In this document: positions 1 through 12,454 of the stretch, piece after piece
Layout: each line of letters begins with the position of its first letter
Position numbering within the stretch: the first letter of the stretch is position 1
Virus genome (UHGV): UHGV-0041831
DNA: 12,454 nucleotides
Origin: a virus
Reading direction: 5' to 3' (one strand)
The notes under the pieces: model-generated
What the model saw: only the letters and a program-made list of their open reading frames with translations
Databases searched by the model: none
What the model was told of the DNA's origin: nothing
Translations under genes and position numbers: made by a program

Positions 1-968
1 GTGAACGGACTGTACGCCGTCCAGATATGGAATGTGATGGAGCGCGGCGGCGGAATTTCATTATCCGCGGCGCTGAAAAACGTCAGACCGTCGCGGGTCC
101 ACATCCCCGTGTTTTCACAGATCCACCGCCCGTTGCTCTGGTCAAGCTCAGACTGATGGATCACGCAGCCATGATGTTCACAGAGGTAGAAAACGCTTTC
201 GGGGCTGTCCTTCTCCCATTTAAGGCCAAAAGGCGTGGACTCATCGCCAAATTTCAGATACTGCGCCTCCCCACAGTGCGGGCAGGGCACATAAAAACGC
301 ATGAAATGCGCCGACTCGTTGGCCGCTTTTTCGATCTGGCAGGAGCCTTTTATTTTAGGCGTCGAGCCGCGAATGGATTTTGGCCATACCGAGCCCTCAA
401 TACGCTTATCCCCCAGCAGGGTTGGCGAGCCCTCTTTTTCGACATCCGGCTCGAACGAGGAAAGTTCGTCATAGCAGACCACGTCCACGGATTTTTCACG
501 GTAGTTTTTGGCGGCAGCGCCGCCCAGGCACCAGAAGCCCACACCCGATGAAAAGCGTTTCAGCGTGATGGTATTATCACGATGTTTACGTCCCAGCCAG
601 GGAGAAAGTTTTTTCAGGCAGGGAACATCGCGAATCGTCGCCTCCACGTGAGACTTCATAAAATCTTCAGCGGCAGAATCCGTGGGCTGAAAAAGCAGAC
701 TGTTTCGGGATTTATGCTCAATAAAATACCCGGCGACTCCCAGCAACATCTTTGTATAGCCAACACGGGCAGATTTAATCAGATTAACAGTCCGGATCTG
801 ATCATTCCCCATGCTGTTCATGATGGCGATCTGGAACGGCAGCGTTTTCCATTCTCCCTCACCATATGAAGATTCTTTAGGCAGATAATAATTTTGATCA
901 GCCCATTCAACTGGCGTCACCGGCAATGCCCTTATCAGGGGCTGTAATGCTGTTGTGACAGCACTCAT
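1..968 (-). CDS. Phage terminase large subunit (lambda gpA-like), 5' portion only; the 3' end lies beyond the window start
   Basis: Minus-strand translation from ATG at 966-968 begins MSAVTTALQPLIRALPVTPVEWADQNYYLPKESSYGEGEWKTLPFQIAIMNSMG..., collinear with the lambda gpA N-terminus as I recall it (VEWAD.NYYLPKES, KSARVGY.KMLLGV, DELS.F). Not in the ORF track because the frame runs off the window edge. Start lies 4 nt after the small-subunit stop. Confidence 0.9.
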   Translation of the reverse strand, partial: MSAVTTALQPLIRALPVTPVEWADQNYYLPKESSYGEGEWKTLPFQIAIMNSMGNDQIRTVNLIKSARVGYTKMLLGVAGYFIEHKSRNSLLFQPTDSAAEDFMKSHVEATIRDVPCLKKLSPWLGRKHRDNTITLKRFSSGVGFWCLGGAAAKNYREKSVDVVCYDELSSFEPDVEKEGSPTLLGDKRIEGSVWPKSIRGSTPKIKGSCQIEKAANESAHFMRFYVPCPHCGEAQYLKFGDESTPFGLKWEKDSPESVFYLCEHHGCVIHQSELDQSNGRWICENTGMWTRDGLTFFSAADNEIPPPRSITFHIWTAYSPF

Positions 969-972
969 CATA

Positions 973-1482
973 TTATTCAGTTGTTGCTCTGATATATTCA
1001 TCGAGTAAATCCGGTAATTTATCCCCCGCCCGCGCACACTGATTTGCCCCCTTCGCAATAAGGGTTTTCAGATGGTCAAGATGGCGCGGTGTTAAATCAG
1101 GAAACTGTCGCTGCATGGATAAAGGGATGGAATCAAGCGTACTGGATAACGCCATTGCCAGCTTGCTGAGGGCAAAAATACAGAACCCGGTGTCAATAAG
1201 TTTTCCTTTTGACACCTCATTTTTTAACTGCTGTGTAACAGCCTGTTCTGCTGTCAGTTCCCATCTGGCAATAAGCAATTTCTCCTCATAGTCGTCTTCG
1301 CTATCGCCATCAGGCACATCGTTTTTACTTCTTCTCAGATACGATATGTAAAAATCGCGCCAGGCATCCAGATCCAGTTGCCCTCGCTTATTCGATATCG
1401 GGGCACCCGGCAATTTCTGCAATCTGCGAAGCTGGCGATCGGTCAGACTTAAATGCCTGGCAACTTCAGTCTGCGTAGCCAC
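973..1482 (-). CDS. Phage terminase small subunit (lambda Nu1-like)
   Basis: 169-aa ORF. The C-terminal half (DTGFCIFALSKLAMALSSTLDSIPLSMQRQFPDLTPRHLDHLK) resembles lambda Nu1 as recalled; the N-terminus has an HTH-like segment. GTG start at 1480-1482 preceded by an AGGTGAGGA Shine-Dalgarno. Sits immediately upstream of the large subunit and next to cos. Confidence 0.85.
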   Translation of the reverse strand: MATQTEVARHLSLTDRQLRRLQKLPGAPISNKRGQLDLDAWRDFYISYLRRSKNDVPDGDSEDDYEEKLLIARWELTAEQAVTQQLKNEVSKGKLIDTGFCIFALSKLAMALSSTLDSIPLSMQRQFPDLTPRHLDHLKTLIAKGANQCARAGDKLPDLLDEYIRATTE

Positions 1483-1530
1483 TCCTCACCTCGCAAAAAA
1501 CTCTCACCTCACAATCACAACAAAACCGGT

Positions 1531-1541
1531 CATGTCCGGTT
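1531..1541 (+). repeat. cosB repeat 1 (candidate terminase small-subunit binding site, core CATGTCCGG)
   Basis: CATGTCCGGTT lies between the Nu1-like start and cosN; embedded in the inverted repeat AACCGG-TCATGT-CCGGTT. Confidence 0.5.
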
Positions 1542-1560
1542 TTAGTGTCTATTTTTTGCG

Positions 1561-1571
1561 CATGTCCGGTT
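1561..1571 (+). repeat. cosB repeat 2 (core CATGTCCGG)
   Basis: Second direct copy of CATGTCCGGTT, 30 bp from repeat 1. Confidence 0.5.
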
Positions 1572-1618
1572 CATGGAAAGCATGTTTTTATATTTTTCAT
1601 ATGGTTAACTTGCAGAGA

Positions 1619-1629
1619 AACCGGACATG
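1619..1629 (-). repeat. cosB repeat 3 (inverted copy, AACCGGACATG), nearest cosN
   Basis: Reverse complement of CATGTCCGGTT. It is separated from repeat 2 by an AT-rich stretch (1572-1618) that could be a bend or IHF-type site, matching the lambda R3-I1-R2-R1 logic. Confidence 0.5.
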
Positions 1630-1885
1630 GATCCCGGAAAATTTTCATAAATAGTGAAAATCCGCGAGGTCGCCGCCCCGTAACCGGTCGGATCGCCGGA
1701 AAGGACCCACGAAAATGATAATGATTATCATCTATATAAGGTTTATCACAACATGTGTGTACGCCATCAAACCACGAGAAATAATCAATTATGACGCAGG
1801 TATCGTATTAATTGATCTGCATCAAATTAACGTAAAAGCAACTTCAGATAATACAAATCAGCAACACTGAATATGGGGAAACATT

Positions 1886-2071
1886 ATGTCATCAAAGAAC
1901 AGAACCCGCAGAACAACAACCCGCAACATCCGATTTCCAAACCAGATGATTGAACAAATTAACATCGCTCTTGATCTGAAAGGTTCAGGAAACTTTTCAG
2001 CGTGGGTTATTGAAGCCTGCAGAAGAAGGCTGTCAACAGAGAGTTCGGGTATGAATTACATAATTAAGTAA
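1886..2071 (+). CDS. Small ribbon-helix-helix-like protein, YlcI/YnfO (DUF3950)-like moron next to cos
   Basis: 61-aa ORF with GGGGAA Shine-Dalgarno 6 nt upstream of ATG. The segment RNIRFPNQMIEQINIALDLKGSGNFSAWVIEACRRRL has a strand-helix-helix pattern typical of RHH DNA binders. Position next to the terminase small subunit matches where ylcI/ynfO-type genes sit in E. coli prophages, as recalled. Transcribed opposite to the late operon. Confidence 0.6.
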   Translation: MSSKNRTRRTTTRNIRFPNQMIEQINIALDLKGSGNFSAWVIEACRRRLSTESSGMNYIIK

Positions 2072-2203
2072 CATGGTGTTCACAGAACACGCAGTTACCG
2101 GACACATCAGTTTTCCATTCGCTCCCCGGCAGTACAGGCTTCCCCTCTGACGGGATAGCCTGAAAAAATAACACAGAAAATTATTTGTTATAATTAATAT
2201 AAC

Positions 2204-2344
2204 TTACTCAAAAAAAAGCGACGAGAAAATCAGCATCAACGAACAATAAGCGCCAATACGTGATAACAAATGGCAGCCATATTTATCTGCAGTATAAGCA
2301 ATGGACAGGATAACCACACCAGAAACCGTCAGCATAAAATCCAT
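2204..2344 (-). CDS. Hypothetical small hydrophobic protein (46 aa), not in the ORF track
   Basis: Manual translation gives MDFMLTVSGVVILSIAYTADKYGCHLLSRIGAYCSLMLIFSSLFFE*, with two hydrophobic segments. ATG at 2342-2344 with a GGGGAAG purine-rich stretch upstream. Lies in an AT-rich island convergent with the RHH gene. Confidence 0.3.
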   Translation of the reverse strand: MDFMLTVSGVVILSIAYTADKYGCHLLSRIGAYCSLMLIFSSLFFE

Positions 2345-2694
2345 TTGAACTTCCCCGGACAAAATCGACTCATCTAAAGATTTACAGCTCTTTTTATTAT
2401 CAATATGTTAAAAGTAAAATAAACAGATGTTCAATAACACGAATACAAAAACGTGCTGAAATTCAATGAATCCATTTCTGTGTCATCAATTAATAGTGAT
2501 AAACATCCGGTTTCTTCCACCATCGCACCGGACAGGCGACTATGAGGGGACAACGCCGCGCTCCGTTAACGCGGTAAACCCCGGTGTGTATCGTTTTTGA
2601 TTATCCCCGCACACTCGCGCAGAGGAGTCTCCCTGTCGGGCTGCGGTCTCTGTTAATGAGGGAATACAGCGACGATACGGCGCATCAACAAAAC

Positions 2695-3162
2695 TTATTT
2701 CAGGCACTGAGTACGGATATATTCCTGCGCCCCTTCCAGTTGCTTCTGCATCGTCATCAGCCGCTCTCTGAGGGTGAAATAATCCCGTGTAACGGTGTCT
2801 GCCAGTTGGGGGCCGGTTGCATTATCCACGCGGGCGGTGCCGGTGGCTTCACGCACGGGACCTGGACAGGTGGCGTTGATACGCAGGCGCTTACGACCAG
2901 CGGCAACGTCAGCGCGAAGAGTTTCATTTTCAGCTTTCGCATCAGCTAACTCCTTCGTGTATTTTGCATCGAGCGCAGCAACATCACGCTGACGCATCTG
3001 CATGTCAGTAATTGCCGCGTTCGCCAGCTTCAGTTCTCTGACATTTTTGTCGCGCTGGGCTTTGTAGGTAATGGCGTTATCACGGTAATGATTCAGCCCC
3101 AGACTAAGCGCACCACAGGCCACCAGCAGGGCAATGATGACCACGCACAGTACGCGGTTCAT
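2695..3162 (-). CDS. Rz: Rz i-spanin (inner-membrane spanin subunit)
   Basis: 155-aa [82 protein letters not shown]..., closely similar to lambda Rz as recalled (N-terminal TM, coiled-coil body). Confidence 0.9.
2757..2942 (-). CDS. Rz1: Rz1 o-spanin lipoprotein, embedded in the +1 frame inside Rz
   Basis: 61-aa [64 protein letters not shown]. It has a lipobox (LVVSAC) and a proline-rich mature region, like lambda Rz1, and is fully nested in Rz. Confidence 0.85.
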
Positions 3163-3163
3163 T

Positions 3164-3262
3164 TCACCACCAGCGTATCTGACCGATGAAATAACCGGAG
3201 GCCATAATCACAAACACCAGCCAGATAAGAATGAACTTCCAGGTGGATAATTTTTCAGCCAT
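3164..3262 (-). CDS. Hypothetical 32-aa single-TM membrane peptide between endolysin and Rz (not in the ORF track)
   Basis: Manual translation gives [38 protein letters not shown] lies 8 nt upstream of the ATG. Its TGA stop (3164-3166) is 1 nt from the Rz ATG (3160-3162), suggesting translational coupling. An in-frame GTG at 3335-3337 could extend it to 57 aa. Confidence 0.3.
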
Positions 3263-3337
3263 CACTCGAATCTCCCGAATCAGTTTGCTAAAATCAAACA
3301 CACTTTCTCCTTTGACTTTTCCGGAGTCAGGAAACAC

Positions 3338-3371
3338 AAAACCCCGCTTGGTGCCAACAAACGGGGTTTTT
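3338..3371. terminator. Bidirectional hairpin with flanking A/T tracts between endolysin and Rz
   Basis: AAAACCCCGCTTGGTGCCAACAAACGGGGTTTTT: stem ACCCCG/CGGGGT with an inner TTGG/CCAA helix, T-run after it on plus and T-run after it on minus (TTTTGTGTTT). Confidence 0.45.
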
Positions 3372-3460
3372 ACTTTTATTCACTTACGTTTCGCCAGTTC
3401 GCAGGATTTCGTGTTATCCGCCCGCGTGGCCATACCTTATTTTTCAGCAAAATATTCTGC

Positions 3461-3994
3461 TTATCTGTCGATTCCCCAGCACGCCAGCGCGCTCTCCTGG
3501 TCACGACGGGATACCTGACCATAACAGTTATTTGAGCGGACACGGCAGTCTCTGCCACCGTCCTTAATCCACCAGCGAATCGCCTCACACGCTCCCCTGC
3601 GATCACCTGCATTAATTCGTTTATAAAACGTCGACGGGAAACACTTACCGGGACCAATGTTGTACGGACAGAATGACGCGATCCCCGCTTTCTGGGGTTC
3701 ACTCAATGGCACTCTGATGTTTTTCTCCACCCATGCCAGCGCCTTATCACGCTCAATGGCGTTAACCCGGTCGCATTTTTCCTTCGACAACTTCATGCCC
3801 GGAACGACAGGTTTGCCATCCACCAGGATGGCACCGCGGCAGATGGTCCAGATACCCGCGCCATCACGGTATGCCGTGGTGTGGTTACCTTCCTTTTCAT
3901 CCAGAAACTGGTCGAGAATGTCAGGCGCAGGCGCACCAGCGGCAATCAGCGCCAGAACGGCAGCCGACAGGCCGTATCTGATTTTTGCGTTCAT
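3461..3994 (-). CDS. Phage endolysin, T4-lysozyme-like muramidase with N-terminal signal-anchor (SAR-type)
   Basis: 177-aa ORF MNAKIRYGLSAAVLALIAAGAPA... followed by E-x8-D-x5-T (EGNHTTAYRDGAGIWT), the catalytic spacing of T4-type lysozymes. The N-terminal hydrophobic, Ala/Gly-rich segment has no Cys, consistent with a SAR domain. A pinholin partner lies upstream. Confidence 0.88.
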   Translation of the reverse strand: MNAKIRYGLSAAVLALIAAGAPAPDILDQFLDEKEGNHTTAYRDGAGIWTICRGAILVDGKPVVPGMKLSKEKCDRVNAIERDKALAWVEKNIRVPLSEPQKAGIASFCPYNIGPGKCFPSTFYKRINAGDRRGACEAIRWWIKDGGRDCRVRSNNCYGQVSRRDQESALACWGIDR

Positions 3995-4099
3995 GGATAT
4001 TTATCAGGATTTATCGGTTTCTGAGCCCTAGATATGTTTATCAGTTCCAGCCTGTTGCCTCAGGCTGCTAACAGGTCAATACAATCATGAGGATTATTT

Positions 4100-4372
4100 A
4101 TGGACAATAACACCATTTCTCTACAGGAGTTGCTCGACAGCATTTCCAGGCTTCGGGAAGACGTGAATACCCTTACCGTCGCCTTCTCATATCTGGCATT
4201 CTCAATTCCAAGGGAACAGATGCAATCAACGCTGGCATCAATCCAGTTTGAATCATGCAATCCCAAATGGTCTCAGGAACAACAAGACTCTTTCAGGCGG
4301 CTTGCTGTATTACTGGATGAAAAATATGCTGGTAAAATTACCATTTCGGCGGACTCTTCAGAGAACCCGTAA
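4100..4372 (+). CDS. Hypothetical acidic 90-aa protein encoded antisense to the lysis operon
   Basis: ATG at 4100 with a GAGGA Shine-Dalgarno 6 nt upstream (4089-4093) and a candidate -10 TACAAT at 4080-4085. Sequence MDNNTISLQELLDSISRLREDVNTLTVAFSYLAFSIPREQ... has no family I recognise. Its 3' end overlaps the YdfR-like gene by 35 nt in convergent orientation. Confidence 0.5.
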   Translation: MDNNTISLQELLDSISRLREDVNTLTVAFSYLAFSIPREQMQSTLASIQFESCNPKWSQEQQDSFRRLAVLLDEKYAGKITISADSSENP

Positions 4373-4682
4373 TTATTCCCGGTAGTTTTCCTCTGTAGGT
4401 TATCAACACATCCTGCGCCTCTAAAATTACGGGGCGCTTTTCCGGCGACTGCTCATCCCCTTCACATAACCCGGCAGCAACATCCAGGAAGACCTGTCTG
4501 ATGCTCCTTCTGGCTGCTGACTCATAAAACTCCAGCGCTGCACCTTCAACACGGTCCAGCGAGATGTCCAGGTCAAAAATTTCACCGTCAAAGCGTTTTT
4601 TGTCCCGTAACGCTAAAGTTACCGTAACTTTATTCTCAAAATTGCGGATCCCTTTCACAATCAGTTCATAGTTTTGAGTCAT
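4338..4682 (-). CDS. YdfR-like (DUF1327-like) protein between holin and endolysin
   Basis: 114-aa ORF MTQNYELIVKGIRNFENKVTVTLALRDKKRFDGEIFDLDISLDRVEGAALEFYESAARRSIRQVFLDVA..., resembling E. coli Qin prophage YdfR as recalled, which also sits between holin and lysozyme. GGGGAGAG Shine-Dalgarno; start 4 nt after the holin stop. Confidence 0.65.
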   Translation of the reverse strand: MTQNYELIVKGIRNFENKVTVTLALRDKKRFDGEIFDLDISLDRVEGAALEFYESAARRSIRQVFLDVAAGLCEGDEQSPEKRPVILEAQDVLITYRGKLPGIITGSLKSPPKW

Positions 4683-4686
4683 TGAA

Positions 4687-4902
4687 TTACTCTCCCCGTG
4701 CAGCCTTACGACGGTCCTCTCTGATTTTGAAATACAGGTTAGTCAGATATGTCAGCAGCCCAAACAGCAGACTCCCCAGCACGCCTATTGCCGCCCACTG
4801 AGACGGGGAAACCCTGTCCAGCAACTGCAGGAACCAGTAGCCCGTTCCCACCGCTGACGTGGTGTATGACACACCTGTTGTGATTTTTTCCATCTGGTAC
4901 AT
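4687..4902 (-). CDS. Class II holin, phage 21 S-like pinholin with dual-start motif (71-aa and 68-aa products)
   Basis: From Met27 of the track ORF: [71 protein letters not shown], near-collinear with S21 as recalled. Two TM segments, charged C-terminus, Met1-x-x-Met4 dual start, GGGAGA Shine-Dalgarno 6 nt upstream. The N-terminal extension to 4980 in the ORF track is probably not translated. Confidence 0.85.
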
Positions 4903-5052
4903 ACCCCGTCTCCCGTTATCCGGAAGCTGACAACAATAAAAAAAGCCACCAGTTAAGTACTGATGGCTCTGATAACTCATGCAGGCATCTCAGACGACCC
5001 ACTGACACTACCGGTGAGTTTAACGATACCTTCCATTTGGCTGGCTCACTTT

Positions 5053-6906
5053 TTATGATGATGCCGGTGCATTTATCTCCAGCACCAGACTTTCTATCTC
5101 AACGCCATACGCTGCATTTTTGGTAATATCCGTCAGCGTCAGCGCATTCAGCCCCAGTGTCAGACTGTCTTTTATGACCTGGAATGCCGGGCCAGCCACT
5201 CCATTCAGTTTCGGAGTAACCGTGGCACTGCCGGCGGTGAACACCAGCTCCAGCGTCTGCCAGTCGTTACTGTAATTCCCGAACTCGCCCAACTTTGTGT
5301 TTCCTGCTTTCTTGTGATGCATCAGATTCAGTTTGCCGTCTGTGGTCTGGGTGAAGAACGACATCAGGAACGGGTTACCAGTCCCGGTCATCGCCACGAC
5401 GTCAGGTAACGCTACATCGGTATACAGATAAATTCCCAGACCGAACTGGTTGTTGGTCAGTGCGCCTGACAGTCGAAACTTACAGCTCAGTCTGCCACCC
5501 CGTGTCAGCAGGGAGACTGCGTCATCCACCGGGCGCGTCAGGGACCAGGCTTTATTGCTCTGCTTGGTGATCTTAAATACACCATCTGACAACTGAATTC
5601 CGCCATTCTTAATGCTCCAGCCCTGCGCAGCAGCGTCTCCGGCTGTCGGCAACAGGGAGATTGTGCGTATGGATGCATCTTCAGACGGCCCCGATGGCGT
5701 GTCGCCGCCGGGCGAGGGTTTGATTTCCGGTGCCTTACCACTAATGAAGGCTAAGGTGCGACCGGCTACGTTCAGAATAGCAGTTGCCATACGATCGGGA
5801 ATAATGCCACGACGCGCCCATGAGCTGAAATGCGTCGGGCGATTTGATGATACCCAGTTTTTGTTCGTTCGGGATGCCGAACCGTAATAACCAGACCCGG
5901 CAATATCAGGATCTTCTGACGGGTTGTTTGTCGGTGTATTAACTCCGCTACCATCGGTCATAAAGGGAACAAAATAAATCTGCTGGGATTCTTTACCTTT
6001 ATATGCACCATATACCACTTCATATTGCGTACCGTGTTCTTGTTTCCACGCGTATGTCGTGTCGCCACAAATCCAGGGGACTGATGCCGGACTTCCACCG
6101 TGACACTGCGCCGCCAGCCCGGCAAGGTCAGCACGGAACTGCTGTACCATTGCAAGAAATGCTGCTGGCTGCTGGGCGTAACTGGCATTCGTCATATCGA
6201 ATTCCCCCTGCATCCAGCATATCGCCAGCAAAACGTTTTTCGGGTTTTTCTGCAATGCTGCCTTCGTGCGGAAAAGCAGATCCTGATATAACGGCTTACC
6301 CACTCCCCAGCGAGCCGAATCCTGACTGGCTCCCGTGGACTCGCTGAATGTCCCCTCCGTGCCCTGGGTGAATGCCGAACCACCACGACAGCATGGTACC
6401 AGCAGGATCCCCGCATTATTAGGGATATACGGAAGCAGTTTTTTGGCAATATGTAAGCCCTGTCCGACACAGCCGTACTGCCCTTTGCTCAGGTCAGCCC
6501 GGGGATGGTTAATCGTACTCATATCCTGAACATCATGCAGACAATGGTCAGCAGGAATGATGTCGTTAAATACGCATACTTCACCACCGGGAGTCACTGT
6601 GTTACGACGGGCCAGTTGCTTAATGCGCGGATGGGGCGCATCGTATGAATCCGGAAGCGGAAGCCCTTCACCGTAAGCCATGGCATTGGATTGCCCGGCC
6701 AGTACGATGACGTAGTACCACTCCGGCTCAGTTGCACCACTGACGACCACATCACCTTCTGCTGCAATCGCCTGCATCAGGGTATAAGGGGTTATGGCCA
6801 CCGGACTACCAAACGGCTGCCAGCCCTCCTTCAGTTTTTGTGTCAGTCGTTTCGCAAGGTCTGACGGCGATGCCGCCCTGACCACGTCATAGTGTTTAAA
6901 TGCCAT
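5053..6906 (-). CDS. Prophage NanS-p-like sialate O-acetylesterase (SGNH/DUF303 esterase plus C-terminal domain)
   Basis: 617-aa ORF with a strong GGGAGG Shine-Dalgarno. N-terminal block VIVLAGQSNAMAYGEG carries the GQSN esterase motif. Size, domain layout and position upstream of the holin match the NanS-p/YjhS-like genes that follow stx in Stx phages, as recalled. Confidence 0.85.
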   Translation of the reverse strand: MAFKHYDVVRAASPSDLAKRLTQKLKEGWQPFGSPVAITPYTLMQAIAAEGDVVVSGATEPEWYYVIVLAGQSNAMAYGEGLPLPDSYDAPHPRIKQLARRNTVTPGGEVCVFNDIIPADHCLHDVQDMSTINHPRADLSKGQYGCVGQGLHIAKKLLPYIPNNAGILLVPCCRGGSAFTQGTEGTFSESTGASQDSARWGVGKPLYQDLLFRTKAALQKNPKNVLLAICWMQGEFDMTNASYAQQPAAFLAMVQQFRADLAGLAAQCHGGSPASVPWICGDTTYAWKQEHGTQYEVVYGAYKGKESQQIYFVPFMTDGSGVNTPTNNPSEDPDIAGSGYYGSASRTNKNWVSSNRPTHFSSWARRGIIPDRMATAILNVAGRTLAFISGKAPEIKPSPGGDTPSGPSEDASIRTISLLPTAGDAAAQGWSIKNGGIQLSDGVFKITKQSNKAWSLTRPVDDAVSLLTRGGRLSCKFRLSGALTNNQFGLGIYLYTDVALPDVVAMTGTGNPFLMSFFTQTTDGKLNLMHHKKAGNTKLGEFGNYSNDWQTLELVFTAGSATVTPKLNGVAGPAFQVIKDSLTLGLNALTLTDITKNAAYGVEIESLVLEINAPASS

Positions 6907-7059
6907 GAATCCTCCCGGGCGGGATAATGTTGTGAGTCAGATAAGGAGCAGGCTGAAGTCCGGAAGTTACAGGACAATGGCAGAAGGGAGACTACAGCCC
7001 GCAATTCGAAAAAGACCGCGCAGTTGCGCAGAGTGATTACTATGGGGTATTATTCGCCA

Positions 7060-7128
7060 GCTGAAATATTACTTCACGTTTTATTGTTTATTCCTTGCCG
7101 CCCGCGTCTCCCAGCGCGGGCTTTTTTT
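7060..7128 (+). ncRNA. Candidate plus-strand short transcript (about 70 nt) upstream of NanS-p
   Basis: Sigma70-like promoter (-35 TTGCGC 7024-7029, 18-bp spacer, -10 TATTAT 7048-7053) followed by a strong plus-orientation intrinsic terminator (stem GCCCGCG/CGCGGGC at 7100-7121, T7 at 7122-7128). No plus-strand CDS explains this terminator. Confidence 0.25.
7100..7128 (+). terminator. Rho-independent terminator, plus orientation
   Basis: GCCCGCG-TCTCCCAG-CGCGGGC followed by TTTTTTT. Confidence 0.6.
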
Positions 7129-7149
7129 GTCCATAAGAAAGCCCCTCCG

Positions 7150-7206
7150 NNNNNNNNNNNNNNNNNNNNNNNNNNNNNNNNNNNNNNNNNNNNNNNNNNN
7201 NNNNNN
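7150..7206. other. Assembly gap (57 N) flanked by identical 28-mers
   Basis: 7122-7149 and 7207-7234 are both TTTTTTTGTCCATAAGAAAGCCCCTCCG. This looks like an unmerged contig-end overlap rather than real sequence. Confidence 0.8.
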
Positions 7207-7217
7207 TTTTTTTGTCC

Positions 7218-7393
7218 ATAAGAAAGCCCCTCCGGAGAGGGGCTAAAGCCGCGTATCTGTATCATCATGCACATGGTGCCGGGTGCCTCCCGGTGAGTTC
7301 AGCCCGGTGCCACTAAACCCGCGTCATTCTCGTTTTGATAATCAGAGATTATACCGTCACCAGTCGCCCCTCCGCTCAGGGGGATTCACCATG
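7218..7393 (-). ncRNA. Tandem unit A: candidate structured small RNA
   Basis: Minus-strand order: promoter-like TTGACA (7432-7437) and TTGTTAAAAAAA, then a 5' block CATGGTGAATCCCCCTGAGCGGAGGGGC, a variable core, a 3' block TCACCGGGAGGCACCCGGCACCATG, then the terminator. 5' CATGGTG can pair with 3' CACCATG; internal hairpins CCCCT/AGGGG and CCGGG/CCCGG. No conserved ORF (frames differ between units A and B). Confidence 0.35.
7225..7244 (-). terminator. Intrinsic terminator of tandem unit A (minus orientation)
   Basis: Perfect 8-bp stem AGCCCCTC/GAGGGGCT with a 4-nt loop, followed on the minus strand by TTCTTATGG. Confidence 0.5.
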
Positions 7394-7495
7394 CGAAATT
7401 TTTTTAACAAATGCCCAGTCTGACAGGCAACTGTCAACTTACTGAATTGTGAGCAACATAGCATTTAACGGGGAACCTGTTTTCTGCAGTAAAAA

Positions 7496-7517
7496 GGCCC
7501 ACCGGAGCGGATGGGCC
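7496..7517 (-). terminator. Intrinsic terminator between tandem units (minus orientation)
   Basis: Minus strand AGGCCCA-TCCGCTCCGG-TGGGCCT followed by TTTTTAC. Confidence 0.45.
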
Positions 7518-7703
7518 TGGAAGGATAGCGGTCATGTGATGCCGGTTTCCCGGTAACTCAGCACCGGTATCTGAGTCAACGTTTTCTCTACTGGGTCATT
7601 TCCGATACGCCCTGCCTGCTGACAGGCTTTCATCACATCTGAAAATATAGCACCCTGACTGATACTGTAGTACCTAAGGTTCCAGAAACTGTGATGTATC
7701 CGG

Positions 7704-7861
7704 CACAGAAAAGCCCCTCCGGAGAGGGGCTGGAGAGTGGCGCTATGTGCCATTGCATGGTGCCGGGTGCCTCCCGGTGAATTCAGTACCAGCACCTGAA
7801 TCCGCGATTATCCCATATACCTACTCGCTGATTGCCCCTCCGCACAGGGGGATTCACCATG
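7704..7861 (-). ncRNA. Tandem unit B: candidate structured small RNA (diverged paralogue of unit A)
   Basis: Same architecture as unit A: TTGACT (7900-7905) and TTGTTAAAAG, then 5' block CATGGTGAATCCCCCTGTGCGGAGGGGC (7834-7861), variable core, 3' block TCACCGGGAGGCACCCGGCACCATG (7756-7780), then terminator. The conserved blocks are near-identical to unit A while the core differs. Confidence 0.35.
7712..7731 (-). terminator. Intrinsic terminator of tandem unit B (minus orientation)
   Basis: Same 8-bp stem AGCCCCTC/GAGGGGCT as unit A, followed on the minus strand by TTTTCTGTG. Confidence 0.55.
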
Positions 7862-7934
7862 CCAGTTTCTTTTAACAAACTCCCCGCAAACCAGACAACA
7901 GTCAACCGCCTGAATTGTGAGACATTTAAAAAAA

Positions 7935-7950
7935 GCCCGCAAAAGCGAGC
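7935..7950 (-). terminator. Intrinsic terminator immediately after the tRNA cluster (minus orientation)
   Basis: Minus strand GCTCGC-TTTT-GCGGGC (6-bp stem including one G-U pair) followed by TTTTTTT. Confidence 0.55.
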
Positions 7951-7965
7951 CAGGGAAAATAAGTG

Positions 7966-8042
7966 TGGCGCGTTGTACTGGATTCGAACCAGTGACCGAT
8001 TGCTTAGAAGGCAATTGCTCTGTCCGGCTGAGCTAACAACGC
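7966..8042 (-). tRNA. argO: tRNA-Arg (anticodon UCU), phage-encoded
   Basis: Manual cloverleaf: acceptor GCGTTGT/ACAACGC, D-arm GCTC...GAGC, anticodon stem ATTGC/GCAAT with loop CTTCTAA (anticodon TCT), T-arm ACTGG-TTCGAAT-CCAGT, discriminator G, encoded CCA. Symbol given by analogy with the Stx-phage tRNA cluster. Confidence 0.8.
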
Positions 8043-8055
8043 AGGATACAGATAA

Positions 8056-8132
8056 TGGACCGCCTTCGGGGACCCGAACTCCGCGCAACCAGCTTCGAAA
8101 GCTGGCGCTCTTTCCTGATGAGCTAATGGCGG
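8056..8132 (-). tRNA. argN: tRNA-Arg-like (anticodon UCG) with non-canonical features; possibly degenerate
   Basis: Manual fold: D-arm GCTC-ATCAGGAAA-GAGC, perfect anticodon stem CCAGC/GCTGG with loop TTTCGAA (anticodon TCG), encoded CCA. But the acceptor stem starts with C and has one mismatch, the T-stem has an A-C mismatch, and the T-loop is TTCGGGT (G at the usual A58 position). Confidence 0.55.
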
Positions 8133-8139
8133 TATGTGA

Positions 8140-8215
8140 TGGTGGCCCTTGCTGGATTTGAACCAGCGACCTGGCGATTATGAGTCGCTCGCTCTCACCA
8201 CTGAGCTAAAGGGCC
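8140..8215 (-). tRNA. ileZ: tRNA with CAU anticodon (Ile2/lysidine type or Met)
   Basis: Manual cloverleaf: acceptor GGCCCTT/AAGGGCC, D-arm GCTC-AGTGGTGA-GAGC, anticodon loop CTCATAA (CAT), T-arm GCTGG-TTCAAAT-CCAGC, discriminator A, encoded CCA. Symbol by analogy with the Stx-phage ileZ-argN-argO cluster. Confidence 0.75.
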
Positions 8216-8264
8216 GGGAGCAGAATAATAATGGTGCGTAATTAATTCTGCAATCTCATCCGTT

Positions 8265-9314
8265 TCAAACGATTAAATCCTGAACTTCCCTGACTGTCTG
8301 CTCAAAACGTCCGGTCTCCAGTTCAACGCCAATCGCACGACGCCCGAGCGCCAGTGCCACTTTTACCGTTGAACCTGAGCCCATAAAAAAATCTGCAACC
8401 AGGTCACCCGGACGACTGCTTGCGCTGATTATCTGCTGCAGCATTTCTGCCGGTTTTTCGCACGGATGTTTCCCTGGATAGAACTGCACCGGTTTATGTG
8501 TCCACACATCCGTGTACGGCACCTGCGCCGTCACACCAAAATACCGCCGCAGATGCTTATATTCACTCTGCAGCTCCACATACTGCCGGTTCAGTGACGT
8601 ATACGTATCCACCAGCTGGTGGTGGGGCTTTTCCAGTTCACCGCGCTGATGTTTCTCTTCTGCCACCCGGGCAAACAGCGACTGTAATTTCAGATAATCG
8701 CTTTCGTTCGGTAGCTGCCACTGACTGGCACTGAACCAGTGCGACACCATGTTTTTCTTTCCTGTGGCATCTGCAATCTGTTTTGCCGTTATCCCCAAGG
8801 CAGCGCGCGCATCACGAAAGTAAGAAATCAGCGGGGCCATCACATGCTGTTTCAGTGCACTGCCCTTCGCCGCATACCCGGCATCTTTCGGACGATACGG
8901 CCCCTGATAATGTTCCGCGAACAGAATGCGCTCTGTGGCGGGGAAATACGCCCGCAGGCTTTCCTTGTTGCATCCGTTCCAGCGTCCGGACGGCTTCGCC
9001 CAGATAATATGGTTCAGCACACTGAAGCGTTCACGCATCATGATTTCGATATCAGATGCCAGGCGATGACCACAGAACAGGTAAAGACTTCCGACAGGTT
9101 TCAGCACCCGCCAGAACTGCGCCAGACACTGGTCCAGCCACTTCAGGTAATCATCGTCGCCCTTCCACTGGTTATCCCAGCCCTCAGGCTTCACTTTAAA
9201 GTACGGCGGGTCCGTGACTATCAGGTCAACAGAATTTTCGGGTAACGACCGGATAAATTCCAGGCAGTCGGCGTTGATTAACTCACAACTGGATATTTTT
9301 ACAGTATTAAGCAT
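8265..9314 (-). CDS. DNA amino-methyltransferase, beta-class (N6-adenine or N4-cytosine), apparently orphan
   Basis: 349-aa ORF. Catalytic motif IV DPPY (IVTDPPYF) is near the N-terminus and AdoMet motif I F-x-G-x-G (FFMGSGST) near the C-terminus, the beta-class order. No restriction endonuclease candidate is adjacent. Confidence 0.85.
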   Translation of the reverse strand: MLNTVKISSCELINADCLEFIRSLPENSVDLIVTDPPYFKVKPEGWDNQWKGDDDYLKWLDQCLAQFWRVLKPVGSLYLFCGHRLASDIEIMMRERFSVLNHIIWAKPSGRWNGCNKESLRAYFPATERILFAEHYQGPYRPKDAGYAAKGSALKQHVMAPLISYFRDARAALGITAKQIADATGKKNMVSHWFSASQWQLPNESDYLKLQSLFARVAEEKHQRGELEKPHHQLVDTYTSLNRQYVELQSEYKHLRRYFGVTAQVPYTDVWTHKPVQFYPGKHPCEKPAEMLQQIISASSRPGDLVADFFMGSGSTVKVALALGRRAIGVELETGRFEQTVREVQDLIV

Positions 9315-9346
9315 GGATCATTAAGCCTGTCTCTGATAGGCTCATT

Positions 9347-9365
9347 CTGCTTTTGCGCAAAGCAG
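9347..9365. promoter_or_regulatory. Palindrome CTGCTTT-TGCGC-AAAGCAG about 33 nt upstream of the methyltransferase start
   Basis: Perfect 7-bp inverted repeat with a 5-nt spacer and no flanking U-tract. Candidate operator or 5'-UTR hairpin. Confidence 0.3.
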
Positions 9366-9460
9366 TGGGCCTGAGGTTTGCTTGTGAACCCAACGCATGA
9401 GCAGATGGCTGGTAAGTGCCCCTAACACCCACCAGCCGCCCATTTACCACAAATAAAAAA

Positions 9461-9478
9461 GCCTTCACTGCGGAAGGC
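9461..9478 (-). terminator. Intrinsic terminator overlapping the stop codon of the small wHTH gene (minus orientation)
   Basis: Stem GCCTTC/GAAGGC with 6-nt loop, followed on the minus strand by TTTTTTATTT (plus 9451-9460). The TGA stop at 9465-9467 lies inside the hairpin. Confidence 0.55.
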
Positions 9479-9662
9479 GTCTGTAACAACCGAACTGATA
9501 GTCTGCCAGACCCGCCATAACCAGCTGAGTCAGTATTAACTGGCAGCGTTCGCGTGAAAGGTAAGTATTCTGCGCTATCTCCCCGACTGTCGCCGGTTCG
9601 GTAACGCTTAATTCATTAAACACCACTCTGGCGGTTTCTGTCATATCCTGCTGTTTTAGCAT
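9465..9662 (-). CDS. Small winged-helix-like DNA-binding protein (65 aa), hypothetical
   Basis: Within track ORF 9465..9749, the internal ATG at 9660-9662 has an AGGA Shine-Dalgarno 7 nt upstream. Product MLKQQDMTETARVVFNELSVTEPATVGEIAQNTYLSRERCQLILTQLVMAGLADYQFGCYRRLPQ has a DeoR/MarR-like recognition-helix pattern. The longer track start lacks a ribosome-binding site. Confidence 0.45.
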   Translation of the reverse strand: MLKQQDMTETARVVFNELSVTEPATVGEIAQNTYLSRERCQLILTQLVMAGLADYQFGCYRRLPQ

Positions 9663-9806
9663 GTCTTTTTCCTTTTTCCGGTTAACGTGACATACCAATA
9701 ACTCTTGTCGAAAAAGCCAGCAAGCTGAAAGACCCGTATTCGCAACCACCAGCGTGTTTACTGTACTGACGCGATTTTGGGCATAAAAAAAAAACCGCCC
9801 GACGGC

Positions 9807-9868
9807 NNNNNNNNNNNNNNNNNNNNNNNNNNNNNNNNNNNNNNNNNNNNNNNNNNNNNNNNNNNNNN
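9807..9868. other. Assembly gap (62 N) flanked by near-identical poly-A/CCGCC-GACGGC sequence
   Basis: Left flank ...GCATAAAAAAAAAACCGCCCGACGGC and right flank ...GGGGAAAAAAAAAAAAACCGCCTGACGGC are near-duplicates. Probably an unmerged contig overlap in a homopolymer-rich region. Confidence 0.75.
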
Positions 9869-9985
9869 GCGTTTTGGGGAAAAAAAAAAAAACCGCCTGA
9901 CGGCAGTTTTTTTTCTTACTTTGCCATCGCGTACAAAATCGGCAAAATATCAGATTTATACGAAACGTACGCTATTTAATTGACT
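9869..9985 (-). promoter_or_regulatory. Candidate late promoter plus short-transcript terminator module downstream of the Q-position gene
   Basis: Minus strand: -35-like GTCAAT (9979-9984), 18-bp spacer, -10 TATAAA (9955-9960). About 50 nt downstream is a small GC hairpin (9893-9904) flanked by A13 and T8 runs, so it is U-rich in both orientations. Resembles the lambdoid pR'/tR' arrangement; the module abuts the N gap. Confidence 0.35.
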
Positions 9986-10665
9986 TTTGCAATATCTCGT
10001 CGTGAAAAAGTCGCTTTTTGTTGCGCTCTTATTTTCACGGTGCAAATCACAGATTCTCTATCGAGACTCTTAAAAATATCGCACATCTCACGCCAGTAGT
10101 TCGCATAATTATGGCTCCAGTTATCAGGCTTAACTCCACACAGTCTGGCAAGCTCCTGTCTCTGGTAGACCTCACACCCGGTAATCCATCCTCTGACATC
10201 CTGTGCCGCCAGCCAGATCAACTTCTTCACGCGCTCCTGCGTTTTCCCTGCAATTTTTCTGGTGCCGTACCGGGTTTTAAATTCATTCCACACCCACTGC
10301 GTTATCGCGATCTGATATTCCCAACAAATACTCCCGCTGTAACACCACAACAACCAGGCTTTATGATGTTCTTCAAGAGACAGAACAGCCCGCCGCCACG
10401 ATGATGTCGAAAACTCAACCGGACTGACGAGAGGAATTGACACCCCCTTCGCCAGCGATTGCTTTCCCGGGATTGGTGGATTATCCCGCGTTATCATTTT
10501 TCCAGTCACTTCATCGCGGTACCGGATTTTTTTACGCCTGTAACGCCCTGTATCAAACATGGCATTCTCCTGCCAGGCCTCAAGCTGCCCTTTTGTTGAT
10601 CCACTCAAATCGGCGGTGGCAATCATGAGTTGCTCACGAACAAACTGTAAATACTGGTTATTCAT
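9976..10665 (-). CDS. Hypothetical 229-aa protein at the late-antiterminator (Q) position; function assigned by synteny only
   Basis: ATG overlaps the RusA stop (ATGA at 10662-10665), so it is co-transcribed with nin-region genes, and it is followed by the promoter/terminator module. It has no lambda-Q-type CxxC zinc motif, so if it is Q it belongs to a different Q family. Confidence 0.4.
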   Translation of the reverse strand: MNNQYLQFVREQLMIATADLSGSTKGQLEAWQENAMFDTGRYRRKKIRYRDEVTGKMITRDNPPIPGKQSLAKGVSIPLVSPVEFSTSSWRRAVLSLEEHHKAWLLWCYSGSICWEYQIAITQWVWNEFKTRYGTRKIAGKTQERVKKLIWLAAQDVRGWITGCEVYQRQELARLCGVKPDNWSHNYANYWREMCDIFKSLDRESVICTVKIRAQQKATFSRRDIAKVN

Positions 10666-11027
10666 GCGTACTCCAGTTCTGTGATTTTTATCCCCAACCG
10701 CCCACCAGGAACAAGCTGACCGCGCACAATATTAATTTCATCAAACTGCTCGTCGTCTATGAGCAGCCCCGCATGCGTCAGTACATCCAGTGGTGCCTTC
10801 AGGATATTGTCCAGGTCACGACGGCGCTTATCCGGTGGCTCTGCAATAATTTCTATTGCCGGCCTTCCGGACAGGTTTAATTTCAGTTGCTGCTGGCGAA
10901 CAATAAGCGCCACATCACGGCGATAACGCTCACCGACTTTTGATACAAAATATGTGCTGCCACGACGTCGCCAGTAAGTGTTCACCGTTGGCGGGTAAGG
11001 CAAAACAAATTCTATGCGTTCAGTCAT
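10662..11027 (-). CDS. rusA: RusA-family Holliday junction resolvase
   Basis: 121-aa ORF containing PDKRRRDLDNILKAPLDVLTHAGLLIDDEQ and C-terminal GGRLGIKITELE, matching the RusA catalytic-core signature (RRRDLDN) as recalled. Confidence 0.85.
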   Translation of the reverse strand: MTERIEFVLPYPPTVNTYWRRRGSTYFVSKVGERYRRDVALIVRQQQLKLNLSGRPAIEIIAEPPDKRRRDLDNILKAPLDVLTHAGLLIDDEQFDEINIVRGQLVPGGRLGIKITELEYA

Positions 11028-12083
11028 TTATGCTTTCCACTTCAGAACACCCGAATTTCTCGCGTGCATTAAAAAACGAATCAGCAACAACAGCTGGCTG
11101 CCGTGTTTTTCTTCAAAATCTTTTACCCCGGCGTGTAGTTCGCTATGGCATTTACGGCACAGCGGAATAACAAACAAATCATCAGCCTTTGTTCCCATCC
11201 CTCCCAGTCCATGACCAATGATGTGATGCGGATCATCTGCCTGATTGCCACACGTCATGCATTTCTGCGTTTTTACCCAACGCGTGTATACAGGCATCTC
11301 TTCCCGTTGTGATTTCTGGCGCTGGAGATACTGAGCCGGTGACTCCGGATCAACGGCAATGCTGACCACCGTCTTTTCCTGTGGCGGGTTTTGCTGGTGG
11401 GCGTGAGGCAGCGGCGCAAGATTTTTTGTGCGCTGCTTCAGTATGCTGGTGGCGGTCTGCTCTCCCGGTACGATGTCGCTTTCACGGTACATTGAGCGGA
11501 TTTTTTCCGCACGCAACCCCAGCGAACGACGTAATACCGCTTCCGGTAGCGCGTCCGCCACCTGATTGCGGACCGCCCACCAGGATAATTCAGCCAGCGA
11601 TAACTCCCGCTCCTGCGTGCCATTCATTGCATGGCGTATGACGTCAATCATCCATGCAGACAGGTTTTGGTGAGCAAGTTGCCCGAGTGATTCGGAGGTC
11701 TGGTCGCGCAGCTGGTTGTCGCAGTGCCAGCACAACACCATTGCGCCGGTACCATAACGGTGAATGACGGTTTCACTGTGGTGATAATCGCCGTGTGGCC
11801 ACTGGCAGGATTTAACATGGCGCAGTAACCAGTCAGACAATGCGCCAGCGCCACCAGCAGCACGAATCACTCGTTCGTCGCTGAAAAATGGCAGTAATGA
11901 TTTATCCTCCGCCAGCGGCTGGCGAACGGCAGGAACGACCCCGGACGGCAGATTACGCATGCTTTTCGGTTCCGGCTCCACCAGTACCCGGGTATTGTGG
12001 AATACCGGCATGGATTCACGGCCCGGCTTAACGATCACCAGCCCGAGTTCCGGTACCAGAACAGGTCGAAGTAATACCCGCAC
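11028..12083 (-). CDS. DUF968-like (YdfU-like) phage protein with His/Cys-rich C-terminal motif
   Basis: 351-aa ORF with GTG start at 12081-12083 preceded by a GGAGGT Shine-Dalgarno. The C-terminus CMTCGNQADDPHHIIGHGLGG...CRKCHSELH resembles an HNH/zinc-ribbon-like motif. Its position just upstream of rusA and the Q-position gene matches YdfU-type genes, as recalled. Confidence 0.6.
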   Translation of the reverse strand: MRVLLRPVLVPELGLVIVKPGRESMPVFHNTRVLVEPEPKSMRNLPSGVVPAVRQPLAEDKSLLPFFSDERVIRAAGGAGALSDWLLRHVKSCQWPHGDYHHSETVIHRYGTGAMVLCWHCDNQLRDQTSESLGQLAHQNLSAWMIDVIRHAMNGTQERELSLAELSWWAVRNQVADALPEAVLRRSLGLRAEKIRSMYRESDIVPGEQTATSILKQRTKNLAPLPHAHQQNPPQEKTVVSIAVDPESPAQYLQRQKSQREEMPVYTRWVKTQKCMTCGNQADDPHHIIGHGLGGMGTKADDLFVIPLCRKCHSELHAGVKDFEEKHGSQLLLLIRFLMHARNSGVLKWKA

Positions 12084-12084
12084 G

Positions 12085-12357
12085 TTACCTCCAGATGCGT
12101 TGCTGGAATGTGCGGGACGGACGCGGTGGGCGTTCAGAGTAAGGAAGCCTGACGGAGATTATCCAGTGACGATAATCGAGGCTGAGGGCTTTCTTAATCT
12201 CGTATCCGCGTCTGCGGTAGTTATGAATTAGCCATTCGGCCTGTTCTTCAGTACATGGTGGGTGTTGGTACCAGTCGGTTTTAAATGCGTGTGAACGCCG
12301 CCCATGCCGGATGGCAAGGTCGGTATCAGAATTGTGAAATTTGGTTTTGTGCGCCAT
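12085..12357 (-). CDS. Hypothetical nin-region phage protein (90 aa)
   Basis: ATG-start ORF whose stop is 1 nt from the downstream GTG start, suggesting translational coupling in the same operon. No recognisable motif. Confidence 0.45.
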   Translation of the reverse strand: MAHKTKFHNSDTDLAIRHGRRSHAFKTDWYQHPPCTEEQAEWLIHNYRRRGYEIKKALSLDYRHWIISVRLPYSERPPRPSRTFQQRIWR

Positions 12358-12454
12358 CTGTTTTCTCTGCTGGCGCAGCAGGTGTCAGGTGTTCAGGCTG
12401 ACGTGCGAATTGTAAACCAGAATGCCAGAAAAAAACAAAACCCGCCGAAGCGGG

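Follow-up and report, generated by a model that had tools for sequence, protein, structure and literature searches.

The DNA analysed here (the window: 12,454 nt of the virus genome UHGV-0041831) is likely to contain the cos site of a lambda-like E. coli prophage in which, by analogy with lambda, a recognition module of a different class, here termed class A, is combined with the cutting, termination and assembly parts of lambda. As assigned from the letters and from alignment, the features follow each other on the minus strand in the order cosQ - cosN - R3' - candidate IHF site - R2' - R1' - terS - terL. By sequence similarity, the sites of cutting and termination are lambda-like, and so is the interface between the small (TerS) and the large (TerL) terminase subunit. 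The recognition module, i.e. residues 1 to ~60 of TerS together with its putative R sites, is by the same comparison of a different class, class A, with the core TCCGGTT. The analysis shows the arrangement of the sequence and its conservation, a predicted fold and the joint variation of domain and sites; from the analogy with lambda we infer binding, IHF dependence, the virion ends and a specificity distinct from those of lambda, 21 and N15. Class A is another specificity class of a known system and not a new kind of system.

Gene content of the prophage region

The window comprises a lambdoid prophage's late region, which reads on the minus strand. In this direction it begins with a DUF968/HNH protein, RusA, the antiterminator Q, a DNA methylase, three tRNA genes and a NanS-p-like esterase, and continues with holin, lysozyme, Rz, an intergenic region, terS and the start of terL. 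Cos and the repeats occupy the intergenic region connecting Rz and terS (Table 1). The N-terminus of the window TerL is 66% identical to residues 1-163 of lambda gpA.

Several features further upstream were recorded in addition. The methylase (PF01555) is situated between Q and the tRNA cluster, and the tRNA trio, downstream of both Q and the methylase, resembles ileZ-argN-argO, a cluster of Stx phages and other lambdoid phages. There is no space for stx genes between the tRNA cluster and the esterase gene of the window. Two copies of the sRNA STnc100 are placed in the late-operon leader, between the tRNA genes and the esterase gene. The esterase-like protein itself is encoded after the tRNA region and before the holin gene. 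A short DUF3950 reading frame, oriented against the late genes, immediately precedes the lambda-like cos flank.

Table 1. Features of the window, by position (position 1 is the first letter of the window; cos coordinates count from the cohesive end toward terS, bp 1 = window position 1678).
Feature	Position	Strand	Cos coordinate	Remarks
terL (gpA-like large terminase)	1-1001	-		open from ATG at 1001; N-terminal 333 residues, then window edge
terS (Nu1-family small terminase)	973-1482	-	start at bp 197	169 aa, GTG start at 1482; homologs begin with MATQ at the same codon
Overlapping forward copy, CATGACCGGTTTT	1522-1534	-		one mismatch; read from the sequence
One-mismatch 9-mer, CATGACCGG	1526-1534	-	bp 145-153	overlaps the copy at 1531
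Putative R1', CATGTCCGGTT	1531-1541	+	bp 138-148	oriented like R2'; exact 9-mer at 1531-1539
Putative R2', CATGTCCGGTT	1561-1571	+	bp 108-118	inverted relative to R3'; exact 9-mer at 1561-1569
I1-like IHF site (candidate), TAACCATATGAAA	1595-1607	-	bp 72-84	between R3' and R2'; followed by an A/T-rich tract
Putative R3', CATGTCCGGTT	1619-1629	-	bp 50-60	forward (cos-to-terS); proposed primary TerS site; exact 9-mer at 1621-1629
cosN-cosB flank	1632-1666	-	bp 13-47	near-identical to lambda; 3 of 35 columns variable among relatives
cosN, GGGCGGCGACCT	1667-1678	-		exact lambda 12-nt cohesive end; no second exact match in the window; without variation among the 48 distinct related cos sequences
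cosQ-like heptamer, GGGTCCT	1702-1708	-	bp -30 to -24 from the cut	offset as in lambda; sequence reading and lambda alignment
DUF3950 ORF	1886-2071	+		61 aa; Pfam E 9e-19
NanS-p-like protein	5053-6906	-		617 aa; DUF1737 + SASA (sialate O-acetylesterase) + DUF6645
STnc100 (Rfam sRNA)	7214-7423	-		full length; 165 bits (gathering score 47)
STnc100 (Rfam sRNA)	7701-7891	-		full length; 136 bits (gathering score 47)
tRNA cluster	7966-8215	-		Arg(tct), Arg(tcg), Met(cat)
N6/N4 DNA methyltransferase, PF01555	8265-9314	-		349 aa

Cos site and lambda-like flank

The cos region reads in the lambda manner on the minus strand, because the single match to GGGCGGCGACCT lies on that strand. An exact cosN combined with a cosQ-like heptamer at the lambda offset marks the region, as far as its sequence goes, as a lambda-type cos site. 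CosQ acts in packaging termination (PMC4669245, PMC6739421). For the variation of the site, 78 IMG/VR loci with a TerS C-terminal domain identical to that of the window were taken, which yield 48 distinct cos sequences; the block that holds the cosQ heptamer is invariant among them.

Likeness to lambda begins about 250 bp upstream of the cut. In the alignment across the lambda cos junction, window positions ~1930 down to ~1634 correspond to roughly lambda 48259-48502 plus 1-45, and after the cut 43 of the first 45 bases are the same as in lambda. Past bp 45 the similarity collapses, exactly at the start position of lambda R3. Since the similarity breaks precisely between cosN/I2 and R3, an exchange of the recognition module on a conserved chassis is indicated.

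The initial annotation had described the cohesive end and its flanks as almost lambda-identical, which the exact cosN and the 43 shared bases bear out. Its layout, with the repeats inside the interval between cosN and terS, stands, and only the strand had to be mended: terS is found at lower coordinates, on the minus strand. The three repeat copies that it listed, one of them inverted, are likewise present as described; their length is corrected from 9 to 11 bp, as all three exact copies of the 9-mer CATGTCCGG lengthen to the same 11-mer, CATGTCCGGTT.

Repeats and layout of cosB

Dinucleotide-preserving shuffles of the 196-bp cosN-terS interval produced three non-overlapping copies of any 9-mer in 3 of 20,000 cases, and three copies of any 11-mer in none of 20,000. 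Over the whole window CATGTCCGG with at most one mismatch has 7 matches versus 3.2 expected, which is not significant by itself. R1' is not in the orientation of R3'; the only forward copy at this place is the overlapping one with one mismatch, which forms the near-palindrome AAAACCGGACATGACCGGTTTT together with R1'. This inverted repeat is trailed by T residues, and R1' is the sole copy located within a hairpin. A forward R1 is found in the class A relative L106.

In lambda, the IHF site I1 lies between R3 and an inverted R2 (PMC9026076, PMC4669245). R3 covers bp 50-65 in lambda, with NMR contacts at 55-63, and bp 48-60 in N15 (PMC9026076, PMC4669245). The record of phage 21 annotates R3 at 50-65, I1 at 74-86, an inverted R2 at 107-122 and R1 at 150-166. 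The candidate IHF site of the window has two mismatches to YAANNNNTTGATW, a weak match with a score that is equalled by 73% of shuffles, and it coincides with the I1 position of lambda and 21 (bp 74-86). At this position three class A relatives match the IHF consensus without mismatch, with a chance of ~0.65% per locus. Apart from the inverted R1', the layout of cosB, as assigned by motif and position, is thus that of lambda.

The stretch around R3' (bp 49-65) is invariant in the 48 distinct E. coli variants. Within the core of R2' 3 of 9 columns vary, in rare variants only, and the nine-position core of R1' possesses one singleton variant. Common variants occur in none of the 27 repeat-core columns versus 18 of 78 spacer columns (Fisher p = 0.006), and with any variant counted the figures are 4 of 27 and 30 of 78 (p = 0.03); both p-values are indicative only, because the 48 sequences are mutually related. 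In one IMG/VR locus (L024) an unrelated stretch of ~60 bp replaces the sequence from R1' to the ribosome-binding site of terS (bp ~148-215). The last base of R1' is altered there and R3' and R2' are retained, which is consistent with a dispensable R1'.

Small terminase subunit

Over its full length TerS matches the PHROGs family phrog_57 (terminase small subunit, E 1.7e-55). Matching to Nu1 is confined to TerS residues 73-164, corresponding to Nu1 residues 86-177, with 46% identity, and the Pfam family Phage_Nu1 (PF07471) matches TerS residues 49-150 only (E 1e-18), leaving its 61 N-terminal profile positions, i.e. the DNA-binding domain of Nu1, unmatched. TerS thus appears to possess the oligomerisation and TerL-binding region of the Nu1 C-terminal type. 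For residues 1-60 no match was obtained: no Pfam family covers them, a search of the TerS sequence against the PDB returned nothing relevant, and hhalign of the TerS domain alignment against Nu1 residues 1-68 gave a probability of only 4.6%.

An AlphaFold model of the domain by itself (pLDDT 82, pTM 0.62) contains a short strand, helices at residues 4-10 and 15-22, a wing and a helix at 38-55. The N-terminal domain is predicted from this model to be a winged helix of the MerR type, as in the DNA-binding domain of Nu1, and so would not be a foreign fold. The fold in common with Nu1 rests on the predicted model, because homology to Nu1 is not demonstrable at the sequence level. Residues 15-22 (DRQLRRLQ) form the predicted recognition helix, and the domain is predicted to extend over about residues 1-55 to 1-60. 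A profile of the domain detected 539 cluster representatives in 1.84 billion proteins; among the 150 of these that are listed, the domain is nearly always found at residues 1-60 of proteins of ~150-210 aa.

Classes of N-terminal domains and their cosB repeats

Homologs of the TerS C-terminal domain of the window are joined to three classes of N-terminal domain. Class A, to which the window belongs, has the pattern MATQxEVAxHLxLTxRQLRxLQKxPGAP; class B (MAFLLNKSDMASSIGISVQAFDKWGVPP, beginning MAFLLNKSDMASSIGISVQAF...) is of the N15/Monarch type, and class C (MKVNKKELADFFG...) is lambda/21-like. The cosB repeats change with the N-terminal domain, being of the CATGTCCGGTT type in class A, GGTTGTTGT in class B and lambda/21-like in class C, where a Salmonella locus has lambda-like AGATCCgTTCTTC repeats. 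Because related C-terminal domains occur with three classes of N-terminal domain and the repeats switch with them, domain and sites appear to be exchanged together.

The class B loci, from E. albertii, Klebsiella and Edwardsiella, retain a lambda-like cos flank, two of them with the exact lambda cosN. Repeats of the GGTTGTTGT type are present three times in the E. albertii (L005, L006) and Klebsiella (L098) loci, in the order R3 forward, R2 inverted, R1 forward, and in more copies in the Edwardsiella locus (L099). These loci match the Monarch-type complex cosB of Feiss et al. (PMC4669245), because GGTTGTTGT is the N15 R3 sequence. Their N15-type N-terminal domain is fused to a C-terminal domain near that of the window in E. 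albertii and more diverged in L098 and L099. By their sequences, all four are natural recombinants with a junction near DYEEKLLIARW.

Class A loci were found in Escherichia, Klebsiella, Salmonella, Citrobacter, Enterobacter, Pseudomonas, Aeromonas phages and metagenomes, and nearly all of them possess TCCGGTT upstream of terS. Where cosN is identifiable, the core starts at ~bp 53-56. Members from Klebsiella, Salmonella, Citrobacter, Enterobacter and other E. coli have varied cosN and unrelated spacers, and all have NNN-TCCGGTT at ~bp 54-60. In 13 of 13 class A loci R3' and the inverted copy R2' are set apart by the same offset, in spite of divergent spacers. Distant relatives (Pseudomonas, Aeromonas, metagenomes; 30-45% identity) mostly have a simple cosB, usually with one composite TTCCGGTTCCGG ~20 bp upstream of terS; in phage PhAER-1 the composite site is found at ~bp 54-68 from a lambda-like end.

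Four E. coli class A loci of the Asp20 sub-type (L096, L102-L104) combine CACTTCCGGTT sites with a non-lambda cohesive-end region (...GGGGACGGCAGACGCGC...), in which no cosN-like 12-mer was detected within 4 mismatches. As their cohesive ends are unlike those of lambda, the recognition module would be shuffled against different cosN types too. Two further loci, L003 (Shigella flexneri) and L004 (E. coli), were considered as N-domain swaps and rejected, since their terS is truncated by an IS3-family insertion that deletes the DNA-binding domain and cosB. The same kind of terS defect has been reported for the Sakai prophage Sp4 (PMC2669165).

Co-variation of TerS residue 20 with the site

The three bases 5' of TCCGGTT vary in concert among the copies within each genome and read ATG, ATT or ACT. 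With Arg at TerS residue 20 the base directly preceding the core is G at 18 of 18 sites (9 loci), and with Asp, Asn, Thr, Ser or Lys it is T at 42 of 42 sites (28 loci). In the alignment of 27 unique domains, residue 20 is the sole column with non-overlapping residue sets between the G-class and the T-class. The Arg20 set includes a metagenomic locus (L111, 38% identical) that otherwise groups with the T-class. For two proteins the base was predicted before the DNA was retrieved, G for P0021 (Arg20) and T for P0014 (Asn20), and both predictions held.

Residue 20 sits in the predicted recognition helix, and the base just 5' of TCCGGTT appears to be read by it. The Arg20 loci probably derive from no more than two or three independent lineages; because independent events are few, the co-variation is suggestive of a contact and not proof of it.

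Two claims of the initial annotation are upheld by these comparisons. It had described the N-terminal region of TerS as unlike Nu1 and the C-terminal region as similar, which agrees with an alignable part that is limited to the C-terminal residues. It had further proposed that the DNA-binding domain and the cosB sites co-vary on a conserved chassis, and the break in lambda similarity, the domain swaps and the tracking of TCCGGTT and of its preceding base with residue 20 all lend support to this.

Comparison with known cos systems

The window shares with lambda an identical cosN, the same cosQ offset, a putative R3 at ~bp 50-60, an inverted putative R2 and a third putative site before terS, which starts at bp 191 in lambda and at bp 197 in the window; a candidate IHF-type site lies between R3' and R2'. 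The terminase subunits resemble those of lambda in the TerS C-terminal part and the TerL N-terminus, and the fold of the DNA-binding domain is predicted to be shared. In contrast, the R site of lambda is CGTTTCCGTTCTTC (core CGTTTCC) instead of CATGTCCGGTT, the first ~70 residues of the window TerS are without detectable similarity, and R1' is inverted with respect to lambda R1. A partial likeness is found in class A relatives, of which CATTTCCGGTT resembles lambda CGTTTCCGTT at almost the same distance from cosN.

Phage 21 possesses the same cosN and the same tripartite layout, with R3 and R2 within 2-3 bp of R3' and R2' and in the same orientations. Its R cores CGTGTCGG and CATGTCGG are one base off CATGTCCGG, i.e. 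they differ by a single inserted base. However, the TerS of 21 (gp1) matches the window TerS only from residue 64 onward, and the R sites of 21 read C(A/G)TGTCGG, whereas the core conserved throughout class A is TCCGGTT and not the CATG part shared with 21. R1 of 21 is, like that of lambda, oriented opposite to R1'. Aligned globally against lambda or 21, cosB (bp 46 to terS) scores ~1.5-2.5 sd above shuffles, so no overall homology beyond the motifs is detected.

The N15/Monarch group follows the same concept, and its Monarch-like members L005 and L098 share the cosN of the window and a closely related TerS C-terminal domain. They differ in the R sequence, which is absent from the cosB of the window, and in their class B N-terminal domain; N15 itself has a single R3 (PMC4669245). 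The phage-inducible chromosomal island (PICI) EcCICFT073 is similar in combining lambda-type cosQ and cosN with a non-lambda cosB and a winged-helix domain of the same predicted fold (PMC6739421). Unlike in the island, the recognition domain of the window belongs to the full-length TerS of a phage, cosB is tripartite, and terL and lysis genes are present.

[quoted passage not shown] The predicted common fold and the nearness of the R sites to those of 21 and lambda suggest that class A diverged deeply within one ancestral system of TerS and R sites, and was not acquired from a foreign source.

Proposed mechanism and alternative explanations

By analogy with lambda, TerS dimers would bind the CATGTCCGGTT sites via the N-terminal winged helix-turn-helix, and R3' and the inverted R2' would probably meet through a bend that IHF induces in the DNA between them. 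With its Nu1-like C-terminal part, TerS would then hold the gpA-like large subunit over cosN, where staggered nicks would generate the 12-nt 5' ends of lambda, and packaging would subsequently head toward terS and terL.

The same architecture and function could exist without a separate specificity, if a terminase of the 21 type or another known type cross-recognised this cos, or the reverse. Cross-packaging is possible on sequence grounds, because lambda DNA is packaged by the terminase of N15, whose R sites are dissimilar (PMC4669245), and the class A and 21 R cores, a single inserted base apart, lie at nearly the same distance from cosN, with R2 in the same position and orientation. Nevertheless, no sequence similarity is detectable between the DNA-binding domain of class A and those of 21 and lambda, conservation within class A falls on TCCGGTT rather than on the part common to 21, and the remainder of cosB bears no significant similarity to 21, so that we regard cross-recognition as unlikely while giving it more room than any other alternative. 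A somewhat smaller chance is given to the present copy being the relic of a defective prophage that does not package, within a class that is otherwise functional. Defects are frequent among the lambdoid prophages of E. coli O157 (PMC2669165), class A itself includes terS copies disrupted by an IS (L003, L004), and the visible part of the element comprises 12 kb only. Against such decay, cosQ, cosN, the three sites, terS and 333 residues of terL are all intact and open in the window, and the stretch from cos to terS is 99.2% identical to deposited phages and, over 278 bp, 100% identical to a copy from a complete genome.

That the repeats serve otherwise, as operators of a transcription factor or, in the case of AAAACCGGACATGACCGGTTTT, as a terminator-like hairpin, with their cosB position being incidental, is very improbable. 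The R1' region does form an inverted repeat followed by T residues, and the single composite site of the distant relatives, so close upstream of the terS start, would be fit for an autoregulatory operator; but the hairpin involves the R1' copy only, the distances from R3' to cosN and to R2' are fixed, from genus to genus the sites track the class of the TerS N-terminal domain, while the gene content upstream of cos varies from locus to locus, and a base of the site co-varies with a residue of TerS's own recognition helix. Next to no weight is given to the element being a PICI like EcCICFT073, with a divergent cosB as the target of an Rpp-TerS heterodimer. PICIs keep lambda cosQ and cosN and differ in cosB (PMC6739421, PMC9026076), and RppC is the top structural match of the TerS domain model. 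This reading was rejected on gene content, as the protein adjoining cos is a full-length TerS with a Nu1-type C-terminal part, followed by terL, and the window possesses Q, lysis genes and other lambdoid late genes; moreover, the cosB of PICIs is described with a single R3 and without I1, R2 and R1 (PMC9026076). A lambda-like phage cos with a class A recognition module thus remains the preferred reading.

Distribution and significance

Among 5,426 complete E. coli genomes, 1,342 contain a match to the 278-bp cos region, which is covered to at least 80% in 1,131 of them. Carriers, which include O157:H7, O26 and O103 strains, have a median of 2 copies per genome and a maximum of 6. The deposited phages PhiR12_1, _2, _2_star, _4 and _5, with laboratory E. 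coli hosts according to their records, carry the module at 99.2% identity.

Asadulghani et al. compared the Sakai prophages Sp4 and Sp14 with lambda in alignments of their putative cos and Nu1, and inferred that the Sp14 terminase packages Sp4 (PMC2669165). According to Feiss et al., lambda, 21 and N15 are the only documented specificities of lambda-like cos phages, and more diversity is to be expected (PMC4669245). No description of the class A sites was found in the openly readable papers, where searches with the motif strings gave unrelated papers, mostly on p53 response elements. Class A sites are very widespread and apparently uncharacterised.

More tentatively, with a chance that we put slightly below even, class A may constitute a fourth cos packaging specificity, orthogonal to those of lambda, 21 and N15. 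Its core TCCGGTT would be read by the conserved helix with residue 20 selecting the adjacent base, the sub-specificities Arg/G and Asp-or-Asn/T would coexist in enterobacteria, and the shared cos would be the basis of cross-packaging among prophages. The module would then add to the three documented specificities, and it is common, being present in ~1,100 of the 5,426 complete E. coli genomes. The co-variation of residue and base gives a directly testable way into the question of how small terminases with a winged helix read DNA, and may open a route to engineered orthogonal cos packaging.

Packaging specificity sets which co-resident prophages, defective prophages or satellites are mobilised by a terminase, and thus bears on the spread of prophage-borne virulence genes. 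Because many genomes of EHEC and other E. coli hold several prophages with the same cos, a shared specificity would explain such cross-packaging. If the proposal is true, the shared class A specificity would be the molecular basis on which defective prophages and their virulence cargo are cross-packaged by co-resident phages.

Follow-up and report, generated by a model that had tools for sequence, protein, structure and literature searches.

In this lambda-like E. coli prophage, the interval that runs from the lysis genes to the packaging site raises a question about two small convergent genes, one encoding a 61-aa protein with a ribbon-helix-helix (RHH)-like pattern and the other a hydrophobic 46-aa peptide: do they form a functional pair, or are they neighbours by position only? 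The window analyzed here is a stretch of 12,454 nucleotides (UHGV virus genome UHGV-0041831), and the interval occupies positions 1886 to 2694. The initial annotation described a classic moron site and likened its two small proteins to toxin-antitoxin or membrane-peptide modules. We favour a plainer answer: these are probably two independent, unrelated accessory genes at the lysis/packaging junction, namely a 61-aa member of the DUF3950 family and a cassette moron encoding the 46-aa membrane peptide.

Layout and borders of the interval

The location between Rz and cos is confirmed. On the packaging side the border is a 12-nt cohesive-end sequence of the lambda type (cosN, 1667-1678), read from the sequence as the reverse complement of lambda GGGCGGCGACCT. 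Bases 1679-2020 are 87% identical to the right end of lambda, in an alignment that reaches base 48502. The heptamer AGGACCC at 1702-1708, which has the sequence and the distance from cosN that are seen in lambda, we take to be cosQ from what is known of that phage. On the lysis side the border is the Rz spanin gene (2695-3162, minus strand; Pfam Phage_lysis, E = 4e-51; 'lysis protein' in RefSeq), in which Rz1 (2757-2942) is embedded.

Both open reading frames (ORFs) are as first described, each with an ATG start: the 61-aa ORF on the plus strand at 1886-2071 and the 46-aa ORF on the minus strand at 2204-2344. They are indeed convergent, with their 3' ends 132 bp apart, and the 46-aa ORF, which shares its strand with the lysis genes, begins 350 nt past Rz.

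The rest of the 620-bp island had been described as AT-rich and ORF-free. The first part of this description holds for 2072-2498, where the GC content is 36.8% (49.8% for the window), and fails for 2499-2694, a separate, widely conserved element with 54% GC. Most of this element is a conserved GC-rich spacer of 187 bp (2499-2685) that is not part of the cassette discussed below: it precedes bor/iss where these are present and lies directly after the DUF3950 stop codon in other prophages. RNA structure of the spacer is not significant on either strand (z = -0.9 and -0.5) and it has no Rfam match; when the whole window was scanned against Rfam at E<=1, 1480-2720 had no match. The ORF-free description is also only partly right, as a mechanical 55-aa ORF is present at 2540-2707 (minus strand). 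This ORF matches phrog_6954 ('Rz-like spanin'), is given that name in some phage records, and was rejected as a gene: its frame is broken by stop codons in homologues (L004, L006).

The 61-aa protein is a YlcI/YnfO family member

The RHH-like protein is not an unknown. It is a catalogued member of the YlcI/YnfO (DUF3950) family, RefSeq WP_001329960.1, scoring 67.5 bits against Pfam PF13132 (cut-off 25), 35.2 bits against NCBIfam NF041551 (cut-off 30) and E = 9e-32 against phrog_949. With YlcI (DLP12) and YnfO (Qin) of E. coli K-12 it has in common a near-invariant core, MSxKNRTRRTTTRNIRFPNQMIEQINIALxxKGSGNFSAWVIEACRRRL, as well as the same place by the terminase genes, read against the late operon. 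It differs from these proteins only in its tail, STESSGMNYIIK, which comes from the inserted cassette and not from the conserved spacer. The conserved core comprises residues 1-49. The variable tail begins near residue 50 (base 2033); its ~12 codons, the last of the gene, are encoded by the cassette edge. Judged by its polymorphism (24 synonymous and 11 nonsynonymous changes, pN/pS ~0.14), the 49-aa core is under strong purifying selection.

This core was found at 9562 places, in 4184 of 5426 complete E. coli genomes (77%). Lambda carries a 64-aa copy (complement 48109-48303) that is absent from the lambda RefSeq annotation. In DLP12 of a B strain, lambda, O157 Sp6 and others, the gene likewise lies beside terminase/cos and runs opposite to the late operon; the family is also present at the lysis/packaging junction in DLP12 (YlcI) and Qin (YnfO). 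A scan of species-representative genomes returned mostly lambda control-DNA contamination in unrelated assemblies and is uninformative on the taxonomic spread of the family.

The ylcI gene is transcribed in K-12, in a ybcW-ylcI convergent overlap, and the RNA level of the DUF3950 gene in Sakai is 45.6 RPKM (Huecker et al.). We were unable to find functional data in the literature on ylcI, ynfO, DUF3950 and the accession numbers. An RHH fold is moderately supported: the invariant 49-residue core would most likely form an Arc/CopG-type RHH dimer with a basic N-terminal arm, its closest known counterparts being Arc/Mnt of phage P22 and the repressors and antitoxins of the CopG/ParD type, and because of this likely fold the protein may be read as a small DNA-binding regulator. 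A repeat search predicts two candidate sites for such binding, a palindrome at 1715-1731 and an inverted repeat, ATCAATTATGACG-7-CGTATTAATTGAT, at 1784-1816. The latter, 70-100 bp upstream of the DUF3950 start, is identical in the upstream regions of lambda and DLP12 and is a candidate operator or promoter element.

A variable slot and its AT-rich cassette

An AT-rich cassette, ~400 bp long, separates the DUF3950 core from the 187-bp spacer. The proposal of a moron site is borne out, in that the interval is a slot for variable cargo: in L004 and L005 it is empty, the spacer starting right after the DUF3950 stop codon; in lambda it is occupied by p78/p79 and in another prophage (L138) by a TonB-like lipoprotein gene. 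The cassette occurs at 788 places in the 5426 complete E. coli genomes and in ~13% of these genomes, including O157:H7, O104:H4, APEC and UPEC strains.

Two properties by which morons are recognized, insertion between conserved flanks with alternative cargo and deviant base composition, are present in the cassette, and a third, a terminator of its own, was not found. The lambdoid morons of the Rz-cos junction (bor of lambda/iss of ColV plasmids, lambda p78/p79, and ybcV/ybcW of DLP12) occupy the same junction and show the same presence/absence polymorphism; atypical composition is a further trait in common, and a possible promoter of its own, apparent expression in the uninduced lysogen and a probable envelope location of the product would be others. 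The cassette differs from them in that its product is a 46-aa two-helix peptide without sequence relatives, not a lipoprotein. It is also on the late strand, whereas bor/iss are on the opposite one, and no convincing cassette terminator was found. The prophage sRNAs AgvB, AsxR and Pas were considered as island content and rejected, as these lie 3' of PR', elsewhere; no k-mers of the island were found in the supplements of Tree et al.

Identity, predicted product and expression of the 46-aa ORF

The 46-aa ORF had been called unannotated, which is wrong: it is WP_000347013.1, annotated by PGAP in every RefSeq genome examined, and it is identical to ECs1538 (ECs_1538) of O157 Sakai. If the upstream TTG at 2362 is used, the product grows to 52 aa. 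The 46-aa product (GRAVY 1.11) is a predicted two-helix membrane hairpin: AlphaFold places helices at residues 2-21 and 25-44 (pLDDT 88), and Huecker et al. predicted an inner membrane location and two transmembrane helices for ECs1538.

No match to this product was found in Pfam, PHROG, NCBIfam or PADLOC (PADLOC gave none for the 61-aa protein either). A word-indexed search, an exhaustive phmmer search of 1.84 billion representatives and a search of species-representative genomes returned no remote homologues, only near-identical E. coli sequences and low-complexity noise, and a search with the diverged allele described below found one cluster. Since there is no homologue outside E. coli prophages, no function is transferable to the peptide.

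In uninduced Sakai grown in LB, ECs1538 has an RNA value of 57.6, a Ribo-seq RPKM of 26.1, a coverage of 0.98 and an RCV of 0.46, above the authors' translation thresholds; the RNA values for the genes upstream are 10.1 (ECs1536) and 3.0 (ECs1537) (Huecker et al.). By these published values, ECs1538 RNA is 6-19 times above that of the upstream late-strand genes. The ribosome profiling is not specific proof that this frame is translated, because the downstream non-conserved ORFs XECs147/148 show ribosome-coverage values similar to those of ECs1538.

Candidate cassette signals

Upstream of the 46-aa ORF, on the minus strand, is a conserved AT-rich promoter-like block (2390-2434), with possible hexamer pairs such as TTGAAC-18-TAACAT or TTTATT-16-GATAAT. 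Relative to the L139 allele, only 2 of its 45 positions differ; the adjoining noncoding DNA differs at 34 of 109 (Fisher p = 0.00025). A consensus scan of the minus strand detected no sigma-70 site at threshold in this block; BPROM predicts a promoter for ECs1538 with an LDF of 8.00 (Huecker et al.). A Shine-Dalgarno-like GGGGAA (2351-2356, minus strand) lies 6 nt upstream of the ATG. The window, L009, L006 and L139 alleles all have this exact motif and vary in the adjoining spacer (GTT, TTT, CGA); L140 has GGGTTA at the same position.

The 3' intergenic region common to both convergent genes (2072-2203) is locally structured and poorly conserved. Its RNA fold z-scores are -3.5 (plus strand) and -3.7 (minus strand), with 0 of 200 shuffles as stable. 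The L139 and L006 alleles match it at only 59-69% identity and with indels, and its small ORFs, XECs147/148 of Huecker et al., do not stay intact in other alleles. Our scan detected no terminator right after the 46-aa stop codon, the only minus-strand site of the interval lying ~115 nt downstream (2090-2076). FindTerm likewise predicts none for ECs1538, and RNA runs at least 170 nt past its stop codon (XECs147/148; Huecker et al.). The hairpins of this region and a 12-bp inverted repeat flanking the cassette were considered as a terminator, a fold-back or MITE ends and rejected: they are not kept in other alleles, and there is no target-site duplication. On the plus strand, a custom scan found a perfect extended -10 (TGTTATAAT, 2186-2194), a candidate antisense promoter that points across the 46-aa ORF. 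It is present only in the window-type and O157-type alleles and lost in two of the four allele lineages, gone by a 10-bp deletion in L006 and changed to TCTTATGAC in L139.

Evidence of selection on the 46-aa ORF

By length and hydrophobicity alone, the 46-aa ORF is at chance level, and only comparative evidence lifts it above chance. An ATG-initiated ORF of at least 46 aa arises in 43% of dinucleotide shuffles of 2072-2498 (26% for the minus strand), and the shuffled minus-strand ORFs have a GRAVY of 0.60 +/- 0.45, versus the 1.11 observed; hydrophobic ORFs are likely by chance because the coding strand is T-rich.

The comparative evidence comes from the L139 allele, which is 19% diverged and keeps the frame, ATG, length and GGGGAA motif of the ORF. 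Conservation of the frame was proposed as a check in the initial annotation; frame and ATG are kept in all alleles. In L139 and L140, identity is ~82% across the ORF and only 62-70% in the leader and flanks. In the comparison with L139 (Sd = 11, Nd = 13, pN/pS = 0.38), conservation is 2.4-fold higher at nonsynonymous sites than in the noncoding flanks (Fisher p = 0.0008), synonymous sites diverge at the flank rate (p = 0.84), and the two classes of site differ from each other (p = 0.016). Most amino-acid replacements are conservative (V/I, S/A, M/I, F/L) and leave the two hydrophobic helices in place. This is essentially a test of one deep allele split (window type versus L139/L140) with 24 substitutions, and in a transition-aware simulation 25% of stop-free random mutants had as few amino-acid changes as observed.

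The ORF could instead be a chance frame on a T-rich strand, in which case the content of the cassette would be non-coding (a promoter, an RNA or an H-NS-type silencing tract) and the annotation spurious. The shuffles and the T-rich strand are consistent with this, as are the lack of family matches and of homologues beyond E. coli and the similar ribosome coverage of neighbouring non-conserved ORFs. Among common alleles, moreover, the ORF is no more conserved than the flanks (9.2 versus 6.5 segregating sites per 100 bp) or the upstream noncoding DNA, its changes are 5 synonymous and 7 nonsynonymous, and frameshifted copies exist (P0008, P0010). Against a chance frame, the diverged allele retains frame, ATG, Shine-Dalgarno motif and length, and its substitutions spare nonsynonymous sites, are mostly conservative and preserve the two hydrophobic helices. 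We consider a chance frame unlikely; the ORF is probably a real gene for a two-helix membrane peptide.

Relationship between the two genes

If the peptide is real, its position invites a role in lysis. It is encoded directly downstream of the lysis genes, on their strand and 350 nt after Rz, and could be a late-transcript lysis accessory (a mini-holin, an antiholin or a membrane-depolarising helper) that acts with the holin, endolysin and spanins encoded upstream. Class II holins and pinholins have two transmembrane helices, as predicted for this peptide. However, it has no charged C-terminal tail (it ends in ...SSLFFE), is far shorter than known holins, and has no holin match in Pfam or PHROG and no match to any PHROG lysis family; the true holin of the prophage is located elsewhere. 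Moreover, of the related prophages that share these lysis genes, more than 85% lack the ORF. In uninduced Sakai, its RNA exceeds that of the late genes just upstream by the margin given above, and a conserved promoter-like block precedes it. A lysis accessory is therefore quite improbable. The toxin-antitoxin-like pairing of the initial annotation is not supported by the sequence-based tests applied here either. A type II system would be a same-strand operon, jointly inherited, with a toxin of a known family, and none of these features was found: the genes are convergent and not co-transcribed, ~92% of DUF3950 copies (9562 places, versus 788 for the cassette) are without the cassette, and neither PADLOC nor any toxin family gave a match. 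The cassette is also found without DUF3950 in L006-L008, beside a different terminase module, and the DUF3950 tail that it encodes is unconserved between cassette alleles, STESSGMNYIIK in one and AAETSDANNKQS in another. What speaks for a functional pair, whether an unconventional type II-like system or an RHH protein repressing the cassette promoter, is that the genes are adjacent in ~99% of the cassette copies seen, including the diverged L139/L140 alleles, that RHH proteins are typical antitoxins and repressors, and that the cassette edge supplies the end of the DUF3950 gene. We regard such a pair as very improbable.

Type I toxins (Hok/Gef, Ibs, Ldr, TisB, ZorO) are nearer in outward traits, being small hydrophobic peptides encoded in a prophage or intergenic setting, as is the 46-aa membrane peptide, and the common cassette allele adds a candidate antisense promoter and long-range mRNA pairing. 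In a module of this type, the membrane toxin would be checked by an antisense RNA from 2186-2194 (plus strand) or by the 3' end of the DUF3950 mRNA, and a 5'-3' fold-back of the toxin mRNA could contribute. The ORF has an apparent promoter of its own; a perfect extended -10 lies on the opposite strand at its 3' end, where by our estimate chance would give ~0.04 such sites in the island; the arms of a 12-13 bp inverted repeat (2168-2179, 2475-2486) pair to close the mRNA fold in the prediction; and the two convergent genes are transcribed at similar levels. Yet no conserved antisense RNA with its own promoter was found: the ORF is kept where the antisense -10 is deleted (L006) or mutated (L139/L140), which also tells against the pairing first proposed, and the long-range repeat behind the fold-back is lost in L139. 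The predicted antisense RNA is unstructured (z = +1.5) and has no Rfam match, and growing cells show a normal ratio of ribosome association for the ORF. The peptide has no homology to type I toxins (Pfam Hok_Gef and other models gave no match), and it has two helices rather than one, an architecture atypical for these toxins. A type I-like module thus appears very improbable. It is also quite improbable that ECs1538 is a lysogen-expressed membrane effector (a growth-arresting toxin or phage-exclusion factor) whose level is set by transcription of the convergent RHH gene, in an excludon-like 3' overlap, or by binding of the RHH protein to 2390-2434; if true, lambdoid prophages would have at their cos junction a new, non-canonical module of a regulator and a membrane peptide.

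The pairing of DUF3950 with the 46-aa gene looks positional rather than functional, because the cassette accompanies only ~8% of DUF3950 copies and is itself found in places that have no DUF3950. Under the reading that we favour, two independent accessory genes, they would owe their proximity solely to a shared location, the lysis/packaging junction of lambdoid prophages. The DUF3950 gene would be a fixed feature of the junction, and the cassette would be cargo of the slot that follows, which in relatives holds other cargo or none. The cassette itself may be a self-contained late-strand moron, made up of the promoter-like block (2434-2390), a variable leader of ~45 nt, GGGGAA and a 46-codon ORF under purifying selection. 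In uninduced lysogens it appears to be transcribed and ribosome-associated, well above the upstream late genes. The hairpin would sit in the inner membrane, with its K/R/H-containing turn probably cytoplasmic. By analogy with Bor/Iss and the TonB-like lipoprotein at this junction, the peptide would act in the envelope of the lysogen, where it might conceivably modify or block a membrane component used by incoming phage.

Implications

We read the interval as an ordinary moron plus a known DUF, with both genes already in databases. If the preferred reading of two independent genes is true, the little-explored cargo that prophages express in lysogens gains a further small membrane protein. The analysis points to the YlcI/YnfO family as well. 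Both points are modest, and current understanding is not overturned. A phage-exclusion or envelope role for the peptide would be widely relevant, because the cassette is present in ~13% of complete E. coli genomes. The YlcI/YnfO protein, for its part, is strongly constrained, probably DNA-binding, and encoded next to cos in lambda itself.

Location of the two ORFs and neighbouring sites

The window derives from a lambda-like E. coli prophage whose late genes are read from the minus strand, and 1241 bp of the window recur unchanged in APEC O18, UPEC129 and other strains. Gene names were transferred into window coordinates from the RefSeq annotation of the identical copy: terminase small subunit (973-1482, minus), YlcI/YnfO family protein (61 aa; 1886-2071, plus), hypothetical protein (46 aa; 2204-2344, minus), Rz (2695-3162, minus) and lysozyme (3461-3994, minus). 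A lambda-type cohesive end lies at 1667-1678, AGGACCC at 1702-1708 is a cosQ-like site, and positions 1679-2020 match the final 334 bases of phage lambda at 87% identity. These features place the 61-aa and 46-aa ORFs, which are convergent, between Rz and cos, as the initial annotation had proposed.

Several other features were observed. Seven bp from cosQ, at 1715-1731, is an inverted repeat with perfect 8-bp arms (ATGATAAT-G-ATTATCAT). It is kept in lambda and DLP12 and, by eye, agrees with the Fur-box consensus at approximately 16 of 19 positions; a cos accessory site and an operator are both candidate roles. Three copies of the motif CATGTCCGGTT(T), two of them direct and the third inverted, lie in the stretch from cosN to the Nu1-like gene (1531-1541, 1561-1571 and 1618-1629) and are probably cosB binding sites for the terminase small subunit of this phage, a protein of which the Pfam Nu1 model covers only residues 49-150. 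Insertion sequences are found at module edges in some strains: an IS fragment separates cos from the DUF3950 gene in one retrieved locus (L003, 1832-2241), and in another (L011, from 2124 on) IS21 stands in place of Rz, immediately after the 187-bp element discussed below. Downstream of the Q/antitermination region the STnc100 sRNA is present in three copies, two strong (165 and 136 bits) and one weak (30 bits), followed by three tRNA genes (coordinates for the region: 7214-7423, 7489-7662, 7701-7891 [minus] and 7969-8215 [minus]); Pas/Agv prophage sRNAs have been described from this STnc100/tRNA region (PMC4104026; bioRxiv 10.64898/2026.05.13.724894).

The YlcI/YnfO family protein

The 61-aa protein is assigned to the YlcI/YnfO family by its matches to Pfam DUF3950 (67.5 bits, cut-off 25) and NCBIfam NF041551 (35.2, cut-off 30); it also matches phrog_949. 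Across 24 cluster representatives residues 1-49 hardly vary; the C-terminal tail is free in both sequence and length. Of 5426 complete E. coli genomes, 4184 carry the core, at 9562 places in all. Among 53 haplotypes the core has 24 synonymous polymorphisms over 33.7 sites and 11 nonsynonymous polymorphisms over 113.3 sites (pN/pS approximately 0.14), indicating that the gene is real and constrained. It is also transcribed, as ybcW-ylcI is catalogued in K-12 as a convergent transcriptional overlap and, in LB, the Sakai copy (old ECs1539) gives RNA at 45.6 RPKM and ribosome footprints at 11.1 RPKM (PMC5597208). No function has been assigned to the family in the literature searched.

The suggestion that this protein has a ribbon-helix-helix (RHH) fold is moderately supported. 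AlphaFold predicts helices at residues 19-32 and 37-59 after an unstructured basic arm, hhalign aligns RNIRFP...KGSGNFS in register with Arc FNLRWP...NGRSVNS (P=0.0057), and there is a weak match to a HicB-like PHROG; however, neither Foldseek nor a PDB profile search returned a match.

Annotation of this gene is uneven. The lambda copy encodes 64 aa (complement 48109-48303), where the RefSeq record (NC_001416) has no DUF3950/YlcI-type annotation; the only nearby annotation is lambdap79 (47738-47944, plus). In the current Sakai record (NC_002695.2) the original 61-aa ECs1539 (1561382-1561567) has been replaced by ECs_1539, an ORF that is 29 aa long and runs on the opposite strand (1561475-1561564), so the Sp6 DUF3950 gene is now unannotated there. 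The lambda right end is also present on contigs of approximately 3.5 kb or 48.5 kb in dozens of unrelated bacterial assemblies (L096-L135; Kitasatospora, Cohnella, Pseudomonas, Flavobacterium, Enterococcus and others), with the DUF3950 ORF 200-390 bp from the contig end, most likely reflecting contamination with lambda control DNA.

The AT-rich cassette and the 187-bp element

The interval was originally described as a 620-bp AT-rich, ORF-free island. This holds for the base composition of 2072-2498 (36.8% GC, compared to 49.8% for the window), but 2499-2694 is a 54%-GC block with a different history. In DLP12 (B strain) and another prophage, the homologue of 2499-2685 starts right at the YlcI stop codon; relative to these two, window positions ~2041-2498 are extra DNA, and this cassette provides the DUF3950 gene with its final ~12 codons. 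The same slot is occupied by p78/p79 in lambda and, in a further case, by a TonB-C-terminal-domain lipoprotein gene on the late strand. Of 5426 genomes, 734 contain the cassette core (2165-2498), at 788 places that all lie at this junction. It adjoins packaging modules of at least three kinds (Nu1-type, HNH-TerS-TerL, and a 91-aa TerS with TerL), which indicates recombinational mosaicism rather than transposition.

Of 5426 E. coli genomes, 4145 carry the GC-rich 187-bp element (2499-2685), which also occurs on ColV-type plasmids, where it lies upstream of iss. In lambda, DLP12 and a plasmid it is 116-180 bp upstream of bor/iss; the window lacks bor, and the element adjoins Rz. Its homologues share no conserved reading frame, and we found no significant RNA fold and no Rfam match. 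The element is noncoding, and the "Rz-like spanin" ORF (phrog_6954) called over it in some phage records looks spurious. Its behaviour is that of a conserved linker beside the variable slot, and bor/iss upstream signals may form part of the element.

Coding status of the 46-aa ORF

The 46-aa ORF had been considered unannotated; in fact, it is WP_000347013.1 in all RefSeq genomes opened, and its product is identical to ECs1538 of O157:H7 Sakai prophage Sp6. By itself the ORF is statistically unremarkable: 43% of dinucleotide shuffles of 2072-2498 yield an ATG ORF of at least 46 aa, and the T-rich coding strand gives rise to hydrophobic ORFs without further cause. Its relatives form 13 near-identical clusters confined to these prophages. 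Exhaustive phmmer against 1.84 billion representatives returned nothing real, and there was no match in 185,579 species-representative genomes and no family match in four libraries.

Variation among common alleles is neutral with respect to coding (5 polymorphisms are synonymous and 7 nonsynonymous; per 100 bp, the ORF has 9.2 segregating sites and upstream noncoding DNA 6.5), and a few frameshifted copies exist. The decisive material is a rare diverged allele (L139/L140, WP_000523825.1), in which the ORF still starts with ATG, stays in frame and keeps its length at 45-46 codons. Its ORF is ~82% identical to that of the window, compared to 67% in the leader, 70% further upstream and 62-69% in the 3' flank. 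In this comparison, which rests on one deep split and 24 substitutions, Sd=11, Nd=13 and pN/pS=0.38. Nonsynonymous sites (13/102) are better conserved than noncoding flanks (46/148; Fisher p=0.0008) and synonymous sites (p=0.016), while synonymous sites (11/33) diverge at the flank rate (p=0.84). Replacements are chiefly V/I, S/A, M/I and F/L; in a transition-aware simulation, the count of amino-acid changes was not significant. The window and cassette alleles L009, L006 and L139 all have GGGGAA 6 nt before the ATG (GGGTTA in L140), while the adjoining spacer varies, and an AT-rich 45-bp block (2434-2390) has 2 changes compared to 34/109 in adjoining noncoding DNA (p=0.00025).

The AlphaFold model of the product is a hairpin of two helices, residues 2-21 and 25-44 (pLDDT 88). 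In LB, ECs1538 has 57.6 RPKM of RNA and 26.1 RPKM of footprints (RCV 0.46, coverage 0.98), exceeding the thresholds of Huecker et al. (2017), who predicted an inner-membrane protein with two TM helices (PMC5597208). These data agree with the ORF being a gene, and we consider it likely that it is a functional small-protein gene. RNA from the late-strand genes immediately upstream reaches only 10.1 and 3.0 RPKM (PMC5597208), in keeping with ECs1538 having its own promoter. A caveat is that, downstream, XECs147/148 show ribosome-coverage ratios like those of ECs1538 (PMC5597208); these are non-conserved ORFs, neither of which stays open in the L139 and L006 alleles, and they probably represent 3' UTR sequence of the ECs1538 transcript. 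XECs148, a "novel gene" with footprints in Sakai (Huecker et al. 2017, PMC5597208), is the 36-aa ORF at 2064-2174 (minus).

Relationship between the two genes

The initial annotation likened the pair to a toxin-antitoxin or membrane-peptide module. The evidence argues against this: the genes are convergent with stop codons 132 bp apart, the cassette accompanies only ~8% of DUF3950 copies and is present without any DUF3950 gene in three loci (L006-L008), and the cassette-encoded DUF3950 tail differs between alleles. A functional pairing of the two genes has a low probability. A type I toxin-antitoxin system within the cassette itself also has a low probability. The common allele does have a perfect extended -10 (TGTTATAAT, 2186-2194, plus) antisense across the ORF and a 12-13-bp inverted repeat closing the predicted mRNA, but these are lost in L006 and/or L139, alleles that retain the ORF, and the predicted antisense RNA is unstructured.

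The best reading, which we hold with somewhat better than even confidence, is a fixed, constrained and probably RHH-type DNA-binding gene beside an independent moron cassette. Both genes were already catalogued; the present analysis adds the anatomy of the cassette and the evidence that ECs1538 is under selection, and it rejects the toxin-antitoxin pairing. In the lysogen, the cassette would use its own promoter to express a 46-residue inner-membrane hairpin peptide which, to judge from the type of cargo that this junction carries, may have an envelope or exclusion role.

Follow-up and report, generated by a model that had tools for sequence, protein, structure and literature searches.

The gap between the endolysin gene (R) and the i-spanin gene (Rz) of the viral genome UHGV-0041831, of which we analyzed a window of 12,454 nucleotides, contains what sequence comparison indicates is a single portable, horizontally mobile cassette, consisting of a terminator-type hairpin (hairpin 1), a stem over a ribosome-binding site (hairpin 2) and a small open reading frame (ORF). 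By the same comparison, the small ORF is a conserved protein-coding gene that evolves as a protein. An antisense promoter is likely to lie within its codons 3–12, and the ORF is probably silenced by an antisense RNA that the cassette itself encodes. We consider the chances about even that this is a late-operon cassette whose peptide is silenced by the antisense RNA and released by late transcription. The cassette is widespread, yet uncharacterized. The features of the locus are collected in Table 1.

The lysis genes are on the minus strand, with R and Rz separated by 298 bp, as the first-pass annotation had described (about 300 bp). This is extra DNA by comparison with phage Evi and the K-12 prophage Qin, in which R and Rz abut or overlap without any insert. 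(Qin was also considered as an annotated homologue and rejected: its rrrQ and rzpQ overlap without an insert, and the ORF has no counterpart among the Ynf small proteins.) The hydrophobic stretch at the N-terminus of R reads as a putative SAR signal. The gap is made up of two parts, a segment of ≈80 nt that belongs to the R module and the ≈217-bp cassette itself (3164–3380). The first part is homologous to the Stx2a_WGPS2 locus from the stop codon of R to GTGAATAAAG, and the homology ends at the hairpin. In every context, the limits of homology of the cassette are the A-tract before the hairpin and the stop codon of the small ORF; the A-rich tract is kept directly 5' of the hairpin in all of them, and the sequence farther upstream is unrelated. 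The GC content of the cassette is 43%, compared to 55% in R and Rz. Hairpin 1 and the ORF, previously listed as separate features of the operon, always travel together with hairpin 2 as one cassette.

Table 1. Position and strand of the features in and around the R–Rz gap (window coordinates).
Feature	Position	Strand	Description
R endolysin	3461–3994	minus	177 aa; PF00959, E = 1e-23 (Pfam); phrog_7; RefSeq label 'lysozyme'
Segment of ≈80 nt directly 3' of R	3381–3460	minus	Outside the portable cassette; common to ant-type (933W/Sakai-like) cassettes
A-rich tract	3371–3380	minus	AATAAAAGTA; left boundary of the cassette; U-rich tail behind the hairpin when read on the plus strand
Hairpin 1	3338–3370	minus	13 pairs (6 G-C), 7-nt loop, arms AAAACCCCGTTTG/CAAGCGGGGTTTT, then UUUUGUGUUUCC; terminator scan
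Hairpin 2	3306–3334	minus	UUUCCUGACU pairs with AGUC and AGGAGA; MFE fold, z-score −2.7
Shine–Dalgarno (SD) sequence	3312–3307	minus	AAGGAG; 5-nt spacer to GTG 3301; read from the sequence
Small ORF	3164–3301 (stop included)	minus	GTG start, 45 aa; phrog_6632; PGAP WP_000459345.1
Possible internal start	3276–3260	minus	GGGAG (3276–3272), 9-nt spacer, ATG of Met14 (3262–3260); gives the 32-aa ORF
Predicted antisense sigma-70 promoter, extended −10	3266–3294	plus	−35 TCGAAT (3266–3271), 17-bp spacer, TG (3286–3287), −10 TAAAAT (3289–3294)
Predicted cis-antisense RNA	3301–3379	plus	≈77 nt; complementary to the start codon, ribosome-binding site and 5' leader; ends at hairpin 1 and U-tail
Rz i-spanin	2695–3162	minus	155 aa; PF03245, E = 4e-51 (Pfam)
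Rz1	2757–2942		Embedded in Rz

The small ORF had been described as 32 codons at 3164–3262, preceded by GGGAGA. That ORF and its upstream motif are present, but the conserved start is the GTG at 3301, which gives a protein of 45 rather than 32 residues, and the ATG reported earlier encodes Met14. The match to the HMM of phrog_6632, a PHROG family annotated as of unknown function, covers the full length of the profile (E = 1.4e-29; residues 13–57 of the 57-aa open frame on profile positions 1–45 of 45). The homologues comprise 35 database proteins and, from a search for homologous loci with the peptide alignment as the query, 266 loci encoding 44 distinct peptides in ≈15 genera. The start codon in these loci is GTG (229) or TTG (29) and never ATG, the length is 45 codons in ≈90%, and an SD-like AAGGAG, AGGGAG or ACGAGG is found at the same position in homologues.

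The first-pass annotation had made the case for the ORF depend on conservation of its frame in homologous cassettes, and the frame is indeed kept. Residues W21, K22, W27, R43 and W44 are invariant or nearly so from E. coli to Pantoea, Edwardsiella and an Azoarcus metagenome-assembled genome. Codons 23–45 have a pN/pS of 0.32 (pS 0.77, pN 0.25) and an entropy of 1.41 at third positions, compared to 0.32 at second positions, and Arg43 uses all six of its codons (CGC, CGT, CGA, CGG, AGG and AGA). The single transmembrane (TM) helix proposed earlier is borne out by a Kyte–Doolittle 19-residue mean above 2.0 for residues 22–42. The predicted topology is that of a single-pass protein of the inner membrane and has a cytoplasmic, amphipathic N-terminal half, with charges of +5/−3, and a TM helix at residues 23–42 (nt 3176–3235), after which only the sequence RWW is left on the periplasmic side.

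At the end of the ORF, a single nucleotide separates the stop codon TGA (3166–3164) from the start codon of Rz (ATG, 3162), as previously noted, and GGUGGUGA in the last codons is a possible ribosome-binding site for Rz. The next gene starts 1 nt after the stop codon in 163 loci, and the junction recurs with three unrelated families of downstream spanins (PF03245, DUF2514 and phrog_1026).

In the scan, terminator-like matches were no more frequent than chance predicts, with 3 observed over 2.7 kb and 2.6 expected, and hairpin 1 is considered real because of its conservation and covariation, rather than from the terminator scan alone. Among 34 distinct homologues, 94% of the hairpin 1 cells were paired, compared to 86% in shuffled alignments, and 8 of 12 pairs had changed on both sides, compared to 3.6 expected; neither value was reached in any of 500 shuffles. 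The covariation also exceeded that of all slid controls. Hairpin 1 is a GC-rich stem-loop directly before a U-rich tract and thus a predicted intrinsic terminator, so that the terminator-like structure of the first-pass annotation is retained as a conserved stem of this type. It had been called bidirectional, with U-tracts on both strands. A stem and T-rich tracts do occur on both, but the stem is free of mismatches only on the minus (sense) strand, while on the plus strand it folds with one A·C mismatch, followed by UUUUUACUUUU. In our reading, it could end transcripts arriving from either side.

In the predicted fold of hairpin 2, a U-tract and a stem of 4–5 bp occlude the ribosome-binding site. 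The pairing is kept with at least five different stem sequences (CCTTG/CAAGG, TGACT/AGTCA, CGTTA/TAACG, GGCAG/CTGCC and CCTG/CAGG). The sense-strand fold was the better one in 28 of 36 representatives for hairpin 1 and in 27 of 34 for hairpin 2. This preference for the sense strand means that the sense RNA, at the least, is under selection.

Judged from the aligned homologues, codons 2–13 of the small ORF carry extra constraint at the DNA level, which the first-pass annotation had not foreseen, with a pS of 0.29, compared to 0.77 in the 3' half. RNAalifold found no conserved mRNA structure in codons 1–25 that could account for it. The invariant synonymous positions coincide with the −35, TG and −10 elements of the predicted antisense promoter, which had the highest sigma-70-like score on either strand of the 12.4-kb window (10.2 bits with our own PWM); only three of the six bases of its −35 element match. 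In 33 of the 36 hairpin-bearing representatives, the top antisense site falls at this position of the alignment. The representatives are phylogenetically related, so that the counts are not independent, and paralogues without the hairpin have no such site. Arg12 is encoded by CGA, the sole arginine codon giving T−35 and G−33 on the other strand, in all 33 representatives compared. The third bases of codons 3–6 are fixed, and GAT (D3) is among the invariant codons under the antisense −10. In codon 4, the third base is always T (A−11 of the −10 element) and the first base takes all four letters; in Ser5 (AGC), the C that yields the TG motif is kept in Azoarcus, where the codon is ATC (Ile). Free variation is seen at codons 7, 8, 11 and 13, which lie within the promoter spacer or next to it; codons 9–10 are conserved as well. 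A second cassette in E. fergusonii has the hairpin, the leader and TCTAGCAA (the −10 region) in common with this one and a different small ORF body.

From the position of the promoter, we infer a transcription start near 3301. The predicted antisense RNA folds with −23.2 kcal/mol (z-score −3.1) into two hairpins and a U-tail. No Rfam family was found in the region, either with the whole window at gathering thresholds or with 3000–3600 at permissive ones; a rimP-leader match to the hairpin in the permissive search was a chance match. Promoter scans gave no sense promoter for the small ORF in or near the cassette, where the best minus-strand sites reached at most 7.5 bits and were not conserved. 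Two other plus-strand candidates were dropped: a promoter-like site at 3179–3208, which lies within the synonymously variable 3' half, and an antisense ORF at 3231–3518 (annotated in CP-1639), which crosses the non-conserved flank.

The constraint on the early codons could instead reflect translation signals alone, with unstructured initiation at GTG1 and an internal SD and ATG14 producing two isoforms, no antisense RNA, and hairpin 1 serving as a sense terminator or RNA-stabilizing stem. Several observations are consistent with this. Met14 is ATG in 33 of 33 representatives and E10 is GAG, a codon that the predicted promoter does not require, in 32 of 33; the arrangement GGGAG–9 nt–ATG14 is invariant, and the SD-like motif outlasts changes of the residues it encodes, for example in Azoarcus (AAGGAA) and in the L208_2 paralogue. 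The unrelated phrog_12997 ORF (see below) has the same internal SD and ATG, and for both hairpins the sense strand gives the more stable fold. Translation from the internal ATG14 is suggested by this pattern, and the GGGAG and ATG14 part of the constraint fits an internal start rather than a promoter. A/T-rich early codons are also generally favored for initiation, which counts against the promoter reading. However, translation signals leave unexplained the invariant CGA at Arg12, located after the internal SD and 4–6 nt before the ATG, the fixed third bases of codons 3–6, including the G/C-ending AGC, the conserved edge of the A-tract (the antisense U-tail), and the presence here of the best promoter-like match of the window. 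We regard this explanation as possible, but doubtful.

In the antisense-silencing model that we favor, a potentially membrane-active peptide would be held in the off state in four ways: by the antisense RNA, by the terminator on the sense strand, by the masking of the ribosome-binding site and by a weak start codon, GTG. After induction, Q-modified late transcription would pass the hairpin and outnumber the antisense RNA. The peptide would then be made, and ribosomes ending at its UGA could restart 1 nt downstream on Rz. The read-through of the terminator, the coupling to Rz and the toxicity or other activity of the peptide are all putative steps of this model. With respect to the role of the peptide, we lean towards a late-acting function in the envelope over a function in the lysogen.

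The R–insert–Rz arrangement was present in 871 of 5426 complete E. coli genomes (≈16%). Carriers of the cassette include Stx1, Stx2a and Stx2c phages, among them H-19B, and prophages of ≈15 genera. An endolysin gene is directly upstream in 198 of the 266 loci (≈74%, a share inflated by the E. coli lambdoid prophages that dominate the sample). These endolysins are of the GH24, GH19 and M15 types, all confirmed with Pfam, and of the GH108 and NNPGNIR-motif types, which were inferred from sequence only. The presence of the cassette is uncorrelated with endolysin type, whether apparently membrane-tethered or soluble. In 36 loci, a baseplate spike gene, recognized by its GpV Apex motif (PF18946), and a wedge gene (phrog_120) flank the cassette. 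In yet others there is no spanin in the vicinity, and the gene before the cassette is of the tail-fibre-like, the very long tail or the antirepressor-like kind. Baseplate operons possibly lack antitermination, and a strong terminator there would be polar, which counts against our proposal.

Two unrelated families of small ORFs with a TM helix occupy the same slot before Rz in other phages. The 48-aa phrog_4906, found after ant in 933W/Sakai-type Stx phages (ECs_5741, ECs_1966), resembles phrog_6632 in position, size and its one TM helix, but differs in its coupling to ant and in the lack of a hairpin. The 50-aa phrog_12997 of E. fergusonii prophages is likewise of similar size with one TM helix, shares the whole hairpin and leader with the phrog_6632 cassette, has the same internal SD and ATG layout, and ends in KWW-TGA-N-ATG. 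Comparison of phrog_6632 with both families by hhalign detected no protein homology (probability <2%).

The first-pass annotation had suggested an additional lysis regulator or a regulated read-through point. The conserved ORF and the conserved terminator-type hairpin agree with this, but a dedicated lysis regulator is not established, because the cassette is also found at baseplate, tail and antirepressor-like genes. In such a role, the peptide would tune lysis timing, endolysin release or the spanins, and read-through of the hairpin would set the R:Rz ratio. The frequent upstream endolysin and the 1-nt junction, across five endolysin types and three spanin families, are consistent with this, as are the two other families in the pre-Rz slot. 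Small membrane proteins within holin–endolysin–spanin cassettes are also known (the dual-start antiholins lambda S107 and S21-71, Mu gp25 releasin and P2 LysA), and the two potential starts GTG1 and ATG14, each with its own SD, resemble the dual starts of the former two. The small ORF differs from all of these proteins in having no homology to them and in occurring beyond lysis cassettes. Its C-terminus after the TM helix is RWW, without the charged C-terminal domain typical of holins, no holin match was found in Pfam or PHROG, and endolysin adjacency is not universal. Given also the sampling bias and the lack of correlation with endolysin type, we consider a dedicated lysis accessory unlikely.

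Our preferred reading, that of a peptide silenced by antisense RNA, likens the cassette to type I toxin–antitoxin systems with a 5'-overlapping cis-antisense RNA (the symE/symR layout; tisB/istR-1, shoB/ohsC and zor/orz). The likeness consists of a hydrophobic peptide of less than 60 aa with a single TM helix (here 45 aa, with the hydropathy given above), a sequestered ribosome-binding site and a weak start codon. A further likeness would be the antisense RNA, for which a conserved extended −10 promoter and a terminator are predicted. The cassette differs in having no promoter of its own for the peptide: its left edge is the A-tract of the hairpin, and only ≈35 nt lie between the hairpin and the SD. 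It also differs in its location behind a terminator inside a late operon and in its putative translational coupling to the next late gene. The small ORF has no sequence similarity to known toxin families. Type I loci are known on prophages (PMC7699646, PMC5848175). It is a more speculative proposal, and one that we think will probably not hold, that the cassette is a promoter-less, type I toxin–antitoxin-like "late fuse", the founder of an unrecognized class in late operons, whose membrane-active peptide would be silent in the lysogen under its antisense RNA and set off only by antiterminated late transcription, and that it marks, together with phrog_4906 and phrog_12997, an extra component of Gram-negative lysis cassettes, for example a factor targeting the inner membrane or the deployment of the spanins.

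Morons are defined by a promoter of their own in front, a terminator behind, and expression in the prophage. The cassette is like them (the Juhala/Hendrix concept; HK97 gp15, lambda bor) in being low-GC extra DNA, deviant in composition, that is inserted at varied late-operon junctions in many phage types and encodes a small envelope protein. As a classical moron, it would serve the lysogen through a peptide expressed by the prophage, for example in superinfection exclusion at the inner membrane, with the hairpin insulating it from the late operon. Small inner-membrane exclusion morons such as HK97 gp15 are known. According to Tree et al., the region downstream of PR' tolerates morons. However, the terminator is upstream of the gene rather than downstream, no sense promoter is detectable, as the weak, non-conserved minus-strand sites indicate, and the only strong promoter-like site points in the opposite direction. 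Furthermore, the GTG start and the occluded ribosome-binding site argue for very low, not constitutive, expression. A moron of this kind is quite improbable. That the ORF is fortuitous, non-coding debris at a mosaic junction beside the terminator of R, is very hard to believe: it is left out of the annotation in most GenBank records of phages and in many genomes of RefSeq, where it is annotated only sometimes, and frameshifted copies occur (P0026, P0027 and P0031), but its frame, length and the five key residues are kept across genera while the third positions of the 3' half are saturated.

When the peptide or its profile was used as the query, sequence searches of Pfam, NCBIfam, PADLOC and the PDB found no match, and a full-text literature search for the peptide sequence and accessions found nothing. 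Published RNA data were considered as well. The Hfq-CRAC list for EHEC Sakai (Tree et al. 2014, Table S2) was rejected as transcript evidence and is unusable for the cassette, because the ant-type insert takes its place in the two Sakai prophages that were checked (Sp10 and Sp15). The CRAC peak EcOnc11 maps downstream of Rz rather than to the cassette, and a preprint on the Pas sRNA is about the esterase–holin gap, not that between R and Rz.

For annotation pipelines, the analysis provides a well-supported 45-aa gene, with the correct GTG start, that is currently missed. If the antisense RNA is real, the cassette would represent a new family and a new layout of small-toxin/antisense systems, in which the peptide gene has no promoter, lies inside a late operon and is coupled to the gene that follows, and would be a clean example of a promoter written in synonymous codon choice. 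Should the peptide act late on the envelope, this would have a bearing on the timing of lysis and hence on the release of Shiga toxin.

The 298-bp gap between the endolysin gene (R) and the i-spanin gene (Rz), in the lysis genes on the minus (sense) strand of the window, contains a small membrane-protein gene that is longer than the first-pass annotation proposed. The 32-aa frame described there is present (3164-3262), with its TGA one base from the Rz ATG, but its length was not borne out: the frame is open upstream of the ATG, and a GTG at 3301 lies behind AAGGAG at a spacing of 5 nt. The product, 45 aa long, matches phrog_6632 (45 positions, no assigned function) from end to end (E=1e-29). 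This small ORF is catalogued yet uncharacterised: the same 138-nt gene is hypothetical protein WP_000459345.1 in PGAP annotations of some E. coli genomes but not most, is labelled "putative bacteriophage protein" in the CP-1639 record and is left blank in H-19B. Pfam, NCBIfam, PADLOC and PDB gave no match to the peptide, and literature searches for it returned nothing.

Features of the lysis region and its surroundings (window coordinates)
Feature	Position	Strand	Match or remark
Sakai Sp10-like region	~2573-2621	+	93% identity over 266 nt
Rz	2695-3162	-	PF03245
Rz1	2757-2942	-	embedded in Rz
Small ORF	3164-3301	-	phrog_6632
Predicted antisense promoter	3266-3294	+	10.2 bits
Hairpin 1	3338-3370	-	terminator by scan
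Segment after R	3381-3460	-	~80 nt, outside cassette
R	3461-3994	-	PF00959; N-terminal hydrophobic stretch reads as putative SAR signal
90-aa ORF	4100-4372	+	phrog_2411, E=1e-58; RefSeq label hypothetical
YdfR/DUF1327 gene	4338-4682	-	
Holin, S21-type	within 4687-4980	-	PF04971
Terminator-like hairpin with T run	4942-4970	-	
Esterase gene	5053-6906		
STnc100 sRNA	7214-7423	-	Rfam, full-length, 165 bits
STnc100 sRNA	7701-7891	-	Rfam, full-length, 136 bits
tRNA genes	7969-8042, 8059-8132, 8143-8215	-	

Several neighbouring features were also recorded. The phrog_2411 ORF, between the YdfR-like gene and R, breaks the lysis cassette in antisense orientation. The terminator-like hairpin falls in the interval from the esterase gene to the holin start, the slot to which the PasA/PasC sRNAs are assigned in a 2026 preprint. 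The STnc100 matches and three tRNA genes lie upstream of the esterase gene, matching the layout that Stx-type lambdoid prophages show downstream of Q; stx genes are absent from the window. Just downstream of Rz, the stretch resembling Sakai Sp10 corresponds to the region holding the Hfq-CRAC peak EcOnc11, whose homologues are EcOnc10 and EcOnc12 (Tree et al. 2014, Table S2), and by this similarity an Hfq-bound RNA antisense to the late operon is likely there.

Homologous loci (266, with 44 distinct peptides) were collected with metagenome and IMG/VR scans added. The start codon is GTG in 229 and TTG in 29 of them and never ATG, and Met14, the start proposed earlier, is invariant among homologues. 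In the 33 non-redundant sequences used for codon statistics, codons 23-45 have an entropy of 1.41 bits at the third position against 0.32 at the second, with pS 0.77 and pN 0.25; all six Arg codons are used at Arg43, and W21, W27 and W44 are invariant. Loss of the frame in homologues had been named as the observation that would count against the ORF; on these statistics the frame is instead kept, with codons 23-45 evolving as protein, and the small ORF is, judging from this substitution pattern, translated. The few frameshifted copies presumably belong to decaying prophages. The N-terminal half of the peptide is charged and amphipathic (+5/-3 charges, hydrophobic moment 1.36), residues 23-42 make up one strongly hydrophobic helix, and only RWW lies beyond it, so that the predicted topology is N-terminus inside and C-terminus outside.

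The hairpin noted previously (AAAACCCCGTTTG-TTGGCAC-CAAGCGGGGTTTT) also proved to be real. The scan found three terminator-like matches where 2.6 were expected, which alone is not above chance, so the evidence for the hairpin is comparative. Pairing is preserved in 94% of cells (86% in shuffles), and both sides have changed in 8 of 12 pairs (3.6 expected); on both measures 0 of 500 shuffles was as high, and slid controls gave 40-61% pairing. A second small stem, whose 3' arm abuts the ribosome-binding site, lies between hairpin 1 and that site and is kept with at least five sequences (CCTTG/CAAGG, TGACT/AGTCA, CGTTA/TAACG, GGCAG/CTGCC and CCTG/CAGG). The terminator U-tract pairs with the ribosome-binding site.

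Hairpin and ORF make up a single portable cassette: in all contexts, nucleotide homology extends from the A-rich tract just before the hairpin to the stop codon. The cassette has a GC content of 43%, compared to 55% for R and Rz, and it is absent from related lysis cassettes, as in phage Evi and K-12 Qin, where R overlaps Rz. The segment following R is common to ant-type cassettes (933W/Sakai-like inserts with an antirepressor gene), the homology breaking exactly at the hairpin; it is also partly conserved in Salmonella (CTGAAAAAT...GGATAACA.GAAATCCT). We are highly confident that this is a real conserved membrane-protein cassette.

Other small membrane ORFs occupy the same slot. In E. fergusonii (loci L013-L015, about 3660-3910), a second cassette immediately precedes the phrog_6632 cassette. 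The two have in common a homologous hairpin, the stem CGTTA/TAACG, the ribosome-binding site and TCTAGCAA (the -10 region), after which the second runs into a different 50-aa TM ORF, phrog_12997, ending KWW-TGA-T-ATG. Since these parts are kept with another ORF body, the leader and first codons act as a unit of their own. An apparent remnant Rz start (MSRV...) follows. The ant-type slot (L005, 1102-1817; L111, 3749-4464; L272, 5056-5771) is filled by the antirepressor gene and a 48-aa TM ORF, phrog_4906 (e.g. ECs_5741, ECs_1966), coupled to it in translation, unrelated to the small ORF and ending 7 nt before Rz.

Of 5426 complete E. coli genomes, 871 cover at least 80% of a 421-bp query comprising the R end, the insert and the Rz start, as do 39 phage records, most of them from Stx1a, Stx2a and Stx2c phages and H-19B. 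Searching by protein and by DNA pattern brought up relatives in E. albertii, E. fergusonii, Salmonella, Citrobacter and Trabulsiella, and further in Yersinia, Edwardsiella, Sodalis, Izhakiella, Brenneria, Pantoea, Symbiopectobacterium and Serratia; more distant ones, at 46-50% identity, were in an Azoarcus MAG and Pseudomonas phages. In this sample, which is biased to E. coli lambdoid prophages, an endolysin gene lies upstream in 198 of the 266 loci, and the endolysin-spanin junction is clearly favoured. GH24, GH19 and M15 peptidase endolysins were confirmed by Pfam, and GH108 and NNPGNIR-motif types were assigned from sequence only; the GH24 enzymes include one apparently membrane-tethered and one apparently soluble form. 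The next gene at these loci encodes an i-spanin, from PF03245, DUF2514 or phrog_1026, three families unrelated to one another, and starts 1 nt past the small-ORF stop in 163 loci. The suggestion of an additional lysis regulator is weakened because the cassette also occurs outside lysis modules: at 36 loci it lies, with gaps of 3-15 nt, between a baseplate central-spike gene (PF18352 and GpV Apex motif) and a wedge-subunit gene (phrog_120), and at a few it follows tail-fibre-like, very long tail or antirepressor-like genes, sometimes at an operon end. We consider a role in lysis less likely than not. At loci L206-L208 (2489-2892), two tandem paralogues precede a baseplate gene; neither an adjacent hairpin nor the antisense -10 element accompanies them, and one begins with ATG and differs at its N-terminus.

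The first codons are constrained at the DNA level, with pS of 0.29 in codons 2-13 compared to 0.77 in codons 23-45; RNAalifold found no conserved mRNA structure in the 5' part of the ORF. Arg12 is CGA in 33 of 33 sequences, against the six codons at Arg43, Asp3 is always GAT, and Ser5 is always AGC, except in Azoarcus, where Ile (ATC) retains the C. Codon 4 always ends in T, although any of the four bases can stand first (TTT, ATT, CTT, GTT, CCT). On the other strand, the invariant bases read TCG(-35)-17 bp-TGnTAAAAT, supplying T-35, G-33, the TG of an extended -10, and A-11 and T-7 of the -10 hexamer. Codons 7, 8, 11 and 13, in or beside the spacer, vary freely. Scored with our own simple position-weight matrix, this is the best sigma-70-like site on either strand of the 12.4-kb window; in 33 of 36 representatives with the hairpin, the top antisense site aligns to this position, and three hairpin-less paralogues, with ATG starts, lack it. 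The constraint thus points to an antisense promoter. Part of it fits instead an internal second start at Met14: GGGAG stands 9 nt before that ATG, phrog_12997 has the same internal site and ATG, and the fixed codons 9 and 10 would match this ribosome-binding site.

From the predicted antisense promoter, transcription would begin at ~3301, opposite the start codon, copy an anti-ribosome-binding-site leader and stop at the hairpin (in plus-strand form, then UUUUUACUUUU). The predicted ~77-nt RNA folds into two hairpins (-23.2 kcal/mol, z-score -3.1), and the A-tract upstream of the hairpin would be kept at the cassette edge because it gives this RNA its U-tail. Hairpin 1 in 28 of 36 and hairpin 2 in 27 of 34 representatives are more stable when folded on the sense strand, so selection certainly acts on the sense RNA structures; we give the cis-antisense RNA itself an even chance of existing. 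The two Sakai prophages checked carry the ant-type insert, which makes the Hfq-CRAC list uninformative for the cassette.

The likeliest picture of the cassette is a compact accessory gene whose product would be held off by an upstream terminator, an occluded ribosome-binding site, a GTG start codon and, probably, the cis-antisense RNA, laid out as SymR over symE (PMC4147584). Late transcription, which Q antiterminates in the lambdoid context here, would continue past the hairpin and overwhelm the antisense RNA. The peptide, with whatever activity it may have, would then insert in the inner membrane, and terminating ribosomes may reinitiate on Rz, using as ribosome-binding site the GGUGGUGA of the RWW-stop codons. 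Identity as a holin was rejected by sequence and by C-terminal architecture. An autonomous toxin locus by definition has its own toxin promoter, which the cassette lacks, and its toxicity is only putative; like a moron it is an extra low-GC insert, but it does not have the defining promoter in front and terminator behind. For these reasons, the cassette is a variant of these known kinds of element that belongs to none of them.

Follow-up and report, generated by a model that had tools for sequence, protein, structure and literature searches.

The window analysed here is the whole 12,454-nt stretch of the virus genome UHGV-0041831. Its minus strand carries the holin, ydfR, endolysin and Rz genes, and a plus-strand gene of 90 codons (hereinafter designated ORF90) lies among them (Table 1). 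The ydfR product scores 143 bits against PF07041, for which the cut-off (gathering score) is 25, and the lysozyme gene, the late gene downstream of the insert, probably encodes a SAR-type endolysin. ORF90 interrupts one transcription unit from the opposite strand, which is the layout of a "noncontiguous operon", and read-through of the late operon across it is expected from Q anti-termination. ORF90 has a G+C content of 0.45, below that of its neighbours (endolysin gene, 0.55). The features described in an initial annotation of this region are all present, among them the acidic plus-strand frame (pI 4.5) and its 35-nt convergent overlap with the YdfR-like gene, both of which we confirm; the interpretation placed on them is supported in part.

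Table 1 Positions of genes, signals and candidate elements around ORF90 in the window
Feature	Position	Strand	Remarks
Phage lysozyme with hydrophobic N-terminal segment	3461-3994	-	Pfam PF00959
Upstream box TTTATCAGG (consensus AATATCAGG), then weak -35-like TTTATC	4000-4015	+	Recurs in relatives' leaders
TATGTT, best-supported -10	4033-4038	+	From comparison; predicted transcription start near 4045-4047
7-bp hairpin CAGCCTG-TTGCCT-CAGGCTG	4048-4067	+	-12.9 kcal/mol, z = -2.1 versus shuffles
TACAAT, earlier -10 candidate	4080-4085	+	Rejected
Shine-Dalgarno GAGGA	4089-4093	+	Six bases upstream of ORF90 ATG
ORF90, acidic 90-aa cargo gene of the cassette	4100-4372	+	WP_000369850.1, PHROG 2411
Convergent overlap of ORF90 and ydfR 3' ends	4338-4372		Exactly 35 nt
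YdfR C-terminal module, residues 75-114, ending ...ITYRGKLPGIITGSLKSPPKW	4338-4460	-	Candidate ORF90 partner
YdfR-family (DUF1327) late-strand gene, 114 aa	4338-4682	-	Pfam PF07041, E 3.5e-42
Weak terminator-like hairpin GCGCCTC-N9-GGGGCGC, then TTTT	4415-4446	+	Inside ydfR
P21-type class II holin	4687-4902	-	Pfam PF04971, E 9e-33; first gene of the lysis cassette

Comparison of 42 distinct nucleotide variants identifies ORF90 as a genuine protein-coding gene under purifying selection. Exactly 90 codons are kept in 36 of the 42, variable sites at codon positions 1, 2 and 3 number 25, 24 and 59, respectively, and dN/dS (Nei-Gojobori) is 0.23-0.28 in the ORF90 frame but about 1 in four of the five other frames. 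The GAGGA-N6-ATG ribosome-binding site proposed in the initial annotation holds up well, as the ATG and an upstream GAGGA or AAGGA are present in all 42 variants and also in Citrobacter, at 60% protein identity. The fifth frame, the wobble-aligned antisense shadow of ORF90, has a similarly low dN/dS (0.24) and is open throughout in some variants, as would be expected if ORF90 were open by chance or merely shadowed a gene on the minus strand. However, this shadow frame carries 0-2 stops at shifting places, with stops in most variants, and its start is not conserved, so that a minus-strand gene in this frame was rejected. The preservation of length, ATG and ribosome-binding site as far as Citrobacter, together with the recovery of distant relatives (81-97 aa) from other contexts when 1.84 billion proteins were searched with a profile, likewise argues against the idea that ORF90 is not a gene, which we regard as scarcely credible and which, as far as sequence analysis goes, is already refuted.

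The product, which had been thought to fall in no recognised family, belongs to the catalogued PHROG 2411, matching its profile over its full length (residues 1-90 of 90, E 1.1e-58); distant relatives match the same profile with E values of 1e-19 to 6e-9. RefSeq lists the protein as WP_000369850.1, "hypothetical protein", and some records name it "ybl58". One protein under the latter name (P0061, 44% identity) was considered as a distant relative and is actually a double-frameshift allele. ORF90 has no match in Pfam, NCBIfam or PADLOC; an NCBIfam "Mip" match was disregarded (E 0.037, covering 15 residues only). The AlphaFold2 model of ORF90 contains three helices (residues 8-35, 38-52 and 59-77; pLDDT 68), and a fold search with this model against PDB and BFVD gave no match with E below 0.4. 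The literature searched contains no mention of PHROG 2411 or WP_000369850.1 and nothing relevant on YdfR with the holin or on the leader sequence described below.

ORF90 may be transcribed from its own weak sigma-70 promoter, with TATGTT as the putative -10 element. Positions T1, A2 and T6 of this element are invariant across distant leaders, and in 62 unbiased upstream regions TAnnnT lies 12 nt before the sequence TCAGCC in 54 and 13 nt before it in 7, while any other register is seen in at most 1. A profile trained on unrelated loci finds its best window match at 3994-4052, although the match is weak (E 0.027). The putative -35-like element TTTATC (4010-4015), 17 nt upstream of the -10, matches at 3 of 6 positions, and a consensus promoter scan called no promoter for ORF90, the TACAAT site included. 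TACAAT had been put forward earlier as the -10; its letters are indeed present, but the hexamer is not conserved, GACAAT and CACAAT also occurring among relatives, and because a transcript directed by it would start inside or after the ribosome-binding site, the two features cannot be used together. We therefore rejected it.

The 7-bp hairpin that the initial annotation noted between promoter and endolysin start has the sequence described, but since it lies downstream of the better-supported -10, it falls within the predicted transcript. The ORF90 mRNA probably begins with this stem, which we infer to be a short form of leader helix P1 (TCAGCC/GGCTGA); its 5-bp core is preserved in E. coli variants. 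At the other end of the transcript, no canonical intrinsic terminator was found within 200 nt past the ORF90 stop in the window and in most relatives. The terminator-like hairpin inside ydfR (-13.8 kcal/mol, z = -1.6) was called by neither terminator scan and is a doubtful transcript end. Compared with Rfam 15, window positions 3900-5050 gave no match with E below 1, and six loci carrying the full leader gave no relevant one.

Outside the E. coli lysis operon, relatives of ORF90 lie antisense between tail genes M and L (loci L244 and L254), upstream of terminase genes (L248) and, in Citrobacter, upstream of a lambda-type holin (L005); a HicAB pair is close by at a related Citrobacter locus. 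Three distant relatives are chromosomal and have no convergent partner, one of them between dinI and bssS and another adjoining an autotransporter gene, and lysis genes are absent near the bacterial-chromosome relatives.

In relatives outside the E. coli clade, a longer conserved leader precedes the gene. More than 120 viral contigs contain its hairpin pattern, with 72 distinct ORFs about 75 nt downstream, and both flanking large ORFs lie on the opposite strand in 91 of 121 instances. Nearly all leader-linked ORFs (hereinafter cargos) oppose late, often tail, operons and most overlap the 3' end of a late-strand gene, a convergent overlap that is found in 68 of 85 distinct cargo-partner pairs of related cassettes. 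Members of the ORF90 superfamily make up 15 of the 92 distinct cargo proteins. The leader may consist of TCAGCC, a variable hairpin and a stem closing an invariant loop, ATGGCTGATTA, and a pseudoknot could arise if this loop pairs with the 5' end. Covariation of stem P3 is 0.351, compared with 0.206 +/- 0.016 in shuffles and reached by 0 of 500 of them, and the many G-U pairs in this stem fit a plus-strand RNA. The window has a shortened leader that lacks the covarying stem; a weak profile match (E 0.027) and alignment by eye suggest that it is homologous to the long form. A Met-Ala-Asp mini-ORF in the invariant ATGGCTGATTAA was considered and rejected, as its fourth codon is TAC and not a stop in many leaders. 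A second cassette in the window was likewise rejected, since nothing leader-like follows either the AATATCAGGAT match at 5902 or the TCAGCCC match at 3082-3099.

From these comparisons, ORF90 is one member of a widespread class of backwards-facing cassettes that share a promoter and an RNA leader and differ in their small genes, and by analogy their purpose is most likely phage-versus-phage conflict. A broader reading, which we hold tentatively and judge possible but not probable, is that ORF90 would be the E. coli lysis-operon form of an undescribed family of enterobacterial temperate-phage expression cassettes with a fixed sigma-70 -10, a structured leader and diverse antisense small cargos, in which the leader would be a new cis-regulatory RNA that makes cargo expression depend on whether the phage is lysogenic or lytic, with anti-phage or self-immunity proteins as the cargos.

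ORF90 is present in approximately 1,100 of 5,426 complete E. coli genomes (about a fifth), and Shiga-toxin phages such as phiSTEC1575-Stx2k also have it. Comparison with related phages shows that its presence between ydfR and the endolysin gene is optional. The K-12 prophage Qin has the order essQ-ydfR-rrrQ, without ORF90 and with a 4-nt overlap of ydfR and rrrQ; in PhiR40_1, about 296 bp (window ~4055-4350) are absent and the flanks are kept; and in phage Perceval a different 79-aa ORF stands behind a full leader at the same site. In the window, a trace of the uninterrupted ydfR-endolysin arrangement survives in the first ~12 nt past the endolysin start codon, which match K-12 ydfR at its 3' end.

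The lambda bor gene is an opposite-strand moron adjoining the lysis genes. In the sense of Juhala and Hendrix, a moron is an additional gene separating two genes that lie side by side in related phages (PMC3573123, PMC9928086), and the flanking genes of ORF90 are adjacent in Qin and PhiR40_1 and enclose another gene in Perceval. The earlier suggestion that ORF90 could be a moron fits in these respects: its neighbours occur both with and without it between them, its G+C content is lower, it opposes the late operon, and it carries a promoter-like element whose conservation does not depend on the genes on either side. Unlike such morons, however, it lies inside the lysis cassette, between holin-ydfR and endolysin, rather than at the margin, the scans for a terminator belonging to it found none, its 3' end overlaps a late gene, and its leader is common to many unrelated cargo genes.

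The product of the late-strand gene that ORF90 overlaps is similar to K-12 YdfR up to residue 74, from where the two proteins diverge, and in its AlphaFold2 model residues 1-72 form three strands and two helices and the C-terminus is of low confidence. In four other contexts, the convergent genes beside ORF90 relatives have a C-terminal motif of similar sequence at their ends, and the genes that carry it are DUF1327, a 238-aa protein and ORFs of 71, 65 and 66 aa; the shuffle p is 0.0005-0.02 for most pairs. The convergent genes of the Citrobacter and tail-operon loci have no PF07041 match, and the 238-aa Citrobacter neighbour was rejected as a YdfR homologue, its similarity being confined to the C-terminal tail. 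As a partner of ORF90, the YdfR C-terminal module is suggestive only. Truncated ORF90 alleles occur next to intact ydfR, and the two genes are not obligate partners, since some chromosomal relatives of ORF90 have no partner and a YdfR with the same C-terminus exists without ORF90. Across the cassettes, there is only a loose link between the family of the cargo and that of its partner (adjusted Rand index 0.285), and strict family pairing was rejected on this value.

In layout only, ORF90 resembles two prophage conflict systems. In phi80, a noncontiguous operon combines the defence gene TaiEcA with AtiEcA, which counters it (He et al. 2024, PMC11364771). As in phi80, an opposite-strand gene interrupts a Q-controlled late operon beside a small late-strand gene, and expression in the lysogen would be expected for ORF90 as well. 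Tai, however, is about 200 aa compared with 90 aa for ORF90, and the phi80 genes are divergent with overlapping 5' ends, whereas ORF90 and ydfR are convergent with overlapping 3' ends. BLASTP of ORF90 against phi80 gp52 and gp51 found no similarity (best E 0.2-2), and PADLOC, whose models date from 2023, before the description of Tai, finds nothing for ORF90. In the TERi system of the Listeria prophage phi10403S, comprising TerI, anti-TerI1 and anti-TerI2, the 65-aa defence protein TerI is encoded on the opposite strand, overlaps a lytic-strand self-immunity gene and shares a highly conserved promoter with alternating genes (10.1101/2025.02.27.640495). ORF90 resembles it in being a small opposite-strand gene that overlaps a lytic-strand gene behind a conserved promoter with alternating cargo, a resemblance of layout that is no evidence of membership; TERi differs in belonging to another host phylum, in lying in an early lytic module rather than a late operon, and in that a structured RNA leader is described for ORF90-type cassettes and not for TERi.

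Our proposal follows these parallels. ORF90 would be transcribed from its weak sigma-70 promoter, with the hairpin at the 5' end of the mRNA, and would be active in the lysogen. Once the prophage is induced, intense anti-terminated late transcription would run head-on into the gene and produce complementary RNA, turning ORF90 down. The acidic three-helix protein would act in phage-versus-phage conflict, by exclusion or defence, and the late-strand YdfR C-terminal module would be its late-expressed partner or antagonist, as in Tai/Ati and TerI/anti-TerI. Our best guess, by analogy, is that the lysogen makes ORF90 as a small protein for phage conflict, possibly with the YdfR module as its counterpart; this conflict role and the YdfR partnership are the most speculative part of the proposal, and the role is argued by analogy only, as ORF90 matches nothing in Pfam, NCBIfam, PADLOC, PDB or BFVD. 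The proposal as a whole we consider somewhat likelier to be right than wrong.

Several of the observations above would also suit a lysogen-expressed protein that targets the host, or something unrelated to YdfR, the overlap reflecting only the insertion site. The chromosomal relatives stand alone, at dinI/bssS and beside the autotransporter gene, the same YdfR C-terminus is found without ORF90, cargos and partners are loosely associated, and ORF90 matches no defence family. We take this to be unlikely, yet a serious contender, as similar C-terminal motifs recur on convergent genes that are otherwise unrelated and so varied a set of cargos behind a single leader is commoner for conflict genes than for host-directed ones.

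A role of the transcript rather than the protein has also to be weighed. The ORF90 transcript would be complementary to the late mRNA over the 3' end of ydfR and, with no clear terminator, perhaps beyond it, and might pair with the lysis mRNA to delay lysis by the resident phage or exclude related incoming phages. Antisense RNA in late genes is documented to exclude superinfecting phage: STnc6030 of Salmonella phage BTP1 is expressed in the lysogen, as proposed for the ORF90 transcript, and is antisense to late genes of the same prophage (PMC7067206). Q expression reduced TaiEcA levels in phi80 (PMC11364771), so that late transcription can affect such a gene. STnc6030 is non-coding, however, whereas ORF90 is clearly selected as a protein (dN/dS ~0.25, with length, start and ribosome-binding site kept), which makes a purely RNA role insufficient, and relatives down to about 30% identity occur in contexts with a different antisense target. 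We therefore find it improbable that the RNA and not the protein is what matters, although an RNA effect could be a secondary role beside that of the protein. The lysis-timing brake suggested in the initial annotation is unlikely, being weakened by the purifying selection on the protein and by relatives in tail operons, near terminase genes and on chromosomes without lysis genes.

Prophage type I toxin-antitoxin loci include convergent, 3'-overlapping pairs, and the products of ORF90 and the late-strand module are both small, features consistent with an addiction pair in which one product is harmful and the other neutralises it from the opposite strand. The HicAB pair near the related Citrobacter locus shows only that cargo of this sort can settle in the region. 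The two proteins lack hydrophobic character and are unlike any known toxin or antitoxin, searches of PADLOC and Pfam return nothing, ORF90 and YdfR each occur without the other, and the truncated ORF90 alleles lie beside intact ydfR; such a pair is thus quite improbable.

A gene carried by about a fifth of complete E. coli genomes, yet without a name or Pfam family, is thus placed in a class with a shared promoter and leader and many alternative cargos, and YdfR (DUF1327), a widespread lysis-cassette protein, gains a candidate partner in ORF90. The ORF90 locus is also a compact model in which to study the silencing of an embedded gene by late transcription that meets it head-on, and the 26-nt motif of the shared promoter and leader class is a handle for finding dozens of small phage genes. 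The cassette genes are probably expressed by prophages and may decide which phages grow on a lysogen; if the cassette-family reading is true, their cargos would constitute a large reservoir, as yet unexploited, of small proteins for anti-phage defence or self-immunity.

The window comprises the late region of a lambdoid prophage from E. coli, whose late genes occupy the minus strand; ORF90 is encoded on the plus strand, with ydfR on one side and the lysozyme gene on the other. All features noted in the initial annotation (GAGGA-N6-ATG, TACAAT, the hairpin, the 35-nt convergent overlap of ORF90 with ydfR, and an acidic product, pI 4.5) are found at their positions. It is close to certain that ORF90 is genuine and accessory, an optional gene embedded in antisense orientation.

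Features of the window around ORF90 and in the remaining late region
Feature	Coordinates	Strand	Remark
Rz-like gene	2695-3162	-	
57-aa ORF, unannotated	3164-3373	-	between endolysin and Rz genes; C-terminal half hydrophobic
Hairpin with flanking A-run and T-run (AAAACCCCG...CGGGGTTTTT)	about 3339-3373		precedes 57-aa ORF on late strand; looks like a two-way terminator
Lysozyme (endolysin)	3461-3994	-	hydrophobic N-terminus
TTTATC	4010-4015	+	candidate -35, weak
TATGTT	4033-4038	+	candidate -10
Hairpin, 7-bp stem	4048-4067	+	
TACAAT	4080-4085	+	rejected as -10
GAGGA	4089-4093	+	6 bases ahead of ATG
ORF90	4100-4372	+	between ydfR and lysozyme gene
YdfR/DUF1327 protein, 114 aa	4338-4682	-	
P21-type class II holin	4687-4902	-	
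N-run, 57 bases	7150-7206		masks sequence
tRNA genes Arg-TCT, Arg-TCG, Met-CAT	7966-8215	-	three in a row, late strand
DNA methylase-like ORF, 349 aa	8265-9314		
N-run, 62 bases	9807-9868		masks sequence

The product is labeled 'hypothetical protein' in RefSeq (WP_000369850.1). The initial annotation recognized no family for it; PHROG 2411, which matches all 90 residues (E 1.1e-58), does catalog it, and that family is itself without known function. ORF90 has no match in Pfam, NCBIfam or PADLOC. An AlphaFold2 model comprises three helices and a disordered tail (pLDDT 68), and Foldseek searches of PDB and BFVD with this model returned nothing similar. Of 5,426 complete E. coli genomes, 1,128 contain at least 80% of the 696-bp stretch 3995-4690, which is also found in isolated phages, including Chlobot and phiSTEC1575-Stx2k. 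Among the 42 distinct nucleotide versions of ORF90 from 240 fetched loci, 36 retain a length of exactly 90 codons, and just two are truncated. Variable sites number 25, 24 and 59 at codon positions 1, 2 and 3, and dN/dS (Nei-Gojobori) is 0.23-0.28 in the ORF90 frame versus about 1 in four other frames; the remaining, antisense frame is also low, its third positions coinciding with those of ORF90. The opposite case raised in the initial annotation, ORF90 broken while a minus-strand frame is kept, does not describe these loci: the antisense frame stops at differing places and lacks a conserved start, which dismisses it as a gene. The ATG and GAGGA/AAGGA keep unchanged spacing in all versions, including that of Citrobacter (60% protein identity). 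Frameshifted or truncated alleles of 56, 61 and 94 aa occur in several E. coli genomes (variants P0061, P0037, P0041 and others), one double-frameshift allele being annotated 'ybl58', so decay, in addition to clean deletion, sometimes removes the gene.

Related prophages carry the site in different states. The order in K-12 Qin is essQ-ydfR-rrrQ with a 4-nt ydfR/rrrQ overlap. A match to the 3' end of K-12 ydfR persists in the window, in the dozen bases that follow the lysozyme start codon, and the two YdfR proteins are divergent past residue 74. In PhiR40_1, which encodes a 116-aa YdfR, the YdfR C-terminus and flanking non-coding DNA are the same as in the window, while ~296 bp comprising the hairpin 3' arm, the ribosome-binding site and ORF90 codons 1 to ~83 are absent. 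Perceval (OV696612.1) carries a different 79-aa plus-strand ORF at this site; its 370-bp gap between endolysin and YdfR-like gene (L257:1500-1870), which contains the leader and this ORF, is unannotated. These comparisons and the lower G+C of ORF90 (0.45, versus 0.55 for the lysozyme and 0.53 for the holin gene) partly bear out the initial suggestion of a moron, in that the gene is optional between ydfR and endolysin. In loci with ORF90, the endolysin gene has lost the translational coupling to ydfR that the ATGA overlap provides in K-12, and the 20 bases ahead of its start codon (3995-4015, minus strand) lack a clear Shine-Dalgarno sequence. Read on the opposite strand, these bases are the upstream box of the putative ORF90 promoter.

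In phiSTEC1575-Stx2k (L003:1-2500), the P21-type holin, YdfR and ORF90 are followed by two more holin-like genes and an M15 peptidase in place of the lysozyme, giving two holin types in series; the junction retains a lysozyme start-codon remnant and a minus-strand terminator-like hairpin. Elsewhere in the window, the tRNA trio is flanked by the methylase-like ORF and the toxin/NanS-type cargo position, where tRNA genes are usual in Stx-type lambdoid phages, and both N-runs are in non-coding DNA of the late-strand region, close to the Q-like gene and the tRNA genes.

Only 20 proteins out of 1.84 billion matched in an exhaustive profile search; they include distant relatives of 81-97 aa. Tail genes M and L of lambda-like tail operons enclose two of these relatives; another is found ahead of terminase genes, and the Citrobacter one is upstream of a lambda-type holin. 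A further three are on chromosomes, including one between dinI and bssS. These settings in tail operons and on chromosomes make the brake on lysis timing suggested initially unlikely. In all phage relatives the gene runs against the late operon and its 3' end overlaps a small late-strand ORF, whose C-terminus in most cases resembles that of YdfR (...ΦxΦKGxΦ....IxG[SD]L..P..), even where the rest of the protein is unrelated; pairwise scores for this motif are modest (shuffle p 0.0005-0.02 for most pairs), and the late-strand ORF of locus L250 does not fit it. The YdfR C-terminal module (residues 75-114) is a candidate partner of ORF90; alternatively, ORF90 could be a host-directed accessory protein without any link to YdfR.

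The dinI-bssS relative (92 aa; L252:3001-3279, on a metagenome contig, and L253), a chromosomal gene of an enterobacterium, shares the strand of its neighbors and has neither a convergent partner nor nearby phage genes. In a Citrobacter meridianamericanus prophage (L005:3979-5847), the part of the late region upstream of the relative encodes a HicA/HicB-like pair together with a 300-aa protein that matches pertussis-toxin S1 and heat-labile enterotoxin A; they occupy the stx position of Shiga-toxin phages.

A consensus scan upstream of ORF90 called no promoter. TACAAT, the -10 element suggested initially, varies to GACAAT and CACAAT, and transcription from it would begin inside the ribosome-binding site. 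By contrast, T1, A2 and T6 of TATGTT are the only invariant upstream columns in a leader alignment from unrelated contexts. In 62 distinct upstream regions, selected solely by a downstream motif match and hence unbiased for the -10, TAnnnT starts 12 nt before TCAGCC in 54 and 13 nt before it in 7, and occurs at any other register in at most one, among the matches listed. This register points to TATGTT as the probable -10 of ORF90. The -35 is weak, with a box TTTATCAGG (consensus AATATCAGG) directly upstream, and a DNA profile trained solely on these unrelated loci has its best match in the whole window at 3994-4052, albeit weakly (E 0.027). Transcription would start near 4045-4047, which would place the hairpin (-12.9 kcal/mol, z = -2.1) as a 5'-terminal stem inside the mRNA rather than between promoter and endolysin as originally described.

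Relatives not in the E. coli ORF90 clade have a longer leader, comprising the -10, TCAGCC, a hairpin whose stem varies by locus with pairing kept, GGAGGRATGGCTGATTAAC, the ribosome-binding site and ATG; the series TAnnnT, 6 nt, TCAGCC, hairpin and GGAGGRATGGCTGATTAAC occurs in Perceval (L257) and comparison loci L258-L377. The window has a short form, in which the variable hairpin and covarying stem are absent and CAGCCTG/CAGGCTG pair directly. In a survey whose hand-chosen patterns shape the sample and whose counts are lower bounds, the hairpin pattern alone occurs in >120 viral contigs and is followed after ~75 nt by at least 72 different ORFs of 42-210 aa. Among the matches listed, nearly all of these ORFs are antisense within late or tail operons, both flanking large ORFs, many of them tail genes, are on the opposite strand in 91/121 instances, and the cargo 3' end overlaps a convergent ORF in 68 of 85 distinct cases. 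For the one stem analyzed, which closes the invariant loop ATGGCTGATTA, covariation on an ungapped alignment cut out by hand is 0.351, versus 0.206 +/- 0.016 in shuffles (reached by 0/500) and at most 0.21 with partners slid. The many G-U pairs, as at one position with AU 23, GU 20, GC 18 and UA 3, fit a plus-strand RNA. Pairing of TCAGCC with GGCTGA of the loop could give a pseudoknot; both are invariant and so beyond the reach of covariation. Rfam holds no family matching the window hairpin or the long leader. The ORF90 superfamily accounts for 15 of 92 distinct cargo proteins among the matches listed; the ten commonest others contain nothing recognizable beyond a retropepsin-like domain and DUF1883, and PADLOC matches none of them. 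This cassette class may already be described, the literature covered being open-access papers and bioRxiv.

An opposite-strand small gene in a lytic operon, a conserved promoter with alternating cargo and an overlapped lytic-strand gene resemble two published systems. The phi80 defense gene of Tai/Ati is expressed in lysogens, lowered by Q expression and neutralized by a late-strand partner (PMC11364771). In Listeria TERi, the gene for a 65-aa defense protein overlaps a self-immunity gene, the product of which binds that protein; 96% of related prophages conserve the promoter, with different genes downstream of it (10.1101/2025.02.27.640495). The sequence of ORF90 is not similar to that of Tai or Ati, and the comparison is an analogy. 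The same layout could also reflect a toxin-antidote pair or an RNA-level role of the transcript, like that of the antisense RNA STnc6030 of Salmonella phage BTP1 (PMC7067206). By analogy with Tai/Ati and TERi, ORF90 would be a defense protein and the YdfR C-terminal module its late-strand partner, a reading that we consider possible rather than probable.

Follow-up and report, generated by a model that had tools for sequence, protein, structure and literature searches.

The stretch of DNA analysed here (the window) comprises 12,454 nucleotides of the virus genome UHGV-0041831. Its late genes all lie on the minus strand, in the order Q, DNA methyltransferase, tRNA-Ile2(CAU) and two tRNA-Arg, an intergenic interval of ~1 kb (6907–7965), NanS-p esterase, holin, lysozyme and Rz, with Nu1 listed last after Rz (Table 1). 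The initial annotation, made from the sequence alone, had described this order as Stx-phage-like from Q to Rz. Pfam domains, tRNA calls and comparison with 933W and Stx2a phages bear this out: Q, ileZ/argN/argO, a moron slot, nanS-p, S, R and Rz follow one another as in the late regions of Stx phages.

Late-region genes and terminators

The counterpart of Q carries the annotation Q in CE10 and APEC O18. The predicted esterase combines DUF1737 and SASA with a C-terminal DUF6645 and is encoded upstream of the holin, an arrangement that points to a NanS-p prophage esterase; its counterpart in closed genomes is annotated as a SASA family carbohydrate esterase. The naming of the CAU tRNA differs between sources (Met in ARAGORN, tRNA-Ile in PGAP, ileZ in the 933W record).

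Table 1 Features of the window, in late-strand order
Feature	Position	Strand	Match or source
DUF968/HNH gene	12083–11028	−	
RusA gene	11027–10662	−	
Late antiterminator Q, 229 aa	9976–10665	−	Pfam PF06323 Phage_antiter_Q, E = 1.4e-83
Second N run; zero-content scaffold join in tR′-like A-run/hairpin downstream of Q	9807–9868	.	
N6/N4 DNA methyltransferase	8265–9314	−	Pfam PF01555, E = 2.6e-44
tRNA with CAU anticodon, ileZ-type tRNA-Ile2	8140–8215	−	ARAGORN; Rfam tRNA, 72.5 bits
tRNA-Arg (UCG), argN-type	8056–8132	−	ARAGORN, Rfam, 933W record
tRNA-Arg (UCU), argO-type	7966–8042	−	ARAGORN, Rfam, 933W record
Minus-strand hairpins	7951–7934, 7731–7712, 7518–7495, 7244–7225, 7031–7016	−	Terminator scan
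Intrinsic terminator after the tRNAs	7934–7951	−	Homologous to 933W "terminator upstream of the stx genes"
Empty stx moron site	7924–7925	−	~1.33-kb stxAB cassette here in 933W and Stx2_EH2201
STnc100 sRNA gene, copy B (terminator 7731–7712; putative start ~7862)	7701–7891	−	Rfam RF02076
Degenerate third unit C (own terminator 7518–7495)	7477–7693	−	Aligned with units A and B
33-aa ATG ORF in unit C (55 aa in some phage records)	7633–7532	−	phrog_23557
STnc100 sRNA gene, copy A (terminator 7244–7225; putative start ~7394)	7214–7423	−	Rfam RF02076
Assembly artefact: 57 Ns (7150–7206) and second copy of the preceding 28 nt	7150–7234	.	
Antisense sRNA converging on copy A, 182 nt (seed CCUUGCC 7093–7099; terminator 7100–7128)	6947–7128	+	
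Last minus-strand terminator before nanS-p	7016–7031	−	Conserved in 933W and phi296
NanS-p-type sialate O-acetylesterase, 617 aa	5053–6906	−	Pfam DUF1737, SASA and DUF6645
Lysis cassette overall	2695–4902	−	Pfam; PGAP coordinates in CE10 and APEC O18
Class II holin, P21-type	4902–4687	−	Pfam PF04971
YdfR/DUF1327	4682–4338	−	Pfam PF07041
Lysozyme R	3994–3461	−	Pfam PF00959
Rz	3162–2695	−	Pfam PF03245

A terminator scan returned 10 terminator-like matches, against 1.7 ± 1.3 in shuffled sequences, which collapse to five minus-strand hairpins, one weak hairpin and one plus-strand hairpin (7100–7121). The region of the post-tRNA terminator is 88.7% identical to 933W (L003 4353–4413), whose record annotates a terminator at 4386–4409.

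Small RNA genes in the interval

The initial annotation saw in the interval only tandem non-coding units, five terminators and an N gap. The repeats are real and the five minus-strand terminators are present; the units themselves are known sRNA genes, which had been overlooked along with their pairing with a convergent antisense sRNA, and the N gap is an artefact. Two of the units match the STnc100 family over the full model (1–206) and above its gathering score of 47 bits: copy A with 165.4 bits (E = 4.8e-38) and copy B with 136.3 bits (E = 1.4e-30). The degenerate unit C between them stays below this threshold (30.1 bits, E = 2.4e-4). Direct repeats of the tandem units are spaced 468–487 nt apart, and the conserved parts of copies A and B share ~80% identity, whereas their central regions differ.

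A single STnc100 unit lies directly 3′ of stxB in 933W (75 nt after stxB) and EH2201, and the stx-negative 933W-like phage phi296 also has one. Copy A is 76% (933W) to 86% (EH2201) identical to the unit after stxB and corresponds, by sequence, to EcOnc27, downstream of stx2B in Stx2 phages; copy B, the unit adjoining the tRNAs, is ~70% identical to the post-stxB unit of Stx phages. STnc100/EcOnc27 (sRNA103 in O157), downstream of stx2B, binds Hfq (PMC12711010; PMC12370729), and an STnc100 homologue has been detected in OMVs (PMC12370729). PasD, which is sited upstream of an esterase gene, is related to STnc100 (bioRxiv 10.64898/2026.05.13.724894). The 5′ end of PasD2 aligns to position 7862, and the putative starts of the STnc100 copies were placed by homology to this mapped end. 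A scan for consensus sigma-70 promoters found none before either copy, and the final T is missing from the −10-like box that has been proposed, TGnTAAAAA. The units are not PasD itself: blastn aligns only the first 26–42 nt (79–83% identity) of that 172-nt RNA. The relation between PasD and STnc100 appears to hold at the family level, as Zhu et al. argue. A blastn search for PasA/PasC between the esterase and holin genes found neither.

The plus-strand sRNA is 92.9% identical over 182/182 nt (E = 1e-75) to the EPEC E2348/69 candidate E2348C_1409.E2348C_1408.IGR, an Hfq-associated RIL-seq candidate with EcOnc08/21/42 homologues and the target motif GGCAAGG/GGCAGGG (PMC8550237, supplement). Both the seed CCUUGCC and the terminator fall within this full-length homology, which marks the RNA as EcOnc08/21/42-type. 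In the MFE and centroid folds alike, the seed is left unpaired immediately 5′ of the terminator hairpin; the RNA as a whole folds no better than shuffled sequences (z = −0.93). It occupies the position held by AsxR in Stx2 phages, yet it is not AsxR: RF02703 has no match at E ≤ 1 in the closed equivalent of the window, the aligned sequences differ at this position, and AsxR of 933W scores 88.1 bits. AgvB can be dismissed at this position as well, with no Rfam match.

Three ORFs of the interval match PHROGs of unknown function, and for one alone, the 33–55 aa ORF of unit C, the match is full-length (phrog_23557; E = 7e-30, profile positions 3–55 of 55). Given this match, a description of the interval as holding RNA genes only may be incomplete. 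The ORF could be a real gene for a small protein, expressed from the late transcript, which would be compatible with the sRNA reading: it is open in both alleles (85.7% identical), a terminator follows it, and phage vB_EcoS-640R1 has it annotated as a CDS. We nevertheless regard this as unlikely. The ORF has no Pfam match, PGAP shows no CDS there among the 29 full-length matches listed of 672 records, and inspection of the sequence found no Shine–Dalgarno upstream of the ATG or GTG. Most differences between the alleles are non-synonymous and show no third-position bias, a compensated frameshift lies shortly upstream, and a coding test on the two alleles gave no signal of purifying selection. 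Moreover, over-called ORFs occur among PHROG families, and unit C itself shows weak homology to an sRNA gene.

The two and a half STnc100-family units may have arisen by duplication within the locus and now be diverging, the middle one decaying or becoming a small ORF; we put this forward tentatively, as a possible but doubtful history. If true, the empty stx slot of an ExPEC-associated prophage would have become a small sRNA array, with a convergent EcOnc08-type RNA and distinct target sets, and would be a counter-example to multi-copy prophage sRNAs arising solely by repeated phage acquisition.

Absence of toxin genes and origin of the empty site

Searching the window and its closed equivalent loci with Stx2A and Stx2B (tblastn) gave chance matches alone (E at least 0.46), none of them in 6907–7965, with the Stx2a phage Stx2_EH2201 as a working positive control (E = 0 and 5e-59). 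The absence of an stx gene from the slot is thus confirmed, and the window contains neither an stxA nor an stxB coding sequence. The accompanying statement that the interval has no ORF with a start is too strong: mechanical ORFs are present, the longest of 87 aa with a GTG start, but none of the interval ORFs matches Pfam. Between them, the tblastn and Pfam results rule out Stx and other toxins both in the interval and in the rest of the window.

At position 7924, homology to the sequence upstream of stxA in 933W and Stx2_EH2201 stops and homology to the sequence downstream of stxB begins. In 933W and another Stx2a phage, stxAB lies flush between the post-tRNA terminator and the single STnc100 unit; the window joins terminator and STnc100 unit directly at ~7924 and therefore carries an exact empty site. 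The comparison with Stx-phage late regions that the initial annotation had proposed thus yields, for 933W and Stx2_EH2201, a matching layout around this site.

The same annotation had allowed for a toxin cassette inside the N run at 7150–7206. The 28 nt on its left side (7122–7149) recur exactly on its right (7207–7234), and both flanks match CE10 and APEC O18 exactly, the left one running to locus position 6450 and the right one beginning at 6423, an overlap of 28 nt. At least 19 complete genomes are 100% identical across window positions 6700–8300, with a span of 1516 nt in the record and 1601 nt in the query; the difference of 85 nt is the 57 Ns plus the 28-nt duplicate. None of the closed matches at 100% identity has any insert at the run. 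Since the flanks overlap by 28 nt in closed genomes, the true interval measures 974 nt, not 1059. The duplicated flank and the closed genomes identical on both sides indicate that two contig ends overlapping by 28 nt were joined at the run during scaffolding, with no sequence missing and no toxin hidden in unsequenced DNA. That it conceals real DNA (a toxin cassette, an IS element or a further repeat unit) has next to no probability, the flank overlap ruling out missing sequence. One may object that closed genomes here stand in for the source isolate's own reads, that the interval takes IS insertions elsewhere (ISEc13 in EPEC PP6) and that in so repetitive a region an extra tandem unit could collapse on assembly. 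Against this, the break lies inside the loop of the copy A terminator hairpin, a hairpin loop being a typical assembly break point, and the second N run bears the same signature: its flanks are error-bearing copies of one ~35-nt stretch that is single-copy in closed genomes, and their blastn alignment coordinates overlap by ~20 nt.

With nothing concealed in the run, the empty site itself could still reflect descent from a Stx-converting phage by a recent, precise deletion of stxAB that left the flanks intact. The junction coincides exactly with the two ends of the stx cassette in 933W and EH2201, a short ATCTG seen by inspection at both 933W cassette borders could mediate such a deletion, stx-negative 933W-like phages exist (phi296, TL-2011a), and Zhu et al. 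(bioRxiv 10.64898/2026.05.13.724894) offer repeated stx loss as a possible cause of stx-less sRNA–esterase loci. An empty site is, however, equally expected if stx never inserted, and tblastn found no stx remnant. The flanks are 6–30% diverged from every Stx phage found: the methylase-to-tRNA block (7966–9791) is 94% identical to its counterpart in several Stx2a phages, and among the Stx phages of the phage collection identity reaches at most ~94% on the methylase/tRNA side and ~86–91% on the nanS side. The Stx phages with the shared methylase offer no match for the Q gene, and the Stx phages compared lack equivalents of units B and C. Because copy B is only ~70% identical to the post-stxB unit, the window sequence would not result from merely excising stxAB from a known Stx phage. 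Near-identical toxin-free intervals also occur in hundreds of genomes, the 974-nt interval being found at ≥99% identity in 243 complete E. coli genome records. Recent toxin loss is thus very improbable. Of the two origins the initial annotation had offered, a stx-negative relative or a lost-toxin derivative, the flank divergence, the 243 records and the divergence of copy B favour the stx-negative relative.

Taken as such a relative, the window very probably represents the late operon of a stx-negative lambdoid prophage whose moron slot, downstream of Q/pR′ and the tRNAs, holds regulatory-RNA genes alone. We propose that the slot contains two paralogous late-strand STnc100-family genes, each with its own intrinsic terminator, the degenerate third unit between them, and the convergent plus-strand EcOnc08/21/42-type sRNA, which would be antisense to the nanS-p leader. 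In the lysogen, each sRNA would probably be transcribed from a promoter of its own and stop at its own terminator; by analogy with published homologues, the sRNAs may depend on Hfq and act in trans through it on host and accessory mRNAs. The five stacked late-strand terminators would prevent expression of nanS-p and the lysis genes. Once the prophage is induced, Q-modified RNA polymerase from pR′ would pass all terminators and allow expression of nanS-p, S, R and Rz, as suggested by the established biology of lambda, 82 and 933W.

These results leave the current understanding of Stx phages unchanged; their value lies in annotation practice. Synteny with a Stx-phage late region is no evidence of toxigenicity, and the caution that this locus should not be scored as toxigenic by synteny alone was justified, with Stx-phage-like synteny found here without stx. 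Nor does an N run in a toxin slot give ground for suspecting a hidden toxin where its flanks overlap. The interval should be annotated as sRNA genes, namely two STnc100 copies and an EcOnc08/21/42-like antisense RNA, whose relatives in EHEC and EPEC are Hfq binders with virulence and core-genome transcripts among their interaction partners.

Comparison with related prophages and known sRNA loci

Prophages of this type are widespread in E. coli and are present in extraintestinal pathogenic strains such as CE10 (O7:K1) and APEC O18: of 5426 complete E. coli genomes, 353 have the closed 974-nt interval, ExPEC strains among them. The CE10 and APEC O18 prophages are 99.5–100% identical to the window along 12 kb and exact across the interval. 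PP6 of EPEC E2348/69 shares the direct terminator-to-STnc100 junction and the antisense sRNA at ~90% identity but, unlike the window, has ISEc13 inserted in its first STnc100 unit. phi296 resembles the window in having the tRNAs and NanS without stx, with STnc100 present as one unit; phi296 and TL-2011a differ from it in this single unit and an interval of ~530 nt.

With 933W/Sp5 the window shares the gene order, the three tRNAs (92.9% identity over the tRNAs and post-tRNA terminator), an STnc100 unit homologous to copy A, the position of a convergent antisense sRNA, the same terminator ahead of nanS-p and, beyond it, an esterase and lysis genes of the same type. It differs from them in lacking stxAB (a ~1.33-kb cassette, flush at ~7924), in having two and a half STnc100 units rather than one, and in an antisense partner that is EcOnc08/21/42-like, without an RF02703 match. 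Its Q is a different family member of different size (229 aa, PF06323), and a methyltransferase gene separates Q from the tRNAs; other Stx2a phages such as EH2201 share this methyltransferase.

The convergent sRNA arrangement at the moron site is already published: in O157, numerous prophages, whether or not they carry stx, have convergent sRNA pairs/anti-sRNAs at their pR′ moron site (Tree et al. 2014, PMC4104026). Like these pairs and the PasD/STnc100 family (Pearl Mizrahi 2021, PMC8550237; Zhu et al. 2026), the RNAs of the window lie between Q/pR′ on the upstream side and the esterase and lysis genes on the downstream side, converge, and each have an intrinsic terminator. They are homologous to the Hfq-bound RNAs EcOnc27/STnc100 and EcOnc08/21/42, and PasD shares the 5′ motif GCAUGGUGAAUCC with the STnc100 units. 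Zhu et al. (bioRxiv 10.64898/2026.05.13.724894) attribute multiple Pas copies per genome to repeated acquisition, not tandem duplication; in the window, by contrast, a single locus carries two and a half tandem units of the STnc100 family.

Gene order, assembly gaps and toxin search

All late genes of the window lie on the minus strand. Gene, domain and tRNA calls bear out the order given in the initial annotation, a Stx-phage-like late layout lacking stx between the tRNAs and nanS-p. Between nanS-p and the holin gene lie 150 nt (4903-5052) that correspond to the PasA/PasC position in EPEC; no Rfam family was detected there, and PasA had no blastn match in the window.

Features of the late region, in late-strand order (window coordinates)
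Feature	Position	Strand	Remarks
DUF968/HNH protein	12083-11028	-	First in late order
RusA	11027-10662	-
Antiterminator Q	10665-9976	-	PF06323, E 1.4e-83
N6/N4 DNA methyltransferase	9314-8265	-
tRNA, CAU anticodon	8215-8140	-	ARAGORN, Met; PGAP and 933W record, tRNA-Ile/ileZ
tRNA-Arg-UCG	8132-8056	-
tRNA-Arg-UCU	8042-7966	-
Interval under study	7965-6907		Between tRNA-Arg-UCU and esterase gene
Terminator after tRNAs	7951-7934
STnc100 (RF02076), copy B	7891-7701	-	Rfam, full-length, 136.3 bits
Unit-terminal intrinsic terminator	7731-7712
ATG ORF, 33 aa	7633-7532	-	In middle unit (7477-7693); 55 aa in phage records; phrog_23557
Unit-terminal intrinsic terminator	7518-7495
STnc100 (RF02076), copy A	7423-7214	-	Rfam, full-length, 165.4 bits
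Unit-terminal intrinsic terminator	7244-7225
sRNA, 182 nt	6947-7128	+	Antisense to nanS-p leader; converges on copy A
Terminator preceding nanS-p	7031-7016
NanS-p-type esterase, 617 aa	6906-5053	-	DUF1737 + SASA + DUF6645 architecture of NanS-p
P21-type holin, YdfR/DUF1327 protein		-	After esterase gene, before lysozyme
Lysozyme	3994-3461	-
Rz	3162-2695	-	Followed by Nu1

The window contains two N runs, 7150-7206 and 9807-9868. The 28 nt preceding the first (7122-7149) are exactly duplicated after the Ns (7207-7234), and the break falls within the loop of a terminator hairpin. A megablast search of 5,426 complete E. coli genomes with window 6700-8300 returned many 100%-identical records, each at 96% query coverage; these span 1,516 nt against 1,601 nt in the query, an 85-nt shortfall for which the 28 duplicated nt and the 57 Ns account exactly. 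In the CE10 and APEC O18 chromosomes, 6907-7149 and 7207-7965 are present as exact strings overlapping by 28 nt, strong but indirect evidence that scaffolding here joined two contig ends which in fact overlap; the real interval is 974 nt long. This overlap argues against a toxin cassette hidden in the run, the outcome that the initial annotation had named as refuting its reading. The second run lies in an A-run/hairpin terminator region between Q and a small ORF upstream of the methylase. One ~35-nt A-run/hairpin, single-copy in closed genomes, stands on either side of it, each time with errors, so this run too is a scaffold join with zero content; to judge by their homopolymer length errors, both contig ends are of low quality.

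The proposed TBLASTN check for StxA/StxB, run with Stx2A and Stx2B of Stx phage 933W against the window and the closed loci, gave chance matches alone (E ≥ 0.46), none inside the interval; the identical search of a Stx2a phage locus, as positive control, gave E = 0 and 5e-59. The absence of stx from the interval was thus borne out. Leaving aside those overlapping tRNA genes, ORFs of the closed interval are short and mechanical (≤ 87 aa). None of the ten largest matches Pfam. Three interval ORFs match PHROGs, all families of function unknown: two partially, as ORFs antisense to RNA units, and the middle-unit ORF over the full length of a 55-aa family (phrog_23557). Antisense to each STnc100 copy in its 5' part are short plus-strand ORFs (7859-7945 and 7391-7423), which have an ATG just 3' of a GGGGGA motif and give partial matches to PHROGs 27294 and 24488. 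Truncation of the frame differs between the copies, so these ORFs have the look of over-calls rather than genes.

Small RNA genes of the interval

The interval had been described as holding only tandem non-coding units, five terminators and an N gap. The terminators and tandem units stand, but the units are known sRNA genes and the gap is an artefact. Both STnc100 copies exceed the Rfam gathering score of 47, and the middle unit between them gives a sub-threshold match (~7662-7489, 30.1 bits). Terminator-like matches number ten, against 1.7 ± 1.3 in shuffles. The 5' end of the mapped EPEC sRNA PasD2, GCAUGGUGAAUCC, aligns to copy B at 7862 and to copy A at 7394, with a conserved TGnTAAAAA box just 5' of it in each. 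We infer sRNA starts at these positions with the box as putative promoter; a consensus promoter scan made no call at these sites.

At least 80% of the middle unit is held by 672 records, and none of the 29 full-length matches listed carries a PGAP CDS under it. Its only two alleles are 85.7% identical, with mostly non-synonymous differences and a compensated frameshift just 5' of the ORF. Their comparison reveals no coding signature in the ORF, and we lean towards a non-coding unit.

Along its full 182 nt, the plus-strand sRNA shows 92.9% identity to the EPEC E2348/69 RIL-seq candidate E2348C_1409.E2348C_1408.IGR, which its authors relate to EcOnc08/21/42 of O157 (PMC8550237); GGCAAGG/GGCAGGG is the motif common to the targets of that candidate (PMC8550237 supplement). 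The complementary seed CCUUGCC is conserved at 7093-7099, unpaired and immediately followed by a strong terminator hairpin (7100-7128); the whole RNA folds no better than shuffles (z = -0.93). This sRNA has no Rfam family and no annotation in the closed genomes. AsxR was rejected as its identity, being absent here, though it fills that antisense position in 933W.

Origin of the empty stx site

In 933W, ileZ-argN-argO are followed by a terminator, stx2A, stx2B, STnc100 (75 nt after stxB), antisense AsxR and the esterase gene. The window matches this layout: homology to the stxA-upstream sequence ends at 7924, exactly where homology to the stxB-downstream sequence begins, and Stx2a phage Stx2_EH2201 gives the same breakpoint. 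Here, as in EPEC prophage PP6, the T-tract of the post-tRNA terminator runs straight into TCTCACAATTCAG, with which the STnc100 unit starts. Because the homologies meet at one position and the junction is direct, the window is an exact empty site for a ~1.33-kb cassette.

That geometry alone would fit a cassette never inserted as well as one precisely deleted and does not distinguish them, and a stx-negative relative and a lost-toxin derivative had both been proposed. The former is favoured because the best Stx phages reach only 94% identity across the methylase/tRNA block, lack a match in their Q genes and fall to 76-91% on the nanS side; copy B, adjoining the tRNAs, is ~70% identical to the post-stxB unit; and the middle unit occurs in only five phage records, none named Stx-converting. 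Prevalence points the same way: the toxin-free 974-nt interval is found in 353 of the 5,426 complete genomes at ≥ 80% coverage, and 243 records, including a neonatal-meningitis and an avian pathogenic strain, are ≥ 99% identical. The stx-negative 933W-like phages phi296 and TL-2011a carry a single unit.

A short ATCTG stands at both stx2 cassette borders in 933W (L003 4405-4420, 5738-5750) and Stx2_EH2201; chance could explain it, or it could be left over from gain or loss of the cassette. In the homologous stx-less slot of PP6 (L007 1612-2985), an ISEc13 transposase is inserted in the first STnc100 unit, showing that the slot tolerates insertions. Some relatives carry alternative cargo, absent from the window: a gene for an iraM-like anti-adaptor, encoded by the opposite strand, between STnc100-family units and the esterase gene (Stx2_EH2201, L004 4050-4373; vB_EcoS-640R1, L008 4008-4343).

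Expression and relation to published loci

In lambda, 82/21 and 933W, Q modifies RNA polymerase at pR', leading to read-through of downstream terminators; moron-slot genes are expressed either together with the late operon or by promoters of their own. In a lysogen, the five late-strand terminators would insulate nanS-p and the lysis genes, and the sRNA genes would be individually terminated.

Homologues of these sRNAs bind Hfq, and both core and virulence transcripts are among their interaction partners (PMC4104026, PMC8550237, PMC12711010). Overall, the initial observation was confirmed and its interpretation supported, in the narrower form of a stx-negative relative; the finding as a whole is already known, because Tree et al. 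(2014) and Zhu et al. (2026) described such an arrangement, of which this locus is a very common instance. Tree et al. reported that the pR' moron site can carry pairs of convergent sRNAs, as in Sp5, where stx2 is followed by EcOnc27 and AsxR, with like organisation in seven other O157 prophages (PMC4104026). Zhu et al. placed PasD/STnc100 upstream of the esterase gene, discussed stx-less loci and explained the multiple copies of Pas sRNAs by repeated acquisition rather than duplication in tandem (bioRxiv 10.64898/2026.05.13.724894); the tandem duplication of STnc100-family units in the window is one small departure from that account.

Follow-up and report, generated by a model that had tools for sequence, protein, structure and literature searches.

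The plus-strand interval of about 7024-7128 in the DNA analyzed here (the window, the whole stretch of 12,454 nucleotides from UHGV virus genome UHGV-0041831) is read, with a probability of about 0.6, as a small-RNA cassette of lambdoid and Stx-type prophages that has been recorded in E. coli O157:H7 strain Sakai as EcOnc08. It is very probable that the locus encodes a base-pairing sRNA dependent on Hfq, and a discrete species of about 70-80 nt is likely to exist. The elements of the proposed cassette, each with the kind of evidence behind it, are the following.

7059..7128, plus strand: predicted short RNA of ~68-70 nt, homologue of Sakai EcOnc08 (homology, CRAC, CLASH, fold)
7100..7128, plus strand: Rho-independent terminator with an 8-pair stem, a 6-nt loop and U7 (fold, shuffles, variants)
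7024..7029, plus strand: putative -35 hexamer TTGCGC of a promoter termed P2 (sequence)
7048..7053, plus strand: putative -10 hexamer TATTAT of P2, 18 nt from the -35 (sequence)

The preliminary description of this DNA had presented the unit as an orphan; it is instead the EcOnc08/21/42 locus, named in 2014, and the window carries a copy of an element that is already recorded, detected and uncharacterized, real and not new. The picture of the field is unchanged by this assignment; the analysis supplies a gene definition (promoter, ~70-nt body, terminator and six sequence types), the main use of which lies in the characterization of EcOnc08.

The window is the region of late regulation and lysis of a lambdoid prophage, similar to an Stx phage but without stx, and every gene in it lies on the minus strand. 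The neighboring features are listed below in gene order.

9976-10665, minus strand: antiterminator Q
8265-9314, minus strand: DNA methylase
8215-7966, minus strand: three tRNAs, also matched by Rfam at gathering thresholds
7891-7701, minus strand: STnc100-family sRNA gene (Rfam)
7662-7489, minus strand: third STnc100-like gene, sub-threshold (Rfam)
7214..7423, minus strand: STnc100-family sRNA gene, convergent partner of the plus-strand RNA (Rfam RF02076, 165 bits, E = 4.8e-38)
7244-7225, minus strand: terminator of this STnc100 gene, facing the plus-strand terminator tail to tail
5053..6906, minus strand: nanS-p, a SASA-family sialate O-acetylesterase (Pfam SASA, DUF1737, DUF6645)
after nanS-p in gene order, minus strand: holin, DUF1327, lysozyme and Rz

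Homologues of the nanS-p gene carry the annotation NanS or SASA esterase. The plus-strand feature sits opposite the 300-nt leader that separates nanS-p from the last STnc100 gene, and the plus-strand RNAs are antisense to this leader. The transcript proposed in the preliminary description as divergent from the late operon is thus in fact embedded in, and antisense to, the Q-dependent late transcription unit. The convergent STnc100 partner (7214..7423) corresponds to the EcOnc05/EcOnc27 class (Tree et al., 2014). The STnc100-family genes form a tandem of three downstream of the tRNAs, two of them clear (136 and 165 bits); the third, at 30 bits (E = 1e-4), has diverged and falls short of the gathering score of 47. 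Sakai Sp4 has a single copy at the same position. Among the tRNAs, the gene with anticodon CAT at 8140-8215 (minus strand) is called tRNA-Met by ARAGORN, and its equivalent in the Sakai prophages is annotated ileZ (tRNA-Ile, presumably lysidine-modified).

The spacing between the two convergent terminators is distorted in the sequence as deposited by the following feature.

7150..7234, no strand: probable assembly-gap artefact, consisting of 57 N (7150-7206) and a repeated 28-mer

The 28-mers on both sides of the 57-N block are identical (7122-7149 = 7207-7234), and the complete genome of strain 118UI, which is 100% identical on both flanks, contains a single copy of the 28-mer and no insert; the N-block is therefore read as an artefact, a scaffold gap whose flanks overlap by k-1 being the most likely cause. 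The artefact adds 85 nt to the apparent spacing of the terminators and creates two spurious ORFs (7024-7221, plus strand, and 7074-7274, minus strand). Once it is removed, the plus-strand U-run lies about 13 nt from the STnc100 terminator stem, tail to tail, so that the back-to-back arrangement with the neighboring terminator noted in the preliminary description holds. A second N-run (62 N at 9807-9868) occurs just downstream of Q and is flanked by two similar, non-identical units, each composed of an A-run and a hairpin and scored as minus-strand terminator-like sites (9904-9892 and 9806-9794); these may form a genuine tandem of tR'-like terminators or reflect an assembly problem at a repeat.

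The best-defined element of the cassette is its terminator. In the DNA it reads GCCCGCGT-CTCCCA-GCGCGGGC at 7100-7121, followed by T7 at 7122-7128, and in the RNA GCCCGCGU-CUCCCA-GCGCGGGC followed by U7. A terminator scan ranks the terminator-like site 7100-7128 at the top of the window. Its hairpin has eight pairs and a folding energy of -15.8 kcal/mol, and the same 8-pair hairpin forms when the 69-mer RNA is folded as a whole (-17.9 kcal/mol, z = -2.96). In 200 dinucleotide shuffles of the window, a run of at least six T after a hairpin of -14 kcal/mol or lower occurred in 1%, and a hairpin of -15.8 kcal/mol next to a T-run was reached in none (0/200). The terminator is real and far beyond chance, as anticipated in the preliminary description of a strong plus-orientation terminator at 7100-7128 with T7, the stem having eight pairs instead of the 7 bp given there. 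The accompanying remark that it has no plus-strand gene to terminate also stands: the only upstream ORF on that strand (6905-7036, 43 aa) is not credible, a Pfam search with its product gave no match, and homologues of this region differ by indels that are not multiples of three.

Comparison among homologues supports both the hairpin and the sequence that precedes it. The 32 distinct RNA variants collected fall into about six sequence types, and per-sequence folding recovers the hairpin and a tract of U6-10 in all of them (32/32). Compensatory double changes are found at three of the eight stem positions (1, 2, and 7), namely G-C to A-U, C-G to A-U, and G-C to A-U or U-A. For this comparison, per-sequence folding and a manual stem register replaced RNAalifold on a MAFFT alignment, the consensus of which was poor because the stems were out of register. 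Upstream of the hairpin the RNA consists of a U-rich, largely unstructured body of 41 nt (19/41 U, 46%), in which ACUUCACGUUUU and UUCCUUGCC are kept even between variants with different stems. The first ~15 nt of the body are variable, and conservation is highest in the 9-mer ACUUCACGU. The U-tail of at least six residues preceded by a U-rich single-stranded stretch, as in base-pairing sRNAs that depend on Hfq, is present. Judged from its sequence, the arrangement of body, GC-rich hairpin and U7 tail has the standard anatomy of this class. In the type D variants (IMG/VR contigs L061 and L026) the motif UUCCUUGC is tandemly duplicated just 5' of the terminator (…UUAUUCCUUGCUUCCUUGCC…).

The identity of the locus was established by comparison with the Sakai O157:H7 prophage loci Sp4 and Sp15, to which it is 92-97% identical (92-95% for the locus as a whole; in blastn alignments, 92.1% with Sp4 across 330 nt and 92.6% with Sp15 across 296 nt). 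The short RNA, taken from its predicted start as far as the U-run, matches the Sp4 copy at 67 of 69 nt (97%). The bases equivalent to window ~7056-7062 in record NC_002695.2 are ~1,180,002-1,180,008 (minus strand) and ~2,924,264-2,924,270 (plus strand). Plus-sense orphan Hfq-CRAC peaks have been reported at these loci as EcOnc08 and EcOnc21 (Sp4) and EcOnc42 (Sp15) (Tree et al., 2014, Table S2; PMC4104026), with the EcOnc08 peak present in five of five datasets (PMC4104026). The coordinates of that table refer to an older Sakai record, and the offsets (+1 for Sp4, +135 for Sp15) were fixed by means of the read sequences in the RNase E-CLASH tables (Waters et al.; PMC5286369). After this calibration the EcOnc08 peak maps to window 7053-7125, that is, from the last base of TATTAT to the U-run, and the EcOnc21/42 peaks map directly upstream of it, to window 6962-7047. 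The latter define an additional feature.

6962..7047, plus strand: upstream segment of a longer plus-strand RNA, equivalent of EcOnc21/42 (calibrated Table S2 peaks)

By the same table and mapping, the peak of the sRNA AsxR begins 3 nt ahead of the RACE-mapped start and reaches the 3' arm of the terminator; edges like those of EcOnc08 are therefore expected from a discrete, Hfq-bound RNA of ~70 nt. The ~70-nt transcript of the preliminary description is in this way upheld in part: Hfq-CRAC and CLASH in Sakai point to a plus-strand RNA of ~7053-7128 that ends at the terminator, while the primary 70-nt start is putative. Its suggestion that the unit could be a small RNA agrees with the binding of Hfq by the 97%-identical Sakai homologues.

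The window copy and EcOnc08/21/42 agree in sequence, in terminator and in location, both being flanked by an STnc100-type sRNA and nanS-p and antisense to the late genes. They differ in that the window copy belongs to a prophage without stx and lies next to a different Q type, and in a few substitutions relative to EcOnc08 (one in the body, one in the loop). A review of 2021 gives EcOnc08/21/42 as "function unknown" (PMC7873438), and a full-text literature search with the RNA sequence itself found no further paper. In the RNase E-CLASH data, EcOnc8 fragments are chimeric with the mRNAs ECs2692, ECs1417, ECs2472, and ECs2888 (PMC5286369). The pairings involve ACUUCACGUUUUG with CAAAACGUGAGGU in ECs2692, UUUGUUGUUU with AAACAACAA in ECs1417, and UUCCUUGCC with GGCGAGGAA in ECs2472; each chimera rests on one or two reads, and the partners are all mRNAs. 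ECs3639 is a further CLASH partner. The experimental evidence as a whole derives from the Sakai homologues.

The proposed promoter P2 (TTGCGC-18-TATTAT) matches the consensus at 8/12 positions (3/6 and 5/6), has no extended -10, and scores under the threshold of the promoter scanner, which does not list it. As sites of this quality occur in the window at about 5.4 per kb per strand, P2 taken alone is not above chance by sequence, and its support comes from comparison with other loci. Of the "reasonable" sigma70 promoter put forward in the preliminary description, the hexamers and their spacing are present, but the match is at chance level when considered in isolation. Both hexamers and the 18-nt spacing are kept exactly in three variants of ~70% identity (phiSTEC1589-Stx1c, AU6Stx1, and 611R1). 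Phage 611R1 has the element ahead of holin S and lacks nanS-p, and homology there is confined to the segment from ~13 nt upstream of the -35 to the terminator. TATTAT stands at the right distance in 125 of 126 viral-contig loci found by means of the RNA body alone, a count that adds little because these loci are closely related. The sequence TTGCGCA is invariant in nine of nine aligned loci, which include cassettes of the AsxR and EcOnc03 types. The -35 hexamer lies inside a small palindrome, GCGCAgtTGCGC, that overlaps a hairpin on the opposite strand.

7016..7031, minus strand: hairpin CUGCGCAACUGCGCGG, then UCUUUUUCG (terminator-like), overlapping the -35 palindrome

This GC hairpin is conserved in Sakai Sp4 and occurs in a shortened form in phage 611R1, and it could be an alternative reason for the invariance of TTGCGCA. 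On the late-gene strand, within the nanS-p leader, it may act as a weak terminator or as an Hfq module.

In about 230 phage records homology is limited to window 6907-7031, and in 69 it extends over the whole unit; the junction between cassette types falls just after TTGCGCAG, at window ~7031. In prophage Sp5 the sequence beyond the junction is AsxR, the primary start of which, mapped by 5' RACE, is located 5 nt downstream of TAAAAT, itself 18 nt from the same TTGCGC. The region is therefore a slot for interchangeable cassettes with a common -35, and P2 lies where the AsxR promoter has been mapped by experiment. If the short RNA starts as AsxR does according to RACE, its +1 would be at ~7059. 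A slot common to the EcOnc08-type RNA and to AsxR/AgvB points to a general "sRNA cassette" site in the lambdoid late leader.

The resemblance to AsxR (RF02703), AgvB (RF02702), and EcOnc03 includes the same slot as plus-strand member of a convergent sRNA pair 3' of PR', at the moron site downstream of Q, the invariant -35 context gcgcaGTTGCGCAg with a -10 18 nt downstream, and a short, Hfq-bound RNA that has an intrinsic terminator and is less conserved in its 5' part, which varies, than in its 3' part. On the other hand, the -10 is TATTAT here vs. TAAAAT there, body and terminator are unrelated in sequence to theirs, the RNA is longer (a predicted 68-70 nt against 51-60 nt for AsxR/AgvB/EcOnc03), and the Hfq signal of the EcOnc08-type RNA in Sakai is ~10-25 times lower than that of the anti-sRNAs. 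The conserved ~42-nt 3' region of the anti-sRNAs (GUAUCUCAUGC..UUGCCCGAACCCAYUCGGGC) is absent here, and no core sRNA partner of the EcOnc08-type RNA has been identified, the CLASH chimeras being all with mRNAs (PMC5286369). Searches of 6900-7260 with Rfam RF02702, RF02703, and Spot_42 gave no match at E <= 10. Membership in the AsxR/AgvB family was rejected on account of the unrelated 3' region, the longer RNA and the lack of an Rfam match.

If the preferred reading is right, the short RNA would be made in the lysogen, independently of antitermination by Q, and would act in trans on mRNAs by imperfect base pairing. The likely pairing segments are the conserved single-stranded ACUUCACGUUUUG, UUUGUUGUUU, and UUCCUUGCC, the last of which is anti-Shine-Dalgarno-like; ACUUCACG and UUCCUUGCC are candidates for pairing with the CLASH partner mRNAs. 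Action in cis on the nanS-p leader is also possible, judging from the complementarity of the RNA to the late-transcript leader along its full length.

An alternative that is unlikely but deserves to be weighed is that only a long RNA of ~271 nt is primary, with a start near or inside the 5' end of nanS-p, that P2 does not work, and that the short species is a processed or Hfq-protected 3' part; such an RNA, running antisense across the ribosome-binding site and leader of nanS-p, would serve mainly to control nanS-p and the late transcript in cis. The Northern probe for EcOnc08/21/42, complementary to GCUAUUGCGCAGAGUGAUUACUGUCGGAUAUUAUU, detected ~271 nt in Sakai (PMC4104026), and the target of this probe corresponds to window 7020-7054, the interval from the -35 to the -10 of P2. 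A longer antisense transcript therefore runs through P2, and the only published Northern used a probe that cannot see an RNA starting at ~7059. Likewise, three CLASH fragments start inside the "-10" of P2 (AUAUUAUUCGCC... or AUUAUUCGCC...), so that a longer plus-strand RNA crosses it, and the EcOnc21/42 Hfq peaks are located upstream of it. P2 has just 8/12 matches, and a better-matching candidate is found further upstream.

6900..6928, plus strand: candidate promoter P1, upstream of P2, with the hexamers ATGCCA-17-GATAAT; it overlaps the start codon of nanS-p

P1 is the only plus-strand promoter match of at least 9/12 within 350 nt upstream of the terminator. It would, however, give an RNA of ~194 nt ending at 7128, which is not the ~271-nt size; an RNA of ~271 nt with that 3' end would start near 6858, inside the 5' end of nanS-p, and no good promoter for it was found near that position. 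The fold of the long RNA is no more stable than shuffles (z = -0.69). Further evidence against the long RNA as the only primary product is provided by phage 611R1, where nanS-p is missing, the unit starts just upstream of the -35 and both hexamers are intact, by the AsxR, AgvB, and EcOnc03 cassettes, which use the same -35 for RACE-mapped primary starts, and by the EcOnc08 peak, which is separate from those upstream, stronger and more reproducible, with its 5' edge 6 nt from the predicted +1. The cleavage motif of RNase E is RN|WUU, and processing at GU|AUUAUU, which fits this motif, could be the source of the 5' end of the short RNA. Nevertheless, a primary transcript from P2 is favored over a processed 3' product of the long RNA as the origin of the short species. 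The long plus-strand RNA probably ends at the 7100-7128 terminator too.

It is scarcely credible that the unit serves only as a transcriptional insulator, in which the facing plus-strand and STnc100 terminators stop convergent transcription and the RNA has no function. The two terminators do lie tail to tail, ~13 nt apart without the gap artefact, as such a device would have them. However, the body upstream of the hairpin is conserved (ACUUCACGUUUU and UUCCUUGCC) where the stems differ, and the homologous Sakai RNA binds Hfq and forms chimeras. Moreover, read on the minus strand the hairpin of 7100-7121 is without a U-tract; the terminator is therefore one-directional and cannot insulate the late operon, which leaves the insulator for the NanS-p/lysis genes suggested in the preliminary description without specific support.

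A link with the sRNA Spot 42 was considered as well. Spot 42 represses the sialic-acid genes nanC and nanT. The 11-mer UUACUUCACGU (7069-7079, plus strand) is an exact match to region III of MG1655 spf, with a single-comparison P of about 0.003, and the best-conserved 9-mer of the body is ACUUCACGU. Region III, which is single-stranded, is a known pairing region of Spot 42 (PMC5991649). The body of the RNA might accordingly mimic a seed of Spot 42, or Spot 42 might target the complementary sequence in the nanS-p leader; if true, the prophage sialate esterase would be plugged into, or would override, a host catabolite-repression sRNA circuit. Such a link is very unlikely. With ~100 sRNAs and two orientations, ~0.3-0.5 such matches are expected by chance, and the 11-mer match is therefore not significant. 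In addition, Rfam Spot_42 gives no match at E <= 10, the motif is absent from the type E variants, and no Spot 42 chimeras with the ECs1088 or ECs2972 leader appear in the CLASH tables examined (PMC5286369). Beyond the common 11-mer UUACUUCACGU there is no overall homology to spf, and promoter and structure are different. The related view that the cassette is an allelic alternative to AsxR/AgvB with a different payload, in which UUACUUCACGU copies the Spot 42 seed or its complement is a Spot 42 site, is just as improbable.

Other known RNAs were compared with the element. At gathering thresholds Rfam returned only STnc100 (twice) and the three tRNAs; the best permissive match in 6900-7260 was OmrA-B (25 bits, below the gathering score of 40), which was treated as driven by the terminator. 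STnc100/PasD (RF02076) is likewise prophage-borne, associated with Hfq and present at the same locus as convergent partner, but it lies on the opposite strand, is ~200 nt long, structured and unrelated in sequence. The Pas sRNAs of EPEC E2348/69 (PasA, PasB, PasC, and PasD) are not this element by sequence or position: PasD corresponds to the STnc100-like partner, and in prophage PP2 of E2348/69 there are 87 nt between PasD2 and the esterase gene, the element being absent. HnrS (EcOnc10/11/12; PMC13502914) is comparable as a multicopy late-region prophage sRNA of 66 nt that is bound by Hfq, has an intrinsic terminator and represses hha (PMC13502914); it was rejected as the same RNA, being a different one, encoded ~5 kb deeper in the late region of Sp9, Sp10, and Sp12.

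The EcOnc08-type region is found in 283-303 phage records, mostly Stx2a and Stx1a phages, and 987 of 5426 complete E. coli genomes (~18%) carry the unit, often in several copies (one to four places per genome). Carriers of the RNA include Stx1, Stx2a, and Stx2d phages as well as prophages of extraintestinal strains. Pattern scans of genome contigs gave no match, and the range seen comprises E. coli and its phages. Several viral contigs (L061, L062, and L074) contain two cassettes of different type, separated by a few kb. In contig L088 (IMGVR_UViG_2526164619_000010) unrelated sequence, which is probably an insertion sequence, breaks the homologue immediately past ...ACUUCACGUUUUG, and the interrupted copy would lose its terminator.

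Follow-up and report, generated by a model that had tools for sequence, protein, structure and literature searches.

The toxin site of a prophage without toxin genes

What occupies the toxin site of a lambdoid prophage that carries no Shiga toxin genes? The question is raised by UHGV-0041831, a stretch of 12,454 nucleotides (hereafter the window) that comes from an E. coli lambdoid prophage without stx. An initial annotation had placed two tandem non-coding units at the stx-equivalent locus, and gene order bears this placement out. The window runs from Q through a methyltransferase, three tRNAs, the units and a SASA esterase to a holin. VT2-Sakai runs from Q through three tRNAs, stx2A, stx2B, STnc100, AsxR and the SASA esterase to the holin, which puts the units where stx2AB and EcOnc27 sit. 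The features that frame the site are as follows.

10665-9976: Q gene, upstream of the units in the late direction
9314-8265: methyltransferase ORF, between Q and the tRNA genes
7966..8215, minus strand: phage tRNA cluster with anticodons CAT (labelled tRNA-Ile in the CE10 annotation), TCG (Arg) and TCT (Arg)
7150-7206, strandless: run of 57 N, just downstream of the unit A terminator
5053..6906, minus strand: gene for a SASA-family carbohydrate esterase of NanS-p type, following the sRNA cluster (ORF and annotation of the identical CE10 locus)

The run of N is flanked by a duplicated 28-mer (7122-7149 equals 7207-7234) that overlaps the 3' arm of the unit A terminator. Because these 85 extra positions are missing from the otherwise identical strain CE10, the run and the duplication are an assembly or scaffold artefact and not biology. 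The placement of STnc100 between Q and the lysis genes recurs in the window, CE10, VT2-Sakai, E2348/69, strain 4/2-1 and other genera; at the Pantoea, Kluyvera, Phytobacter and Enterobacter loci, units adjoin NinG, lysozyme or holin genes.

Three STnc100-family genes in tandem

Both units of the initial annotation are seen on the minus strand, in the sequence and in an alignment of A (7218-7393) with B (7704-7861). They have in common a 5' block, CATGGTGAATCCCCCTG(A/T)GCGGAGGGGC (A: 7393-7365; B: 7861-7833), a 3' block, TCACCGGGAGGCACCCGGCACCATG, and the same terminator hairpin, AGCCCCTC-TCCG-GAGGGGCT, at 7244-7225 and 7731-7712. Upstream of each, TTGAC(A/T) and TTTGTTAAAA can be read, and the stretch between the blocks is non-alignable between A and B, in keeping with the variable core described before. 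The similarity goes well beyond chance: one Rfam covariance model, STnc100 (RF02076; 206 positions, gathering score 47 bits), recovers both at full length, unit A with 165.4 bits over 7423..7214 (E = 5e-38) and unit B with 136.3 bits over 7891..7701 (E = 1e-30). This search supplies the family name that the initial annotation could not give and settles on the first of its options, paralogous phage small RNAs. By these matches, A and B are assigned as copies of a catalogued prophage sRNA family, and the finding is real and essentially known.

Two is too low as the total. A third, diverged copy, unit C, lies between A and B and spans 7662..7489 with its upstream part. It scores 30.1 bits with RF02076 (E 2e-4) and, since this falls short of 47, we class it by sequence as a diverged STnc100 relative and not as a formal Rfam member. 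R1, a core-only covariance model built in this analysis, gives 91.6 bits for unit A, 97.4 for unit B, 93.8 for EcOnc27, 36.4 for PasD2 and 28.9 for unit C (E 7e-6, filters off). All helices of unit C differ from those of A and B through compensatory changes. Another trio, in strain 4/2-1, has a 91%-identical unit C variant in its middle, with every helix retained. We also considered unit C as a PasD copy and rejected this: only the scaffold is common and the PasD seed is absent, which points to a separate diverged lineage.

The whole 759-bp trio stretch has an exact match in 346 of 5426 complete E. coli genomes, and 2869 of the same 5426 hold a match. Units A and B themselves add little: both can be annotated with Rfam, and about half of complete E. 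coli genomes contain the family. Unit C, one third of the cluster, escapes standard annotation; it occurs in 673 of the 5426 genomes, in two variants, and is annotated in none. Beyond the known family, the details new here are unit C, the covariation, the pseudoknot, the lack of AUG conservation in other genera, the convergent homologue and the artefactual run of N.

Gene anatomy, promoters and terminators

The elements of the three genes, listed in the order B, C, A, are these.

7703..7862, minus strand: unit B, STnc100-family sRNA gene of ~160 nt (RF02076, R1 and MFE fold)
7866..7905, minus strand: unit B promoter-like region, read directly from the sequence
7905-7900 and 7898-7893, minus strand: TTGACT and TTGTCT of unit B, then an 18-nt spacer including an extended -10 TGT, then TAAAAG (TGTTAAAAG, 7877-7869)
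7862-7855 with 7762-7755, minus strand: closing helix P0 of unit B
7850-7835, minus strand: P1 hairpin of unit B
7832-7827, minus strand: segment X of unit B, with its partner X' at 7793-7788 in the P3 loop
7803-7779, minus strand: P3 hairpin of unit B
7777-7763, minus strand: P4 hairpin of unit B
7731-7712, minus strand: terminator of unit B, after a linker and before a U-rich tail
7489..7638, minus strand: unit C, STnc100/PasD-like sRNA gene (RF02076, R1 and MFE fold)
7652-7644, minus strand: extended -10 of unit C, TGCTATATT
7638-7631 with 7541-7534, minus strand: P0 of unit C (AUGUGAUG/CAUCACAU)
7627-7614, minus strand: P1 of unit C (GCCUG-UCAG-CAGGC)
7608-7602, minus strand: X of unit C
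7577-7555, minus strand: P3 of unit C, with X' at 7567-7561
7554-7541, minus strand: P4 of unit C (CCGG-GAAA-CCGG)
7518-7495, minus strand: terminator of unit C
7216..7394, minus strand: unit A, STnc100-family sRNA gene of ~180 nt (RF02076 and R1)
7398..7437, minus strand: unit A promoter-like region, similar to the region upstream of EcOnc27
7437-7432 and 7430-7425, minus strand: TTGACA and TTGCCT of unit A, then an 18-nt spacer, then TGTTAAAAA at 7409-7401
7394-7387 with 7278-7271, minus strand: P0 of unit A
7382-7367, minus strand: P1 of unit A
7363-7358, minus strand: X of unit A
7320-7295, minus strand: P3 of unit A, with X' at 7309-7304
7293-7279, minus strand: P4 of unit A
7244-7225, minus strand: terminator of unit A, after a linker

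Promoter-like elements stand at the expected distance before P0 in the units, and judged by the strict sigma-70 consensus they are weak. Because a scan for that consensus across the window listed no promoters for units A, B and C, we assign the putative promoters from position, extended -10 motifs and homology. Sigma-70-like promoters lie directly before P0 in many genera, and the position in unit B agrees; RpoD ChIP-exo signal has been reported at Salmonella STnc100 copies (PMC10794520). The 5' end of PasD2, defined by RNA-seq and Northern blotting, is the G of GCAUGGUG (PMC8550237 table S6), and by analogy the 5' ends of A, B and C are probably at the corresponding base. In the conserved upstream CTCACAATTCAG, a candidate CRP-like site picked out by eye was too weak and was dropped. 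Intrinsic terminators are clear for all three units, and all point along late transcription. In A and B the U-tails (UUUCUUAU, UUUUCUGU) are interrupted and short, a weak fit to classical binding by Hfq. Published 'STnc_100' qPCR primers match unit B exactly (PMC12370729).

A covarying, pseudoknotted core

The initial annotation had proposed that CATGGTG pairs with CACCATG, and covariation confirms this. In an alignment of 30 diverse Enterobacterales cores (A3), this helix, P0, changes on both sides in 7 of 8 pairs, and P3 does so as well (7 of 8). Across the alignment, 82.8% of cells are paired, compared with 71.4% after shuffling (none of 500 shuffles attained the observed value) and 41-50% with slid partners. 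P1 (GAAUCCCCCUGNGCGGAGGGGC) and P4 (CCGGGAGGCACCCGG) are near-invariant across genera in A3, partly from sampling, as copies were gathered via exact-match patterns in those blocks; compensatory versions of both occur in unit C and PasD2.

The segment that follows P1 pairs with the loop of P3, forming a pseudoknot that the Rfam STnc100 structure line is without. At least five contiguous pairs form in 90% of 102 unique cores, and the score of 15.1 compares with 10.7 +/- 0.27 in permutations, none of 300 being as high; the result stands on 52 distinct paired strings. A column-by-column count on the MAFFT alignment gave only 39.6% paired, since sequences are out of register with one another by 1-2 nt. 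For this reason the permutation test was register-free, with identical optimisation of observed and control sets. Both PasD2 and the diverged unit C retain the pseudoknot. With its conservation across many genera, the pseudoknotted core offers a concrete, testable structural hypothesis.

Single-sequence folding gives the family architecture for the MFE structure of unit B and the same architecture for unit C (z = -2.6). The MFE structure of unit A departs from the family fold because its terminator has CCCCU/AGGGG in common with P1 and mispairs; given the comparative evidence, we treat this as a folding artefact.

Coding potential and action in cis

Each of A and B opens a short frame at the AUG of CAUGGUG, as first described: MVNPPERRGDW and a stop in unit A (11 codons), MVNPPVRRGNQRVGIWDNRGFRCWY and a stop in unit B (25 codons). 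That small peptides are the product is exceedingly improbable in our judgement. The AUG does lie at the predicted 5' end, a leaderless-like position, and some EDL933 copies have ribosome footprints, with a ribosomal coverage value of 3.2 for STnc100_10 (PMC5331693). The two frames, however, diverge past residue 5, unit C (AUGUGAUGA) has an AUG followed immediately by a stop codon, and other genera read GCGGUG, CAGAUG, GGUGAUG, GCUAUG or GGAACG at this place. These 5' positions vary in step with the helix's 3' strand, which leaves the AUG unconserved. With frames that differ and an AUG that is not kept outside Escherichia, we rejected peptide coding and take the units to be non-coding, in line with the earlier argument for RNA rather than protein function.

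The other option of the initial annotation, duplicated late-promoter or antiterminator-utilisation modules, belongs to a wider reading of cis action on the late operon, with the units serving either as such Q-utilisation modules or as stacked terminators and stable structures that shield the esterase and lysis genes against read-through until Q-modified polymerase comes. Three terminators co-oriented with late transcription between Q and the lysis genes suit this reading, as does a placement that recurs in many lambdoid prophages (also PMC7873438). Against it, the units lie about 2.1-2.8 kb past Q, behind the methyltransferase gene and three tRNA genes, and for this reason they are not the PR'/qut region; selection acts on RNA pairing and not on DNA sequence, a pattern that DNA-level promoter or Q-binding modules would not show; and the units have promoter-like elements of their own, and lysogens accumulate the homologues as discrete sRNAs without induction (PMC8550237, PMC5331693). 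Position and RNA-level covariation led us to discard the late-promoter/qut duplicates, and we hold a cis role of any kind to be improbable. Insulation by the terminators could arise as a by-product.

Small structured transcripts and elements are familiar from lambdoid late and early operons, among them lambda PR'-6S RNA/tR', StxS and the HK022 put RNAs. These lie directly at the promoter that they serve and act in cis on RNA polymerase, or come from termination at PR'. The units here differ in being far from Q, in having their own promoter-like elements and terminators, and in being multi-copy, and they are not known to have sequence in common with these elements.

Relatives and probable function

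The closest relative is EcOnc27 of O157 Sakai (sRNA103 in EDL933), the Stx2-phage STnc100 copy beside the Shiga toxin genes. The promoter region and 5' part of unit A are near-identical to those of EcOnc27 in VT2-Sakai, with few upstream substitutions (the Rfam STnc100 model takes in ~30 nt of promoter). The likeness extends to the position between moron site and esterase, the convergent partner sRNA, the terminator style and the core architecture. In contrast, three units here replace stx2AB plus one unit, and the variable stretch and 3' linker are unlike those of EcOnc27. That RNA is Hfq-CRAC- and Northern-positive, and overexpression of sRNA103 raises fimZ and espA, by pairing that is only predicted (PMC4104026, PMC7873438, PMC12711010). 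In EDL933, 11 STnc100 copies are transcribed and STnc100_4 is Northern-positive (PMC5331693).

PasD1 and PasD2 of EPEC E2348/69 (EcOnc13 homologues) are more distant. These RNAs of ~172 nt, starting at GCAUGGUG, resemble the units in the closing helix, P1, P3, the pseudoknot (AAUGAUC/GAUCAUU) and a site between Q and an esterase gene; a structural relation between PasD and STnc100 has been described (bioRxiv 10.64898/2026.05.13.724894). They differ in low sequence similarity (PasD2 scores 41 bits with Rfam STnc100 and 36.4 with R1), in a degenerate P4 and in copies reported as dispersed, not tandem. PasD1/2 are abundant, Northern-validated and have RIL-seq partners, with a seed in the 3' linker (PMC8550237). 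This seed (UGUGAG) does not occur in any of the three linkers of A, B and C, and we did not equate the units with PasD, as the scaffold is all that both have in common.

We consider it likely that the trio represents three tandem, independently transcribed STnc100-family genes whose products are most probably Hfq-associated, trans-acting sRNAs. In this proposal, B, C and A would follow one another on the minus strand at the 'moron' site between Q/tRNA and esterase/lysis genes, each gene with a sigma-70-type promoter with extended -10 and a start on the first nucleotide of P0. Each predicted transcript would comprise a structured core of ~105-125 nt (P0, near-invariant P1, a variable stretch, P3 and near-invariant P4), in which the segment after P1 would pair with the P3 loop, and a 3' part made of a variable single-stranded linker and the intrinsic terminator. 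By analogy with EcOnc27/sRNA103 and PasD1/PasD2, we infer that the lysogen produces these RNAs and that Hfq binds them. They would most likely base-pair in trans with host and prophage mRNAs through the variable single-stranded segments; paralogues would therefore address different targets, with the conserved core as a stable 5' scaffold. Transcript boundaries and fold would also be useful for reading clinical-outcome associations in O157, because STnc100/EcOnc27 variants have been linked statistically to outcome there (PMC12711010).

The near-invariant P1 and P4, the pseudoknot and the Pantoea arrays exceed what a plain Hfq-dependent sRNA needs and hint at a function of the core's own. We see some chance, though a clearly smaller one, that the conserved pseudoknotted core is itself functional, with tail base-pairing through Hfq secondary or absent. 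The core could then bind a protein or ligand, capture a host or phage factor as a decoy or sponge, or work as a catalytic or fold-switching RNA. With the same reserve, it may be a functional module of late regions in lambdoid prophages across Enterobacterales, sometimes in terminator-less arrays. Across genera, free covariation of P0 and P3 contrasts with near-invariant P1 and P4, and the pseudoknot is kept even in unit C and PasD2. In Pantoea (loci L009, L021 and L023), cores stand head to tail every 120-150 nt with no terminator between them and look co-transcribed. Kosakonia and relatives have a copy at a core-genome locus beside a ~680-aa M3-peptidase-like ORF, which from its sequence we take to be dcp. 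RNA levels of pasD1 and pasD2 are barely altered in an hfq mutant (PMC8550237 table S2). On the other side, the invariance of P1 and P4 is partly due to the exact-match collection of copies, and unit C and PasD2 persist with quite different P1 and P4 sequences. A constant partner protein gene is absent, the neighbours being esterase, IraM, lysozyme, holin or dcp-like ORF by locus, and homologues turn up with Hfq as well as in RIL-seq chimeras, their seed lying outside the core. Were the core reading true, the trio would be three specificity variants of one device. Trans-acting sRNAs remain our preferred reading.

A candidate convergent sRNA at the same site

Facing the trio on the opposite strand is a further candidate.

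6947..7128, plus strand: convergent sRNA candidate (homology and terminator)
7100-7128, plus strand: its terminator, GCCCGCGTCTCCCAGCGCGGGC plus T7, back to back with the unit A terminator

The candidate runs antisense to the esterase 5' UTR and takes the place that AsxR holds in VT2-Sakai. AsxR and AgvB (RF02703, RF02702) gave no match in the window up to E = 5, in a search that found AsxR at 88 bits in VT2-Sakai, and we dropped them as the convergent partner. These are RNAs of 51-60 nt that have a conserved 3' region of ~42 nt and are without the structured core. A weak match to OmrA-B at the candidate (25 bits, E 0.03) is due mostly to the terminator, and we set it aside as well. The partner belongs instead to the EcOnc08/21/42 group: it is ~94% identical to the EPEC RIL-seq candidate E2348C_1409.E2348C_1408.IGR (NC_011601 1444797-1444978), whose EHEC homologues are EcOnc08/21/42. 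An stx-less prophage with three sRNA genes and a convergent sRNA at the toxin site marks this site as a hotspot for sRNA cassettes. Hfq-binding sRNA dyads have been described in lambdoid prophages (PMC4104026, PMC7873438), and the arrangement of the AsxR/AgvB dyads, a co-directional and a convergent sRNA in the interval between late promoter and lysis genes, is likewise found here.

Units A and B belong to the STnc100 family

Scanning the window with Rfam at the gathering threshold placed both minus-strand units, A and B, in RF02076, 'Gammaproteobacterial sRNA STnc100', over the whole length of the model. They belong to an sRNA family that has been catalogued before and is found here at its usual location, and the first option of the initial annotation, paralogous phage small RNAs, was right.

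7423..7214, minus strand: unit A, RF02076 match to the whole model, 165.4 bits, E 5e-38
7891..7701, minus strand: unit B, RF02076 match to the whole model, 136.3 bits, E 1e-30
7662..7489, minus strand: unit C, STnc100-like, between A and B, 30.1 bits, E 2e-4, under the gathering score

Reading the plus strand over 6600-8400 and aligning A with B recovered everything described for these two diverged units. They have in common a 5' block, CATGGTGAATCCCCCTG(A/T)GCGGAGGGGC, and a 3' block, TCACCGGGAGGCACCCGGCACCATG; the terminator hairpin AGCCCCTC-TCCG-GAGGGGCT is identical in A (7244-7225) and B (7731-7712), and TTGAC(A/T) and TTTGTTAAAA lie upstream of both. Their middle stretches do not align, and their short frames differ as claimed (MVNPPERRGDW* in A; MVNPPVRRGNQ..., 25 codons, in B). 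Ahead of the TTGAC box of each is a motif, CTCACAATTCAG (7440-7455 and 7908-7922, minus strand), that also precedes EcOnc27 and some Enterobacter copies and may serve as a regulator site; no known operator was seen to match it convincingly. Beside unit A, a run of 57 N (7150-7206) is flanked by an exact duplicated 28-mer (7122-7149 = 7207-7234). The E. coli CE10 locus, identical elsewhere, lacks these 85 positions, which probably mark a scaffold join at repeated terminator sequence and have no biology behind them.

A third, diverged copy between A and B

The initial annotation had counted two units, both of which are present, but a permissive-threshold search of 6850-8000 uncovered a third, unit C, lying between them. 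From 30 diverse copies we derived a covariance model of the core alone, R1 (114 positions, 26 pairs); with filters off it scored C at 28.9 bits (E 7e-6), compared with 36.4 for PasD2, a relative from EPEC E2348/69, 93.8 for EcOnc27, the STnc100 copy of the Sakai Stx2 phage (sRNA103 in EDL933), 91.6 for A and 97.4 for B. The minimum-energy fold of C displays the family architecture, and differing sequences preserve all of its helices: the closing helix P0 is AUGUGAUG/CAUCACAU in place of GCAUGGUG/CACCAUGC, hairpin P1 is GCCUG/CAGGC in place of CCCCU/AGGGG, and hairpin P4 is CCGG-GAAA-CCGG in place of CCGGG-AGGCA-CCCGG. C is also equipped with a terminator (7518-7495) and an extended -10, TGCTATATT (7652-7644), of its own. 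By these several lines of evidence, C is a real, diverged STnc100/PasD-like relative. It is carried, as two sequence variants, by 673 E. coli genomes and is annotated in none of them.

In strain 4/2-1, a 91% variant of C is the middle member of another trio, adjoining iraM. The variant has a further P1 form, UCUGCC-GGAA-GGCGGA, and a loop change that turns a long-range U-G pair into U-A. This trio, in a different prophage (homologous locus L171, 2808-3385), consists of a new variant, the C variant and a unit-B-like copy, so the three-gene layout with the C type at its centre recurs with exchanged neighbours.

Covarying helices and a conserved long-range pairing

To gather copies, we scanned species-representative genomes for exact matches to the P1 block and viral contigs for exact matches to the P4 block; hits came from Escherichia, Enterobacter, Klebsiella, Citrobacter, Kosakonia, Kluyvera, Pantoea, Erwinia, Superficieibacter, Atlantibacter, Franconibacter, Phytobacter and others. 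The pairing proposed between CATGGTG and CACCATG withstood a covariation test: among 30 diverse cores, P0 changes on both sides at 7/8 pairs, appearing as CAUGGUG/CACCAUG, CAGAUG/CAUCUG, GCGGUG/CACCGC, GGUGAUG/CAUCACC or GCUAUG/CAUAGC. Hairpin P3 likewise changes on both sides at 7/8 pairs. Across these cores 82.8% of the cells are paired, against 71.4 +/- 0.9% after shuffling (0/500 shuffles reach the observed value) and 41-50% with partners slid. P1 and P4 are near-invariant among the 30, partly because both served as search keys; copies found through either block retain the other too.

A further pairing joins a segment, X, of 6-7 nt starting 3-5 nt past P1, to a complementary partner, X', in the P3 loop.

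7363-7358 with 7309-7304, minus strand: X/X' of A, CUGGUG/CACCGG
7832-7827 with 7793-7788, minus strand: X/X' of B, AUCAGC/GCUGGU
7608-7602 with 7567-7561, minus strand: X/X' of C, GUAUCGG/CCGGUGC

Equivalent pairings are found in PasD2 (AAUGAUC/GAUCAUU) and EcOnc27 (CUGGUG/UACCAG). At least five contiguous pairs form in 90% of 102 unique cores (mean 6.4), with a pairing score of 15.1 against 10.7 +/- 0.27 when loops are swapped between sequences (0/300). On 52 distinct paired strings the score is 14.9 against 10.2 +/- 0.33 (0/500); controls gave 9.3 after shuffling each sequence's own loop and 8.5 with a neighbouring segment. A column-wise count on a MAFFT alignment finds 39.6% paired, an under-report caused by register drift. 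The pairing covaries over Enterobacterales copies. With X outside P3 and X' within the P3 loop, the arrangement is a pseudoknot or else competes with the top of P3 as an alternative fold. No X/P3-loop pairing is drawn in the Rfam STnc100 structure line, and the family model appears to leave a conserved pseudoknot unrepresented.

Transcript boundaries and coding potential

Many genera have a sigma-70-type promoter, TTGAC-N17-TAnnnT, placed for a start at the first base of P0. For PasD2, RNA-seq and Northern blotting put the 5' end at the G of GCAUGGUG and the 3' end in the terminator U-tract (PMC8550237), and RpoD is reported to occupy Salmonella STnc100 copies (PMC10794520). By analogy, transcription would start near 7394 (A), 7862 (B) and 7638 (C) and run to each unit's own terminator, with predicted lengths of ~180, ~160 and ~150 nt. 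With starts placed by homology, the Rfam model takes in ~30 nt of promoter, in line with the published comment that the overlap of EcOnc27 with the STnc100 annotation is only partial (PMC12711010).

Changes reported as HUS-associated at +90 (T/C) and +103 (T deletion) (PMC12711010) map to TTTGTTAAAAAAATTT in VT2-Sakai (L169, ~3503-3517), counted from the stx2B end with numbering uncertain by 1-2 nt. Given a PasD2-like 5' end, this stretch would be the extended -10/discriminator of the EcOnc27 promoter, outside the mature RNA.

The AUG of CAUGGUG is part of P0 and in other genera is substituted jointly with its pairing strand, which bears out the argument against a protein. A conserved peptide starting there is excluded, and peptide coding by the units is poorly supported.

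Genomic setting and spread

The window is an E. coli lambdoid prophage, and tRNA and Rfam searches confirmed three tRNAs upstream of the units. The description of this site as the stx-equivalent locus is accurate. CE10 reads Q, small ORF, DNA methyltransferase, tRNA-Ile/Arg/Arg, units, SASA esterase, holin, YdfR, lysozyme; VT2-Sakai correspondingly reads Q, three tRNAs, stx2A, stx2B, STnc100 (207.7 bits), AsxR (opposite strand), SASA esterase, holin. CE10, APEC O18, AR_0013 and many others match the 759-bp stretch 7207-7965 at 100% identity, and at least 80% of it is present in 346 of 5426 complete E. coli genomes. At least one related copy occurs in 2869 of the 5426 (median 2, maximum 13 places per genome). 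Relatives also occur in 284 phage records, chiefly of Stx2 phages, one already annotated STnc100.

6947-7128, plus strand: convergent sRNA candidate, ~94% identical to E2348C_1409.E2348C_1408.IGR

This candidate, antisense to the esterase 5' UTR, has a terminator (GCCCGCGTCTCCCAGCGCGGGC plus T7; 7100-7128, plus strand) downstream of A and back to back with A's. Its counterpart is an EPEC RIL-seq sRNA candidate with EHEC homologues EcOnc08/21/42 (PMC8550237). AsxR occupies the same place in VT2-Sakai, yet the candidate is unrelated to AsxR/AgvB. EcOnc27 and convergent AsxR, an anti-sRNA, form a 'dyad', an arrangement found in at least eight Sakai prophages between late promoter and lysis genes (PMC4104026, PMC7873438); three co-directional STnc100-type genes with one convergent sRNA make an extended form of it. 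The annotation's second option, late-promoter or antiterminator modules, fared less well, a cis-acting late-operon role being poorly supported. In E2348/69 prophage PP6, a unit-B-like copy (L170, 2575-2742) adjoining an ISEc13 transposase gene is disrupted in its 5' part, and the neighbouring convergent IGR sRNA is undamaged.

In other genera, units lie between NinG/Q-like and lysozyme or holin genes. Kosakonia and Enterobacter relatives (L012, L014, L022, L024, L027, L029, L039, L041-L043) have a well conserved copy, with P0 GGUGAUG/CAUCACC, beside a ~680-aa M3-peptidase-like ORF, which from its sequence we take to be dcp. Next to it is a gene for a short-chain dehydrogenase. This suggests a core-genome, non-prophage site, in which case the family is not strictly phage-borne. 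Pantoea loci (L009, a plasmid of Pantoea sp. App145; L021; L023) contain three or four cores at spacings of 120-150 nt; closing helices are separated by only 10-40 nt, and some neighbours lack a terminator between them. These look like co-transcribed arrays of the structured core.

Functional readings

EcOnc27/sRNA103 was recovered by Hfq crosslinking and Northern-confirmed (PMC4104026, PMC7873438), and EDL933 has 11 transcribed STnc100 copies, one Northern-verified (PMC5331693). PasD1 and PasD2, recently described as structural relatives of STnc100 (bioRxiv 10.64898/2026.05.13.724894), are abundant, Northern-validated RNAs of 172-173 nt with many RIL-seq partners (PMC8550237). Overexpressing sRNA103 raises fimZ and espA transcripts, and features overlapping EcOnc27/STnc100 rank among HUS predictors in a machine-learning study (PMC12711010). 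The literature on the family establishes no direct target or mechanism for any STnc100 member.

With the family, structure, anatomy and synteny of the units in hand, the best-supported reading is that A, B and C would be independently transcribed, Hfq-associated, trans-acting sRNAs, whose expression, Hfq binding and base-pairing we infer from homologues. The structured core would shield the 5' end, and targets particular to each paralogue would be set by its single-stranded variable parts: the 3' linker, in which PasD has its seed (PMC8550237), and perhaps also the variable stretch. In the main rival reading, the conserved pseudoknotted core would itself be active; its invariant hairpins, the arrays without terminators, the copy in the core genome and the finding that pasD levels depend only weakly on hfq speak for this. 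Against it, the core has no conserved partner gene, and P1 and P4 can differ greatly in sequence, as they do in unit C and PasD. To the known family, our analysis adds a cryptic third copy, a convergent partner, predicted transcript boundaries and a conserved pseudoknot, which offer a concrete handle on the family's function. STnc_100 has also been detected in STEC outer-membrane vesicles, and the qPCR primers published with that work (PMC12370729) match unit B exactly.

Follow-up and report, generated by a model that had tools for sequence, protein, structure and literature searches.

A prophage adenine methyltransferase gene behind Q and two terminators is preceded by a conserved leader RNA that may adopt two folds

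The window, that is, the whole stretch of 12,454 nucleotides from the virus genome UHGV-0041831, carries a run of elements in the order Q, pR'-like block, t1, winged-helix gene, t2, leader, methylase, tRNAs and lysis genes, whose coordinates are collected in Table 1. The Pfam domain of the methylase covers residues 29-340 and the conserved motifs follow the order of the beta class, with TDPPYF at residues 34-39 (DPPY at 35-38) and then FxGxG, in the form FFMGSG, at about 309-314. In the alignment with M.EcoGII, 329 of the 350 aligned positions were identical (~94%) and both proteins are 349 aa long; the reference was taken from a machine-read PDF supplement (PMC11551740), which has a few obvious reading errors. 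The substitutions number about 20, and several fall within the central target-recognition region. The best phage match was phage 1720a-02, which has been named as the carrier of an enzyme very similar to M.EcoGII (PMC5778455). An earlier sequence-only reading had proposed an orphan beta-class methyltransferase with no cognate nuclease nearby, and both statements stand in view of the Pfam match, the motif order and the gene content: the sole nuclease-like ORF (a lambdoid DUF968/HNH gene, 11028-12083) is separated from the methylase by RusA and Q, and no cognate endonuclease was found in the window, in the B1172 locus or in any related locus examined. The likeness to M.EcoGII extends to the location on a lambdoid prophage element and to the missing partner nuclease, besides the beta-class order and the equal length.

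Table 1: Features of the region and their positions in the window.
Feature	Position	Strand	Basis or detail
Antitermination protein Q gene (229 aa)	9976..10665	-	Pfam PF06323 Phage_antiter_Q, E=1.4e-83
pR'-like late promoter block (putative)	9955..9992	-	-35 TTGCAA 9992..9987, 17-nt spacer, -10 TACGTT 9969..9964
Terminator t1, first tR'-like after Q	9880..9904	-	terminator scan
Small-ORF 5' leader / upstream end of mobile module	9663..9790	-	similarity boundary with other phages
65-aa winged-helix protein gene	9465..9662	-	purifying selection, homologues, AlphaFold, Foldseek
Terminator t2	9455..9478	-	GCCTTC-CGCAGT-GAAGGC + T6 at 9478..9461, then U-tract
Structured methylase 5' leader RNA, ~135 nt	9315..9446	-	conservation, covariance model, covariation
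S1 AUGGGC	9443..9438	-	
P1	9437..9426 with 9418..9407	-	
Region 2 / P2 5' arm	9403..9396	-	
P2 3' arm / region 3	9386..9379	-	
S2 GGCCCA	9371..9366	-	
Hairpin P3 (palindrome of the sequence-only reading)	9347..9365	-	-8.4 kcal/mol; stem kept with varied sequences
S3 UGAGCCUA	9344..9337	-	
Region 4, GCUU and UGAUCC	9326..9323 and 9320..9315	-	
Methyltransferase gene (349 aa)	8265-9314	-	Pfam PF01555 N6_N4_Mtase, E=2.6e-44
tRNA cluster	7966..8215	-	ARAGORN, Rfam tRNA, RefSeq; downstream, in the same predicted late transcript

M.EcoGI and M.EcoGII are borne by prophages of E. coli O104:H4 C227-11 (Murray et al. 2018, PMC5778455), and it was demonstrated experimentally that M.EcoGII methylates adenine in essentially any context (PMC5778455). 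More distant homologues (58-65% identical), p25 of Serratia phage OS31 and p56 of Aeromonas ARM81ld, are also non-specific, and phiP27 and Morganella IME1369_02 have been named as carriers of homologues of these two enzymes (PMC7556043). By homology, the enzyme of the window would be an N6-adenine DNA methyltransferase of the non-specific M.EcoGI/M.EcoGII type, with any-context activity predicted for this allele. Considering that M.EcoGII and two distant homologues lack specificity, no sequence motif should be expected from methylome sequencing, and the annotation label "site-specific DNA methylase" is misleading.

Upstream of the methylase there is a small ORF, open from a GTG (9465-9749), whose 65-aa version begins at the ATG in 9662..9660, which is the RefSeq start. 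The substitution pattern indicates that this winged-helix gene is real and under purifying selection: all the differences from phiP27 (10/10) and from the Stx2k phage (12/12) are located in the third codon position, with 0 amino-acid changes, and the protein has numerous homologues (n=334). The best AlphaFold model reached a pLDDT of 91 with an H-H-H-beta-beta layout, and Foldseek gave a TM of about 0.8 to IclR-type wHTH domains. The Pfam matches to TrmB (18 bits against a cut-off of 25.6), MarR_2 and DprA_WH were all below threshold, so that the annotation "TrmB family regulator" rests on a sub-threshold match; NCBIfam had no family for this protein nor for Q. As had been read from the letters, the gene ends inside its own intrinsic terminator, with the TGA (9467..9465) in the loop of t2, and its product, being a winged-helix and not an Xre/HTH_3-type protein, is not a canonical C-protein. 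The similarity to phiP27, SfV and other phages begins at the segment 5' of the small ORF although the Q genes differ, and the segment 9634-9768 was found alone in phages HannyBb and PhiR63_1.

Immediately upstream of this module and on the same strand lies Q, labelled "bacteriophage antitermination protein Q" in the RefSeq record of the B1172 locus (99.8% identical), while the lysis genes holin, lysozyme and Rz are found at about 2695-4980. The pR'-like block may act as a promoter. It matches the consensus at 7 of 12 positions, below the threshold of the consensus scan, and its -10 is followed by the conserved initially transcribed GATATTTTGCC. The same arrangement, TTGCAA-17-TAnnTT/CATATT ... 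GATAT(G/T)TTG(C/T)C and then a terminator, was located 3' of Q in the majority of 26 distinct loci and in most of those with a PF06323-type Q, and the block is kept even where the identity of the Q C-terminal part falls to 26-31%. No sigma-70-like promoter was detected by the consensus scan on the minus strand between Q and the methylase. In the same neighbourhood (7000-10800), 16 terminator-like sites were found against 3.7 expected. The first of the two terminators, t1, is interrupted in the window by a run of N (9807-9868), and the second copy beside it (9794-9806) is a duplication artefact: in the alignment the B1172 chromosome carries the terminator once and lacks 98 nt of the window at this place, and its intact t1 gave -14.7 kcal/mol (z=-3.0). 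The 41-nt segment that contains the t2 hairpin folds at -9.6 kcal/mol. This hairpin is kept by compensatory changes (GCCUCC/GGGGGC and CUGCCA/UGGCGG) in the Klebsiella-type and mEp460-type loci, where the stop codon of the small ORF is again in the loop. The three tRNAs have a CAU anticodon (Ile in RefSeq), Arg-TCG and Arg-TCT.

The gene order was compared among phages. Q, small ORF, methylase and then holin/endolysin was the order in SfV, mEp460, phiNP and the Morganella and Hafnia phages, and also in Flotzy, without the small gene. In Serratia OS31 three other ORFs stand between Q and the methylase, which is followed by holin/lysozyme, and in the Providencia record the retrieved stretch contains Q, small ORF and methylase, with no lysis genes annotated. 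For N15 and phiKO2 the depositors annotated a late promoter and a terminator directly 5' of the leader, and a terminator and lysis genes are annotated after the methylase; in the P2-like phage phiO18P the methylase is located between holin and muramidase. In lambdoid phages pR' is constitutive and its transcription is terminated at tR' in lysogeny (PMC7547250). Taking into account that in the phages examined the module lies behind Q and two terminators and ahead of the lysis genes, its late transcription would be Q-dependent, and it is most likely that the expression of the methylase needs antitermination by Q; as far as sequence and synteny allow us to judge, this would hold together with the activity of the promoter and with efficient termination at both sites. 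The layout resembles the late control of lambda, 82 and 21 (pR'-tR') in having Q, a putative promoter of constitutive type, a predicted short terminated transcript and late/lysis genes on the same strand, and the pR'-tR' of Stx phages, which gives StxS (PMC7547250), is likewise a case of this layout. Accessory cargo between Q and the lysis genes (tRNAs, toxin or esterase) is another feature shared with lambdoid late operons. Unlike the lambdoid pR'-tR', here two serial terminators enclose a protein-coding gene, and a methylase with a structured leader comes first among the long late genes. The methylase and this type of operon are already known; the leader RNA is the new part, and with the Q/terminator setting it is what the present analysis adds to the publications on M.EcoGII.

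The sequence-only reading had drawn attention to a perfect 7-nt inverted repeat, and this is indeed present (CTGCTTT/AAAGCAG, 9347-9353/9359-9365, 5-nt spacer, 32 nt before the ATG at 9314). By itself the repeat is not statistically remarkable: perfect 7-bp repeats with loops of 3-8 nt numbered 17 in the window, mostly terminators, against about 3.7 per block-shuffled window. It had been proposed that the 65-aa protein binds this palindrome as an operator and switches the transcription of the methylase on or off as a C-protein would do. C-proteins belong to the Xre-type HTH proteins; their binding sites are paired C-boxes in front of their own gene, and they set the timing of the nuclease. The locus does recall the circuits of C.PvuII, C.AhdI and C.Esp1396I in that a small protein with a fold of DNA-binding type (predicted) is encoded just in front of a modification gene and an inverted repeat lies close by; moreover, the small gene is co-inherited with the methylase in 118 of the 129 occurrences with both flanks assessable, and N15 and phiKO2 also have a wHTH gene ahead of the methylase, gp51, whose similarity is weak. 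Unlike those circuits, here the protein is a winged helix, the restriction gene is absent, and the repeat lies downstream of the small gene, about 100 nt past its terminator, within the 5' leader of the methylase and not upstream of a promoter, none being found nearby.

The variation of the site also argues against an operator. A hairpin at the P3 position was kept in 28 of 28 extracted sequence variants, and by eye also in two sequences of N15 type that had escaped the extraction pattern, whereas a perfect Watson-Crick repeat of at least 7 bp remained in only 6 of the 28. Three variants (11 sequences) use a U·G pair, which is possible only on the sense RNA. In phiP27 the small protein is 100% identical to that of the window, yet the DNA repeat is imperfect (CTGCTTT/AAAGCGG), and Flotzy and Serratia OS31 keep leader and methylase without the small gene. 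From this pattern the palindrome behaves as an RNA stem and not as a DNA operator. With the Q context added, the controller-protein proposal was not supported, and we consider it the least probable of the explanations weighed here.

The leader is conserved more than either flanking gene, across genera, and 49 distinct leader sequences were collected. The block AAATGGGCGGCTGGTGG.TGTT was identical in the 11 phage loci first aligned, save one base in Flotzy. A search for loci by alignment of the methylase returned near-identical ones only, and the diversity was obtained through tblastn of phage records. The covariance model scored 147 bits in the window and found matches upstream of the methylase in Hafnia, Serratia, phiKO2, N15, PY54 and VHML phages; in 18 of the 20 distinct phage lineages examined the match was directly 5' of the methylase ATG, and in Val-yong3 it was weaker and about 130 nt upstream. 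Where the methylase is replaced (Stx2k-type) the leader is truncated. Rfam 15 gave no leader match in 9250-9800, at the gathering threshold or at E<=10, and in PMC open-access papers and bioRxiv no account was found of the leader, or of the regulation of the methylase beyond its silence in the lysogen. A TGTGAAAAT-like promoter at the 5' edge of the leader was considered and rejected: an RNA initiated at that point would be missing the conserved 5' pairing segment.

The secondary structure of the leader could be described by two folds. In fold A the 5' hairpin would be extended by the pairing AUGGGC:GCUCAU, and AAGC..GGUCA would pair with GCUU..UGAUC immediately 5' of the AUG, so that initiation would be hindered. 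In fold B a three-way junction (P0, P1, P2) would take up the partners of fold A and the start region would be free; hairpin P3 would be common to both. When the sequences were aligned, 97% of the cells of fold A were paired and 18 pairs had double changes, which 0 of 500 shuffles reached; the alignment was fitted to fold A, the sequences are related, and the number of independent events is small. For the alternative helix P2 one pair was found as U:A (26), C:G (15) and A:U (11), and in N15, phiKO2 and VHML compensation is complete in P1 and P3. The G·U pairs of the leader are all on the sense strand. In terms of energy, folds A and B differed by 0.3-2 kcal/mol in the window and in two related loci (L008 and L010), and fold B was the minimum-energy fold in Hafnia, phiKO2 and N15. 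A conserved secondary structure backed by covariation is found, in sum, at a fixed position of the 5' UTR of one gene family.

Helix H3, which pairs the UGAUC beside the AUG, is well kept only in the E. coli-like clade and is out of register in Hafnia, phiKO2 and N15; therefore the occlusion of the start site may not be universal. The most conserved segments, AUGGGC, GGCCCAC and GAGCCUA, never vary, and for this reason P0, H1, H5 and a possible S1:S3 closing stem are inseparable by covariation. RNAalifold applied to a diverse subset proposed a four-way junction closed by AUGGGC:GCCUA, which was rejected as 5-10 kcal/mol less stable in most lineages, with the exception of Serratia, where it beats fold B; its closing stem cannot be tested by covariation either.

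Considering all these elements jointly, we propose that the region would be the promoter-proximal late operon of a Qin-like lambdoid E. coli prophage, in which a mobile module (winged-helix gene, t2, structured leader RNA and M.EcoGII-type methyltransferase) is locked by Q-dependent transcription and by a leader RNA with two folds. The constitutive late promoter beside Q would produce a short RNA ending at t1, and polymerases that read past it would halt at t2, where the small gene ends. To pass both terminators and transcribe the methylase, the tRNAs and the lysis genes, RNA polymerase would have to be modified by Q in the course of lytic growth. A Shine-Dalgarno sequence is missing from the methylase, whose translation would then depend on the passage of the leader from fold A to fold B. 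Enzymes of the M.EcoGII family are silent in the lysogen and toxic when expressed, the route of silencing not having been described (PMC5778455); the lock at two levels would exist because the enzyme is harmful to the host. Late in infection the methylase likely pre-methylates the progeny phage DNA, which would escape restriction in the next host, and an anti-restriction role is plausible. Silencing would be exerted by the two terminators and the folded leader, not by a repressor on the palindrome. This explanation, to which we assign a probability of roughly 0.6, starts from what the analysis shows: which enzyme is encoded, the order of the genes, the terminators, a leader that is conserved and covaries, and two folds of nearly equal energy. 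The dependence on Q, the promoter, the translational control and whatever flips the switch are inferred.

As in translational attenuation leaders and riboswitches (the ermC leader, translational ON riboswitches), there would be mutually exclusive pairings, one of them over the initiation region, and both alternatives are kept in evolution. Unlike them, the leader has no conserved leader peptide, known ligand or Rfam family, and the helix that would cover its start region is clearly seen only within the E. coli-like clade. A related explanation is that the leader is a true sensor and does more than occlude passively, being either a riboswitch that responds to a small molecule (e.g., SAM or SAH) or the target of a protein, which could be the methylase as translational autorepressor or the winged-helix protein as RNA binder. 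The variable, covarying helices P1, P2 and P3 extend in an aptamer-like layout from joining segments that do not vary (AUGGGCG, CAUY, AACC..GGCCCAC and GAGCCUAUCA, kept from E. coli to the Vibrio phage VHML), and the two near-isoenergetic conformers would suit a sensor. Winged-helix domains can bind RNA, and SelB WH was among the fold matches of the small protein. M.EcoGII, besides DNA, was reported to bind and methylate RNA (PMC5778455). However, the sequence does not reveal a ligand, none of the Rfam riboswitches resembles the leader, and the invariant segments could equally be explained by the need to satisfy two alternative pairings; we regard the sensor as rather unlikely. In a broader form, the leader would be a new class of sensing RNA which gates the translation of a toxic methylase in temperate phages from Vibrio to Enterobacterales and confines the enzyme to the right physiological phase of lytic growth; this is a tentative idea, doubtful but worth keeping in mind.

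The invariant ATGGGCGGCTGGTGG could also be read as coding. An upstream ORF (MGGWWVL...) opens at the AUG in 9443..9441, and its translation, possibly fed by ribosomes terminating at the small gene, would unwind P1/H1 and open the methylase start. An AUG or GUG occupies this position in 58 of 58 distinct sequences, but helix H1 accounts for A or G there just as well, since either can pair with U (A:U, G·U). The seventh codon is only UUA or UUG, which are synonymous, in the E. coli-like group, and in Morganella and Providencia phages the stop of the small ORF is 1 nt from the upstream AUG. A genome scan with the degenerate ATGGGNGGNTGGTGGNTG for synonymous variation of the upstream ORF was too loose, giving chance matches mostly in GC-rich genomes, and only L149, L205, L227 and L235 were real. 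Against the coupling, the peptide is not conserved: Serratia has GUG GGC GGC GGA AGG GUG AGG UAA and phiKO2 M-G-A-A-A-stop, and the lengths go from 5 to 47 codons. No Shine-Dalgarno sequence precedes the upstream AUG, and in N15-type phages a promoter and a terminator stand between the wHTH gene and the leader. Because the peptide is unconserved beyond the E. coli-like clade, this reading of ATGGGCGGCTGGTGG was largely rejected, and the coupling appears quite improbable.

It is similarly improbable, and somewhat more so, that the leader is an element of RNA processing or stability with no translational role, for example with P1/H1 as an RNase III site which separates the short leader transcripts from the late mRNA. 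P1 and H1 form a helix of approximately 20 bp with one internal loop, and in this they are like RNase III substrates known from phages, among them the lambda N leader and the T7 R sites. Processing, however, leaves unexplained the conserved 3' two-thirds of the leader, the covarying helix P2 and the pairing of UGAUC near the start.

The preferred reading, with two serial terminators behind a Q-controlled promoter and a two-fold leader RNA, offers a testable account of the silence of these enzymes in the lysogen. M.EcoGII is a widely used tool enzyme, and should the leader turn out to act as a sensor, this would make it a new regulatory RNA of phages, which might help to control the expression of a toxic enzyme. 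The family occurs in many E. coli prophages: with the 2.5-kb Q-to-methylase segment as query, a match to part of it was obtained in 2940 of 5426 complete E. coli genomes.

Two things at this locus appear to be undescribed, as far as Rfam and the searchable open-access literature reach: the double-terminator arrangement and, more importantly, a leader RNA with two states and wide conservation, one stem of which is formed by the palindrome upstream of the methylase. The enzyme itself was known before, and an operon of this type is nothing unusual for a lambdoid phage. The window methylase shares about 94% identity with M.EcoGII (329 of 350 aligned positions; both have 349 aa), a prophage-encoded enzyme, unexpressed in the lysogen, that methylates adenine in any context and whose expression slows growth (Murray et al., PMC5778455). 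A very similar enzyme was described in phage 1720a-02 (PMC5778455), which was the best phage match of the window. The homologues Serratia OS31 p25 and Aeromonas ARM81ld p56, with 58-65% identity, are non-specific too, and phiP27 and Morganella IME1369_02 were named as family members (PMC7556043). Considering the identity with M.EcoGII and the non-specific homologues, the protein can be assigned by its sequence to an already known kind of enzyme, and its methylome would not be expected to show a sequence motif.

E. coli B1172 carries in its chromosome a Qin-like lambdoid prophage that is 99.8% identical to the window, where all the relevant genes are on the minus strand. The closest phage records were Stx2 phages, 1720a-02 and phiP27, and, except that stx is absent, the late region is of the kind typical for Stx-converting phages. 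The STnc100 pair separates the tRNA cluster from the esterase gene, at the place where Stx phages have stx, and both matches terminate in the hairpin AGCCCCTCTCCGGAGGGGCT. The tRNA at 8140-8215 (-) was called Met, anticodon CAT, by ARAGORN, whereas RefSeq gives tRNA-Ile for the identical B1172 gene; an ileZ-like tRNA, read as Ile once lysidine-modified, would fit. In phiP27 (5679-6908) a 409-aa GIY-YIG nuclease gene, absent from the window, is located between the Q-like gene and the small-ORF/methylase module, and it looks like a homing-endonuclease-type insertion.

Features of the methylase region and its late-operon surroundings
Feature	Coordinates	Strand	Remarks
DUF968/HNH gene	11028-12083	-	
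RusA	10662-11027	-	
Antiterminator Q	9976-10665	-	PF06323, E=1.4e-83
Putative pR'-like promoter	9992..9964	-	position given by the conserved post-Q block
Terminator t1	~9904..9880	-	intact B1172 copy folds at -14.7 kcal/mol
65-aa ORF	9465-9662	-	
Methyltransferase, 349 aa	8265-9314	-	PF01555
Three tRNAs	7966-8215	-	
Two STnc100 RNAs	7214-7423 and 7701-7891	-	Rfam, full-length, 165 and 136 bits
DUF1737/SASA esterase	5053-6906	-	
Holin, lysozyme, Rz	after esterase in gene order	-	

The lambdoid relatives retrieved with their annotation, among them Flotzy, SfV, mEp460, Citrobacter phiNP and Morganella, Hafnia and Serratia phages, have the methylase between antiterminator Q and the lysis cassette. 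A Providencia record holds Q, the small ORF and the methylase, with no lysis genes annotated within the stretch fetched. For the linear-plasmid phages N15 and phiKO2, the depositors' annotation has a late promoter and a terminator just 5' of the methylase, and a terminator and holin/lysozyme just 3' of it. In the P2-like phiO18P the gene is flanked by holin and muramidase.

A conserved block was found 3' of most collected PF06323-type Q genes, even at 26-31% C-terminal identity. It is formed by TTGCAA, a 17-nt spacer and TAnnTT or CATATT (also (C/G/T)A(T/C)(A/G)TT), and about 12 nt further on it continues with GATAT(G/T)TTG(C/T)C, followed by an intrinsic terminator. The block lies directly after the end of Q, or overlaps it, in the window (9955-9992, minus strand) and in the loci L004, L005, L008, L024, L039, L075, L118, L127, L227 and L334. 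It probably serves this Q family as its pR'/Q-utilisation region. The module common to phages with unrelated Q genes starts just past t1, the first terminator 3' of Q, at about 9768-9790, so that two terminators precede the methylase, t1 and then t2, the hairpin that ends the 65-aa ORF. A consensus promoter scan of the methylase strand from Q to the methylase start found no promoter. Transcription from lambdoid pR' is known to start constitutively and to be stopped by termination in the lysogen (PMC7547250). Given this, the most economical reading is that methylase expression would be late and Q-dependent.

The N-run at 9807-9868 is flanked by a second copy of the post-Q terminator, GCCGTC(A/G)GGCGG-T-run. 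Since B1172 has a single copy there and is 98 nt shorter, this stretch looks like an assembly or masking artefact and not biology, as does the N-run at 7150-7206, likewise bordered by a direct duplication (duplicated flank TTTTTTTGTCCATAAGAAAGCCCCTCCG).

The sequence-only reading had seen a resemblance to a controller-protein/operator arrangement in the 65-aa gene and the palindrome at 9347-9365. Its description of the locus was confirmed: the inverted repeat CTGCTTT-N5-AAAGCAG is present there, the small ORF has its TGA inside the loop of its own terminator (GCCTTC..GAAGGC plus T6, 9478..9461), and the methylase has no nuclease partner. By itself, a 7-bp repeat is not significant (about 3.7 expected per window). 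The controller and operator interpretation fails because the repeat is not conserved as DNA, being perfect over at least 7 bp in only 6 of 28 variants and imperfect in phiP27, which has the same small protein; because it is part of the mRNA leader and has no promoter close to it; because no nuclease is found at the locus and the protein, as had been suspected, is not a canonical C-protein of Xre type; and because the small gene can be missing while leader and methylase remain.

The 65-aa ORF itself is, judging by its sequence, a real gene. All its differences are third-position and synonymous (10 of 10 against phiP27, 12 of 12 against an Stx2k phage), 334 homologues were collected, and in 118 of 129 informative occurrences it is accompanied by the methylase. 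Of the five AlphaFold models one was confident (pLDDT 91; the others 56-59), and it predicts a winged helix of three helices and a beta-hairpin. The top structural matches of this model were IclR-type DNA-binding domains (TM about 0.8), with O-methyltransferase winged-helix dimerisation domains and SelB WH among the others. The label 'TrmB family regulator' is weak, since every Pfam match was sub-threshold. In N15, a wHTH gene with weak similarity (28% over 58 aa) lies 5' of the late promoter. Upstream of the small ORF, its 5' leader (9634-9768, minus strand) carries the cross-genus motif CTTGCTG-N10-CAGAGTTA(T/C), and phages HannyBb and PhiR63_1 have this leader but not the small ORF.

When the sequence between the stop codon of Q and the start of the methylase was aligned in 11 phages, the 150-nt spacer was conserved above both flanking genes. 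The block AAATGGGCGGCTGGTGG.TGTT is unchanged from E. coli to Morganella/Providencia phages, whose methylase and small protein retain only 62% and 48% identity, respectively; Flotzy differs by one base. Scanning viral contigs with a sequence pattern yielded 49 distinct full-length leader versions, and the covariance model built from them scored 147 bits on the window (9312-9450). Directly 5' of the methylase ATG it matched Hafnia yong2 (65 bits), Serratia OS31 (54), VHML (48), phiKO2 (44), PY54 (38), N15 (37) and PhiR46_1 (36); a weaker match in Val-yong3 (28 bits) lay some 130 nt 5' of the annotated start. The model found no match in phiO18P, nor did the leader match any family in Rfam. The leader RNA travels with the methylase: it is kept in full in Flotzy and Serratia OS31, both without the small gene, and in Stx2k-type phages it is broken off after stem P1, with an AraC-type gene in the methylase's place.

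Three hairpins are backed by compensatory change. P1 (9437..9426 with 9418..9407) is fully re-coded in N15 (CGCGGGA/UCCCGCG), phiKO2 and VHML; in P2 (9403..9396 with 9386..9379) one pair is U:A in 26, C:G in 15 and A:U in 11 cases, and another U:A in 50 against C:G in 7; P3 is the palindrome itself, with lineage stems GCUUU/AAAGC, GCUG/CAGC, GCUC/GAGC or CGCGAU/AUCGC. G·U pairs are frequent and always on the sense strand, which argues that the functional molecule is the methylase mRNA leader. For the invariant segments, covariation assigns no pairing partners.

Fold A was favoured by RNAalifold in the E. coli-like set. In it AUGGGC:GCUCAU lengthens P1, region 3 (AAGC, GGUCA) pairs with region 4 (GCUU and UGAUC, just 5' of the AUG), and GGCCCAC:GUGAGCC encloses P3. 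In an alignment of related sequences that was itself fitted to this fold, 97% of the cells are paired and 18 pairs have double changes, values matched by 0 of 500 shuffles. Fold B, a P0-P1-P2 three-way junction, shares strands with fold A, so the two are mutually exclusive. In L008, L010 and the window the energies of the two lie only 0.3-2 kcal/mol apart; in Hafnia, phiKO2 and N15 the minimum-energy fold is B. Considering that the methylase has no Shine-Dalgarno sequence and that the start-proximal bases are paired in fold A and free in fold B, the leader may act as a translational switch, with fold A covering these bases and fold B freeing them; outside the E. coli-like clade the start-occluding helix is not clear. 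The leader UGAUC is presumably complementary to GAUCA at the 16S rRNA 3' end.

A Dam site, GATC, at 9316-9319 (-), 1 nt before the methylase ATG, is invariant in 49 of 49 E. coli-like leaders and forms the 3' strand of the fold A helix H3 (UGAUC with GGUCA). The invariant 5' leader arm can be read from an ATG at 9441-9443 (-) as ATG GGC GGC TGG TGG GTG TT(A/G), or MGGWWVL, in a frame that ends after 7, 17, 35 or 47 codons by lineage; this peptide is not conserved in the Serratia and phiKO2 leaders. In phiSTEC1575-Stx2k (2581-3652), and also in L030 and L069, the winged-helix gene and P1 alone are followed by an AraC-type HTH gene (237 aa), and the recombination breakpoint of the Stx phages with this swap falls inside the leader. 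L235 (3655-4010) is a degraded module with the small ORF and leader (71 bits), no following methylase ORF of at least 40 aa, and a compensated change in P1, GGAUG/CAUCC.
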